Assembly: GCA_013265495.1 (NCBI GenBank)
Contig: MU057711.1
Span: 1,054,001 to 1,118,000, forward strand
DNA: 64,000 nucleotides
Direction: 5' to 3'
Source: Vicugna vicugna
Taxonomy: Eukaryota
In this document: positions 1 to 64,000 of the stretch, in pieces
Layout: each line of letters opens with the position of its first letter
Position numbering within the stretch: the first letter of the stretch is position 1
Notes under the pieces: model-generated
Seen by the model: only the letters and a program-made list of their open reading frames with translations
What the model was told of the DNA's origin: nothing
Database searches by the model: none
Translations under genes and position numbers: made by a program

Positions 1-51
1 AAGATTCTGCAAAAGAGAAGCTGTGTTTGTGCCACTTTGCACAGGCTGGAC

Positions 52-312
52 AGGGAAGGCCTCTCTGACATTTGAGCAGGGACCTGGATGGGGAGCTGTG
101 GGGACACCTGGGGAAGAGCTTCTAGGCAGAGAGGGGGTTAGCGTGTTTGCAGAGCAGCACGGAGGCCTGTGTGCCTGGAGCTGGGGGGTGGGCAGTGAGG
201 AGAAGAGAAGGGATTGCCGTTGAAAGGTGGGCAGTGGAGAACACGCAGGCCTGGCGGACCTGGGAGGGATGTCAGACTTTATTTTATATGTGATGGGAAG
301 TCATCAGAAGGT
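52..312 (-). mobile_element. LINE-2 (L2) relic
   Basis: Typical antisense L2 text: gggaaggcctctctgacatttgagcag...ttttattttatatgtgatgggaagtcatcagaagg. Confidence 0.7.
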
Positions 313-1034
313 GGTCAATTTTCCTTGATAGATACAGCCTCCGAATCACAGAGGCTAGGGCTTCAGCGCCTGGTGGTCAGCCTTCCTGTCGTGGGAGGTG
401 TGGGTGAGCCAAGGTGAAGGGGCGTCAGGGTTTATGTGCATTGGTGAGGCCGCCAAGCTGGGCTGGGGTGCAGGGAGGGGACTCCAGGTGTTCAGTCGTG
501 TGCACTGCGATCGGGTCTAGATCGGGTCCAACACCTGGCTGGTTTCAGACCCTTTCAGAACAGAATGGCCAAACAAAAGTCATCTGCTTCATGAGAACTC
601 TGAGCTGAGCCACTTGGGCAGTGGAATTTCAGACAACAAACTTCGTGGGTGTCTATGATGTTCAGGGCATCCGAAAGGCACGGGCAAGGGTGGGAGGGAG
701 GGCAGTGATGACTAAGGTGGGCTCTGCTTGCTTTCCTGGAGGAGGACAAGGAAGGTGATGTCTTTGTAATGACAGGTAGGATGCTGTCACCACCACAAGG
801 GAGTGCTGAGGGGCGGTCAGAAGAGGCAGAGAGCGCGTAGGAGGAGGGACTTGGCTGAGGTTGCTGTGGCATGGAACATACGCTATACAAACATACGTGT
901 ATGTTTTAATTGCTGCTTTTCCACCTACGTGCATGTGTAACCCTACATGAGGAACTGGCTATGCACCCAGCACTTACAACAGTAGGTGTGCAGCAAATTA
1001 CTGATTGGCTGACTACACGAATGATCCTGTTTAG

Positions 1035-1160
1035 CTCCCACAGTCAACTCTGTGAAGTAAACATGATGCTTGTTTTACTGATGAGGAAACTGAGACTTAG
1101 GGAGGTTAAGGAACTTGTCTGAAGTCTTCACCGAGAGAAAGGGATAGAGGCAGAACTGGC
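1035..1160 (-). mobile_element. MIR SINE relic
   Basis: MIR core in antisense: atgaggaaactgagacttagggaggttaaggaacttgtc. Confidence 0.8.
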
Positions 1161-1639
1161 CTAGCAGGTATGCAACATTAAAGGCTTCTCCGCAGAAGCA
1201 GGAGGGTGGGGGCGTGCCTTGGTTCCCCTCCAACTCTCTGGCAGGGTGATGTCTAAGGACCTCTTCACCCTGAGATGCTATCTTGTTTTACATAAGAGCT
1301 CCAGGGTTGGGCAGGCTCACAGAAACCGGGTCTCCACCCTTTTCCTGCAGCTTTCCAGAGTCAAAAATAACTTGCAGTTTCCGGAAGTATGTGCATCCTG
1401 CAGAAGGAACAAGGAATATCAGACAAGGTTCCCTTTGTTCTAAGACGGGGTGAAAAACGTAGTTGCCCCTCTGCCACTCCCCTCCCTTCTCTTCCATCTC
1501 CTCCTCTGGTCCCAGTCAGAATTCCTGGGAGAGCTTGTGCTGGAATCCTAGCTTTTCCTAAATTGTAGTAAGCACACCACGGATAGTATGGCAAAGAATT
1601 TTCACTGGGAAACAGCCCAACTTTTAAGGACTTGTAATT

Positions 1640-1845
1640 GTTATGTATTTATTTTTACAGCCCTGTTTTGGCAAGAAATAGCGAGCTTCCAGTTATTGTA
1701 CAAAAAAAAAGTTTCCTTTATGATTACATTTAACTTTAAAAAGTGAGTTAAGAAAAATGTTAACTGAAGAATTACTCGGGTGGTATGTAGATATGGCCAG
1801 AATCAGGAAGGGGGCATAAAGGACCCAAGTGTGGGAAATACTCCT
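1640..1845. mobile_element. Probable hAT-Charlie DNA transposon relic
   Basis: End gtggtatgtagatatggccagaatcagg...aagtgtgggaaatactcc resembles Charlie-type termini; family not identified. Confidence 0.4.
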
Positions 1846-1959
1846 CTCCACTCAGAACCCATTACACCGTCTTGAATGGAGGAGTATGCTAATACCGGCA
1901 AATCTTTTGGAGGAGCCACGTCTGTGGGTCTAAGGGCTGGCTCTAGGCTGGCCCAAGAA

Positions 1960-2545
1960 CCGGCGGGTCGGAAGTCATGGCTCTTCCCTTCCTGTGTGAG
2001 CTTCCCTGCTCTGGGCCAAGTTCCCCTTTTCTGCAATGAGGAGGTTCCGGCCCTTCCAGCTGACTCATTCTTTCAGCCTCCTGCTAGTTCTAGAGCTTAA
2101 ACTGGGAGACCGAGAGAGATGGGAAACGATTTCACGTTGCACGTGAACACTTGCTCCCTTATCAAATATTCATCGACCCCCTCCTAGCACCGGACTCCTC
2201 TGCTCTCTCTCTAGGAAAGTCAGTGACTCAAGGCCTCCTTGTCTCGTTCACCAAAGCCCAGGGCGCCACCTGCTGTCCCCTTGGCGCCAGTGCAGCCTCC
2301 GATTTCGAGCTCCCTTCATCTGGAAGGGAGGGAAATCCCGGGGAAATGTAGAGACAGATCTGTTGGGGCAGGTGGCAAGGCCTAAAGGGGATGCAAAGTA
2401 AATGGATCTGTGTGATTGGGAGAAAAACCTCCCACGGATGGACTGGGAATCAGAGGGAACCGAAGGAAAGTGGGCAGCGACAGCGGCAGCCCAGTCTCTG
2501 GTCCCCACCCCCAGCGCCCCAACTCCTCCACCTAGTGGAGCCTTG
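1960..2545. promoter_or_regulatory. Candidate enhancer/insulator: ETS, AP-1 x2, E-box, CTCF, NF-kB motifs
   Basis: CGGAAGT 1969-1975; TGACTCA 2061-2067 and 2224-2230; CACGTG 2140-2145; CTCF-like GGGACAGCAGGTGGCGCCC on minus strand 2261-2279; GGGAAATCCC 2330-2339; locally CpG-richer and repeat-free. Motif match only. Confidence 0.5.
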
Positions 2546-2639
2546 AGCAAAGAGCGCAAAGTCCTGTTCAGTTTTGCAGCTGGAGGGGGTGCCACGCGGG
2601 AGCACAGACTCTCCACCTTAGGTGTTCTCTTGCTCTGGT

Positions 2640-2780
2640 CTGTCTGCGTTAAGGAGGAGGGGGAGGTTAGAATAAAGTGCTGTGGTCCCACCAGTAGATT
2701 CTGGGGCATTGTGTTTGGAATGGGGCCCTGAGGACATCCCCCTGTGATTCTCACACTCCAAAGGTTGCACACCACTGCTC
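2640..2780. mobile_element. MER5-like hAT relic
   Basis: tggggccctgagg...cctgtgattctcacactccaaaggttgcacaccactgctct resembles the MER5A end. Confidence 0.45.
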
Positions 2781-2849
2781 TGGCCTGAAAGGCAGTCCTT
2801 TGTCCAGGCTTCTGGGTGCAGTGAAAAAATATGTGTGATTGTGGACTGG

Positions 2850-3050
2850 GAGCTTACTTCCCGGCTACGTACTACGCCTGTGGCTTTATGAGAATTCTCG
2901 TTTAATGCTCACCACTGCCCTTTGAGGGGGACACCATCTTTCTGTACATTTTAAAGAGACTGAGGCTTAGAGGATTACTTGACTTGCCTCAGACCAGTAA
3001 ATGACACGGACAGGATTGGAATTCGGTTCATCCTGATTTCAAAGCATGTG
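2850..3050 (-). mobile_element. MIR SINE relic
   Basis: gagactgaggcttagaggattacttgacttgcctcagacc...ggattggaattcgg. Confidence 0.65.
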
Positions 3051-3193
3051 TTCTTTTTTCCTACCTCTTTCCATCACCATAGTTCCCTTTATTCCTATCA
3101 TTTGGGTGTATTGATTTTAAAGTTCATTTTAAAAATAGGCGATACAGGTATGTGGTTCAAAAATTTAAAGAGAAGTGCTAAAACATATTCAGT

Positions 3194-3315
3194 ACCACTG
3201 CACAGCAATGTCAATACACTTAACACTCCTGACCACTGCACTTGAAAATGTAAAGTTGGTGAATTTTATGTTGTGTGTGTGTGTGTTTTTTTTTAAACCA
3301 CAATTTTAAAAAAAA
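3194..3315 (+). mobile_element. Short L1M 3' tip with A-tail
   Basis: gcacagcaatgtcaatacacttaacact...aaaatgtaaagttggtgaattttatgttg...accacaattttaaaaaaaa; flanked by an attcagta repeat (possible TSD). Confidence 0.7.
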
Positions 3316-3519
3316 GGCATTCAGTAAAAGAATTCTCTTTTGCCTTTGTTCTCTGTCTGCCTGGTGACCTCTCACCATAGGTAACCATTACTATTAGTTT
3401 TACATGGAACTTTCCCTTTTTAAAATTATACACAAGAAAATACAAATATTCTCCCTACTCCCTTTTGCAGAGTAACAAACTATCCATACTAATCTGCATC
3501 TTGTTATTTTTAAAAAAAT

Positions 3520-4030
3520 TTTAATAGACTTTATTCTTTTAGAGCAGTTTCAGTTTCACAACAGGATTGAGTAGAAAATACAGAGTTTGTACATTGCCCT
3601 CCACACCCACACATATCTACTCCCCTACCCTCCACATCCCTCATCAGTGTGGCATATTTCGTACAATCGATGAGCCAACATGGGCACATTATTACCAACC
3701 AAAGTCCATAGTTTGCATCAGGGTTCACTCTTGATGGTGTACATTCTATGGGTTTTGACAAGTGCATAATGACATGTAGCCACCACTATAGTATCATACA
3801 GAATAATTTTATTGCCCTAGAAATCCCCTGTGCTGCATCTACTCATTCCTCCCTCCATCCCTCTCCCCAAAACCCCTGGAAACCATGATCTTTTTATTGT
3901 TTCTGTAGCTGTGCCTTTTCCAGAATGTCATTTGGTTGGAAGGGTACAGTTTGTAGCTTTTTCAGACTGGCTTCTTTCATTTAGTAATATGTCTTTTAAG
4001 TTTCTTCTATGTCTTCCATGGCTTGATAGA
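3520..4030 (-). mobile_element. L1MC/L1MD-type 3'UTR
   Basis: ttaatagactttattcttttagagcagtttcagtttcacaac...gggttcactcttgatggtgtacattctatgggttttgacaa; a second copy of this family lies at 58745-59395. Confidence 0.8.
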
Positions 4031-4164
4031 TCTTTTTTTTTACTGCACATGTATTCTTTAATTTACATCTATGTACTGTTCATTGTTTCTAAGGACGTTT
4101 AGAGCTTTAGTTTTTTTTAAACTTATATAATTCTCAAAGGTATAAAGCTAACCACAAAATAAGA

Positions 4165-4680
4165 ATTAACTCAAAAAGATACATATACCCTGCTATTAAC
4201 AGCAACATTAATTATGATTGCCAAGATATGGAAGCATCCTAAGTGCACATCAATAGTTGAATAGATAATGGAAATGCAACATATTTATATGTAATGGAAT
4301 ATAACCCACCCATAAAAAAGAAGGATATTTTGCCATTTGCAGCCCTTCATTCACTTTTTTTTTTCACTTCAAAAACCAGATTTTATAACTGGCAGAGACA
4401 TTTCCATTACATCAAAAGCAACAAAATTCTGAGAAATAAACTTAACCAAGGAGGTTACCTATACTCTGAAAACCAAAATAACACAAAGAAATGGAAAGAT
4501 TTCTTGTGCTCTTGGATTGGAAGAATCAACACTATCAAAATTGCCACACTACCCAAAGCAATTCACAGATCCAACGCAACCCCCATCAAAATACTCACAA
4601 CATTCCTCACAGAACTAGAACAAACAATTCCAAAAATTATAAGGGACCACAAAAGACCCTGAAGAGCCAAAGCAATCTTT
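4165..4680 (+). pseudogene. Two L1 ORF2 fragments (C-terminal piece ~4165-4345, post-RT piece ~4400-4680), inverted relative to the adjacent ORF1
   Basis: ORF 4294-4662 contains [36 protein letters not shown], a recognisable L1 ORF2 segment; upstream piece has aaaaagatacatataccctg...tttgccatttgcagc. Confidence 0.85.
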
Positions 4681-4741
4681 TATAGGTCCCTTTTTTCCCT
4701 TCTCTTTCTTCTTTTTGTTCTCTTTCCTTATGGTTTGGTGA

Positions 4742-5619
4742 CTAGAGAAGGTCCTTTAACATTTATTGTAAAGCTGGTTTGGTGGTGCTGAGATCTTTTA
4801 GCTTTTGTTTATCTGTGAAGCTTTTGATTTCTCCATCAAGTCTGAACAAGAGCCTTGCTGGATAGAGTGTTCTTGGTTGTAAGTTTCCCCCTTGCATCAC
4901 TTTAAATATATTGTGCCAATCCCTCTGGCCTGTAGAATTTCTGCTGAAAAATCAGCTGATAACCTTATGGGAGCTCCCTTGTATGTTATTTGTTGGTTTT
5001 CACTTGCTAATTTTAATATTTCCTTCTTATCTTTAATTGTTGTCAACTTGATGACTATGTGCCTTGGTGTGTTGCTCTTTGGGTTGATTCTGTGTGGTAC
5101 TGTCTGCACTTCCAGGACTTGGGTAACTATTTCCTTTCCCAAGTTGGGGAATTTTTTGGTTATTATCTCTCCAAAAATTTTCTCAGGTCCTTTTTCTCTC
5201 TCTTCTCTTTCTGGGACCCCTATAATGTGAATATTAGAGCGCTTCATGTTATCCCAGAGTTCTCTTAAACTATCCTCATTCCTTTTTTCTGTTCAGAAGT
5301 AGTGATTTCCACTAATCTATCTTCTAGCTCACTGATCTGTTCTTCTGCCTCACTTCTGCCTATTCTTGGTTCCTTCTAGCGTATTGTTAATTTCACTGAT
5401 TTTATTCTTCAACTCTGTTTGGGTATTCTTTATATTTTCCAACTCTTTGCTAAAAATTTCACTCTGTGCATCTATACTCCTCTTGAGTTCTCTGAACATC
5501 TTGGCCATCATTTCTTTAAACTCTTTCTCAGATAAATTGCCTTTCTCCTCATCACCTATTTCTTCTTCTGGGATTTTATCTTGTGCCTTGGCCTGGAAGA
5601 TATTCCTTTGCTGCCTCAT
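4742..5619 (-). pseudogene. L1 ORF1 (full length, frameshifted)
   Basis: ORF 5350-5619 (MRQQRNIFQ...coiled-coil) and ORF 4897-5247 (KRSNIHIIGVPE...TPRHIVIKL...YKGAPIRLSADFS) are L1 ORF1p; C-terminus ends at TAG 4742-4744. Confidence 0.92.
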
Positions 5620-6539
5620 ATCTTCTATCTTTCTATGTGTTTGTGGATTCTTTCCACAGGCTTTGGGATTACTGTTTTCTTATTTCTAGTATCTGCCCCT
5701 GGTGGATGGGGCTGGACTAGAGGCTTATGAAGGTTTCCTGGCAGGAGGGGCTGGTGCCTGCCCACTGCTGGGTGATGCTTGGTCCTGGACCTCTGGTGGG
5801 TAGGGCTGTGTCTAAAGGCCTTTGTGGCTTAGGAAGTCTGCTGATGGGTGTGGCTGTGTTCCCACCCTGTATGTTGTTTGGCCTGAGGCTTCCCTGTGGG
5901 ATGTTGGGTGGGGCTAGGTCTTGGTGCTAATGATCCAGTCAAGATGTCAGCCTCCAGGAAAACACATGTAGATTAACACTTCCAGAATGTCCACCAGCAG
6001 CTTTTATGTCCCCTGAGTGAGCTGCAGTCGTCCCCTACGTCCCCGGGAGACCCTCCAAATCCAGCAGGCAGGCCTGGCCCAGGTTTTTACAAAATCACTG
6101 CCTCTGCTCTTGGACCTGGTGCATGTGAGTTTCCAAGTATGCTTCTCAAGCAAATGGAGTCTCCGTTTCCCTGAGTCCTGTGAGGCTCCCGGAACCAAGA
6201 CCCCTGGCTTTCAAAACAAGATGCCAGGACCTGTGCTGGGGAGCCTGGCATGGGGCTTAGATCTCTCACTCCTGTGGGAGGAACTTTGCGACTTAACAAA
6301 TCTTCAGCTTGTGGGTTGCCCACCCCACGGGTATGGGGCCCGATTATATTGCAAGCAAGCCCCTACTAACGTCCTGCTGTGGTTTCTTTCCTGTTTATGT
6401 TTCCAGGTGCAAAAGGTCCTTTTTGCTAGGTTCCAGTCTTTTTTTGATGGTCGTTTAGCAGTCACTTGTGGTTTCATTGTAGTCGCGAGGAGAGGCATGC
6501 TTGTGGTCATACCACTCCACCATCTTGACTGGAGCTGTG
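5620..6539 (-). mobile_element. L1 5'UTR (internal promoter region)
   Basis: Minus strand starts ...ccagtcaagatggtggagtgg (L1 5' YY1-type CAAGATGG motif) and is GC-rich, directly upstream of ORF1. Confidence 0.8.
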
Positions 6540-6620
6540 TCTGCATCTTTTTATTGTCATGAGACACTGTATCTTGGAGATCTTTCTATATCAGAACATT
6601 GAGAGCCCCTCATTCCTTTT

Positions 6621-7112
6621 AAAAACTAATTAAAATTTAAAAATTAAGGTATAATTGACATATACCATTATGGGAGTTTCAGGTGTACAACATAATGATT
6701 CCGTATCTGGAAACACTGAGACATGATCACTCCTGTAAGTCTAGTTAACATCTGTCACCTTACATAGTTACAGAAATGTTTTACTTTTTTTTCTGTGATA
6801 GGGACTTTTATTATCTACTGTCTTAGCAACTTTCAAATATTCAGTACAGTATTATTAACTAGAGTTATCATGCTGTACATTATAGTCCTATGACTTATCT
6901 ATTTTATAACTGGAAGTTTCTACCTTTTGACACTCTTCACCCGTATTTTCCACCCTCCCACCCCTGCTCTGTATCTATGGGTGTAGTTTTTGTTTGTTGT
7001 TTTTTTATTTGTCTTTGACTTATTTCATTAGCATAATACCCTCAAGGTCCATCCACGTTGTCGCAAATGGCAGGATTTCTTTTTTTTTTTAAATAATTGA
7101 ATAGTATTCCAT

Positions 7113-7152
<40 letters not shown>

Positions 7153-7254
7153 TGTGTGTATATATATATTCACACCACAGCTCCTTTATCCATTTATCCA
7201 CCCATGGATATTTAAGTTATTTCCACGTCTTGGCTATTGTTTAATAATGCTGCA
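6621..7254 (-). mobile_element. 5'-truncated L1 3' end (L1MA9-like) with internal (TG)n at 7116-7149
   Basis: aattaaggtataattgacatatacc...tcaggtgtacaacataatgattc...caaatggcaggatttc...ttccacgtcttggctattg. Confidence 0.85.
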
Positions 7255-7959
7255 CCTTAGTTCTTTTGTTAGTGGCTAGAGTAGCTCATTGTATGGAGAG
7301 CATAGTTTCTCTCTCCAGCCCCCTGCTGTTGGGCGTTAAGATTGTTTCTCTGGAAGAACTAACAGCCAAAGGAGCCCACTCAAATGAATTGTGACCACAA
7401 AGTAAAATGTATTGTTTAGACTCACCCTTGAATATGGACAGGCACACATTCGAGACACCGTTCTCCCTCAGTAAATTCCACACTGTTCCCCACCCCAGTG
7501 CCGGAAGGGGTCATATGCCATATGGAGTAGCTGGTGTGCATTTAGGAGCCTTAGGTCTCAATCAAGTGTCTTTACACATTGCAGTCACTCACGCTGTGGT
7601 CAACTCACGTCATGAGAGCCTTTTGGCACAGAGGGCCCAGCAGAGCCCCAGCTCCCATCTCATGCCCTCTCTGGCCTTGTTGGATGGGGTGGTGGATGGA
7701 GTCACTCAAGGTATTATACTTCTTTGGGGAAGAGGACATGTACAAATGGATTAATGTAAATTGCAGGCTGTGGTGCTGAATACTGCTTCTTGCTGTGCTG
7801 CATGGCGGTGGTCACTCCTCGTGGGCTCTGTTGGCCCCTCCATCAGCACTTTCTCCCACTGTCCCTCATTAAACTATGAGCTCCTTAAAGCCCAAAGTGG
7901 AGACTTTGTTGTTCCTACAGTTCTCACAGCCTTGGAAGTATGCCCTGGGTGCAGGCAGT

Positions 7960-8180
7960 GCCTGGGCACTGATCCCGTGCTAGGTGCCTGCTAAGTACCT
8001 TATTCAATTACCTCACTTAATCCTTGTAACAACTCCCTGCAGTAAGTGCTATTGCTATTCTCAGTCTTGAGATGAAGAAAATGAGGCACAGAGAGGTCAG
8101 GCAACCTGTCAAAGCCACACAGCTCCTATGCGGCAGAGCTGAGATTGTGAGTCTAGGCAGTTTGGCTCCAGAATCTGCCA
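7960..8180 (-). mobile_element. MIR SINE relic
   Basis: ctcacttaatccttgtaacaac...gatgaagaaaatgaggcacagagaggtcaggcaacctg. Confidence 0.8.
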
Positions 8181-8489
8181 TCTTCACTTCTTTGCTCTGC
8201 TGTCTCTTTGTGGGCCTTCCTCTTTGTGCTGGAAAGTGAGGGAGGAAAGCTGGATCCTGTTGACTTTAACATTCGCTTTAACAAAAGTGTATTGTGAGCC
8301 CTGGCTCTTCTATGGATTAGCTGTTATGTTAATGTTTTTGTTTCTCGTCCATAAAAAACGGACAACAGTACTGATTGCTTGGGCTATGGTGAGGGCTCAG
8401 TGAATTCGTACACATAAGGAGCTTACAGATAGTAAGCACTCAGAGAGCATTGCTGCTTCTATTTGCCAGGCAATGGGCCAGGTCTTGAG

Positions 8490-8655
8490 GCTCTTGGTAC
8501 TCAAGGTATGATGGACCAGCAGCATGGGCATCACTTGGGAGCTTGTTAGAAATGCAGAACCCCAGGCCCCTCCCCAGACTAGCTGAATCGGAATCTGCAT
8601 TTTAGCAAGATCTCCATGTGTTTTGCATGTACCTTAAAGTTCGAGAGAACTCGGC
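8490..8655 (+). mobile_element. MER5A (hAT-Charlie)
   Basis: ggaccagcagcatgggcatcacttgggagcttgttagaaatgcagaaccccaggccc...gaatctgcattttagcaagatctcc. Confidence 0.85.
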
Positions 8656-8840
8656 TCACTGGCAGTGACTTTCACCCTTCTCCAACAGACCTCCAGGCTC
8701 AACTCCCGAGCCCCCAGCACGGTGTGTGGGGTGGGGCCTGCCAACCTAGTTTTATCAGCTCCTTCAGCCTCTTCTGAAGCTGGGGGACCAGCCAGGCTTG
8801 GGGACCCAGCTATGAGCCCACAGAGATGAAAGAATGAAGC

Positions 8841-8896
8841 AGTTTCTGAATTTCATTTTTTCCTTTTCTTTTCTTTTTGTTTTAGTTTCTGAATTT
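8841..8896 (-). repeat. Solo poly(A)-type insertion (8854-8883) between perfect 13-bp direct repeats
   Basis: agtttctgaattt at 8841-8853 and 8884-8896 flanks a 30-bp T-rich tract. Confidence 0.65.
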
Positions 8897-9129
8897 TTGA
8901 CGTGACAGGGCACACGTTTTGGCTAAAGCACCCAGACTTTTTATCTATTTCTGAGTCTGCCTTTCATCCTTGCCCAACTTGGCATTTTGAGCAATGTAGC
9001 TTTAGTGAGGCAGGAAGGGAGGGAGGCCAGAGACAAGAGTGCCACCCTGTGGCCAGAGCCTGGCATTACCGCTCAGAACGCTGCTGGTGGGGATAAGGAC
9101 TGACTTCGGTCTGTGATAACAGAGCAGCG

Positions 9130-9330
9130 ATAGCTACATCTTATTGAGCCATTCTTATACGTTAGACACTGTGCCAAGCCCTCCTCAGTTTTTAGTTTAT
9201 CTAATACTCACAACAAGAGTATGAAGTAGATACTATTGTTACCCCCATGCTGGGGCTCTGGGAAAGCAGAGATGGAGAGAGATGAAGGGATTTGCTGAGT
9301 CCCTGGGAGGTGAAGGCTGGAGCTGGGAGG
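9130..9330 (-). mobile_element. MIR SINE relic
   Basis: ttattgagccattcttatacgttagacactgtgccaagc...aatactcacaacaag...gtagatactattgttaccccc. Confidence 0.7.
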
Positions 9331-9440
9331 GAACTCCAGAGCAAACAGCTCTAACAGTTTTGATGTATTTCCTCCGTAGCAAGAGAAGGAGGCCCTTCTG
9401 GTGTAGATCCCCAAATTTTAGATTATTTTTAGACCTATGC

Positions 9441-10040
9441 TTTTTAAAAAAATTGAAGTATAGTTGATTTACAATGCTGTGCTAGTTTTAAGTGTATGGC
9501 AGAGTGATTCAGTTATACGTGCATATTCTTTTTCAGATTTTTTTCCATCATAGGTTATTCCAAGATATTGAATGTAGTTCCCTGTGCTATACAGTAGGTC
9601 CTTGTTATTTGTCTGTTTTATATATAGTAGTGTGCATCTGTTAATCTCATACTGCCACTTTATCCCTTTCCCTTCTTTTGTCTCTGGTAACCATAAGTTT
9701 GTTTTCTATGTCTGTGAGTCTGTTTCTGTTTTGTAAATAAGCTCATTTATACTATTTTTATTTTGATTCTACATATAAGTGAAATCATTTGTCTTTCTCA
9801 TTATTTGTCTCTCTCTTTCTGACTTACTTCACTTACTATGATAATCTCTGGATCTATCCATGTTGCTGCAAATGGCAATATTTCATCTTTTTTATGGCCA
9901 AGTAGTAGTCCATTGTATAAACATACCACATCTTTATCCAGTCATCTGTAGATGGACATTTAGGTTGCTTCCATGTCTTGGCTATTGTCAATAGTGCTGC
10001 TATGAACCTTGGAGTGCATGTATTTTTTTGAATTAGAGTT
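9441..10040 (-). mobile_element. Cetartiodactyl-type L1 3' end (5'-truncated)
   Basis: ttgaagtatagttgatttacaatg...; ORF 9854-10111 includes [32 protein letters not shown] (ORF2 C-terminus). Confidence 0.9.
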
Positions 10041-12046
10041 TCGTTTACCTGCTGGTGAGCATTTGGGTTGTTTCCAGTTTTGGCTAATATGAGTGACACT
10101 GCCATGAACAATCCTTGTTTAAGATTTCTTGTGGCTGTATGCTTCCATTTCTCTCAGGGAGATACCTAGGAGTGGGATTGCTGAGTCACATTATAATGGG
10201 TCATCTTTAAGGAAAGTGCCAAACTACTTCTCAGAGTAACTTTGCCTTTTTACATTCCCACTAACAATGAGAACGCTGGTTGCTCCACGCCCATACTGAT
10301 GCTTGACGATGTCAGTCTTTTTAATGTTAGCTATTCTATAGGGTGTGTGGTGGTATCTCTTCATTTTGATTTTAATTTGGACTTTGTTGATGGCTAATGA
10401 TGTTGAGTATCTTTTCATATACTTTTGGACCATTTATATAAGTCTTCCTTTGTAAAGTGTCTACTCACATATTTTGCTCATTTTTAATTGGGTACTGTCT
10501 TATTATTGAATTGTGAGTTTTTTTATTTTTTAAATTTATCTGGATGCCAAACCTTTTGCAAATACAGGTATTATGAATATTTTCTCTCACTCTGTAGCTT
10601 GCTCTTTCATTTTCTTTATGATATCATTGGAAGAGCAGGAGTTAAGTTTTTTTTTGCTAAGTGGATTTTGAAGCTTTTATTTTTGCATTTTCTTTTGGTG
10701 ATGAGAAGCAGGAAGGCTATTTATTTGTTCACATAACATGTTCTCGTCCCCAGTCTTCCTCTGACCCAGTCCCCTTTGCTGTGAGTGTTTCACCACACTG
10801 CATGGGAGGGATCCATCTGTCCCCCTGACTTGCTCCCAGTCAGTCATGCCAGCCAGGAAGTGCCTTGGCCCTGACATCTCAGCTGAGGAGGCTGCCGAAG
10901 GAGAGGGGCCAGAGCTAAATCCTGGGTGAGCAAGGTAGGCTTGTGTCCCTGCTGGGGCCCTACCTTTGCAATATCTGCCACTGTGAATCTAAATAGAAAC
11001 ACCCTCTTCTTTTTCTCTGTAGCACTTATGCTGGTTTGTAATCTTACCTTGGTGGGCTTATGTATCTGTCTTTCCTACTTGACTGTCTCTGTGGGCAGGG
11101 ATCTTGTCTGTTTTAATGTCCAAGAATTTGCAAAATATTAGTGACTTTCAGAGCCCTGCTTGCCCATCACTGTGGGAGGAAGGCAGACGGTTCCCATTCT
11201 CAGGGTCCACAAGGAGTTCTGATTCGTGCCTGAGAAGGGTCCCTCGTGGATCTCTGTTCCTAGCCCAAGGTAAGTGTGCTTATCCTCTATGGGCAGGAGG
11301 CTGGGAGAACCCCACCTCTTGGCCATGTGCCTAGGGTCCTGGCCTTTGAAAACCCTGATTTTCATCTTTACCTTCTTACCTCTATTGGATCCTCTGCTGG
11401 CCTGTCAGGTGATGTCTGGAAGGGTCTCATTGCAACCATTCGGTCCCTCCTCCCATCCTCTGTCCCCTCTCTTCTTCCCATCTTTCTTCTGGGGGTCTTT
11501 TCCTGCCCCACCTCCTCTCCACTTCCCTCTTTCCAGCTGACAGATGTGGGAAAGACCTCAAAGACTCACCAGGAGACAAATTCAACTGTAAGGGCAATAA
11601 ATGTAAGCATAGATAACTATACAAATTCTAAAAGGATTCTTCATTCTTTTCAAAGTAACCCATTAAATAGTTTTTGCGATGCATTATAAATGTCCTTAAA
11701 ATTTACTGCCGTCTACTAAGATGCATGTGTCTACCTCAAATTTCACCTCAAATATCCAGGGCTGAGACTTAGGCTTTCTGGATGGATTAACCTCAAGTAA
11801 TCCAAAAGGGCTCGACGTATAGGAAGTGAAGGCACATCTAAGGAGTTTTTACGTAATCCTGGAGCAGTTTTTAATTTTGATGAAGCCCATTTTATCAAAT
11901 TGTTTCTTTTAAATTTGTGCTTTTTGTATCCTATTGAAAAACATTTTTGCCTACTTACTTCAAAATCATCTGTTTTCTTTTAGAGCTAACTTTTAAATAT
12001 AGGTCTATGATCCATTTCAAGTTAGTTTTTGTGAATGGCACGAGGT
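10041..12046 (-). mobile_element. Old L1M ORF2 relic in two colinear halves (10041-10646 and 11862-12046)
   Basis: Left half ends tttcattttctttatgatatcattggaagagcag and right half resumes gcagtttttaattttgatgaagcccattttatcaa; these are adjacent in L1M consensus text. Confidence 0.8.
10647..11861 (-). other. Poly(A)-tailed non-L1 insertion (orphan transduction or unspliced retrocopy)
   Basis: Splits an L1; T9 at 10647-10655; minus-strand AATAAA at 10676-10681 (20 nt from the tail) and 10720-10725; internal L2 relic ~11005-11125. Confidence 0.65.
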
Positions 12047-13800
12047 TGCCTTTTTATTTTGTTGATTGTTTCTTTGGCTTACAGAAGCTTGTTAGTTTGA
12101 TGTAGTCCCACTTGCTTATTTTTGCTTTTGTTGGCTGTGCTTTTGATGTCATATGTAAGAAATCGTTGCCAAGACCAATATCAATAAGGGGATTTTCCCC
12201 TGCGTTTCTCCTAGGGGTTTTATGGTTTCAGGCCTTATACTTAAGTCTTTAAGCCATTCTAAGTTAATTTTTGTGTGTGGTATAATATAAGGGTCCAATT
12301 TCATTCGTTTGCGTGTGGATGTCTAGTTGAATTCTCAACACCATCTATTGAATTTTTTGAATAGACTATCCATTCCCTATTGTGCATTCTTGGCACCCTT
12401 CTCAAAGACAGGTTGATCGTATATGCATGGCCTTATTTCTGGGCTCCCTATTCTATTCCATTGATCTATGTGTCTGCTTTTTTGCCAGGACCCTACTATT
12501 TTGATTAGTATAGCTTTGTAAATATAGTTTGAAACCAGGAAGTGTGATGCCTCCAGCTTTGTTCCTCTTTCTCTAGATTGCTTTGGCTATTCAGGGTCTT
12601 TTGTAGTTCCATATGAATTTTAGGGTTGTTTTTTCTATATCTGAAAAAATGCCATAGGAATTTTAATAGGGATAGTACTAAAGCTGTAGATTGCTTTGTG
12701 TTATTATTTCTTTCCTTATGCTTACTTTTGATTTAATTTTCCCAAGGCTGAAACTTAGATTATTCATTTTGGATCTTCTTTTCTAAGGTATGCATTTAAT
12801 GCTATACATTTTCCTTTAAGCACTGCTTTTGCTGAATCCCACACATTTTGAAAGGCATATTTTCTTTTTCATTTTGTTCAACATATTTAAAATTTTCTCT
12901 TGAGTCTAATTGCCCCATGCATTATTTTACAAGTGTTCTGTTTAATCTCCATGTATTTGAGATTTTCCAGTTATCTTTCTGTTACAGATTTCTAGTTTAG
13001 TTTTATTGTGGTCTGAGAACAGTGATTGTATGTTTGTATTTTTTTAAATTTGTCAAGATATGTTTTATGGCCCTGAATGTGGTCTATCTTGGTGAATGTT
13101 TCATGTGAGCTTAAGAAAAATGTATATTTTGCTGCTGTTGGATGAACTATTTTATAGATGTAAATTGCATCAGTTGATAGATAATGTTGTTGAGATCAAC
13201 TGTATCCTTACTGGTTTTCTGCCTGTAGGATCTGTCCATTCCTGAGAGAGGTGTTGAAGTCTCCAGCTATGGTATTGGGCTAATCTATTTCTCCTTGTAG
13301 TTCTGCCAGTTTTTGCCTCATGTAGTTTGGCTCTTTATTGTTAGGTCCATACACTCTAAACTTTCTTGGAAAATTAACCCCTTTATCATTGTGTAACTCC
13401 TTTCTTTGTCTCATATAACTTTCCTTGCTCTGAAGTCTTCTGTGTATGAGATTAATATAGCTACTACCACTTTCTTTTGGTTAGTGTTAGCATGGTGTAT
13501 TTTTATCCATCCATTTACTTTTCATCTGTATGCATATTTATATTTAAAGTGGGTTTCTTGTAGATAACATATAGTTGGATCTTGTTTTTTGATCCACTCT
13601 GGCAATCTTTGTCTTTCAGATTTGTTCATTTAGACCATGGATGTTCAAAGTGATTTTGATATAGTTGGATTAATATCTACCAATTTTGTTACTGTTTTCT
13701 ATTTGTTGCCTTCTTTTTTTGTTTCTGTTTTTGCTTTCTGCTCTTTTTTTGCCTTTTGTAATTTTAATTGACCATTTTATATTTCATTTTTATTCCTATT
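12047..13800 (-). mobile_element. Two further L1 ORF2 relics (12047-12700 and 12700-13800)
   Basis: Antisense L1 ORF2 text, e.g. agtttgatgtagtcccacttg, ccagctttgttcctctttctc, gtggtctatcttggtgaatgtttcatgtgagc. Confidence 0.85.
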
Positions 13801-13804
13801 TTTC

Positions 13805-16800
13805 TTCTTGACTTACTGAGATATAATTAACATACAACATTGTATTAGTCCGAGGTGTATAAAATGATGATTTGATATATGTGTATATTGCAAAATGACT
13901 CCCATTATAAGTTTAGTAAATATCCAACATCTCAAATAGTTACAATTTTTTTTTTAGTGATGAGAACTTTAAGATTTACTCTCATAACAGCTTTCAAAAA
14001 TACAATACAGTATTGTGAATTACAGTCACCATGATGTACATTACATTCCCAGAAATTATTTGTCTTCTAACTGGAAGTTTTTGACTACCTTAATCCATTT
14101 TCCTCAAAGTCTGCCTCTGGCAGCCATCAATATGTTTTTTGTATCAAATAGTTTCTTTTTTTACCCCCAGATTCCACATATAAGTAAGATCATACAGTAT
14201 TTGTCTTTCTCTATTTCACCTTGCATAATGCCCTAAAGATCCATCTACATTGTTGCAAATGGCAGAATTTCTTCTTTTCTACAGCTGAATAATATTCAAT
14301 TATATATATGTATATACACATTTTCTTTATTCATTCATCAGTTGATGGACACTTAGGTTGTTTCCATGTCTTAGCTATTGCAGATAATGCTGCACTGAAT
14401 ATGGGTGTATGGTGTCTTTTTGAGTTAATGATTTCATTTCCTTTAGATATATACCTAGAAGTAGGATTGCTGGATCATATGGTAGTTCTACTTTTAATTT
14501 TGTAAGGAACCTCCATACCATTTTCCATAGTGGCTGAAGCAATTTACATTCTCACCAATAAGTGTACAAGGGTTCTCTTTTCTCCACACCCTCACCAACA
14601 CTTGTTATCTCTTGTCTTTTTGATAATAACTGTCCTAACAAGTGTGAGGTGATACATCATTGTGGTTTTGATTTGCATTTCCCTGATGATTAGTATTATT
14701 GAGCACCTTTTCATGTCCTTGTTGGCCATTTGGGTGTCTTTTTTGGAACAGTGTCTACTTGATTTTTCTGTGCATTTTTTAAATATGATTTTTTTTTTGC
14801 TATTGAGTTGTGTGAGTTATTTATATTTGGGTATTAACTCCTTATCACACAGGTGATTTGTAAATATTTTCTCCCATTCAGTAGATTGCCTTTTCATTTT
14901 GTGGACGGTTTTATTTGCTGTGCAGAAGCTTTTTAATTTGATATAGTCCCACTTGTTTATTTTTGCTATTGTTGGGTGTGCTTTTGTTGTCAAATTGAAA
15001 AACTCATTGTCAAGGCTGATGTCAAGGAGCTTACCACCTAAATTTTCTTCAGGAGTTTTATTTAAGACTTTAAATCCTTTTGAGTTAATTTTTGTGTACA
15101 GTGTAAATGTAGGGGTCCAGTTTCATTCTTTTGCATGTGGCTGTCCAGTTTTCCCGACACCATTTATTGAAGAGACTATTCTTTCCTCATTGTTTATTCC
15201 TAGCTCCTTTGTCATAAATTAGTTGACTATATAAATGTGGGTTTATTTCTGGGCTCTCTATTCTGTTCCATTGACTTATGTGTCTTTTTATTTTATGCCA
15301 GTGCCATACTGTTTTGATTAGTATAACTTTGTAATATGTATGATACCAGGAGTGTGATACCTACAGCTTTTTCTTTCTCCAGATTACGTTGGCTATTCAG
15401 GGTCTTTTGTGGTTCCATATGACTTTTAGGATTTTTTGTTCTGTGAAAAATACCACTGGAATAAGAATTGCATTGAATCTGTAGTTTGCTTTGGGTAGTA
15501 TGGACATTTTAACAATATTAAATTTTCCAGTCAATGAACATGCATTTTATTTATTTGTATGTTCTTTAATTTCTTTTGGTAGTGTTTTTTCAGTTTTCAG
15601 TGTACAAGTCTTTCATCTTCTTGGTTAAGTTGATTCCTAAGTATTTGATTCTTTTTGGTGCTATTGTAAATGGGATTGTTTTCTTAATTTTCTTTTCATA
15701 GTGTCCATTGTTAGCAGATAGAAATGCAACTGATTTTGTATATTGACTTTCTATCCTGCAACTTTGCTGAATTTTTATGTAAGTTTAAACAGGTGTGTGT
15801 GTGTGTAATAATTAGGGTTTCCCATGTATATGGCTATGTCATCTGTGAACAAAGATAGTTTTACTTCTTCCTTTCTAATTTGGATAACTTGGATGTCTTT
15901 TATTTCTTTCCGTACATGATTGCTCCGGCCAGAATTTCCAATACGAATGCTGAATAGAAGTGATGGAAGTGGGGACCTTGTTTCTGATCTTAGAGGTAAA
16001 GCTTCCATCTTTAATCATTGAATATCATGTTGGCTGTAGTTTTTCATATATGACCTTTGTGATGTTGAGGTAGTTTCCTTCTGTCCCGAGTTTGCTGAAT
16101 TTTATTTTATTTTTTAAATCATGAAAGAGTATTGAATTTGTCAAATGCTTTATCAAAAGTCTCTATTGAGATAATCATGTAATTTTTTTTACTTAATCCT
16201 CTTAATGTGGTATATCATGTTGTTTTTCATATGTTGAGCTTCATATGTTCATATGCATTCCAAGAGTAAATCCCATTTAGTCATGTTTTGTAATGATTTT
16301 AATATATTGATGAATTTGGTTTGCTAGTATTTTATTGAGGATTTTTATATCAATATTTAAAAGAGATATTGATCTGCATTTTTCTTATAGTGGCTTTGTC
16401 TGGCTTTTGTACCATGGTAATGCTGGCCTTGTAGAATGACTGGGGAAGTGTTCCCTTCTCTTCAGTTTTTTGGAAGAATTTGAGAAGGATTGGTGTTCTT
16501 CTTTAAATGTTTCATAGGATTCACCAATGAAGCCACTTGGCCTGGGCGTTTTCCTTGTTGAGAAGTTCTAAATTACAGATTCAATGTTTTTAGTAGGTTT
16601 AGGTCTGTTCAGCATCTCTGTTTCTGTATGATTCAGTTTTGGGAGGGTGTGTGTTTCTAGGAATTTGTCCGTTACATTTAGGTTATCCAATTTTTTTGGT
16701 ATAAAATTGTTCATGCTACTCATTTGTAGTCCTTTTTATTTCTGTAGAATTGATAGTAATGCTCCCATTTTTAACTTATGATTTTAGTAATTTGAACCCT

Positions 16801-18290
16801 CTCTCTTTGTTTCTCTTTCATCTAGCTAAAGATTTGTCAATTTTGTTGATATTTTTGAAGAATCAACTATTGGTATCATTGATTTCTCTGTTGTTTTTCT
16901 GTTCCCTGTTTTATTTATCTCTGCACTAATCTTTATTATTTTCTTTCTTCTGCTAGTTTTGGGTTTAATTTATTCTTTGTTCTTTTTTTATTTTGTTTTG
17001 TTTTAAGTTCCTCAAGGTATAATGTTAAATTGTTGAGTTGAGATTTTTTTTTCTCTTTTTACAGCTATAAACATTTCCCTTAGCACTGCTTTCACTGCAT
17101 CCTGTGTTTTGGTATATTGTGCTTTCATTTTCATTTGTGTCAAGATATTTTCTAATTTGTCTTTTGCTTTCCTCTTTAGATTATTGGTTGTTTAAGAATG
17201 TGTTGTTTCCGTATATTTGTGAACTTTCCAACTTTCCTTTTGTTATTAATTTCTAGATTCATTCCATTGTGATCAGTAAAGATATTTGGTATTATTTCAA
17301 TTTTAAAAAATTGAATTTTTGGGCATAATGTATGGTCTACTCTGGAGAATGTTCCATGTACACGTGAGAAAAATATGTATTGTGCTGTTATTGGGTGAAG
17401 TATCCTGTCTGTTGGGTCCAATTGGTTTATAGCGTTATGTCCTCTATTTCTTTACTCATTTTGTTGGTTGTTATATCCATTATTGGAAATGGGGGGTATT
17501 GAATTTCTTGCTATCATTGTAGAATTGTCTGTTTCCCTCTTCAATTCCATTAATGTTTGCTTCATAAATTTTTAAGCTCTAATATTTGGTAATTGTTGTA
17601 TCTTCTTGGAAATTTGACCCTTTTATCAATATATAATGCCCTTCTTTGACTCTTGTAACAGTTTTTGATTTAAAGTCTATTTTGTCTGATATTAGTATGG
17701 CCACCCCTTCTCTCTTTTAGTTATTATTTGTATGGATTATCTGTTTCTTTTTACTTTCAACCTTTGTGTTCCTTAGGTCTAAAGTAAGTCTCTTGTAGAC
17801 AGCGTATAGTTGGATCATTCTTTTTCCTCCTCAATCCTTTCTGCCAATCTATTCCTTTTGACTGACGAGTTTAATTCATCTACGTTTAAAGTAATTGCTG
17901 ATGGGGAACAACTTACTCTTGCCATTTTGTTACACTGTCTATCTTATAACTTTTCATCTCTTATATCTTTCGTTACTGCCTTCTTTTGTGTTTATTTTTT
18001 TTGTAATGTCACTTTCAATTCTCTTTTAATTTCCTTTGTGTATGTTCTATAGATATTTTCTTTGGATTACTATGGGTATTAAATAATAATATCCTAAATT
18101 TATAACAATCTACTTTAAGTTGGTATCAACTTAATTTCAATTGCATACAAAGACTCTACTCTTTTACAGTTCTGCCCCCTACTTTATATTATTGATGTCA
18201 AAAATTACATCTTTATATATTGTCTACCCATCACATTGGTTTATAACTTTTTTGATGCATTTGTCTTTTAAGTTCCATAGCAAATAAGTG
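13805..18290 (-). mobile_element. Long decayed L1 (L1MA9-like 3' end through most of ORF2)
   Basis: 3'UTR at 13805; ORF remnants EEVKLSLFTDD (RT motif, ORF 15775-16008) and YIFFSRVHGTFSRVDH...DHNGMNLEIN (endonuclease, ORF 17176-17421). Confidence 0.9.
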
Positions 18291-18299
18291 GAGCTCTAG

Positions 18300-21200
18300 A
18301 TTCTAAAGGTGTAATCTTAGATCATTAATTTTAAAGCATTTGAAGCTATCAATTTCCTTCTAAGTACTGTTTTAGCTGTACACCCCACATTTTCATATGT
18401 TATAGTTTCATTTTCATTAGGCTCAACATTTTCTTATTACTGTTGGGTTTCTTTTTTTACTCATATGTTACTTAGAAATGTGTCATTTAATTTTCAAATA
18501 TTTGGGGGATTTTCCCCATATCTTATTGTTTTTGATTTCTGATATAATTCCTTTATGGTTAGAGAACATAGTTTTTATAATTTTAATCGATTTAAATTTA
18601 CTGGGATTTGTTTTACAGTCTAGTATATAGCTTATCTTTTTGAAAGTTCCACATGCCCTTGAAAAAAATGCGTATTCCTCAGTTGCTGGATGGAGTAGTC
18701 TATAAATGTCGATGATGTCAAGTTGATTGGAAGTACTAAGTGTTCTGTGGCCCTATTGATTTACTGTCTACTGTTCTAATAATTATTGAGAGAAGAGTTG
18801 AAATATCCAACTGTAATTGTGGATTATTCTATTTTGTTTTTTAATTCTGTGAGTTATTGTTTCATATATTTTGAAGCCTTATTATCAAATGAACTTAAAT
18901 TTAGGATTGTTACATATTCTTAATAGATTGGCTCTTTTATCATTATGAAGGATTCCTTTAATTCCTGGCAAATAGTCCTTGTTCTGCTGTTTACTTTGTT
19001 TGATATTAACATAGCCATGCCAGCTTTATTATTTTCTGCTTGCTTCATATATCTTTTTCTGTACTTTTATAGTTATTTGTATTTTAATATTTAAAGTGAG
19101 TTTCTTGAATTCAGCATATAGTTGGGGCATGCTTTTTTTTTTTAATCCAGTTTGGCAATCTGCCTTTTAATTGAAATGTTTAGACCATTTAAATTTAATG
19201 TAATAATTTAAAAAGCTGGATTTAAGTCTATCAGCTTGATGCTTATTTTCTATTTGTCTCATCTGCTGTTTATTCTTCTCCCCTTCTTCCTTGCCTTCTT
19301 TTGGATTGAGTGTCTTCTAGTATTCCATTTTATTTCTACCATTGGCTAATTAGCTGAACATCTTTTAAATATCTTTCTTAGTGGTTGCTCTAGGACTTAA
19401 AATATACATCATTAACATTGCAGACTACCTTCAAATAATATTATGTCACTTCATGTACAGTATAAGAATCTTACAATAATATATTTCCATCTCTCCCTCC
19501 CATACTTTGCACATATATTTTACTTCTATATATGTTATAAATCCCCAAATATATTGTTATTTTTGCTTCAATTATCTTTAAAGACACTAAAAATGAAAAA
19601 AAGTCTTTTATGTTTACCATTTCTGTCTCTTTTCATTCTTTGATGTATATGTAATCTCTCAGTTGGCATAATTCTTCTTTTGCCTGAAGTACTTTCTTTA
19701 ACTTTTTTTATAATGCAGGTGTGCTGGTGATGAATTACCTCAGCTTTTTTTTCCCTGAAAATATCTTTATTTGCCTTCATTTTTGAGGTATATTTTTACT
19801 ATGTATAGAATTCTAAGTTGATCATTTTTTTTCTTCTAGCATTTGAAAGGTGTCTCATTGGTTTCTGGGTTTCTGAGAGGTCTGAAATTATTTCCATCTT
19901 TGTTCCTCAGTACAAAATCTGTCTTTTTCCTCTGGTTCTCAGGAATTTGACTAAGATGTGTCTTGGTATACTTCATGTTTATCCTGTTTGGATCCTCTTG
20001 GATCTGTCAGTTTGTGTCAAATTTATAATTTTAAAATTTATTTACTTATTGGATAAAGCTGACACATAACATTGTGTAAATTTAAGGTGTACATCATGTT
20101 ATTTTGATACATTTGTATATTGTGAAATGGTTGCTGTTGTAACAATAGTTATTACATACAACATTATTGTCTATATTCGATAAACTGTACATTAACTGTC
20201 TGATGCTATTTTTGTATTTGTTGCAGGTTTGTACCCTTAAACACCATCAGTCCACCCTTGCTCCAACATGTGCTGGTAATCACTGTTTAACTCTGTGTTT
20301 TTTTTTTAACATATTTTTGTTGTTTAAGATTCCGTATATAAGTGATATACAGTATATGCCTCTCTCAGTCAGGCTTCTCTCTCTCAGCATAATGTACTCA
20401 GGGTCCATTCATGTTATTACAAATGGCAGGATAGCTCCTTGCTCATGGTTGAATAGTATTGCATTGTGTATTTGTGTATACTACATCTATTTTATCCATT
20501 CATTTGTTGATGGGCATTTGGGTTGTTTCCATATCAAATTTGTAAATTTTTTGGGCATGATTTTCTTAAAGTTTTTTTTGTTTGTTTTTGTTTTTCTTTA
20601 TCTCTCCTCTCTTTTGGGACTTTAATTTTATATACATTAAAACGTTTGATATTGTTCCATAGGTTACTGAGGCTCTGTTCATTTTTTCAATCTTTGTTTT
20701 TTTTTGGTTATTCTGTGCCAAATTTTGCATAGTTTCTGTTGTGTCTTCAATTTCATAGTTCTTTTCTTCTGCAGTGCCTACTATACAGTTATTCTTATCC
20801 AGTGAAGTTTTTTTCTTGAGATACTGTATTCTTCATATTTGGTAGTTCTATATGACTCTTTTATAACCTCCACTTCTATCATCATTATGTTAATACTTTA
20901 AGTAGTTAGGTATTTTGAATGTATCTGTAAGAGTTGTTTCAGGACCTTTGTTTGTTAATTACATAATTTGTCATTTCTAGGTCTGTTTCTATTGATTTTT
21001 TCCTTCTTGTTATGGATCACATTTTCATGCTTCCACACATGTCTAGTAACTTTTTACTGAATGCTGGACATTGTATATTTGGCATTATTGAGTGCTGTAT
21101 TTTGCTGTAACCTCTAAAAGAGTTTGGGACTTTGTTTTGTGAGGCAGTTATTTCACGTTATCTTGATTCTTTTGAGGCTTGTTTTTGAGTTCTTTAGGGA

Positions 21201-21835
21201 TGACTTTAGAGTAACCATTCCTCTAGGATTAGTTTAGCCTGATTACAAAGGCACATTTATTTCTTTATTTAGCCTTCTACTGAAGACTATGTGATTCAGT
21301 AAGGTCTCTCCACGATTGCTGGTAGCAACTTGAATAATTCCAGGTCCTGGGTGATCTCTGGGAATTATTTAGCTTTCAGCTCTTCAATAATTATTCTTTA
21401 CCCAGAGTTTGTCCTTCACACAGCTTTAAGGAGTATTACTATTTACAGCTTGTTATTTGAACAAAGAATCAAGGAAATCCCTGTGCAGATGTTTGGAGCT
21501 CATTTGATAATAGCTCCTGCCTCCCTGACATTCTGCCCCACAAATTTTAGCTACCTCAGCTTCCTCAGATTCTGATCTCTGACTCCTCGATTCAACAATA
21601 GCCACTGGGCTCTATTCAGATTCCCCTTCCCTTTGCCACAATCTAGAAATTGATTCCAGGCAGAAAGTTGGGGTGATTATGGAATTCACTTTATTTATTT
21701 CCCTTCTCTCAGGGGTCCCAGTCTTTTGTTGCCTGTTGCCCAATATCTGAAAATATATTTTGTAGCGTTTCCCCATTGTTTATGGTGGAGGGGTTAGTCT
21801 AGACATTGTTATTCCCTCATGGCTGGAAGTGGAAA
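18300..21835 (-). mobile_element. Old L1M 5' half (ORF2 start, ORF1, 5'UTR relic)
   Basis: ORF1 C-terminal remnant near 19568-19780; ends with tagacattgttattccctcatggctggaagtgg, typical of old L1M 5' ends. Confidence 0.75.
20029..20533 (-). mobile_element. Nested L1 3' end with TSD
   Basis: TSD tcaaattt(a/g)taa at 20017-20028 and 20534-20545; L1 3'UTR text between them. Confidence 0.8.
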
Positions 21836-22059
21836 TGGGACTGGTATTTTTGACCCTTCTTTTCTTTTGCTGTGTATTACCATCCTTCAGGTTAAGCCCT
21901 ACATTACTCCCTGCCCAATTGTTCTAAAAGCTGCCTCCTTTTACCCACTAGCCCATCTACCCAGCACATTCATGTTTGTTTTTGTTTTGTATCTTTCTTG
22001 TTCCATCATGTTTTATTTTGTTACTCCTTTGCTCAAAAATACTTAGTGACTCCTGGAGT

Positions 22060-22589
22060 GAATATATGTTGTTTTTCCTGCTCTTTTTTCCTTTCTTTTG
22101 GGACCCATCCTCCCCACATTACATTCTAATGGAAATGTCAGTCTCCATCTGTTGCCCAAATGCTACCCACTCAGCCAATCTTGGTACCTCATTTCATAGT
22201 AATAGTGATTGTTCCAGCGATAGATAATGTCAGTCATAGGCTTCTCAGGGACTGATGTATGGACATTGAAACAAAAGGATGCTCTTCTGGCTGACTGTGT
22301 TAGGCTGGGAGAATGTAAATTTGGGACTGTTAAGAACCACCTTCCTTTGTCTAATGGAGAAAGATTTACTTCTGTAGGAGAGAATGAAATCAACACACTG
22401 AGTGAAGGACAAAGAGAGATACAGAAGAAACAAGAGAGTACAACATAGTTAACTCCCTTGATCCATATGTGTGTGACAGTAGTGAATCCCCACACTTACC
22501 AGTTCTTTGAACTCATTAATTTCCTTCTTGCTTAATCTAGTTTGAATTGAGATTCTCTTACTCACATCTGAAAGAATTTCATTAAAACA
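22060..22589 (+). mobile_element. MLT1-type (ERVL-MaLR) solo LTR
   Basis: 3' end cttgcttaatctagtttgaattgagattctcttactcacatctgaaagaatttcattaaaaca. Confidence 0.6.
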
Positions 22590-22734
22590 GTGCCCTTTGT
22601 TTTTGTAGTAAAATGTAGCTTCAGGAAAGCTATTCACTAGCCCCAGAAGATTTCCCTACTTTTGATACTTTGGGCTGACAATCCTATCAGGTGTACCATT
22701 CTTTGCTTATCAAAATGCTTGTCAGAGCAGCTCT

Positions 22735-22870
22735 GTGACACTGTGGAAAGGGCTCAGGCTTCAGAGTCAGAGAGACCTGTGTTGGAGCCTCTTTGCTGCC
22801 TATTACCTGTGTGATATGAAAGGTCAGTGCATATATTTTGTTTCCTTCTCTACAAAGAGTAGAGAAGATA
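22735..22870 (+). mobile_element. MIR SINE relic
   Basis: gtggaaagggctcaggcttcagagtcagagagacctg...ctgtgtga. Confidence 0.65.
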
Positions 22871-22887
22871 GGAAGCCCCATGGTACC

Positions 22888-23290
22888 AGTAAGAATTAGA
22901 TTTAACCACATATAACTGAAAACCCAAGATATGAATACTTTGAACAGATAGAAATTTCTTTCTCATGTAAATTAAGCCTGGAGGTAAACATGCAGGATTC
23001 ACAAAGTCATGAGAGAGCCACTTCTAACCCCTTTTCCTCAACCATCCTAAGATCTGGCTTCAATTCTGAAAGTATTACTCTCTTTATTGAAGTTAGCTGG
23101 ACCCACGGTGTGGACTCAATATGTTATTCCCACCCAGGTACATGGAGAAATGGTTAGGGGGAATGGACGGGCATTTTTCTATATTGGAAATTTTCTTCTC
23201 TGAAGGAAGCTTTCCTTTGCTATTATTATTGTTCACTTCTGTTAGTAGAATCTGCCAAAATAAAAAGTTGGATGCTCTCAGAATTCCAAT
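22888..23290 (-). mobile_element. MLT1K-like LTR relic
   Basis: cagtaagaattagatttaaccacatataactgaaaaccc...tttctttctcatgtaaa. Confidence 0.5.
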
Positions 23291-23299
23291 AAAGAGGAG

Positions 23300-24580
23300 A
23301 AGAACACTCCCTTACACCATACATAAAAATCAACTCAAAATGGATCAAAGACTTTAACATAAGACAAGATACAATAAACCTCCTAGAAGAAAACATAGGC
23401 AAAACATCATCTGACATACATCTCAAAAATGTTCTCCTAGGGCAATCTACCAAAGCAATAGAAATAAAAGCAAGAATAAACAAATGAGAATATGTTAAAC
23501 AAAATGACAACCTATGGAATGAGAGAAAATTTTTGAAAAAATGAAACTAACAAAGTTGATCTCCAGAATATATAAGCAGCTCATACGACTTCATAAGAAA
23601 AAAACAAACAACCCAATCCAAAAATGGGCAGAAGACCTAAACAAGCAATTCTCCAATGAAGACATACAAATGGCCAATAGGCACATGAAAAAATGCTCAA
23701 TATCACTAATTATCAGAGAAATGCAAATCAAAACTGCAATGAGATATCACCTCACACCAGTCAGAATGGCCATCATTCAAAAGTCCACAAATGACAAATG
23801 CTGGAGAGGCTGTGGAGAAAAGGCAACCCTCCTACACTGCTGGTGGGAATGCAGTTTGGTGCAGCCACTGTGGAAAACAGTATGGAGATTCCTCATAAGA
23901 CTAGGAAGAAACTTATCGTATGACCCAGGAATCCCACTCCTGGACATATATCCAGAAGGAACTCTACTTCAAAAAGACACCTGCACCGCAATGTTCATAG
24001 CAGCATTGTTTACAATAGCCAAGACATGGAAACAGCCTAAATGTCCATCAAGAAATGACTGAATAAAGAAGTGGTATATTTATACAATGGAATACTATTC
24101 AGCCATAAAAATGACAACATAATGCCATTTGCAGTAACATGGATGTTCCTGGAGAATGTCATTCTAAGTGAAGTAAGCCAGAAAGAGAGAGAAAAATACT
24201 ATATAAGATTGCTTATATGTGGAATCTAAAAAAAAAAAAAAGAAAGAAAGAAAAGAAAAAGACAAATGAACATAAATACAAAACAGAAACAGACTCATAG
24301 ACATAGAATACAAACTTGAGGTTGCCGGGGGGGAGGGGGTGTGTGAAGGGACAGACTGGGAGTTTGAAATTTGTAGATACTGACAGGTATATGTAGAATA
24401 GATAAACAAGATTATACTGTATAACACAGGGAAATATAAACAGGATCTCGTGGTAGCTCAGTGAAAAAGTATGCGACAATGAATATATGTATGTTCATGC
24501 ATAACTGAAAAATTATACTGTACACTGGAAATTGACACAACATTGTAAACTGACTATAACTCAATAAAATAAAATATCAA
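23300..24580 (+). mobile_element. Relatively young 5'-truncated L1 (ORF2 C-terminus plus 3'UTR)
   Basis: Continuous L1 text ending in ctcaataaaataaaat; internal A-rich expansion 24227-24260. Confidence 0.95.
23541..24062 (+). pseudogene. L1 ORF2 C-terminal fragment (cysteine-rich zinc-knuckle region)
   Basis: 173-aa ORF with [41 protein letters not shown]; no EN or RT domain present. Confidence 0.92.
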
Positions 24581-26199
24581 AGACTATGCGATAGTAGCAG
24601 CTATGAGTTGCAAGTTTTTTTTATCAGCTGAGGGAGATGCTTTGCTTAAAATGATTAGGTTCAATCATGTTTGTGGGGATAGCAAGGAAAGGGCAGATAT
24701 AGAGGCACTAAATGATTTGGGGACTCTAGAAATATGGGCAAAGGAAGGGTCAAAGTTCACATGGATGCCTGAGTCTTTAGGACCCCCTTCCCACCATCTG
24801 CCGTGATTCTCACGTTTCCTTTAGCATCATTGTATGGTTTCTTTTTTCATGTGTCTTTATCATTCCTAGCCCAACTTGTTCTCCAGCCTTCTAGTCCCTA
24901 CCTCCTCCAATTTATCTTCATATCAGAACAAGAGGGTCTTTCAAGAATATAATTTTCATTATGTTGGGTTTCTGTTTTGGTAACTTGCACTTTTTGTTTT
25001 GTTTTGTTTTGTTTTTTTGCCTCCTGGCTGCTGTGGTTTGATTACTAGGAACTATTTCTTCAGGAACCATGGCCCCTAGGATCCTGGGACGATATAATTT
25101 AAGAAATTAAGACAGATTAGATAGTTAAATGCTCAGATGTTATTGATACTCAATATGCAGTGTGCCTTTGGAATTAGGCCATGCTGCAATTCATTCTGGA
25201 ACCATATAGTCAGGATGGTCTAAATTGTGCTCTGTTAACAAACAAGTCTGGGCAAAGTGGGCTGGCAGGCGGTTTGTCTCCACACAGGCACTCAGGGGAT
25301 CAGAGTCACCACCTTCTAGTAGCTGTATCACATGGACCCCATGGTCCTCTCAGTGTCTAAGGTAAAAGGAAGCCCTGGAGAGTGTCCTAGGGTCTGCTCC
25401 CATAATCAGAATAAAAGTTCCCTGAGGTGGGGACCGTGATGAGTCAATAAATATTCATCTATTTGTTCATTCTGTCAGATATCCTAATGAAAGATGGTGT
25501 GATGATGAAGTTTAGCCAAGAAGACAGGAAAAGCCCACATTCTGCTCATTCTTTCCCACCAGACCCCTGCGGCCACTGAGTCATAGTCAGCAGGAAATGG
25601 CACTTGCTTGCAAATGCAGAGCATTCTGGAAAGTGACCTGGGCGATACGGACCACCCTTTTCTTAGACTGCCGTGGAAATGCAATGGAGTATGGGTCCTG
25701 CTTTGCCTATGTGGTCCCTCAGGGGGAAGACTGGAGGCTCAGTTTTTCTCATCAGGAAGACAGGAGGATCCATTCCACCCCTCTCAGAGCCATGAGACAT
25801 ACAAGAGGGGCCGGTGTAGAAAGACAGCTCTAGTCTCCAGTGCCTGGTGCCAGGCTGGCCTAGTCCTATGCCAGGGGGTGAGAAGGGCAGCTGGATCCCA
25901 GCTCTGGTCTCCTTACCTATCTCACCTCAAGCGCATGAATCTCCTAACACAGGGTGTCTCCCTCATAGTGTTCACAGATCTGACAGTGCATGGAGATTCC
26001 TCCTTCCTGGGCAAGTGAGAAAGTGGATGGGGAGAGGAAAGGGATCTTGAATATTAACTAGTTAATTCCAGGCAACATATTAATTAATTAAATTAAAAAT
26101 TGTATCAAAACTTCTCCCATGGGCCAAACATTCCTCACAGTTGCCACATCGGAACTGGGGGCAAATAGTAAATATCTAGTGATATAACAGGCTACATTT

Positions 26200-27190
26200 T
26201 AATTTTCCTAATAAAATCTGACTGGAGTTCAGAGAGGTGAAGTGGCTCACCTAAAGACACACAGCAAGTGACAGTCAGGGCCAGATTTGAATTAACTTCT
26301 GCTTGGGCTTACAATTCTAGTTTCTTCCCTTGCCTCCTTGAAGAAAACATGACTTTGAGGACAAGTAAGCATTTAAGTTTACCTAAAAAAGGGTTGTATT
26401 TCAAGTTTCAGTAATAATCATTTTAATAATCATAATAACAAGCATATTAAATGAAGCACAAACTTATCATGTGCCAGATGCTGTTCTAAGCACTTGACGT
26501 ATTTCCATTCATTGAATCTTCATAACCACCCAGGGAGGCAGGTACTGTTATCCCATTCTCCAGATGAGGAAGCTGAGGCTGGAAGCTTTATATCTAGTAA
26601 GTGGATCCTGATTTGAATTACCCTAGCTGGCTGGATAATAATAATGGTGTACTCACAATTACAGCAGTTATGTGTGTAAATCTGTAAGACTGTATGTGTG
26701 TGTGTATTTAATAATTATGTTCACACCCCAAAGTGCTGAAGTTGCAGGACTTCAGGGCATATTTCCTGGTGGGCTTCTAGAACTCATCTCACATCTGTGG
26801 TGTGCCTCATGGGACTACACACATGCACGGAAGCTCCATGAGGCAGAAACCTATTTTGTTGTTGTTCCTTAATATTTCTGAGCCCCTAGCACAGTGCGGG
26901 TCAGATGGAGGGTGCTCAGTGGCTCAGTGGCTCTTCTGTAGTTCCTTTATGTAGGTGTATCGTAGTTGTGTACAGTAGTCGTATGGTGACCTGGGAAAGA
27001 GCACTGGGCTGGCAGGTAGAACTGGATTTGAGCTCTGCCCTGGCTGACCTTACCGGTTGGGTGAACTTGGTCAGTCACTTCAATCTCTGTGAGCCTCGGT
27101 CGTCTCACCTGTCGCTGTGCTGCCTCCCACTCTGGGCTGCCTAAGGATTTGATGCTAATGGGTGTGAGAGAGCTGTGTAATCCCTAAGGT
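26200..27190. mobile_element. Cluster of MIR (26200-26330 -, 26430-26630 -, 26970-27190 +) and L2 3' end (26810-26920 +)
   Basis: MIR cores cagagaggtgaagtggctcacc, cagatgaggaagctgaggc, tcacttcaatctctgtgagcctc; L2 tail aagctccatgaggcag...ctagcacagtgc. Confidence 0.7.
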
Positions 27191-27799
27191 ACACTGTTTG
27201 ATTAAAAGCCCTGGCTCGTTTGGTGGCTTTGGTGTAAGGAACAGTACCATACAAAGATTACTGCAGCAATGCAGTTTTACTAAGAGGATACACATAGCAA
27301 AAAAAAGAGACAAGACTTGGAACTTGAGCTGTCAAAGAGTCAGACTGAGGCATAATTCAAGGCCTGGACGGGTCTGAGATCTTTCTACCAATAAGATTCT
27401 TTTGGCCCCTCAGTTGGAAGGTAATGTAACATCTCGTAATGTTTGTCTTTACCATTCTTGCCATTACTGACATCCTTCTTCCTTGTCCCCTGAGACTCCC
27501 CCATCCCCACCAGGTATTTTCCTTCTCCAGATGGCTTTTGCTTCTGCATAACTTCAGCTCACTTACACCCCCTGCTGCTTCAGGGTACCCCTCCAGTGGG
27601 CACCCTTAGGAATTAGGCTCTGACCACCAAATATTCAAGATCAAATTCCTGAGGGATGGAATCTGATAGGCTCCATTGTTTCCATTTCCTCTTTTTTAGC
27701 AGAACTGTTCCCTCCAGGACACCTCAAGGGGTCAGTGTCCACCCCTGGTCCAGTCACCTGTGGCTATGGGATGGGGCTGTGTCTTCACTATACTCCGTT

Positions 27800-28130
27800 G
27801 TGGATTGCTCATGCTCAGGAAACCCAGCCACCATATTGTGAGCACACGCAAGCAGCCCTGTGGAGAAGCCCATGCGATGAGTAACCGAGGCCTCCTGCCA
27901 ACAGCCGACACCAACTTTCCAGACATAAGGTACACTATCTTGCAAGCACATGCAACAGTCCACAGTCAAGCTTTCCATTGATTCATCCTCAGCTGACATC
28001 TTGATTGCAACTTCGTAAGAGACCCTGAGCCAGAATTGCCCAGCTAAGCTGCTCCTGCACTTCTGACTCAGAAAAATTGTGTGTTGCTTTAGGCCAGTAA
28101 ATTTTATAGGATTTTGTTGTTCACTAGTAC
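27800..28130 (+). mobile_element. MLT1F-like MaLR LTR
   Basis: cagccaccatattgtgag...aagcagccctgtggagaagcccatg...ctgacatcttgattgcaac...gagaccctgagccagaattgcccagctaagctgctcc. Confidence 0.75.
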
Positions 28131-28897
28131 TGAGTGAATCTTAAGGCAAATAGTCATGCCCAAGCAAGATGGCAGGTTAAGTTATCAGAAGGCTTTTGAG
28201 TCTCCTAGAAAAAGGAGGAGGTGCTGCTCCTTTCTATTAAAAAAAGAGGCTCAGAACAACGCACAGTTTTAGGATCTTCAGCTTCCTCCAGGCCAGACTC
28301 CTGTTTTAAGTCCAGGGTCCCACTCCTTTCCAATCAATGCCTAAACTTTTATGTAAGAGACTTGGTGAATCTGAGAATTAAACCTAAGTTGTAATTCTGC
28401 AGCTCAACCAATTAAATTTTGGGTTTGTTTGCTTTGTTGTTGTTGTTAAGGTGGGACCTGCAGCTGCAAGAAATAAGAATTTCCTTTAAGGCTGCCATCA
28501 AAGCTCTCTGATTTTCTCTGACCATGACTTAAGCTGAACATTTAAAGTCCTGAGTTTGTCATTTTCCTTCTTAATCTCTTCAGCGTAGTTAGAAGCAACC
28601 ATCCTGCTGTGCAGTCTTTGGAGGAATTATTACTCCTCTAAAGGTCCAGTGTAGCAGCCATTTGACTCCCAAGGCAATTGCTTCAGTAGGCATGCCAGCA
28701 CAATCAATTACAGGTGATAATTTCATTAGTCATGATGTCATTACCCACTAGAGCTTACTAACATTCCATTTCTCAAGGACCTTAGCACTGCATTCAAGAC
28801 CAAGGACAAGACCAAATCAAAACCAGAATCCCATCTTTGAGCATCAACTTCCTAGGACCACTTTTGGTATCAAATATGGGGTTAGTCAGAGTCAAAT

Positions 28898-29358
28898 TGA
28901 GACAGGCTAGGACCTGGGACCCTTTGCTGCAGCTTGCACCTGACAAATGTCTCCTCGAGCAACAGAATACAAAGAAACTATAAGGGACTAAAGATAACTG
29001 CATGCACAGGGCATATTATGAACAACAAGATACAAAAAAGTTCAAAAACCCAGCTGCCACTTCTGGGGTGTCAGGAGCAAAAGCAGGGTACTACGCATGA
29101 TCACTGGACACAGTACCACCAAGGGGGTAGGCAGACCACCTAAGCCACTCCTCTGGCCCCACCCACCAATCCTCCCCTACCCTCACCTCATTTAAGGGAC
29201 CAGCTCATCCCCCCTAGGGAGTGCCCAAGGGAATCTGTTTCTTGTTTTTGCTCCCTTGTCCTGCAGCATGAATCCCAGTAAAGCCTTGCCTGAATTTCTC
29301 GTCTGGCCTTTTATCAATTTCTGTTGATTATAGAGTCCAAGAACCTGGGTTGATATCA
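28898..29358 (+). mobile_element. Solo ERV (ERV1-type) LTR
   Basis: TG...CA termini (tgagacagg...gatatca); near 4-bp TSD aaat/aagt; CCAAT, TATA-like tttaa and AGTAAA poly(A)-like signal inside. Confidence 0.75.
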
Positions 29359-29419
29359 AAGTCAATGAAAAAAAAAACACCTCACCAGCTTTCTCTATAT
29401 TAAATTCTCTTTTTTAAAG

Positions 29420-29920
29420 GGACTAAAAGGGCAAAAAGGGAATACTGAGGTATCAAAAGGTAGTAACTGCAAACCGCATGGATTACTTTTAAGGTTTGAG
29501 AAACAAAGTTAAGATGAGGCTATTGGAACCTAGATTCTTGGAGGAGGGGCCCTATGGAGCTGGGACTCAGGACTCTCATCAGGAAGTGCTCCCAGCTGGT
29601 GCTGGTGGATCTGAGTGGGTGGGGAGGATGCAATGAGTTGGTATCTGGGAGAGCAGGAAGAAGCTGGAAATGGAACCAACTGTTGTTGCTGACATCAAGG
29701 GTTATCGCTTGGTTGATGCCAACAGGAAGCAGCAAACCAGAAGAGAGTCAGTCCTTTCTCCCTCCTCCAGCTTTACAGTCTCCATTTAGTGCCCACTGTC
29801 AGGAGCATTTAATAAGAAGCCAGCTGGCAAAGGAGAAATGAGTTTGCAGTCTTAGCCCCACACCACAGAGAAGCGTGTAGAAGGGTGGGCCTGTTGCTGA
29901 GAACAATAGCTTAATTTGAA
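29420..29920 (-). mobile_element. LTR41-like (ERVL) LTR
   Basis: Minus strand attaagctattgttctcagc...cccacccttctacac...ctgcaaactcatttctcctttgccagctggctt matches the LTR41 5' part as I recall it. Confidence 0.7.
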
Positions 29921-30279
29921 ACCTGGCTCCTGGAGGCCAGGGCATCTGTAAGCCCTGATTAAGATGCTGAAAGAAAACCCATGGCTAAGGGAATTTTACT
30001 TAAGACTAGGGGATTCTAAAACATTGCCTGGAACCCAAGGACAAGATTATAGGAGAGGCTCCACTCTATTTTGTTTCCTTCCTCCTTCCCCCAGTGGCCT
30101 CCTTCACCTTCCTCCTGCTCCCAATGGCTCTACAGAAGAGGACAGCTCACCTAAGAGGGGAGGACCACTCAGAGGTGGCTATCTTCTGCACACCTGGACC
30201 ACTGTGCATCCCAATTAGAGTTCTGAAGAGTGCACTGCATGGGAACGTTTTTGTGCCTTTAAGTAGCATTAGCAAACTT

Positions 30280-31020
30280 GCTTTCTTTTTTTAGCACTTA
30301 AACTTCCTTTTCTCATTAGCACAGTCTTCTGGAGGGAGACAAGGGGCAGAAGAGCTAATTAGTGAACCTGGATGACTGCCTCATAGCTCCAACCTTTCCC
30401 AAACATCTGCCCCTCTGCTAGAGGAAGCCAGAGCCTGCTGCTAGCCGACTTTCTCTTTTTGAGAAACTATCAAAAAACATTTGCAAATAACTGTGATTGC
30501 CTTAAAACGGAGGAAAGAAGCACATTTTCCAATTACAGCCTGGGTTATTGCTCTGGCTTGTTTAATTAATGAAGTGGGCATCTGTTTGCTGAGGCCCTTT
30601 TGAATGTGTTTTCTAGAGTTCCTTAATTAGTTACAAAAAGCTGCAGGTGTACTGGCTGGGGAGAACAGTAGAGCCGGGATGTTTTCCAGAAGAGAGAATC
30701 TTTTTTAATGTAAATATTTAGTCATATGATGATGAGGTTCATTTTAAAGTCCTCATCCCTGTTTGGTCTGTGTGCAGTGGTGTTGGAAGATATATTTGGG
30801 CTCCGTTCGGATTGTTGACAAAATAAATTGAAATGGCAGAGACCAATTTTCATTATGACAGACACTTACATGCAGTTAGGCCATTACCAGGATGACAAGT
30901 TATTCTCGTGCTGTCACGATGAGGCTGCCGCCTGATTTTTAAGGCAAAAACGCTTGCGATGGGAGAAGAGAGGTCGCATTCTAATTCTGTGCGTCGAAGT
31001 GGACTGTTACACGTGGTATA
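30280..31020. promoter_or_regulatory. Repeat-free block rich in homeobox/TALE motifs (candidate conserved enhancer)
   Basis: TAATTA 30356 and 30624, TTAATTAA 30562, TGACAG 30856, CTGTCA 30911; retained CpGs 30900-31020. Confidence 0.4.
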
Positions 31021-31281
31021 TGGAGGGACCCACGGGGGCAGCGGGAGGGGCTTTTGTCCCCCTGGTATGTGAAGATCCTCTCGGCAGCAGGGATGTGTTG
31101 GAAAGGATAACCCTCCCCTGAGGTGACTCTCTGCCTGTTATTGCTTATGAGAACCCAAAGCTGTTGCTTCTTACTTCAGTAATTACCACCTCACAATCTG
31201 AGAGGTGATGTTTGAGGCTGAGTTACAGCCTGTGATGGTAGAGCATGTGGGTGTTGGAGGACACACTCTGATCAACTCTAG

Positions 31282-31599
31282 CAGAAGTCAGCGAGCCCCA
31301 GCTTTGGCCTACCGTTTATATTAAATTATGTTTTACTTGGAGTGGGGGAAGGCATAGCTCACTGGTAGAACATCTGCTTCGCACGCACGAGGTCCTGGGT
31401 TCAATCCCTGGTATCTCCATTAAAAAAAAATTAAAGAAAAAAATTTCTAAGTGAAGTTTTACTGGACTGCCCCCACTCCCATTAGTTTATGTTTGTGGTT
31501 ACTTTCACCACATGGGCGGAGTTGAGCAGTTGTGACTGTATTGTACAGCCTGAAATATTTACCATCTGGCTCTTTATTGAAAAAGCGTGCTGACCTCTG
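31282..31599 (+). mobile_element. MER58A (hAT-Charlie), interrupted by a SINE
   Basis: gagttgagcagttgtgac...cctgaaatatttaccatctggctctttattgaaaaag...tgacctctg; CAG/CTG termini. Confidence 0.8.
31344..31443 (+). mobile_element. tRNA-derived SINE (camelid Vic-1-like)
   Basis: A box tagctcactggtag, B box gggttcaatccc, A-tail; imperfect TSD ending gttttact (31323-31337 / 31449-31463). Confidence 0.85.
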
Positions 31600-33015
31600 A
31601 TCTATGAAGACTCTGTGGTTTACTGAATAAAGCTCGGGGAGAGGGGCTGCGACTTCTGTGATCTGCTTTCCAGGCCTTCATTTCCAGATCTCTGCACCAG
31701 GCTGAAAATTCCTACCCCTGGTGTCTTAGAGTGAGACATTTTCCAATGAATTTTTCTATTTTTCTCATTAAGAAACAGCTACTCAGGAATTGAGAAAAGG
31801 CAGGATATGTTTTCATTCTTTCCTTGATGTTCTCTGTCTTGTGAAGCCAAATGTGACTTGAATCAGCCCCTCTGTTCCCCATTACTGCTCCCCTCCCACG
31901 TCTTTGTAGCATGTGTGGGACAAAGACTCTTTTTTATTCTGGGAAAAATGGTGCACACGTCTGACTGTCCTATCAGCAGTTCATTGCCTCTCACGCATCT
32001 CCTGTTCTACATCAGGGTCCTCATTGTTTCATTCCAGTAACAAGTGGAGGCAGCTCTCTACTGTAAATCTTAACTTTTTTAATGTCCAAAACATCTCACA
32101 ACCTTGTTCTTAGGATTTCGTGAATCAGGGTTGCACCTCTGGGCCAGAGTTAAAGTTTGAAGGCAGACTAATTTGAGCAAAGCACCTTGTGAGCGTTTCA
32201 GCAGTTTGGTGAGCAGAAGTGACCACCCTCTTTTACTTAACCCCAGCCACACCCTGGTGCCCACATAAGCAATGCAGATGAGCAGCTGCGATAGAGAGGC
32301 TTGTAGAAGCAGCTGCTACCTAGCGAGTGACCTTCCACAGCTCACCTGCCTCCTCTGGGTTTCATCTGTCAAATGAGGAGTTTGGGATAGACGTTCTCTA
32401 GCATCTCTGTCTGCTTAAAAACTTCAGTACACAGAGACCAATTCCTGTCACCTAGAGGGGAGCGATAATCTCATCCAACATGTTCTTTCTCTTCTAATTC
32501 CGCACACCCCATTAAGTCTGGCCTTTGCCAGCGACCCTTATGTGACAAAGCAAGGTGGGATAGGCTGGTAAGAAGAGATGTATGATCAGGGCTCCACTGG
32601 ACAGATACCAGAGGTGCAAACAACAGAAATGGACTCCTGCGACCTTAAGCAGAAAACGGACATGTTAGGAGGATAACGGGGAGCTCATGGGATCGACAGG
32701 AAGGTGGGAGGCCAGGGATGGAGGGAGGCTGGGTAGCTGAGGACATAGCCATTTTGTCCTGCTGGTGCCTCCACCGGACCTCTGTTTAAGAGCTCTGCTC
32801 TTCCTCTGTGTGGGTTAGAAAAAGAAGCCTACTTTGCCACTGCATCCTAGAAGACCAGCTTCATGAGCAAAGTGCAGACTAGATTCAGCACCTCAACATG
32901 TCCTTACCCAGGCAGGGGCCACCTCAGAGCAGTGGTCACCCCAGAGCAGTGGTCGGTGGCATCCCTGCTCCCCCCACCCCACTGCTGGCCTCTCAACTTC
33001 AGTGCTGCTGTCTTT

Positions 33016-33147
33016 TTTAAAATTCATTTTCTCTTTGTGGGGAGGTAATTAGGTTTATTATTTATTTAAAATGGAAGTACTGAGGATTGAACCCAGGACC
33101 CTATGCATGCTAAACAGGCACTCTGCTACTGAGCTGCACCCTCTCCC
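33016..33147 (-). mobile_element. tRNA-derived SINE (Vic-1-like)
   Basis: Antisense gattgaacccaggacc...ctactgagctgcaccc; TSD agtg(c/a)tgct(g/a)tcttt at 33001-33015 / 33149-33163. Confidence 0.85.
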
Positions 33148-33204
33148 TAGTGATGCTATCTTTGATGGTTTCCACTTAGTCTGCAGTTTTGTGTCATGGC
33201 TTGA

Positions 33205-34239
33205 TTTACTTACTTATTTATTTATTTAAAATTGAGGTATAGTTAATGTACAGTAAGTTTCAGGTGTACAACATAATAGTCATAATTTTAAAGGTTATAT
33301 TCCATTTATAGTTATTATAAAATGTTGGATATATTTTCTGTGCTGTATAATATATCCTTGCAGCTTATTTATTTTTTAATTTTCAATTTTTTAAACTTTT
33401 ATTGAAGTGTAGTTGATTTACAATGTTAGTTTCAGGTGTGTAGCAAAGTGATTTAGTTATATATATATATATATACTTTCTTTTTAGATTCGTTTCCATT
33501 ATATGTTATTACAAGAAATTGAATATAGTTCCTTGTGTTCTACAACAGGTCCTTGTTTATCTATTTTATATATAGTAAGGTGTGTCTGTTAATCCCCAAC
33601 CCCTAATTTATCTCTCCCTGCCCTTTTCCCTTTGGTAACCATAGTTTATTTTCTATGTCAATGAGTCTGTTTTTGGTTTATAAATAGAATTTGTATCATT
33701 TTTTAAGATTCCATATATTAGTGATATCATATGATTTGTCTTTCTCTGTCTGACTTACTTCACTCAGTATGATAATCTATAGGTCTGCCCATGTTGCTGC
33801 AAATGGCAAAATTTCATTCTTTTTTTTAAAAACTACTTTACTATGGTATGGTTCCTGTACAGTAAACTACATATATTTCAGATGTACAATTTGGTAAATT
33901 TTGATAGATGTATACAGTAATGAAACCACCACTACAGTCAAGATAGCTAACATTTCCGTCACTCCCCAGGAGGTGCAATTTTTGAATTCCCAATTTATCC
34001 CTTGCCACCCCCTTTACTCCCTGGTAACCATAAGTTTGTTCTCTATGTCTGTGAGTCTGTTTCTGTTTTGTAGATAAGTTCATTTGTGCCCTCCTTTTTA
34101 GATTCCACATATAAGCGATATCATATGGCATTTTTCTTTCTCTTTCTGACTTACTTCTCTTAGTATGACGATCTCCAGCTCCATCTATGTTGCTGCAAAT
34201 GGCATTATTTTATTCTTTTTTATGGCTGAGTAGTATTCC

Positions 34240-34276
<37 letters not shown>

Positions 34277-34410
34277 ATGTATCACATCTTTACCATTCAT
34301 CTGTTGATGGACACTTAGATTGCTTCTATGTCTTGGCTATTGTAAATAATTCTGATATGAACACCAGGGTGCATAGATCTTTTCAAATTGATGTTTTTGT
34401 TTTCTTTTTG
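33205..34410 (-). mobile_element. Stack of L1 3' ends (33205-33372, 33395-33825, 33830-33975, 33980-34410) with (TG)n at 34242-34273
   Basis: Three separate 3' termini (ttgaggtatagttaatg, ttgaagtgtagttgattt, tactatggtatggttcc) followed by L1 3'UTR/ORF2 end text. Confidence 0.85.
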
Positions 34411-34629
34411 TGTGACTGCTTTTAGATTTAGACTGGGCTAGAGCACTGGCTTACTTTGGCTTACTTTGAACCAGTCTAGATCCAAGCCCTGGGGAAGGGG
34501 AAATATGTATCCCCTTTAGCTACCATAATGGAATGGCTTCCTATGGTTTGGGTTCCCCTCAACTTGGAGGGCTATTTCCATGCCAAGTAGCCAAACAAAA
34601 GACAACAGTACAACTTACAAACTGCACTA

Positions 34630-34740
34630 AGTACAGATGTGCAGGTTGTTCACTGCAGAATCTAGGGGCACCATTCACACTGTGGTCTAAATGAACAGTG
34701 CGCCCAGGTTCTACTGTGAGCAGCCAGTTCGACCATGCAG
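34630..34740. mobile_element. MER91-like (hAT-Tip100) relic
   Basis: gtgcaggttgttcactgcagaatctaggggcaccattcacactgtggtctaaatgaacagtgcgccc, quasi-palindromic. Confidence 0.6.
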
Positions 34741-35747
34741 TAATCAAAACCAGTTCACGCATTCACTTTTTTTTCTTTTTTTTAGCATTCTGTGAATGCT
34801 GACCCAGCAGCCCAGTTCTCTTTGTCTTCAGAGAACATCGCATCAAATTCAGAATTACGTGCATATTCTGAATACATTGAACCGGAGCAAGGATTTAATT
34901 GCTGGCTCCTTGATATGACTTGGGTTGAAAGTATGCCGATTGTCATTCAGATGTTTTCACAAATACAAAGTGACCAATCGATCATTTGCCTTTTGTCAGA
35001 GAGTTTGCTTCATTTAGGTGATCTCTTTTCGACCTTTACAAAATTCAGTATTCAAAGAAACAATCTGTTCACAGGAATTTGCTCTGGAAACAGCATAGGG
35101 ATATTATGAAAGAAGTTAATATTTAAACTTGCCATAGACATGTTTGTATTTAATGCTCACTTTTGAATGCCAAAGATGGAGAGAGATTGCTAGTGATTTC
35201 TGTCAGCAAGTGTGCCCTCAACAGTTGTTAAGGGTTTGAAAACAGAGTTTAGAAGGTGATTGTTTTTCCTCCAACCATCCTGCTGAAATCCTGTACGTAC
35301 TTTGTGCTCTCCTTGGTTGAGCTGTTTATATTTATTTTGCCGAGTTTAATAACAGAAAATTCTCTTTCCATTATTTCATCTAAGAAGCCTGTATTTTGAC
35401 ATAAAACCGAGAAGCATTTCCACTTCTTACATTTTGGTTTCCTCACTTCTCTAAGCAAAAAGTACTTCAATTAAATATCATCTAAGGGCCCCTTCGAGGC
35501 AGAGACCTTTGGAAATGGCTCTAACCCTTCAACATTTAGAAAAGCATATTTATAGAAGCAGAATGTCTTTGCAGTGTGTGCTTGCTGTTCAGAGAGGGAA
35601 AAACTTCCCCATGCTCTCCTCTGAAGAATGAAGTAATTCCATTCCAAGGCTGGCCATTAGGAGTAATGGAGAGGCTGCCCAGACAGAGCCTGGAGTGCCA
35701 CAGGCCCATCAGACCAGATTCATATTTGGATTTTAAACTAACTACAA

Positions 35748-35840
35748 GGCAGGGAGGGAAATAGCTCAGTGGTAGAACGCATGCTTAGCATGAATGAGGT
35801 CCTGGGTTCAATCCCCAGTACCTCCATTTAAAAAGGTAAT
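35748..35840 (+). mobile_element. tRNA-derived SINE (Vic-1-like)
   Basis: atagctcagtggtagaacgcatgcttagcatgaatgaggtcctgggttcaatccccagtacctcc; TSD aaa(c/t)taactacaa at 35735-35747 / 35841-35853. Confidence 0.9.
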
Positions 35841-36354
35841 AAATTAACTACAAAGAGAGTGTCCATTTCTGTTTCCACTGGATTAGGGGAGCAACAGGGT
35901 AGAGATTTTGGTGGGGGCATCTTTGAAGTCACAAGAAGAAATTTCCTCCATGCTAAGGGTTGGAGGACGGGGAGTACCGTATCCATCCTCTCATTTATCT
36001 AATTGAATGATCCATCCATCAAATCATTGAGCCATCCGTTCATCCAACCATCCTAGCATCTATTCAGTACATATTTAACGAGCACTTCCTGTGTACCAGA
36101 TGCCATGTGTGAATGGTACAGAGAAGAGAGCAACACAGATCACCAGAGCAACAGATCTGGGAACAGAAAGGGCTAATGGTGAATGAGGGAAGGCAGAAGG
36201 GAGAGGGGCTAGGGAGGTGGGTTCATGGTGAGAGGAATTAGGCCAGTGTGTTTTTACATTATCATTTTAGGCTCTTACAGATTCATTCTCCAATTATTTT
36301 ACGTGGACTCTTTGCTGTGTAGAATTTCCATGGCCAAGTGCACTCTTGTTGGAT

Positions 36355-36720
36355 AAATTCCTTTATTCATTTGACAAATGTGTATTGATATAGGGACTGT
36401 GTCAGTCCTCGGGAACACGGTAGTAGATAGAAAAAAGACACGCTCTCTGGCCTCATGGAGTTTACAGTCTGGTGGGAAACAAATACGCATAAATAAATAT
36501 CTATTTATGATTGTAATATGGGCCACAAAGGAAAAGTAAAAGGTACTGAAATGCAAAACAATAATTATGGGGAGACTTTATTTTGATTCTGGGTCAGAGT
36601 AGGCATTCTGAGGAACTGGATGGATGAATAAAGGTTAGCTGGGTGAAAACTGAGGGCAGGAAAGTTCAAGGCAGAGATAACAAATAGCTTGTGTGGTCCT
36701 GGGGTTGGGAATGGAGGACC
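36355..36720 (-). mobile_element. L2 relic
   Basis: ttcatttgacaaatgtgtattg...ctggcctcatggagtttacagtctggtggg. Confidence 0.75.
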
Positions 36721-36939
36721 TTGTCAGCTGGGCAGGGAGGAGTTTAGTTTATAAGAAGAATGGGGTGTCAATGAGGAGTTTAAGAAGGGGCTGCCATGAC
36801 GGCACAGCTTCAGGTGGAAACCTTGACATAGAAACATCCCATGTCTTGGCTGTTTCTGTCCATTTGTGGCTGATGAACTCTCTTCACAGTGTCCAAGGAA
36901 GATGCAGAGTGACAGCTCCAATAATTCATGTGTTTTGGG

Positions 36940-37665
36940 TTTTGCATATTAGCATTTCATCACTTTTGAAATGCTCAATGTGAGAAAGTTGAATTAAAAA
37001 CAGTTTGCATTATTACAAGAAATTTCAACATTCAAAAGAGCCATAAGAGAGGGAGAGAGTATAGCTTACTGGGAGAGGGCATGCCTAGCATACATGAGGT
37101 CATGGGTTCGATCCCCAGTATGTCAGTTAAATAAAAATAACAATAATAAATAAATAAACCCAATTATCCCCCTCAAAACAACAACAACAAAATTTTAAAA
37201 AGCCATAAGATTCTGTGTCATTTCAACAATTTTGGAATTATTGTAAAGTTACTTAAAAAATTTCATCACCACCTGTGCATACATTTTTTTCATGGAGGGC
37301 GAATACCAGGAATTTGAAGAGATTATCATTAACAAGTCTTTATCAAGAATTGTGTGTGGCCATTTCAAGCATAAAATGTAATGCAAAAAAGTTGTATTCA
37401 CCAAAGCAAGCCCCAGTTTCTCCATCAAAACATTAAAAAGGATTTTAAAGGGAGGGTTTGTCAAATTTAATAGTGAATATGTTCACTAAATCTTTGAATA
37501 GTACATAATCTTTGAATATTCTATAACATTAAGAAAATAAAATGATGTTTTCATCAAATCCTATACAGGTATTCCCAATTTCCCTTCAGTGTACCCCAGG
37601 GTGCCACACATATATTAATATTTTCTACATGTGCCAAGATGTGAAAAAGGCAGGAAGTGTCCTAC
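36940..37665. mobile_element. Probable hAT-Charlie relic, interrupted by a SINE
   Basis: AT-rich body with end tgtgccaagatgtgaaaaaggcaggaag resembling Charlie termini. Confidence 0.45.
37049..37200 (+). mobile_element. tRNA-derived SINE (Vic-1-like)
   Basis: gtatagcttactgggagagggcatgcctagcatacatgaggtcatgggttcgatccccag; perfect TSD agccataaga at 37039-37048 / 37201-37210. Confidence 0.9.
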
Positions 37666-37811
37666 TCAACCAACACCAGCACCAGTCTGACTCTTTTTCC
37701 AATCAATTCAAGAAGCAGCTAAGCCCCGCTTACCTGAAGCAGCCTCACAGATCCTCTTTGAATTTCAACATTGTTCCGAGTAGAAAGTTCTCAACCTGTG
37801 AGCTCAGATGA

Positions 37812-38090
37812 TAAGTCAGTCGTAACGGACTAGGTTATGCTGGATAACGAACAACCCCCAAATCTCAAGTTTTATTTTTCTGCTATGGTCCATGCACTTG
37901 CAGTTTGGGGTCTGGGGGAGCTCTGCTCATTGTGGATAAAAGAACTCTGGAAATTCTTGCACTTATGATTAAGTATTCTGACTTCTGCTCAGAGAGTTGC
38001 CCGGAACTATTCACAAGGTCCTATCCAACCACAAGGGGGGCCAGATAGCATCCTCCCAGTGTGTACCCAGACAGTAGGGAGCCAGGGCTA
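37812..38090 (-). mobile_element. MLT1-type LTR relic
   Basis: agtcagtcgtaacggactaggttatgctggataacgaacaacccccaaatctca. Confidence 0.6.
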
Positions 38091-39334
38091 CTAGGGGAGG
38101 AGCACTGTGGACTACCGCAGGTGGTTCCTTTGAGGTGGTCCTGGTGATGGCTACTGTCAGCTTTGTCCACTCTGCCTGTTGCTGATGCCCCTTCCACAAT
38201 TGTCCAAGACTGGCTCAATGGATCACAGGTTTTCCCTTCTCTAGGGCACTTAGGGAATGATGTGTTCCTCTCAACTGCCCATGAAACGACTCCTTCTAGT
38301 GGGATCTGCAACTGGGGCCTTGAGCCTCTAAGTTGGAAAGTGAGCTCTGGGCTTTGAGATCAGGAGTGGCTGACGTGTATGGGATGAGGATGGTGGGTGG
38401 CAGTACTCCCTGCCGTCCACCCAGCCTTGGCAGACATGATAGAGTTGGAAGTGACGAGTCCATCTGTGCCCATAAGGAGCAAGCTTTGGGGCCTCACGCC
38501 AGGAAGGAAACACTGCCTCTCACTCAGACTCTGTTTTGCACATATAAATGCACCCCCGGCCTACACGAGAAGATGCTCCTGCTCAATGTGAGCCTCAGTC
38601 TGAAACCTGCTCCTGTGGGACCCTGGACGCCTGCAGCTCTCCAGGTGCCCAAAGCGGGCTGGCTGTTCTTCTTCCTACCAGTAGGGGTCATCATGTCCCT
38701 TTTGTAATTCTTTGGAGACTTGAGCTGATACCTTCACAGGCTTAACTATATATTTCCTTTTTTGTTTATGGCATTAATCTTGAGGTTAGGGTGGGCCTGT
38801 GGTGAGCAATAATGCATTTAACTTTTGACTTTGTGCACTAAGATGTAATTGATCATTTGTGGTCTCATTTCCAGGAGCTAGGAGCCTCAGTTCAGTTTAA
38901 GATAAATGAAGACAGAGGGGGACACTCGATTTTAGTGATGTGTTGAAGAGAGCAAACGATAGATCTGACTGACTTATTTTATGAACTCCACTCTCTCTCT
39001 CATCTTTGTTTAAAAGCAAAAAAAAAATTTTCACTAAGTGGTTTGTTATTTAACATTTTACAACCGTAGTCGGATCCTGGTGAGGTTAATTTCCCTTTGA
39101 ATGCACATTAGCATCTAGTTGGTAAATAAACTTGAGGCATTTCTGCATTGGGCATAAAATAAAGATGGAAACGCTGAATTCTAAACCAAATGGTAGCATG
39201 GAATTAGAGGTTCGACACAATGCATGCTGTGTTGTTCCTTTGATTATAATCTCATTGCTGTTTATGTCTGGATTGCTAAACAGTTACCCAGTGTGTTTTA
39301 ATTGGAGCATAAAGGACCATTTCTGGTGAATTAA

Positions 39335-39570
39335 CAATAACTGTGACTATTTACTGGAAACTCTCTATGTCTCAGGCACACTAGCTACTGACATACTATT
39401 TTTTTTTTTAATATTCCCAGTGTTGAAGAGTAGGTATCACTAGATTTGATAGACAAAGAACGTGAGGGAAAGAGAGGTTAAGGACGGAAAGAGAAGATGA
39501 CAAAACTAATAAGGGGGTAGAACCAGAGTTCAAATCCAGGTCTCAGGCTCACAAGGCCCCTGGTCTTACC
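39335..39570 (-). mobile_element. MIR SINE relic
   Basis: ctatgtctcaggcac...gagggaaagagaggttaag...agttcaaatccaggtct. Confidence 0.65.
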
Positions 39571-40987
39571 ACAATACCACCCTGAGCTCTAAATACTTGC
39601 ATGAATGCTTGCCTTTCTATCCTTTTTAAATTTTGGCTTGTTTTTCTAATTTCCCAGTTTAAGGCTCTAGATGTGTGAAATTTTCAATTCCCTAATGTGT
39701 GTCCGGACTTTAATTTGGCCTGAGATGTAAAGAACATCCCTGGAGTAGTCCAGTTAGTAGCTTGCTCCCCATAAGAGGGAAAAGGTATGTGCTGGTATAT
39801 TTTTTATCTTCTCAATGAACGCAGCAGCTGTTCGAATTCTGCAGGGATTTGGTTTCTTCTGTCCATGGGGCATTCTCCCTTCATCTTTGAATGATAAAAC
39901 TGGCTATTGAAAAAGAACCTGGGTCCAGCATGGTTTATTCCCCGAGCAGCCAGCCTGCATCAGGCTATGGATGGGTCTCCAGTTAGTGCCCTTGACTGGA
40001 GCACCCCGATTCTGAAGACGAATCTGTGGGCAGGTTCTGTAGATTTAATGACTGCATGAGGCTCTCTGCAGGGCCATCCCTGGTGTCCGAGGATGACCCT
40101 GGTCTCTGGCCAGGCAGAAGCCATCTCTGTTAACTCCTGCTCTTCTGTTTAGTAGGAAGAGTGGGTCAGAGGACTCCCATCCTTCCATAGTTAATACTTT
40201 CCCCATCTCAGAGAATAGCCTGCCCACTTGCCCTTCCTCTGATGCTAATTCTAGGTCCAGACATTTAGGTTTTGTATCCAACTGCGCCCTCAGAGTGATG
40301 CAAGATGTCATTTTTTCCTACCTTCCTGCCCCTTGCACACTGATGTCCCAGGAGCTTCTCTGTTTTTATTGAAACTCCAGAATATAAGATTCCACAATCT
40401 TCTATAACACCATATTTGATTATTAAATTTTGTTAAATATTTGTCTTTTCTTACAGCTAACTTAAATAGTGCATGCTGTAATGTCAAATCATTTCCCATT
40501 ACATCCTTGGACAAAAATCTGAAGAAACTTACTGATACTCACTGGGGCATGAATCTACCAGATACTTTAATAACAATCAAGAAATACAAGGTCCTTAAGT
40601 GTATAAGGTGCCTTCCAGGCCCCACAAAGTAGGCTTTTAGCAAGGAGTAAACTGAGGCTCAGAGAAGTTAGAGGATTTGCCTAGGTCACGCAGCTGGGCA
40701 CTTGAGCTAGACACGAGGTTGGAAAGACCTGGGAAAGAGAACAGAGACAGAATCAGATCAAAATCCATACTCTGCTAAGGAAATAGAGGGAGTGAGCAGG
40801 GTCCTGTTGAGTGATGCTTGGGAGAGCTTTTCTCATCTCTTAATGGAAAATTAGTCTCTAGGGTCCTGCTCCAATATCAAGAAGCATTCCTTCATACTCC
40901 TGTAGATGGAGCAGTTGCTGCTAGTTTCTGTGCCATTGGATCCATAAGGACCATTCTTAGGGTGACAATTAGTGTGCTATTGTCTGT

Positions 40988-41059
40988 TGTATTAACCAGA
41001 GTTCCCTAGGGAAATATATATATACACACATATTTATTTAGAGAAATATATATACACAT

Positions 41060-41094
<35 letters not shown>

Positions 41095-41437
41095 TTGGAA
41101 TCGGTTCACATGATTATGGAATCTTGTCAAGTCCAAGATCTGATGAGGTAGGCTGAAATTCTGGAGTCTTAAGGAAGAGTTGTAATTTGAGTCCAAAAGC
41201 CTTCTGCTGGCAGAATTCTTTTTTGCCCAAGAAAAGGTCAGTCTTTGTTCTATTCAGGCCTTCAACTGATTGGATGAGGGCCACCCACATTTCACAATCT
41301 GCTTTACTCAAAGTCCACTGATTTAACTGTTAATCTTATCCAAAAAAACACCATCACAGAAACATCCAGAATAATGTTTGACCAAATATCTGGGTACCAT
41401 GGCCCAGCCACGCTGACATATATAATTAGCAATCACA
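40988..41437 (-). mobile_element. MLT2-type (ERVL) solo LTR with internal (TA)/(TTTA)n
   Basis: TG...CA termini; ggccttcaactgattggatgagggccacccac, cagaataatgtttgaccaaatatctgggtaccatggcccagcc. Confidence 0.85.
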
Positions 41438-41899
41438 TCCCGGTTCCAGGGTCTGTCTTAACTGCTGGGCTGTGGGATCCCCCAGGGCAGGCACTGTCTT
41501 ATGTTTCTCTCCAGTCCTCACTCAAAGATGAACATGCAGCAGGTACTCAGAAAATGCATTTTGATTTGAAAAACATAAACAAAACCCCCAAAGAGCTTTC
41601 AAAAATAGTATCCAATTTTATTCCTACCACACTTCTCTGGGATGGGCATACCTGTCCCCACTTTCCATAGTAGGAAACAGAGACTTATGAAAGTATGCCC
41701 AGGATCGTAAAACTGGTAGGTGGCTGGACCTGGGCCTCAATTGTGGTTCTTCTGCTTTCTGCTTTTGCAAAGCCCTTTTGTTTGATCTGAATGTCAGGGG
41801 AGGTGTTCTGGGGCATGCAGAATCAGAAATGGTTATTCAAAGTCTAATCCAACTACCACCAGCAAGAATGAGTACTTTATTGAAGTCTACCATTTGCCT

Positions 41900-42970
41900 G
41901 TGCACATCAGTCAGTTATTTACTGAACGGCTGTTAGGTACCGAGCCCTGACTGGAGGTGGGCAGTGGATCTATCCTCTGTCCCTCCAGTCCTCCATCTTT
42001 CTCTCCCTCCCTTCAGCTGCTACTTACTGAACATGTACTATGTACCAGGCACCAGGGCAGGTGCTGGGAACACAAGGATGGTTTAGACCTTGTTCTGCTC
42101 TCAAGGTGCTCACATTTGAGGGGGAACCCAGACATGTTACCCACCAGCCACAAGGGCTCAACTGCAGCATGCATCTCTAGCAATAGGGCAGCCTGTGAGC
42201 GTCACAGTGCCTGGGACCCCAGCAGTGACTCAGCACCAGCAGAAATGCCCTCACACCTGAGGGGCCGGCCGCCTGTGGGCAGTGAGACTGGCCCCTGGGC
42301 TTCTCAGGTGTGTCATAGGCATATCCTTTATTTGAGGCTGAAAAAGACCACCTACTTTTGCCTAGGACAGCATTGCCCCCTTGACTGCCTGGTCTCTTGG
42401 TCGTTTTTGTCATCATTATTATCAATTATTATATGAACATTTATCATCAAATATTCAGAGTCGTCCAGTTGTAGCAGATTATCTAGAGCTTCCATTTCCT
42501 TCCATCTTCCCTTCTCAGGTCTTAACACCAAAGCCGCACAAGAGACAGCTGTCTAATCACTCTCCATCAGCCCTCTTGTCAGCGTTTCTTCCTCGTGGGC
42601 AGCTCCCCCTGCAAAGCCTGCTGGTGGGAAGACAGCTTTCATCCAGTGGGCCTTGGGGGACCTCAGAGCCTTCTCACTTACTCTTCCATATGCTTGGAAC
42701 ACTCTCCATGTGGTTCCTCCTCATCCTTTCATGTTCTCACTCACATGCCACATCTGTGGAAAGATTGTCCCTGACCTCCTCCCCACCCCCAACATTGCTA
42801 TCTGAAGTAGCTAATTCCCAGTTGCTTCTGTCTCTAATTATCTGGTTTGTTTCATTGTTGGCTGCCTCCCTCACTAGAATGCAAGCTCCCTAAGGCTTTA
42901 CCTGTTGTATTCAGACTAGTACAGGGCCTTGCATGTTACAAATGTTCAACTGACATTTATTGAATGGATG
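41900..42970. mobile_element. L2 relics (41900-42130 -, 42640-42970 +)
   Basis: ttactgaacatgtactatgtaccaggcac; ctccctcactagaatgcaagctcc...acatttattgaatgg. Confidence 0.65.
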
Positions 42971-43404
42971 CAAGAAACTTTGGAGCCATATATCCTGTCT
43001 CTGCACAGCCTCGGACCCCTCTCCCTGCAGGAACAGCCCCAGTGACAGGGAACTCATACCTCCCACTCCTCTTTTAGGTGTTCTGATTTGGGGCTGACAG
43101 CATACCCCTGGTAGACAGCAGAACCTAGAGTTGAGGTTGCTCTGCCAAACCATTTATTCTGAACTCTTCCAGCACTTGCCTTATGGGCTGCCTGGTGATG
43201 TCCCATTGCTGCTTCCTGCCCTTGTTTCCAGGCAGACTGTGGGCTTCTCAAGGGCTTGATATGCTCTTTCACATCCCTGACAGCACTATAGACTCAGGAA
43301 ATACCTGTGGGGTATCCAAGCACGATTGTTTTAAAGCTTATAACCATCTAGATTCAGATACAGCCAAACATCTCTCTGATCATCTCAGCTGAGGTGATGG
43401 GCTC

Positions 43405-43560
43405 CCAGTAGTATAGCAGAGTGGACAGGGCTTTGATCCTGGGAATCAGTCAGTCTGGGTTTGAGTTCCGGTTCTGCTACGGTGACCTCAGGAAAGTCAC
43501 TTAACTTACCTGAGATTCAATTCCTCACCTATAAAATGGGAATAATTATAGTCCCCACTG
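43405..43560 (+). mobile_element. MIR SINE relic
   Basis: ctgggtttgagttccggttctgc...aagtcacttaacttacctgagattcaattcctcacctataaaatgggaataat. Confidence 0.8.
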
Positions 43561-45109
43561 CCCAGAGGCCATGGATACAGGAGGCTATCCAGGGCACGTC
43601 TGGAGAGCCAGAGGATGAGGAAGACTTGCTGTCAAGATGCTGCCTCATTACACGTGCTTGCTGAACATCGTGGCTTGTTGGGAGCAGGCAGAATCTTGCT
43701 GCTTGTGAGTGCAACAGAGAAAGGAACAATAAGAGTACAGTAAAAATCACAGTTGGGACTGTGGAGGGCTGCTCTGCTTCACTGGGTCATATAGCTTTTG
43801 GGGCATGCAATCACAGCCTTGGAGCTTCGGGCAAAAGTAGACTGTGCTAAGCTACCTGCTCCATTTAAAAGATAGTGACATCTATATGAATCTTAGAAAG
43901 GTTTCCATCAGGAATGATTAAAATCAAAATGCGTCTATACATTCATAGTCACATAAATTGGCGTGTAAACAGTGAAACCTCTAAATCTACTAGGTTATGA
44001 AATCTTTGAGGGTAGCATTAATGGAAGTTTCATTCTGGAAATTCTGATGCCTGCAAGGCACCAGACACAGCACAGGAACTTAGGAAACATTGCTTGATTG
44101 AATAAATGAACCTAGAATTTGGTATTTGAGAGGCAAGGCATTCCTGTCCCCTCCATAGCCATGGCAGCAGCTAGCCAAGGTTGGGAGGGTTCAACTTTGC
44201 AGAAGGATCAGCTGAATCAGATAGAGGATGGGCTGGGTGCCCGATCAGGCTAGAGAGCAAGAAGTGTTATCCTCTTCATGCACAGAACCTGAGGGAAAGC
44301 AGGGTAGCGGAAGAGAAGCCGTTTAGAACCCTGGAACTGGGAAGGACCTACAGAGATCAGTGGTACCAGCCCTTCCTTTAGCACATGGAAATCTGACATG
44401 CCCAATTCTCGTTGAAGGTCTCCAAGGAAGAGGGGAGGGCACCATTTCCCTCCTTTTCCTTTTAAAAGATACATTTCCCTGGTGACTCTTTCTTAGGACT
44501 GATCACAGTCTCTTGCTTCATTGAGAGTTCACAGCTCATTCTTTGGGCCCCTAGGAGAATGTAAAGGAGAGCTCAGCACCCTCGAATACTGCATTGACCT
44601 CATTCACCACAATGCCTTTTAAAATAATTGAAGCTGGGTATGATGCCCAAGGTGGGCCTTCCTAATGAAGAAGGTTTAACTGGACAGGAAAAATCATGGT
44701 ATTCTGGGAGCTCAACCACCAATCTTTACTAGTCTGACTCAATTGAAGTTCTCAGTTCTAAGTGGCCAAGTTGAAATAACCAAATGCTCTAAAGGTGGGC
44801 AGAACACAGCATGTGGCTCCCAACACAGCGAGCCCCACTGGCTTGGGAAGATGAGCAGATATCTTGACACCTGGGAAGCTCCAGGGTATCTGGGGATTAA
44901 AAGGACCTCAGTTCTAGGGGATACTGTGAACAGTAAGGCTTTCTGGGAAAACTATGTGGGTGATTGGTTTGAACTCAGAAGAGTGATTAAAGGAGGACTC
45001 CAAAACAAATAGCGATAATTGCAACCAGTCATTAAACTTTAATGATAAAAATAGCTTTTTGGTTTATTTATTTTCCTTTATGAAAGATAGCATGTTTTTA
45101 GTTCTTTCA

Positions 45110-45295
45110 TTCCCCTAGCTTTATTGAGCTGTGATGGACAAATAAAAATTGTATATATTTAAGTTGTGCAAAGTGATTTTTTAAAATGATTTACAACGTA
45201 ATGATTCAATGTATGTGTACGTTGTGAAATGGGAGATGATTACCCCTATCAAGTTAACTAACACATTCATCACCTCACACAGTAGCTTTTTGTTT
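45110..45295 (-). mobile_element. L1MA-type 3' tip
   Basis: agctttattgagctgtgatggacaaataaaaattgtatatatttaag...atcaagttaactaacacattcatcacctcac. Confidence 0.8.
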
Positions 45296-45466
45296 TAAAA
45301 GCACTTGCATATACAAGATACCCTGCTAACTCCTTTATACATATTATCTCATTTGCCCCTCACACCAATCTATGAATTAGGCCCCATTGTTACACCTGTT
45401 TTACAAGTAAGGAGACTGAGATACATAGTGTAATAAACTCATCAGGCATTCTGTTAAAGACCATGC

Positions 45467-45707
45467 CAGTGGCTGTCAACTGGCAGTGATTTCACAACCC
45501 CCAGAGTGAACTTGACAGTGTCTGGAGACATTTTTGGTTGTCACATGATGCTGAGGGGCACCGAGGCATTGCTACTGGCGTCTAGTGGCTAGAGACCAGG
45601 GATGCTGATACACATCCTACAGTGTATAGGACAGCGTGCCCATTCTCCACCATAACAAAGAATTACCTGGCTTAAAATGTCAACAGTGCCCAGGTTGAGA
45701 AACCCTG
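45467..45707 (+). mobile_element. MER20 (hAT-Charlie)
   Basis: cagtggctgtcaactgg...tgtctggagacatttttggttgtcac...aaatgtcaacagtgcccaggttgagaaaccctg; MIR pieces on both sides. Confidence 0.9.
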
Positions 45708-46511
45708 CTCTGTAGAAGGGATCTACTTTAATCTTTACAGCAACCCTGATGAGAAAATGGAGGCTCACCGAGAAGAAGACATTTGCCCAAGGTCTCACAT
45801 TGAGTGAGTGGCAGGGCTGGAGGCTGAAGCTACACGTGTCTAGCTTTCAAGCCAGGGCTCTTAACCACATAGGTGGCTATCTCCAAAAGAGTTGGTACAC
45901 AACATTTCAGGGATGGAGAAGAGGCTTGGGCTTGGGGAGTCGGACACTGGAGTCCTCTTGTCAAGATGTGGATGTCACAGTGGGTGAGCTGCAATTCGGG
46001 GTCTATCGTGGGAGCTCAGTGGTGAGCATTGTGGAACTGTGTTCCTGCTTGAGACCAAGGGGAGGGCATGCCAGCACTAAACACCTTCTGATGGGAGGAG
46101 GACAACCCATAAGGAAATAGGAATTGATTTTGGTTGAAATTCATTGACCCTTTCTGTGTCTACTGACCATTCACTCTGTGCCTGATTCTGGTGATGTGAT
46201 GGCAAAGGAGACAGTCCAGTTTCCTGCCCCCAGGGGACATATATTCAAGTGGGGAGATGAACAGTATGCGAACGAATAAACAGACTAGATTGTGGTGATC
46301 CCCTTGGGGAAAATTAATAGGTGCTGTGATGAAGAATCATGAGTTGGTGGATAAAATACACAAGGAGTCAGGGAGGCCTCCCTGAGGTGGGAGCATGTAA
46401 ACCATATGAAAGCTGGGAAGGAAAACAATTTCAGGCAGTGGAAAGCAAGGATAGAGGTCACGTGGTAGGAGTATGCTCAGTGTGTTCTAGCAACAGATGG
46501 GGGATCATTTA

Positions 46512-46760
46512 CAGGGCTCTTCAAAGTGCCGGTCTCTGACCCTGTGCCAGGCCACGGCATGGGAAGGAGCTCGCGCCAGAGTGCAGAGTAATGCACTATT
46601 TTTGTCAGTGAGAGAGTCTCGCTATGAAGAAAATGTCAGTGGAACCCAGCAGTGTGTGCCATGATGCCGTTGGTCAACATTCTGGCCCAAGCTCCTCATC
46701 ACAGACTGGCTACATTTTGTGGATGTCACTGGTCTGGGGACCACACAGTGAGTAGTCCTG
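46512..46760 (+). mobile_element. Non-autonomous hAT-Charlie element with a transposase trace
   Basis: Imperfect TIRs cagggctcttcaaagtgccggtc / gaccacacagtgagtagtcctg; 46594-46653 translates HYFCQ*ESLAMKKMSVEPSS, resembling the hAT CxxH region. Confidence 0.7.
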
Positions 46761-46774
46761 AAGAAACAGAGACC

Positions 46775-47158
46775 AATGGCATGTCAGCCAGACCCCTCAG
46801 TCTATCCAGGCAGGCATGGCCCTGTGTCTTCTTGATAAAGAGCGTTCCCAGCCCTGAATGGATACCAGCATACCTGGAATCAATGCTCCCAGAATGATGC
46901 TTAACAGTGAGGGACAGGACATGGTGGATAAACTCCCCAGCCTTCTCACTCCATGTGGGGACCACTTTGAGGCATGTCTGCACAGTGTGTCCCCAGGAGA
47001 GCTGAGCCCCTGTTGTCCACAAAAGTAATCTGCTCATTGATGTCCCTGTTAACACTTTTTCCATTCCCTCACACTTCTAGGATCACCTCTCAAATTATCT
47101 CCTTGAACCCAAATCCTTGTCTCAAGGTCTGCTCCTGGGAGAACTCCAACAGAGAGCA
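46775..47158 (+). mobile_element. LTR16-like (ERVL) LTR
   Basis: ataaactccccagccttctcac...ggatcacctctcaaatta...acccaaatccttgtctcaaggtctgctcctgggagaac. Confidence 0.75.
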
Positions 47159-48639
47159 TGGCTGGACTGGAACATACGTGGGCAAATGGCAGCTGGGAAG
47201 GTCAGGCAGCTGAGCGGGGCCAGATCACACAGGGCCTTGTTGATCATGGTAAGAAACTTGGACTTTATTCTAAGTGTGTGGGGGAACCACCGAAGAGCTT
47301 AAGCAGGAGATGGATAGGATGTGATCCAGTGTGTAATTTAAAAAACTCCTCAGGCTGATTTGTGGCATGGGTTGGGCAGGAGAAGAAGCAGGGGACCAGT
47401 TAGAAGCTGTTTGCAGCAGTGCAGGGAGGAGCTGATGGTGGCTGGGGGTGGTGGGACAGATGGAGGCACATACATAGATCTGAGATATATTTGGGAAGAT
47501 AAGCCAATAGAACTTGATGGTGGATGCACCATGGAGGGCAGAGAGAAGGAGGGGGGTCAAGGATGATGCCTTGAGTTCTTGATTCCCAGTGTGGATTGAG
47601 GGAGCTGTGTGGTATTCTGCCATGAAAGGCACTCAGGAAGTCAGTGATTAGGAACAGCTTCCCTGCTTTGAGAGTGCCCCACAGTCAACGAAGCTAGCTG
47701 ATTCAGGAATCCACTGCAGGCAGTGAATAAATATGAACTGTGTGTATCTGGGTAGAAGCTCTGAGAGAAGATTAAAACCACTATTACAGCCACAAGGAGA
47801 AGCCGTTCCCTCTATTTCACCAAGCATGGGAGCATTAAACTTAACAGGCTAAAAAATGCAGTGTAAGACCAGCCCAGTGACCGCGATGGCTGATGACGAG
47901 CTCATGCTGAGAGGATGTCCTCAAAGTGTAACAAGAGACATGGGAGAGGTGTGGTAGGGACCTTGGACCAAGGCCCTGAGCTTCAAGAGCCAGGGGCTGC
48001 CAATCCACTACCCTTAAGTTCAGAAGGCTACCTGAAAGGCACGTGTACGTTTCCCTAGGTCAAACTACAAAGGGAGGGAGTAGAGACCTGGGGTCACGTT
48101 TTATTCAGCGTGTGACCTCTCCTGAGAAGGGATATCTGAGCAACACACCAACCAGTGATACCCATATTCTAACAAACAGACCAAGACTTAGTGTTGTGGA
48201 GGGTTTCGACAGGAAGAAGTCTCCTTGGAAGACCCTAGGATTATAGACTTTCACAGTCAGAGAGGTGCAAAGTTGGCACAGGCTGCCCCAAAGTGGAGTG
48301 AGCATCTGGCTGCTGGATTAGATGAGTATTTGATGGCATTTTAAGAAGGGTTCTGATGGGGAATGTCTGATTCTGGTCCTGAAATTCAAACTGCCTCAGT
48401 ATTCCCAGTGGATGAGGCTTACAAGGAAACCAGTTTCTATACTTCCTGTAGTACTTGGGATTAAGCACAATTATGGTATCTGGATTTTATGTCTTGCTTT
48501 TTGCACCAGACTGCTGTCCATCTTTCTGCCTGTCTGTCTATCTATCTACCTATCTATCTATCTTTCATCAAGTGATGTTCAATTTGTACCAAAACCAAAA
48601 TCTCTTTTCATCATAAAGTCTACCCTCCAGTGAACATAG

Positions 48640-48880
48640 TCCATTGCAGACTGTGGAGATTAAGAACACCTGCTGCAGAGTTAGACCCACAGGGTTTAAA
48701 TCCTGGCTCTGTTCCTTACCTGCTGCTCACTCTTGGGCAAGCTAGTACTACTTTGTACTTCAGTTTCTTAATCTGTAACTGGGATAATACCTCATATGAC
48801 TGTTGTGAGGACTAACTGCATTAAAACCTTAGAGCAGCACTGGTCAGCACTCACGTCTCAATAAGGGTTAGTGATAGTGA
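48640..48880 (+). mobile_element. MIR SINE relic
   Basis: gggtttaaatcctggctctg...ttgggcaag...cagtttcttaatctgtaactgggataatacctc. Confidence 0.8.
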
Positions 48881-48914
48881 GTTTTTGCATGTTGGGGTCT
48901 GAAGGTGCACTAAA

Positions 48915-49332
48915 AATTTTTTCTATTGAAATATGGTTGATGTACAATATTATATAAGCTACAGGTGTACAATATAGTGATTCACAATTTTTAAAGGTTA
49001 TACTCCATTTATAGTTATTACAGAATATTGGCTACATTCCCCGTGTTGTACAATATATTCTTGTAGCTTATACATAATAGCTTGTACCTCTATCCCCTAC
49101 CCCTGTGTTGCCCCTCCCCACTTCCCTTTCCCCACGGTAACCACTAGTTAGTTCTGTATCTGTGCGTCTGCCTCTTTTTTGTTATATTCACTAGATTGTT
49201 GTACTTGTTGTACTTTTTAGATTCCACACGTTGAGTGATAACATACAGTATTTGTCTGTCTCTGTCTGACTTATTTCATTTAGCATAACACCTTCCAAGT
49301 CCATCCATGTTGCTGCAAATGGCAACATTTTG
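48915..49332 (-). mobile_element. Cetartiodactyl-type L1 3' end
   Basis: attgaaatatggttgatgtacaat...; ORF 49191-49460 includes LPFAATWMDLEGVMLNEISQ (ORF2 end). Confidence 0.9.
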
Positions 49333-49879
49333 AGCCAAGGTAGTATCCTCACCTTCAGGGGTCTGCATCCTTGGCTATGGGTGTTTCTGCCAGGCGAACT
49401 TTTAGATGGTCCCTTTGGTTTGATTTCTCGATAAGTGCCATCCACACCCTGCTGACCCATCTACCCAGATCCCTCTGGAACATTCTAGTAACTTTGGAAC
49501 AGGGATAGGGAGGGCTTTGAAAGATACTTTATGGTTTTGTTACTTTACAAATAATATTTCCATTGTTATTCAAAAGAAATGTATATTTTTTATAGTAAAA
49601 CTGAAAAATCTAGGAAAGAACAAAGAAGAAAATAAAACCTGCCTGCACCCCAGCACCTACAGATAGCCATGTTTAACAATACGTAAGCCCAGTGCTGTTG
49701 CTATGGGATCATTATGTGGGTGGAGTTGTTTAGAATTAACTGTGTGTTTTGTTAACATGTTTTACTTACTCTGATCTCATTTTATCCTCACCACAACCTT
49801 GTGAGGTGGGTATCATTTTTGTCATTTTATAGATAAGAGAATGGAGGTTCAGAGACATGTGACTTGTTCAAATTCAAAC

Positions 49880-50670
49880 ATTCTCTTTTGTAACCTGCTT
49901 CTTCCCTTTAACAGTGTAAGTATTTCCCTGTGTGGTTAAATATTCTTTTACCACATGATTTAGAATTTCAGATATTTAATTTTGTGACTAATCCATTTGC
50001 ATGGTTAAAAAAATAAAAAGGTTTCCAGGAAGAGCTTTCATTCATCCCTGTCCCCTGGCTGACCACTCCTCTCACTAATAACCGTTCATTTCTTGGATCT
50101 CTTTTCAGTGTGCCCTGATTACACAAGGAGATATGCATATCTGTTTTTATTTTTCTGCAGAAGGTTTCACACTCTCAACATTGCTCCACATTATAAACCT
50201 TGCTTTTTCACTGAACAATGTTTCTGGGAGAACTTTCTATACCAAGTATATACAGAACTTCCTCATTTCTTTTTGTCACGCTACAGTAAGCCATTCTATG
50301 AATATGCTGCAATTTATTTAACCAGTCACTATAGACATTTGAATATTTTCCTCAATGTTTGCTCTCTCAATACTGCTGTAAAGAGTAACATTGCAAATGA
50401 GCCATTTTTCACTTTTTAAAGGCTGCGTGGTATTCCTGTTGAGTGACACGCCACACTTTATTTAACCAAACCATGGCGGATGGATATTTAGGTTGTTTCT
50501 GGGCTTCCCTTATGATGAATAATGTGATGTGAACATTCAGGCTCATGAACCCTTCTGCTTTTACTTTTGGTCCTTCTCTCAGGGAAATGCCATGAGCTTT
50601 TGATACATGTTGCACATCTGTCTCCAGGAAAAGCTGTGCCAATTTCTAGCAGCAGTGTCTGAGAAGCCAA
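49880..50670 (-). mobile_element. Old L1ME-type 3' relics
   Basis: ccttgctttttcactgaacaatg...ttatttaaccag; ggatatttaggttgtttc...ctccaggaaaagctgtgccaattt. Confidence 0.65.
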
Positions 50671-51632
50671 TGACCTGGTGCTCTGAATAGGACCCTTGGG
50701 GGAGATGGAGGTTGGGGTGTGTGGAGGATGGCTAGTTCAAACCACAGGCCAAGGGTTGCCAGATTGGGGAAGTCCTTCAGACTTCTTTACCCAACTCATC
50801 TCAAAAATTTTTAAAAAACACCACACTTTGAGCAAAAGATAGCTGGTGGCCTTCTAAGCCTGTGTCCTTCAGTTTATGAGCTTTGGGTAACAGAATGAGC
50901 CTGGAGCCAGATGAAACTAGGTCCAAATACCAGCTCCTTTTCTTACTTGCTGTGTGACATCAGTAGGATAACCTAGGCTCTCTGATCTTCAGTTTTTTTC
51001 TTTACAAGACAGGGACAATGATAGAATGCACCACATAAATACGGTGTGTTTGGTACAGGGCTAGTAACATACCGAGCACTCAGTGAGCTATGACATCATT
51101 TCCTTTGTGGCTGCTGATTACTGTTACCCCCACTCGTCAGCTCAGAGCACAGGTTTGTGGGTGAGAACGGTCACATGGAGCTGGGGGAAGACCAATTGGT
51201 GGCTGTAGTCAAGTTGGTTTCATGTCTGCTGAAGGCTTTGCTGCTGAAGATGCAAGCCATCTGTGGTGGTCATCTGTGAGGCCAATGGAGAATGGCATGA
51301 GAAGGGACACGAGGGCGGTGGATAAAAGATCTGGCTTATCTGGAAGGTCTAGGCAGCTGCTGAACAAATATTCAGGCCATTCATTCACTCATTTTCTATT
51401 CCCTGAGGCCTTGATGGGTGCTACCTTCTAAGAAAACTGCTAGGGTGCCAAGTGGAGTAAGCCACAGCTCCTGCCCTGAAGAGTCTGCATCCAGGCAAGG
51501 AGCAGGACAAGAGAATGGCAGGGAAAGAGACAGTGTTGACACTCACCAGCTGTGTGACGTTGGGCAGATTACTTGACTGTTTTCTATATCATGTTTCCTT
51601 ATCTGCAGAATGAGATTGTTGTGAGCACATAC

Positions 51633-52100
51633 TGCTGTGGACTGAATTGTATTCTTATATACAAATTCATATATTGAGGCCCTAACCCCCAATGTAACTA
51701 TTTCTGGAGACATGGTCTTTAGGAGGTAATTGAAGTTAAATGAAGTCAGAAAGGGGGTGTCCCTGATCTAATAGGATTAATGTCCCTATAAAAAGAGACA
51801 CCAAAGAGCTAACACTCTCTCTGTCTGTCTCTATTTCTGTCTCTGTCTCTCTCTGTCTCTGTCTGCCTCTCTCTGCTATTTCTGTCTCTCTGTGTGTCTC
51901 TTTCTCTGCCATATGTGGCACAGAGAGAAGGTGGCCATCTGCAAGCCAGGAAGAGAGCCCTCACCAGTAATTGAATCCTGCTGTAACCTTGACATTGTAC
52001 TTTCCAGCCTCCAGAACTGTGAGAAATTAAATTTCTGTTGTGTAAAGCCACCCAGTCTGTGTATTTTGTCACAGCAAAATGAGAAGCTAAGCCCAGGCTA
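51633..52100 (+). mobile_element. MLT1A-like MaLR solo LTR with CT-rich expansion
   Basis: tgctgtggactgaattg...gaggccctaacccccaatg...gaaggtggccatctgcaagccaggaagagagccctcacc...ttccagcctccagaactgtgagaaa. Confidence 0.9.
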
Positions 52101-52104
52101 AGAC

Positions 52105-52445
52105 ATATAACAGTGCCAGGCACTCTCCACATCACTATGTACATCATCCCACTCAAACCTTAACAGCAAACCCCGGAAGGCAGATCCTATGAATATCCCC
52201 ATTGTATAGATGAGGAATATAATGGTAGCTACCACTTTTAAGCACTTAGGAAATTCCTGGCACTGTGCCTAGCACTTTGCATTTATTTTCTATTTGAGTG
52301 TGCTGAACACACCTAGAAGGTATTAATATTATTATCTCTATTTTACCGAAGAAGACACCTAGGTTTATCGAATTAGGGAGCTTGTCCAAGGCCACAGAAC
52401 TGTAAGTAGTGAAGCTAGGATTCAAATCCAGGGGGTTCCGAATCC
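52105..52445 (-). mobile_element. Two MIR relics
   Basis: cccattgtatagatgaggaa; cttgtccaaggccacagaactgtaagtagtgaagctaggattcaaatccagg. Confidence 0.75.
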
Positions 52446-53454
52446 TTGCAAGACAGGTCCCACAGCTAGTAAGGGGCGTGGCCACTGATTTCAGAGCCAT
52501 TGCACTAGTCTGTCTCTCTGCCGCTTCTCCTCACCCATAAAAAGGTTGGTCCCTCCCTCCTTCCTTCCCTCTGAAGGGAATCATGGCAGTGACTCATAAT
52601 TGAGAAGGGATACAAGCCAGTGATATAGAGTTGTCTTTCCAGGCCACATGCAGAGCCCTCTGGAACCTCCCTGGGAAGGGCATCATTACATCTGCCCTTC
52701 GAGCTGATAGAGTCTCAAGGAGAAAACCTGTTTCCTCATGTGCTGTTCCTTGCTGTGTCTCTCTTTAAGAAGAATTTCCTCTCCAATAGTCAAACTAGAT
52801 GAGCACGTTAGGCCCTGAACAGAAGATTATTAAAGCAGTCCACAGTCAGCCTTTCAGCTCACAATCTAATTAGCTGGAAGAGGCCCCTTAGAGTCTGCAC
52901 CAGAGAAATCTCCTAAGGCCCCAGAAAGTTGTCTAATGAGAGAAAACGGAACCGTCGGAGGAAAGGGAGAGGCTCGTGTTTGTGTGTCTGTGGGAGGGAG
53001 GAGAGACTCCAGCTCCTTTGTGTACCTCAGTAATCACTTCCACGGTACCCCTGGCCAGAAAACGAAAAATGTAATCGCAAGGCTCTCAGCGAACTCAGCC
53101 TGGGTGGTTGTCACCCTGGAGCCCGGTATAGAGGACACCTCCTAGGGTTTTCCAGAGAGAAGAAGATTGGTTTTCTTCAGAGCTACTGCAAGCCCCAGGT
53201 AGCCAGCCTCTTCTCTCCACCTTAATAGACCAGAGAGAAAGAAGCAGACTAAAAATAGCCTGTGACTGTGTTAAGGAGGCCTCTCACACTCAGAGAGTCG
53301 GAGAGTCGTAAGTGACCTGTGAGAGGTGATGGGCCAGTCAATCAAGTATTCTCTAAATCACTGCTCTGTGCTCTGAGAACAGCAGGAAACAGCCCACCTC
53401 TGAGGACTTGGTAACTATGCCACTCAGTTCAGTCCTTCAGCCATCCATGCCCCC

Positions 53455-54515
53455 AACCAGTATTGACTGAGTGTCATCTGTGAGGCAGGCACTGTATTAG
53501 GCACTGAGATACGGGACTGAACATCCTGGAACCAGAGACAGACAGCACACAGGAAAATGCACGAGATAAATGGAGGACACGAGAAGCGTGCTAGGTCGCA
53601 AAATGAAGCAGGGTTCTGTGTGACAGACTGTGTAGCGGGGTTTGTGATGTGCTACCCAGATCTCTCCCTTCAAAGCTGAGACACTTATTCAGCAACTCTG
53701 GGCATTGTGAGCTTAGATGTCTGGTTCCCAGAGTAGGGTGCTCATTTCATAGTTGCTGGGAGTATTGGTGGCTGACAGCTCTAAATTGAATCTCTCTCTG
53801 AAAACTGCCCTCTGTGGGAGAGCTGCCTCTCCCAAGGTCATGTCTCCTTCAGGAGGGTAACCTGCATCCACTCTGCAGTGCTGAGGTACAAAGCTAGCCT
53901 CCTTGGTTCAGCTCTGAGACTACCAGTGAGATCACTTGAGGCCTTTGTTGTGAATGTGTCTTCCCTCTGATCAGTTCTTGTTTCTTCCTTCACCTACAAC
54001 AAGTGCTGGTTCCAAGGGTGTCCCCATAAACCTGAAAACAGATCTCCAACTCTGAGTCTATTTCCTGAAGAATTTAACCCCAGACAGTAAGTGACTGATG
54101 GGAGGAGAATTTACACAGTATTGCCAGAGAAGTCCTCTCTGAAAAGATAATGCTTGAGCCAAATCCTGAATGATGGTCTTGTGGTGTGTGTGTGGGGGGG
54201 AGACTCAGCTTTGAGAATAAGCTTGGGAAAAGTGTCTCTGGAGTAGAGGATAATTAGTCCAAAGTCTGTGAGGTGGGAACAACCTTGGTGTATTAAAGGA
54301 ATAGAAAGAAGGCCTATGGGGCTTGAGGGTAGCGATAGAGAAGGAAGTGGGATAAAAGGAGAGAGAGGGTGATAGGGCCAGGTCTTGTAGGGCTTTATAG
54401 GCTGCACTGAGGAGTTTGGGTTTTATTATAAGGGTGATGAGAAGTCATTGGAGAGGGTAGAGCCGAGGACTGAAAGGGTACAATTTACATTTCAAAACGA
54501 TCACTCTGGCTACTG
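53455..54515 (-). mobile_element. L2 relic split by an LTR
   Basis: gtgaggcaggcactgtattaggcactgag...; resumes gggccaggtcttgtagggctttatagg...ggagtttgggttttatt. Confidence 0.75.
53631..54086 (+). mobile_element. LTR16-like (ERVL) LTR
   Basis: TG start tgtagcgggg...; end ataaacctg...atctccaactctgagtctatttcctgaagaatttaaccccagaca. Confidence 0.65.
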
Positions 54516-54659
54516 TGAATTCAATTTCATCAGGAAGACAAGACTAACTGACACGGAAAATTAGTGAATAACCTCAAAGCAATATGATTCTGTGTCCGTA
54601 AAGGGTATGCATCAGGCTCTTTTACATTAGTGTGTTTCATATTCATTGAATATTCATTT

Positions 54660-55250
54660 AACAATAATAATAGTTGAACATCTATTATATGCCAGACACT
54701 GTACTAGGTTCTGGGATACAGCAAATGAACAATATAAGTAATATCCTGAACCTCATGGACTTACATTCCTAATGGACCAACTACGAATTCATAGTGGGTG
54801 GATATTAAACTTTAATAAAGTGCTGAATTGGGTGGCATAGATTTTAAGCAAGTCACTGGGAACCATATATAAGGGAAAGACTTCATGGAGAAGATGGGAT
54901 TCAGATTAGATGGGAAAATGAGTAGGGAGTATCCATGACAGAAAGAAGAAACTGTAAGAACAATAATATGGCAGCAGTGGTTAACATGGTAGCAGTATCA
55001 ACAGTTACCATCTATTGAATACTTACTATGTGCTAGGCATCATGCTAAGAATTTAGCTTCTTTTATATTGTGGAATCCTCAGGGACACCATATAGAATAA
55101 GCAATAATTTTTCCCATTTTACAGATGATGAAATTAAAACACATGGAAATGCCTTGTTCAAGGTCACATACTTAGAAAGAGGCATATATTGATTTCACTC
55201 CATATCTTACTAGTTCTGAAACTGGATCCTATACCCTTAAGAGCACCCTG
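54660..55250 (-). mobile_element. L2 (54660-54930) and MIR (54990-55250) relics
   Basis: tatgccagacactgtactaggttctgggatacag; cccattttacagatgatgaaatt...ttgttcaaggtcacatac. Confidence 0.7.
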
Positions 55251-55439
55251 ATTGAGCATAAATGGCTGTCTGGTTATGTAATTCTGTCCACCACCCTTTC
55301 CCAGGATGAATTCTTTGTAAGACTTGCTTCTCTTCTGCTGTGTGCATATAGGTCTTGGTTTAGTGTTTCCTTCTTTGTCTATGACTCTTTTCTCACTACT
55401 TGTTCCTTCTTTCATTTGGCAGAGACTGCTAAATGGTCA

Positions 55440-55864
55440 CCAATATCAGTTTTCTCTTTATGGCACATGGTTTAATACAAATCCCAGCATCCCTCACATT
55501 AATATTTGGTCATGTGACTGATTTCTGGCCAATGGAGCATGAGTGGAAGTGGTGTGTGGCATCCCAGGTCTGCCCTCCCAAACCCCAACCCCAAATCTTC
55601 CACCCCCATTCTTTGCTTGTTTCCCTTTCTGGCTGTCCTGGGAGGCAGCCATTGAAGATGTCAAAGCCACTCTTAGCCTACATCTTTGAATAACTGTGAG
55701 GGGAATAACATACTCCCTGGCCTGGACTGTGCTGTTTTATTTATCAGAAATAAAATAGACTACTTATTTCTATTTTATCTAGTAGAAATAAAATTCTATT
55801 GTGTTTAATCATTATATGATTAGATCTATTTGTTACTGCAGCCAGGCCCACACTAACTCATACA
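55440..55864 (+). mobile_element. MLT1H/I-like MaLR LTR
   Basis: ggtcatgtgactgatttctggccaatggagcatgagtggaagtg...ctatttgttactgcagccaggcccacactaactcataca. Confidence 0.7.
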
Positions 55865-56079
55865 CCTACTTTCTGTCAGGGCTCTTGAGGACCTAAATCT
55901 CCTTTCAAATATCATTCCAGCCCTTGTTCAAGATTTCTGGCAAAGCCGATGGTAATTTGGGCCATTCTAATAAAAATGAGCTAAGCCAAGGAGTCTATAG
56001 ATAGAAATCTAACAGTGAGTGAGTGAAAACTTCACGCTTGTTCTAGCTATAGTGGTAATATGATAGTGGGACACAGGGG

Positions 56080-56250
56080 CATGAAAGAAGGGAGAAATAG
56101 AGACAGAGAAGGAAGAGAGCTGGGAGAAAGAAAGAGAAGAGGAAGCAGAAGTGTAAGAGAGAAGTCAGGGAAGAAAGGGGAGAGAATAAATAGTAGAGAA
56201 AGAAAGGAAACAGGAGAGGATAAGGAGAAGGAAAAGAGAAGAGAAAAAAG
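56080..56250 (+). repeat. Purine (GA)-rich low-complexity tract
   Basis: Almost purely A/G over ~170 bp. Confidence 0.7.
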
Positions 56251-56879
56251 CCTGAGGGGATCAAATTAAAATCATGTCATTCCTAAAGGTCCAAGAAGAT
56301 AAGCATGACTTCCCCAGGAATTCCTCACCCTCAGCCTCTGATACCAAAGGATGCTTCTTTCCTGGTCTGGGACTGGTATATCTGGTCCACCATGCTGTTA
56401 CCGTCTCACACCTGCAAATATTTCTGAATAGATATAGCGTTGTGCTCAGTGGCATTAGCTTTTGTGGCAAACCTGAGATTAGCCCCCAGTCAAGATCTTA
56501 ATGAAGCAAAGTTTCCTTCTGGCGGGTGAAACAGAAGAGGGATAAAGGTTACACTAGCTGGAGTCAACCTGAGCTTCAGCAATTTTATTTTGAGAATGCA
56601 GTAATTGGGAGTTAATTATGCTTTGGTGGCTTTTCCACTCCACCTCCACATCTTCTTTTTTTTCTGACTGGTTTGAAAGTGAGTTACAAAGAAAATCAGA
56701 GTGGTTCTCAGGGCTGGTAAAGGGGCCACAGGATGGTTAGGAGAAAAGGCCCCTGAAAGCACTTTTGCTCTAACAGGCCTGTTTGAAGGCAGACATTTGT
56801 CAGGACCACGGACAGCTCCAAGTCGTCCGTGCGGGAGGTCCAGAGAGAAGGCCATGGAGGAGGCTTTAGTAACAGAGCC

Positions 56880-57290
56880 CAGAAACTTCCTGGATAGCTG
56901 GCTCCTAATGGCTGCCGCCTTATTTAATTTTGCAATCATCAGCAACCCTTACATTTTAATTAGGGAGTCACTGTAATGAAGCCATCCTGCTTCTATCCGG
57001 GCAGGCCTGCTCATTCTCTCCTTGCTCTGGAAGGGTCTTCCGCACTAATTGGCTGTTTGGTACCTCGATCTTGACAGAACGAGGTAGGGTACCTCGATCT
57101 TGACAGAACGAGGTAGGGAGTGATCCCCTTGCTTTCCTTCTAATGCATTCTCTGGTCTCTTTGCCCTCCTCCTCTTTGATTTGCCTAATTAGTGCTAATA
57201 ATTTAAAAGCTGCATGGCCCTCTTTTGATCCTGCTGTCAATGGCAGACAGAGACATTCCATTAGCAGATATTAAATAGTGCTAATATGTG
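56880..57290. promoter_or_regulatory. Repeat-free homeobox-motif-rich block (candidate conserved enhancer)
   Basis: Multiple TAAT cores (ctaatgg, ttaattag, gtaatga, ctaattgg, ctaattag, ccattag), two TGACAG and one CTGTCA. Confidence 0.45.
57059..57116. repeat. Perfect 2 x 29-bp tandem duplication of a hairpin-forming unit
   Basis: ggtacctcgatcttgacagaacgaggtag at 57059-57087 and 57088-57116. Confidence 0.95.
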
Positions 57291-57350
57291 GTGACACACA
57301 GTTGGAGCTGGCTTGCACACAGTTCCAGTCTGGGACCCTGGGGCTGCCTT

Positions 57351-57390
57351 ACACACACACACACGCACACGCACATGCACACACACATAC
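57351..57390 (+). repeat. Imperfect (CA)n microsatellite
   Basis: acacacacacacacgcacacgcacatgcacacacacatac. Confidence 0.9.
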
Positions 57391-58039
57391 ACTCACCTCA
57401 TCTACTTTACTCTTGGAGAAAAGGCATTCTAGGCAGTAGCAGCTTAGAGTGCCTTGTCTTAATAAGTGCTCGAGGCCCCCTTTATCGTGGGCTGGCCTTG
57501 AAAACCACATGATTTATTCCACATTTCAGGATTTTAATGATTAATTCATGAATGTATCTGCAAGGATGCCAAGGTCTCCAAAATAATGAAAGCCTTTTTT
57601 TTCCCCCAAAGTTGTTTGTTTTCATTTCAAATCAAAGCAATCTGTCTTGCACATTCATTTCTCTCCCTCTTCATTCCCTTCACCCTGAAAGGGAAAAAGA
57701 AAAAAAAAACAGAGCTCGTTTCATTGGGGTCCTGATAACATTTTGACAAGTAATAGAATTCATTTACATTTATCAAAATAAACAGATATGTCTTCCATCT
57801 TCTCTCTGTTTAGCTGACACGGATAGGTTTTTCACCTCCAACAGGCATAAGTAAGCTCGAGGTCATGTATGTAATTCAACCTGTGTGTTCCCTGATATTC
57901 TGAAATTTTTGTTAGAACATAAAGGGGTGCTCAGACTGAAGAACTCTGAGTGAGCTCCCAGCAGGACCTTCCCCTGGTCCTGGGAAGGCAAACATTGACG
58001 CTCTCAGTTTGGCCTGGGCTCATAAATCATAAACCAATA

Positions 58040-58250
58040 GGATTCCACAGTTAAGAATATTTCTTCTGGAATTGGACTGACTGGGTTCTAATCCTAGCTT
58101 CATCACTTTCCCACAAAGTCTGTGACTTTAGGCAAGTTACTTATAATAGTATTAGCTACATCATAGAGCTGTTATGAGGATTAAATGAGATAATATACAC
58201 AAAATGCTTGGCACTGCACCTGGCACATAATAAATGCTCTAAAATGTTTG
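58040..58250 (+). mobile_element. MIR SINE (near full length)
   Basis: ctgggttctaatcctagc...ggcaagttactt...gttatgaggattaaatgagataat...cctggcacataataaatgctc. Confidence 0.85.
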
Positions 58251-58744
58251 GGATGATGGTGATGATGATGGTGGTGGTGCTTGAATAGCATGAGGTTCTT
58301 AAATATTGAAACTTTCTGTTCTATACAAGAGGAGATGGTGACACTATTGCCATAAAATTTAGATATAATCTGATGACTTGGAGCACTGAAGCTAATTTTA
58401 AAAAAATCCTGTCATTAAGGCTGTTTCTGAGAGACTATCTCATTTTTAAGGAGTTGTTATGTTTTCCTAACATAGCCACATTATCTTAATGCTGATGTTT
58501 TATGGACTTAGAGAAAAACAAAATAGTCTGGAATTGTACTGTAAGAGTGGGCAATCAGAACAAGTGCCTGATTCTAGTTGAGGACCAGCTCTGCTCAGTC
58601 ACTGTATCCTGGGCCAAAGCAGACTGACCTCTTTGGACCTAGGCCACCACACAAGGGTATGAATGGGTGGGGGGTCACTATAAGAAATGGCATTCAGGAT
58701 CCCTAGCATTACAAACAGTATTCTCTTTGTGGTCCTATTGTTTT

Positions 58745-59395
58745 TTTTAATTAATAAACTTAAATTTTTTAGAGCAGTTTTAAGTTCACAGCAAAATTCC
58801 GTACAAAGTAGTAAGAGTTTCTGTATAACCCCTGTCCCATACAGCCTCTCTCACTGTCCACATCCTGTACCAGAGAGCTACATTTGATAAACCTACGCTG
58901 ACACATCATTATCACTCAAAGTCTGCAGTTTACATCAGAGTTCACTCTTGCTGTTGTACATTCTATAGGTTTGGACAAATGTATAATGGCATGTATCCAC
59001 CATTATATATACAGAATAGCTTCCCTGCCCCAAAAAACCTTCCCCCTATTCATCTGTCATTCCTCCTCCCTAACCCTTGGCAACCACTAATCTTTTTACT
59101 CTCTTCATAGTTTTGCCCTTTCCAGGATGTTATATAGCTGGAATCAGGCAGTATGTAGCCTTTTCAGATTGGCTTATTTCACTTAGTAATATACATTTAA
59201 GATTCCTCTGTCTTTTCATGATTTGATAGCTCATTTCATTTCATTTCTTTTCTTTTTTAGCAATGAATAATATTCCTTGTCTGGATGTACCACAGTTTAT
59301 TTAGCCATTCATTTACTGAAGGACATCTTGGTTGCTTCCAAGTTTTGGCAATTATGAATTAAAACCTGCTATAAACTTCCATGTGGAGACTTTGG
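58745..59395 (-). mobile_element. L1MC/L1MD-type 3' end
   Basis: ttttagagcagttttaagttcacagcaaaatt...agttcactcttgctgttgtacattctatagg...ggacatcttggttgcttccaagttttggcaattatg. Confidence 0.85.
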
Positions 59396-60119
59396 TGTGG
59401 GTATCACCACAGATGACACTAGACCTTCTAAAGCCCTCAATGTGGACTTCTGTGCACTCCCTTCCTCCCCTCGGGGGGCTTTCCACTGAACTGGCAAGAT
59501 GGCTTCCCTCTGGAATGTTGAGAAGGGATGGGGCGGGGTGAGAGGGGAGAAAAGAAAAGTTACTTCAAAGAAGCCATGAAAAACACAGTTGAAAAGCAAC
59601 AATACAATCTGCAAAATGAGAAAACCACATACAAACCCCAGATTGCAAAATCAGAGGTGCTAATGGTAATGCCAAACAGGACTTTTCTTGAATGACAACC
59701 CAATTTTTCCGTTAGAGCAGAGAGACCCACTGAAAAATGGGAGCTCCTCAGTTTGGGCTTCTATGTGCTAAGATTTGTGAATGAGAAAGATCTGAGGTGC
59801 TCATCTCCACCTGGAAGCAGCACAGGGGGCTCAGCAAGAATCCCTGATGTGTGGGGCCCCAAGCCTGCTTCTAAACTGCCATCTAAGCTGGGGCTCATGG
59901 CAACTGCTCAAGCACCACCAGCAGCTAAAATCTGGGAGAACACTTCACTTTTGCTCAGTAGTGGCCACAGAGAGAGGATTTAGAAAAAGCTAAGCTCAGA
60001 TGGGGGATGGCTTCATTCGGCACCTGAGAACGTACAGATGTGTTTGTTCTTTGATTTGGTAGTAGGTTATTCAGCACCTGCCATGTGGTAGACATGATTC
60101 CAGACACTGAGGATACACA

Positions 60120-60920
60120 ATGGCCTCTCTATGAAAGCAGCCAGGGTGCTCTTTTAAAAATGAAAATCTAGGAGTGTGTGTGTGTGGGGTAATAGCTCAG
60201 TGATAGAGCACATAATTAGCACGCATGTGGTATTGGGTTTAATCCCCAGTACCTCTATTAAAAAAGGAAAAAGAAAACCCAGATCCCATCACACTTAGGA
60301 TAACCCCCAAATTCTGTACATGGTTTGTGCCCATCTCACCAACCTGGGTGATTACTGCCCTCTAGTCTCCCCAGCAGCCTTCTTTCTGGTTCTCTCTTAC
60401 TCCAGGCTTCTTCCTACCACAGGAATTTGCACATGCTGGCCCTCTCTCCTGGAGCACTCTTCCCTATGAACTTCTCATGATTCAGATCTGGCTCAATACT
60501 GTGCTTTTGAAGACACTTTTTTGACTCTCTGATTGTACACCACACAGCAGCAGTGGCATTAAACATTTCTAACTGCAGAGATGGCACAATCACTAGTTAA
60601 TCCAAATAGATGTTAGCCATGCACAACTAGGACAGCTGCATCCGTGCATAGCGGCTGCACACCATCTGATCATGTGCCAAGTCCCCAGTCAGGCATATCA
60701 GCCATTCGTATTTCCTTCAGCAAATCTGTCACTGTCTGATATCATCATGGTTGTCTTTTCTACTTTATTCTATTTTTTTCCTCTACTTTCCTGCTTCTTA
60801 ATTGCATATCTTAGATCATTAAAGCAGGAGTATGTCTGTTTTGTTCCTTGTGCCTTGTGGCATAGACAATGCCTAGTTTATAGTCTGGCATAAAGTAAGG
60901 GCTCCATTAATATCTAGAGC
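60120..60920 (+). mobile_element. L2 relic interrupted by a SINE and a possible MER91-like piece
   Basis: gcagccagggtgctctttt...cagatcccatcac...tttgcacatgctg...ttaaagcaggagtatgtctgttttgttc...gctccattaata. Confidence 0.65.
60172..60267 (+). mobile_element. tRNA-derived SINE (Vic-1-like) with 5' (TG)n
   Basis: atagctcagtgatagagcac...gggtttaatccccagtacctc plus A-tail; imperfect TSD gaaaatctag / gaaaacccag. Confidence 0.8.
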
Positions 60921-61309
60921 TTGTGAAATGAGGGACCAAAGCGCCAACCCTCAGGCAGCTTACATTCTGGGAGATGGGATTAGTGGTGGCAGAGGTTTAA
61001 AAGTGTGTGCATGGACCACTGAATTCCCTTAGAATTCCAAATTCTGGTATCAGAAGTTCTTTGGAATTGGAAGTAACTCTAAATTAGGGGATAGAATGAT
61101 CATGTTACTGGGTGTGTCTGAGGGGGTAGAGCTACACAGGTTCTGGGGAGACACATCGGGGCATGGCTGGAGGACACAACCAATGAGTATAGTGACCTCA
61201 TTGGTCTGATCCTGAGCTGTGATGACACAGTGTTGGCCCTTTTGTTGAGATTGGCACAGATGGCATGAATTTGGCTCTTGAAAGGTCAAATGCTTTACTT
61301 AATTATCTT

Positions 61310-61750
61310 ACCTAGAAAGTCTCATTTGATTCCTCACGATACCTTTGTGAGACAGGTAGGTGAAATCAAGTTCATCTTGCAAACTAAGAATCAGTGAGAT
61401 TGAGTGACTTTCTGAAGGTCACAGAGGCAAGGCTTATGCCTGGTCTCTCGTCTGCACCCAGACGTGAGTTTCTACAGCAAGGATCATGTGTCTCCTGCCT
61501 TGTCTTCCCCAGAATGTCCCCCAGACCCTGTTGTGGAAAAGACCCTACTGAGATTTTCTGTCTTGACAGGGTCAGTAGCAAAGTGGATGGAGCCATGGAA
61601 TCTCCTCCTGAGGGCCTGTGTCAAGATAGGCTCCATTCAAGTGGCCTTAGGCAGATCTCATCCCCTCACAAGCCTCAGCCTCCTCATCTGTAAAATGCAG
61701 GGCTTGGATATGGCCTTAAGAATCTTTCCAGCTTTGATGGAGCATTCTCT
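61310..61750. mobile_element. MIR relics (61310-61450 -, 61600-61750 +)
   Basis: ctcatttgattcctcacgatacctttgtgag...gagtgactttctgaaggtcacag; gcctcagcctcctcatctgtaaaatg. Confidence 0.7.
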
Positions 61751-62252
61751 GATGTCCATTGTGGACTGAAAAATAATTGTCTTTTATGCTCCACATGTAA
61801 CTTTCTACTTCTCAGGCCACCTGTTGTATAGTGTCAACAGTGCCTCATCTATCAGACACTGTTGTAATAAGGACACAATTTGTGGCTGCAATTTCCACTT
61901 TATGGCAATATCTGATTTACACGACGTATTTTGAAAGCGTGTCACTTGTAAAGTGCGTATCTGCCAGGAGCCTGCTCTTTGGCAATGACTTTCCAGCAAG
62001 GTCAGAGAAAGTGCCCAAATTTAAGTAAACAAGCAGCAGGCAAGTTTTCAACACTAAAGCCTCCATCTCATGCTGGGGAGGGATGTTGCATCTCCGTGGG
62101 GGATGATGACTGCTCTCCCATATTCAGAAACAAAGACCTTCCGGCTAGGTAGATCAAGATGATGGAAACTTTTTTGACAGGTGCTCTCAAATTCTGAATG
62201 GGGAGGGTGGAGCTGTGCAAAAGCCTGCATTTGTACCAAATGAGGGGGCTCC

Positions 62253-62518
62253 TAAAGGTCAATTTGTCAATGATCAGTTAACAGAGAATCAGTTCACCCA
62301 ATGACCAGTTCACTGAGTATCCAATTGATTGATTATTTTGGTGGAAATTTTAAGGCAAATATTCGAAGGGCAAGGGCAGAGTATGAGGCAGAAGCATCTA
62401 GTTTTCAAAAAAATTCTAATTTGGTGAATTTTTCTTGCTGTTCATTAGTCTTTTGGAAAACTGATCATGTTGCAAGTTAGCTTTTGATGAGCTGATTTTT
62501 GGCAAATTGGTCTGTTTC
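62253..62518. mobile_element. Ancient DNA-transposon-like element with long degenerate inverted ends built of ~15-bp repeats
   Basis: Left ggtcaatttgtcaatgatcagttaac... versus reverse complement of right gaccaatttgccaaaaatcagctcatc... Confidence 0.55.
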
Positions 62519-63479
62519 TGAGGGGTCAGTCCAGTCGGTTGGAGGTCTGCAACATTGACCTTTTGGTGCTGCTGATGCAGATTTTAAGTCCACCTAGCCC
62601 ATCCCTCTGCAGCCAGGCAGAGCATGCCTGAGCCTCAACCCACAGAAAGGAGAAAGAGATAGACGGTAAGATAGGGTGTATGTGATGAATCTAATTCTTG
62701 CCTTGCACACCCTGAGTAAAAGAGATTTTGAGGAATCTTTCTTGTTAATTCCAGCAGGAATTTAGTGGTGTTTGAAGGAGAGCCAAGCGGACATGAGCTT
62801 CTGGGAAACTTGATCCACTTGCAATCTTCTGAAGCCCTTTAGGCCATCCTTCAAACACCTCTGCTCCCATATTATGCTGCCAGGATTTTTTATAAATTCC
62901 CGTTATTGCTAGTGCAATAGGGACAGAAGCACTCACAGGCCAGAAACGACAAGGGAAGTGAGCATGTCTGTGATTAAGGCATCTGCTGACCTAACCTCTC
63001 TTGGACACTCCAAGGTCCAGTTAAGCAACCTGACATGGTGACTGACCATCTGGACAAAGGCTGCGGGAGAAGTGGGTGAACTTCAGTCCCAGGGATTTGG
63101 CTACTTGTTCAAAATCCTCCCAAAGGTCATTCAGCTGGTGAGGATTTCTTTTTGAGCCCTGTCTGGCCTGTGCAGCTTATCTTAGATGCGGACCAGACTC
63201 TGAAGCCTATAGCTCAGATCTGCAAGGCCCAGCTGTTCATTGCTATAGCCCCAGGGCCACCACTGTGTCAGGCTCGGTGAAGAGGCCCAATAATCACTCA
63301 TAAATGGATGGTGGCCTTGAGAGGAAGGCAGTCAGCAGGGTGCCTACTTTCCTCCCCCCACTGCTGGCTACTTTGTCACAACTGAGGACCTTCTCAGACC
63401 AGTTACAGATCATAGCGAGTGGCAGAGGGGGACTTCTCATTCCTGTAACGTGGACCTATTTCCTGGTGGTGGCACTGCC

Positions 63480-63910
63480 AACTACGCCCTTGAAAATTCC
63501 ATTCTCTTAGCCAGGAGTGCCCTCTCCTCCTTGTCAGTTATTTGTCTGAACTTCTCCTTCAATACCCAGCTCAAATGTCACTTTCTTGGTAAAACCTTCC
63601 CAGTTTTGCCAGGCTCAGATTACTTGTAACTGTGCTTATCAGTCTCTCCACTGTAGTAAAACCTTCAAAGACAGATATATCATCCTTATTCTCCTTTATG
63701 CATTCACTTGTTTAGAGATGGCTTACGTTTAAGAACACAACCTATGGATTTAGAGATAGCCTAGGTTTAAAGGCTAGTTGTGCAATTTATTGGTTGTATA
63801 ACTTATAGTAAGAGACTTAACCTATTTAAACCTGTTTCTTAAATGTGAGAGTGAACACAGTGGTAGTATTCCTCTTCTAGGGTTGTTGAAAAAATTAAGT
63901 GTGTTTGTCA
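63480..63910 (+). mobile_element. L2 (63480-63720) and MIR (63730-63910) relics
   Basis: tccttcaatacccagctcaaatgtcac; cttaacctatttaaacctgtttcttaaatgtg...tagggttgttg. Confidence 0.65.
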
Positions 63911-63921
63911 CTTCTTGGGCA

Positions 63922-64000
63922 CTTTTTTTATTGAAGTATAGTTTATTTACAATACTGTGTTACTTTCTGCTGTACAGCATAGTGATTCAGTTATATATAT
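63922..64000 (-). mobile_element. Cetartiodactyl-type L1 3' end (runs off the window)
   Basis: ttttttattgaagtatagtttatttacaatactgtg...gtgattcagttatatatat. Confidence 0.85.

What the first reader, a model, noticed from the sequence alone, without database searches (positions are those of the whole stretch)
10647..11861. 1.2-kb foreign, poly(A)-tailed DNA inserted into an old L1: orphan transduction or unspliced retrocopy
Seen: the old L1M stops at ...ggaagagcaggagtt (10642) and resumes colinearly at gcagtttttaattttgatg (~11864). Between them is non-L1 sequence with T9 at 10647-10655 and a minus-strand AATAAA 20 nt from that tail (10676-10681); a second AATAAA is at 10720-10725. The insert contains an L2 3' relic (~11005-11125). 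Established: L2 activity largely predates L1M subfamilies, and L1 machinery makes orphan 3' transductions and retrocopies by target-primed reverse transcription. Inference: an L2 inside an L1 means this block was copied from another locus via RNA. The TSD is only degenerate (caggagttaagttttt vs ctggagcagttttt).
Basis: partly seen in the sequence, partly recalled or inferred. Interest (0 to 1): 0.72.

Follow-up and report, generated by a model that had tools for sequence, protein, structure and literature searches.

The report
Ancient retrocopy of ADCY5-intron antisense RNA
A 1.2-kb block that splits an old L1 fragment is an ancient, L1-made DNA copy of a polyadenylated RNA once transcribed antisense from intron 1 of the adenylyl cyclase 5 gene; it is an ordinary kind of genomic fossil whose source locus has now been found.

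Summary
The two L1 pieces at window 10041-10643 and 11863-12045 abut each other in 2 other L1 copies in the window and in 5 of 11 genomic copies examined. The block between them carries T9 and a minus-strand AATAAA at the stated coordinates.

The same genome holds exactly one other copy of the block, at contig C9438:1324217-1325399 (E 4.6e-148; 73% identity over aligned columns; K2P 0.32-0.34). Homology ends at both edges of the insert. That locus keeps the AATAAA but has no T-run.

The donor lies 10.8 kb inside the 81-kb intron 1 of the ADCY5 orthologue, on the strand opposite to ADCY5. The donor and copy are colinear, with no intron-sized gap.

No L1 homology lies within 20.2 kb upstream of the donor block. 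I therefore favour a 5'-truncated retrocopy of an unspliced antisense or intronic transcript over an orphan L1 3' transduction.

The event is old, roughly 45-80 Myr. It predates the two L1 fragments that now flank the host L1.

This is a known mechanism and of low general interest. I could not test present-day expression of the donor or the state of orthologous sites in other mammals.

The parts
10041..10643 (-). Left piece of the host old L1 (ORF2-region fragment, L1 sense on the minus strand). This is its 3'-ward part.
   Evidence: Aligns at 63% to window L1 copies at 14330-14928 and 24050-23490. Aligns at 66-71% to long genomic copies (40 scored of 3089 first-look candidates).
10633..10643 (.). 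Left copy of the degenerate target-site duplication, GAGCAGGAGTT.
   Evidence: Read from the sequence. In copy L013 the two halves overlap by 7 nt, and in window copy 14.9k by 5 nt.
10644..10646 (.). Three bases (AAG) between the L1 end and the T-run. They are unexplained: a mutated tail, a small insertion, or the last bases of the donor RNA (the donor has AAGT about 17 nt beyond the apparent cleavage site).
   Evidence: printed junctions.
10647..10655 (-). T9, the remnant of the poly(A) tail of the retrocopy.
   Evidence: The donor reads CATTCTTTCTC at this place, with no homopolymer.
10676..10681 (-). AATAAA poly(A) signal, 20 nt upstream of the tail. It is also kept in the donor.
   Evidence: Donor + strand GATTTTATTTTCAG in alignment A1 and.
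10656..11862 (-). Body of the retrocopy: a 5'-truncated copy of an RNA antisense to intron 1 of the ADCY5 orthologue.
   Evidence: Only paralogue in the 2.03-Gb assembly is C9438:1324217-1325399 (E 7.6e-108; E 4.6e-148). 1109 aligned columns, 73% identity, K2P 0.34.
10996..11117 (+). Older repeat relic. It looks like an L2 3' end on the + strand (my recollection only). It was carried over from the donor.
   Evidence: Aligns at 71% to donor L005:566-667. No other copy found.
11862..11872 (.). Right copy of the degenerate target-site duplication, GAGCAGTTTTT. AA follows it, giving TTTTT/AA on the + strand, the L1 endonuclease-type site for a minus-oriented insert.
   Evidence: The endonuclease consensus TTTT/AA is established knowledge that I recalled.
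11863..12045 (-). Right piece of the host old L1. It continues the left piece.
   Evidence: Aligns to window 14924-15096 and 23513-23317. Adjacent to the left-half match in 5 of 11 genomic copies.

Best explanation
Window 10647-11862 is an ancient L1-mediated retrocopy made by target-primed reverse transcription. Its template was a polyadenylated RNA transcribed from the strand opposite to ADCY5, inside ADCY5 intron 1.

Proposed sequence of events:
1. The RNA was cleaved and polyadenylated about 20 nt after an AAUAAA that the donor locus still carries.
2. L1 endonuclease nicked a TTTTT/AA site inside an older L1 ORF2 fragment.
3. The T-rich 3' end primed on the poly(A) tail.
4. Reverse transcription stopped or was truncated after about 1.2 kb.
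5. The cDNA was sealed in, with a target-site duplication of about 11-14 bp.

The copy is unspliced over its whole length. It is now a neutrally decaying fossil.

Shown: the donor, the boundaries, the signal, the strand, the colinearity of the host L1, and the relative ages.

Inferred: that L1 machinery did the copying, and that the template was an independent antisense or intronic transcript rather than read-through from an L1.
For: 1. A single donor exists. A genome-wide search with the block gives only itself and C9438:1324226-1325398. A sensitive BLAST extends this to 1324217-1325399 against window 10651-11862, E 4.6e-148.

2. Homology ends at the two insert edges. On the left it starts at TAAGTGGATTTT, just after the T9. 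On the right it ends at ...AATCCTGG (11862). Beyond that the donor continues with unrelated sequence.

3. The donor has the AATAAA (minus strand) in the same place but no T-run.

4. The host L1 halves are contiguous in other copies: 2 in the window and 5 of 11 genomic. The block is therefore the insertion, which fixes the direction as donor to window.

5. The site reads TTTTT/AA, and the flanking duplication matches at 8 of 11 positions.

6. The donor lies in ADCY5 intron 1, on the antisense strand.
- The exon 1 open frame L003:8036-9484:+ matches Pfam AC_N at E 1.1e-178 and PDB adenylate cyclase type 5 (8sl3) at E 1.2e-234.
- AC_N positions 1-336 lie at C9438:1312275-1313405 (+). Positions 332-386 lie at 1394222-1394386 (+).
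- Cyclase-domain exons lie on the + strand at 1.409-1.447 Mb.
- The block aligns + to +, while its tail and signal are on the minus strand.

7. The copy is colinear with the donor. The largest gaps are 44 and 39 bp, and none is intron-sized.

8. No L1 homology lies between the donor block and 1345571, 20.2 kb upstream.

9. The ages are consistent when measured with one tool (genome search BLAST identity).
- Copy against donor: 67%.
- Host L1 against its best long relatives: 66-71%.
- The two L1 fragments now flanking the host: 78-83% and 74-79%.
Against: - The tail is short (T9). The donor is itself T-rich at that spot (CATTCTTTCTC), so part of the run could be diverged donor sequence.
- Three bases (AAG) interrupt the junction between the L1 end and the T-run.
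- The target-site duplication needs a 3-bp indel in at least one copy to fit.
- No promoter was found for the proposed antisense RNA. The only CpG island in the 50 kb examined is the ADCY5 promoter and exon 1, at 1310500-1313500.
- No match to any Rfam family, and no Pfam hit other than ADCY5 exon 1 in the 106 open frames of 100 aa or more that were scanned.
- An old L1 fragment in the same orientation does exist 20.2 kb upstream (1345571-1346018). A source L1 closer to the donor could have been deleted since the event.
Confidence: 0.65

Rival explanations
1. Orphan L1 3' transduction. An L1 lying antisense in ADCY5 intron 1 was transcribed through its own poly(A) site. The RNA ended at the downstream AAUAAA, and severe 5' truncation left only the flanking sequence in the new copy.
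For: The hallmarks are the same as for the best explanation: tail, signal, TTTTT/AA site and duplication. An old L1 fragment in the right orientation lies upstream of the donor at C9438:1345571-1346018. Orphan transductions are defined as unique sequence downstream of an active L1 that is mobilised without the companion L1 (passages of PMC7058536 seen).
Against: The nearest L1 homology is 20.2 kb from the 5' end of the donor block. Between them, only short repeats of 201 bp or less matched. The passages seen in PMC7058536 describe the transduced DNA as 'immediately downstream' of the source. From recollection, transductions are mostly under a few kb. The upstream L1 piece found is a 448-bp fragment, and nothing shows it was ever full-length.
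Confidence: 0.2
2. A DNA-level copy with no RNA intermediate. A piece of the ADCY5 intron was captured at a double-strand break in the L1, and the T-run and AATAAA are coincidental.
For: The donor is T-rich where the copy has T9. An AAGT in the donor about 17 nt beyond the apparent cleavage site matches the AAG+T that abuts the L1 end (printed junctions). The homology might therefore run right up to the L1. The duplication is imperfect.
Against: One edge of the homology falls 20 nt (or at most about 37 nt) downstream of an AATAAA that both copies keep, on the strand that carries the T-run. The opposite junction sits at a TTTTT/AA site. The host L1 is duplicated at the junctions rather than deleted. 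All three features are expected for target-primed reverse transcription. None is expected for break repair.
Confidence: 0.08
3. No insertion at all: two unrelated L1 fragments happen to flank unique DNA.
For: The neighbourhood is a patchwork of L1 fragments of different ages.
Against: The two halves meet at the same L1 position, with a 3-7 nt overlap, in 2 window copies and 5 of 11 genomic copies. The DNA between them has a paralogue on another contig bounded exactly at the junctions.
Confidence: 0.01

Closest known systems
L1-mediated retrocopies of cellular Pol II transcripts (processed pseudogenes and retrocopies of non-coding RNAs)
   Same: The 3' end lies at a canonical poly(A) signal, with an A-tail that the donor lacks. 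There is 5' truncation, flanking duplication of the target, and a T-rich/AA nick site. The donor is on another contig.
   Different: No intron has been removed. The 1.2 kb is colinear with genomic DNA. The template is antisense to an intron of a protein-coding gene, not an mRNA. It is therefore not a 'processed pseudogene' in the strict sense.
Orphan L1 3' transductions (definition seen in passages of PMC7058536)
   Same: Unique non-L1 DNA was moved by L1 machinery with no L1 sequence attached, and it ends at a downstream poly(A) signal.
   Different: The donor is not immediately downstream of an L1. The nearest L1 homology is 20.2 kb away.
Nested repeats used for relative dating (younger elements interrupt older ones)
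   Same: An older relic shared by donor and copy sits inside a block that interrupts an old L1. Younger L1 fragments flank the whole. Identities follow this order.
   Different: The apparent paradox of an older repeat inside a younger one arises because the relic travelled inside the RNA. It did not insert here.

Membership tests
L1-mediated (TPRT) retrocopy | A donor locus elsewhere, with homology bounded at the insert edges | tested here: met
   One paralogue, C9438:1324217-1325399. Homology ends at window 10651-10660 and at 11862.
L1-mediated (TPRT) retrocopy | A 3' poly(A) tail present in the copy and absent from the donor | tested here: met
   T9 at 10647-10655 against donor CATTCTTTCTC. 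Caveat: the tail is short and the donor is T-rich there.
L1-mediated (TPRT) retrocopy | A poly(A) signal 10-30 nt upstream of the tail, also present in the donor | tested here: met
   AATAAA (minus strand) at 10676-10681, 20 nt from the tail. It is kept in the donor.
L1-mediated (TPRT) retrocopy | Target-site duplication flanking the insert | tested here: inconclusive
   GAGCAGGAGTT against GAGCAGTTTTT: 8 of 11 positions match, and a 3-bp indel is needed. The overlap of 3-7 nt in L1 coordinates of the two halves supports a duplication.
L1-mediated (TPRT) retrocopy | An L1 endonuclease-type nick site (TTTT/AA, recalled consensus) | tested here: met
   TTTTT/AA at 11868-11874 on the + strand. 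This is the strand expected for a minus-oriented insert.
Processed pseudogene (strict sense) | Introns removed relative to the donor gene; derived from an mRNA | tested here: not met
   Colinear with genomic DNA, with a largest gap of 44 bp. The donor is intronic and antisense to ADCY5. ATG-started ORFs in the block are only 66-83 aa (4 ORFs of 50 aa or more).
Orphan L1 3' transduction | The donor sequence lies immediately downstream of a source L1 in the same orientation | tested here: not met
   No L1 homology between 1325399 and 1345571. This tests only the present-day locus in this one genome.
Insertion into a single pre-existing L1 | The flanks are adjacent positions of one L1 in the same orientation | tested here: met
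   Adjacent in 2 window copies and 5 of 11 genomic copies. One copy has them 577 bp apart, and 5 gave no right-half match.
L2 3'-end relic inside the block | Similarity to the L2 consensus or to other L2 copies | not testable with these tools
   No repeat library is held. No other copies were found. The label rests on recollection.

The most novel reading that the evidence does not exclude
The retrocopy is a dated fossil of a germline-expressed, polyadenylated natural antisense RNA of ADCY5 intron 1. That RNA existed roughly 45-80 Myr ago, and its poly(A) signal is still intact at the donor. The transcript may persist today as an unannotated antisense lncRNA that could influence ADCY5.
Probability: 0.2. 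Interest if true: 0.4.

Novelty: new member of a known kind. Interest (0 to 1): 0.25.

Why it matters
The mechanism is textbook, so the value is local.
- It resolves an apparent age paradox, an older repeat relic inside an L1.
- It gives a clean worked example in which donor, strand, poly(A) site and nick site can all be read.
- It records that a polyadenylated antisense RNA from ADCY5 intron 1 was present in the germ line or early embryo of an ancestor tens of millions of years ago.

If that antisense RNA still exists, it would be a candidate regulator of ADCY5.

Tried and rejected
- RNA evidence for the donor. The look-up of sequencing runs listed 24 runs. RNA runs X1-X6 hold 0.26-0.39 of the sampled words of L002. 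The shares cannot say which part or which strand is transcribed and are no evidence either way.
- Six-frame Pfam scans of whole 10-kb loci were rejected because of stop codons. I used family searches of the genome instead.
- Rfam on L001 and L002: 0 matches at E<=0.1.
- ORFs in the block: 4 ATG ORFs of 66-83 aa, none pursued.
- CpG-island scan of C9438:1304000-1353999: only the ADCY5 promoter and exon 1. No promoter was found for the antisense RNA.
- L2 verification: a genome word search and a BLAST of 192 kb found only the block itself and the donor.
- Literature. A search for ADCY5 + antisense + lncRNA + intron 1 listed 8 of 933 papers holding at least 3 of the 4 terms. I saw only the listing and the abstract starts, and none concerned an ADCY5 antisense RNA. 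This does not show that none is in print.
- Earlier notes of this scan: none for this genome.
- A 9-nt inverted match (donor AACTCCTGC against window GCAGGAGTT at the junction) has the wrong polarity for priming. I treated it as chance.
- Sliding identity along the block ranges from 0.56 to 0.81, with no clearly constrained segment.

Full report
**The observation**

The window is mammalian, L1-rich DNA. At 10041-10643 and 11863-12045 lie two pieces of an old L1 ORF2-region fragment, with L1 sense on the minus strand.

I tested their colinearity against other L1 copies, since no consensus is held.
- In the window copy at 14330-15096, the left piece aligns to 14330-14928 and the right piece to 14924-15096. 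A second copy at 24050-23317 behaves alike (junction alignment).
- Of 11 genomic copies fetched with the left piece (40 scored of 3089 first-look candidates), 5 carry the right piece directly adjacent, with a 3-7 nt overlap or a 4-10 nt gap. One has it 577 bp away. Five gave no right-piece match.

The two pieces are therefore one L1 split by an insertion.

The L1 ends are off by one base.

**The donor**

A search of the window's own 2.03-Gb assembly with 10656-11861 returned the block itself and one other place, C9438:1324226-1325398 (E 7.6e-108). A more sensitive BLAST gave 1324217-1325399 against window 10651-11862, E 4.6e-148.

In the pairwise alignment, homology begins right after the T-run (window TAAGTGGATTTT, donor CAAGTGGATTTT). 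It ends at window 11862 (AATCCTGG, donor AACCCTGG). Beyond both points the sequences are unrelated.

The donor carries the AATAAA at the same place. Where the window has T9, the donor reads CATTCTTTCTC.

The block interrupts an L1 whose halves are contiguous elsewhere, and the donor has no tail. The direction is therefore donor to window.

Global alignment gives 1109 aligned columns, 73% identity, K2P 0.34 (0.32 without CpG sites), and gaps of at most 44 bp. There is no sign of a removed intron. Identity is fairly even along the block, 0.56-0.81 per 100 columns.

**What the donor is**

In the 50 kb around the donor, 106 open frames of 100 aa or more gave a single Pfam hit. It is L003:8036-9484 on the + strand, matching AC_N at E 1.1e-178. 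The same frame matches PDB adenylate cyclase type 5 (8sl3) at E 1.2e-234. The next best hit, type 8, is at 6.8e-9.

The exon layout on the + strand of C9438 is as follows.
- AC_N positions 1-336 lie at 1312275-1313405.
- AC_N positions 332-386 lie at 1394222-1394386.
- Cyclase-domain exons follow at 1.409-1.447 Mb.

Intron 1 of the ADCY5 orthologue thus spans about 1313406-1394221. The donor block sits 10.8 kb into it.

The block aligns + to +, whereas its tail and signal are on the minus strand. The template RNA was therefore antisense to ADCY5.

**Retrocopy or transduction**

An orphan 3' transduction needs a source L1 just upstream of the donor. The definition comes from passages of PMC7058536.

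I compared C9438:1322000-1349000 with the window and 21 L1-bearing loci.
- The only matches between the block and 1345571 were repeats of 201 bp or less.
- The first L1 homology is a 448-bp old fragment at 1345571-1346018, in the same orientation, 20.2 kb upstream.

I therefore favour a 5'-truncated retrocopy of an independent antisense or intronic Pol II transcript (0.65) over a transduction (0.2). A nearer L1 could have been lost, and I found no promoter. The only CpG island is ADCY5's own.

A DNA-level capture (0.08) is disfavoured for three reasons.
- The poly(A) signal lies 20 nt from the boundary.
- The opposite junction is at a TTTTT/AA site.
- The target is duplicated rather than lost.

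In favour of the DNA-level reading:
- the tail is short;
- the donor is T-rich at that spot;
- AAG interrupts the junction;
- the duplication (GAGCAGGAGTT against GAGCAGTTTTT) needs a 3-bp indel.

**Age**

A K2P of 0.32-0.34 is the sum of two branches. At recalled mammalian neutral rates of 2.2-3.5e-9 per site per year, this is about 45-80 Myr. The lineage's own rate is unknown.

The nesting order agrees with this when measured by the same tool's identity.
- Copy against donor: 67%.
- Host L1 against its best long relatives: 66-71%.
- Flanking L1 fragments: 78-83% and 74-79%.

It therefore travelled inside the RNA, which removes the age paradox. The L2 name itself is only recalled.

**What could not be done**
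- No other mammalian genome is held, so presence or absence at orthologous sites is untested.
- No repeat library is held, so subfamily names are not given.

**Verdict**

The thing itself is an ordinary, very old L1-mediated retrocopy. The one particular of note is its source, an antisense RNA of ADCY5 intron 1.

Noticed in passing
window 9441-10040 and 12046-~13789: The host L1 with its insert (10041-12045) is sandwiched between two other minus-sense L1 fragments.

Their L1 coordinates overlap those of the host. Measured on the copy at 14170-15496, the overlap is about 109 bp on the left and about 213 bp on the right.

The two flanking fragments are not one element.
- The best relatives of the left fragment (81-83% identity) match the right fragment at only 63-65%.
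- The best relatives of the right fragment (76-79%) match the left fragment at 70-72%.

The left fragment looks like an ordinary 5'-truncated insertion with its 3' end near 9441. The right fragment lacks its 3' end, and the host L1 lacks its own 3' part. How these junctions arose is unexplained. Candidates are deletions between L1s, target-site deletion on insertion, or mis-assembly.
   Followed up: partly
G000:C9438:1310500-1313500 (L003:6500-9500): This is the CpG island and 483-codon open first exon of the ADCY5 orthologue. Intron 1 is about 81 kb long.
   Followed up: yes
window 13790-15496: Another L1 with a complete-looking 3' UTR end begins at about 13800, directly after the previous L1 fragment. 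I used it here as a coordinate ruler.
   Followed up: no
L002/L005: donor C9438:1324196-1324208 against window 10635-10643: A 9-nt inverted match sits next to the junction: donor + strand AACTCCTGC against window GCAGGAGTT. It has the wrong polarity to have guided priming, so it is probably chance (print-out).
   Followed up: partly
G000:C9438:1325400-1325520 (L002 about 2675-2800): The 5' end of the copied segment falls next to sequence in the donor that resembles a common mammalian interspersed repeat (recollection only, not named). The copy's 5' end looks like a truncation point rather than a transcription start.
   Followed up: no
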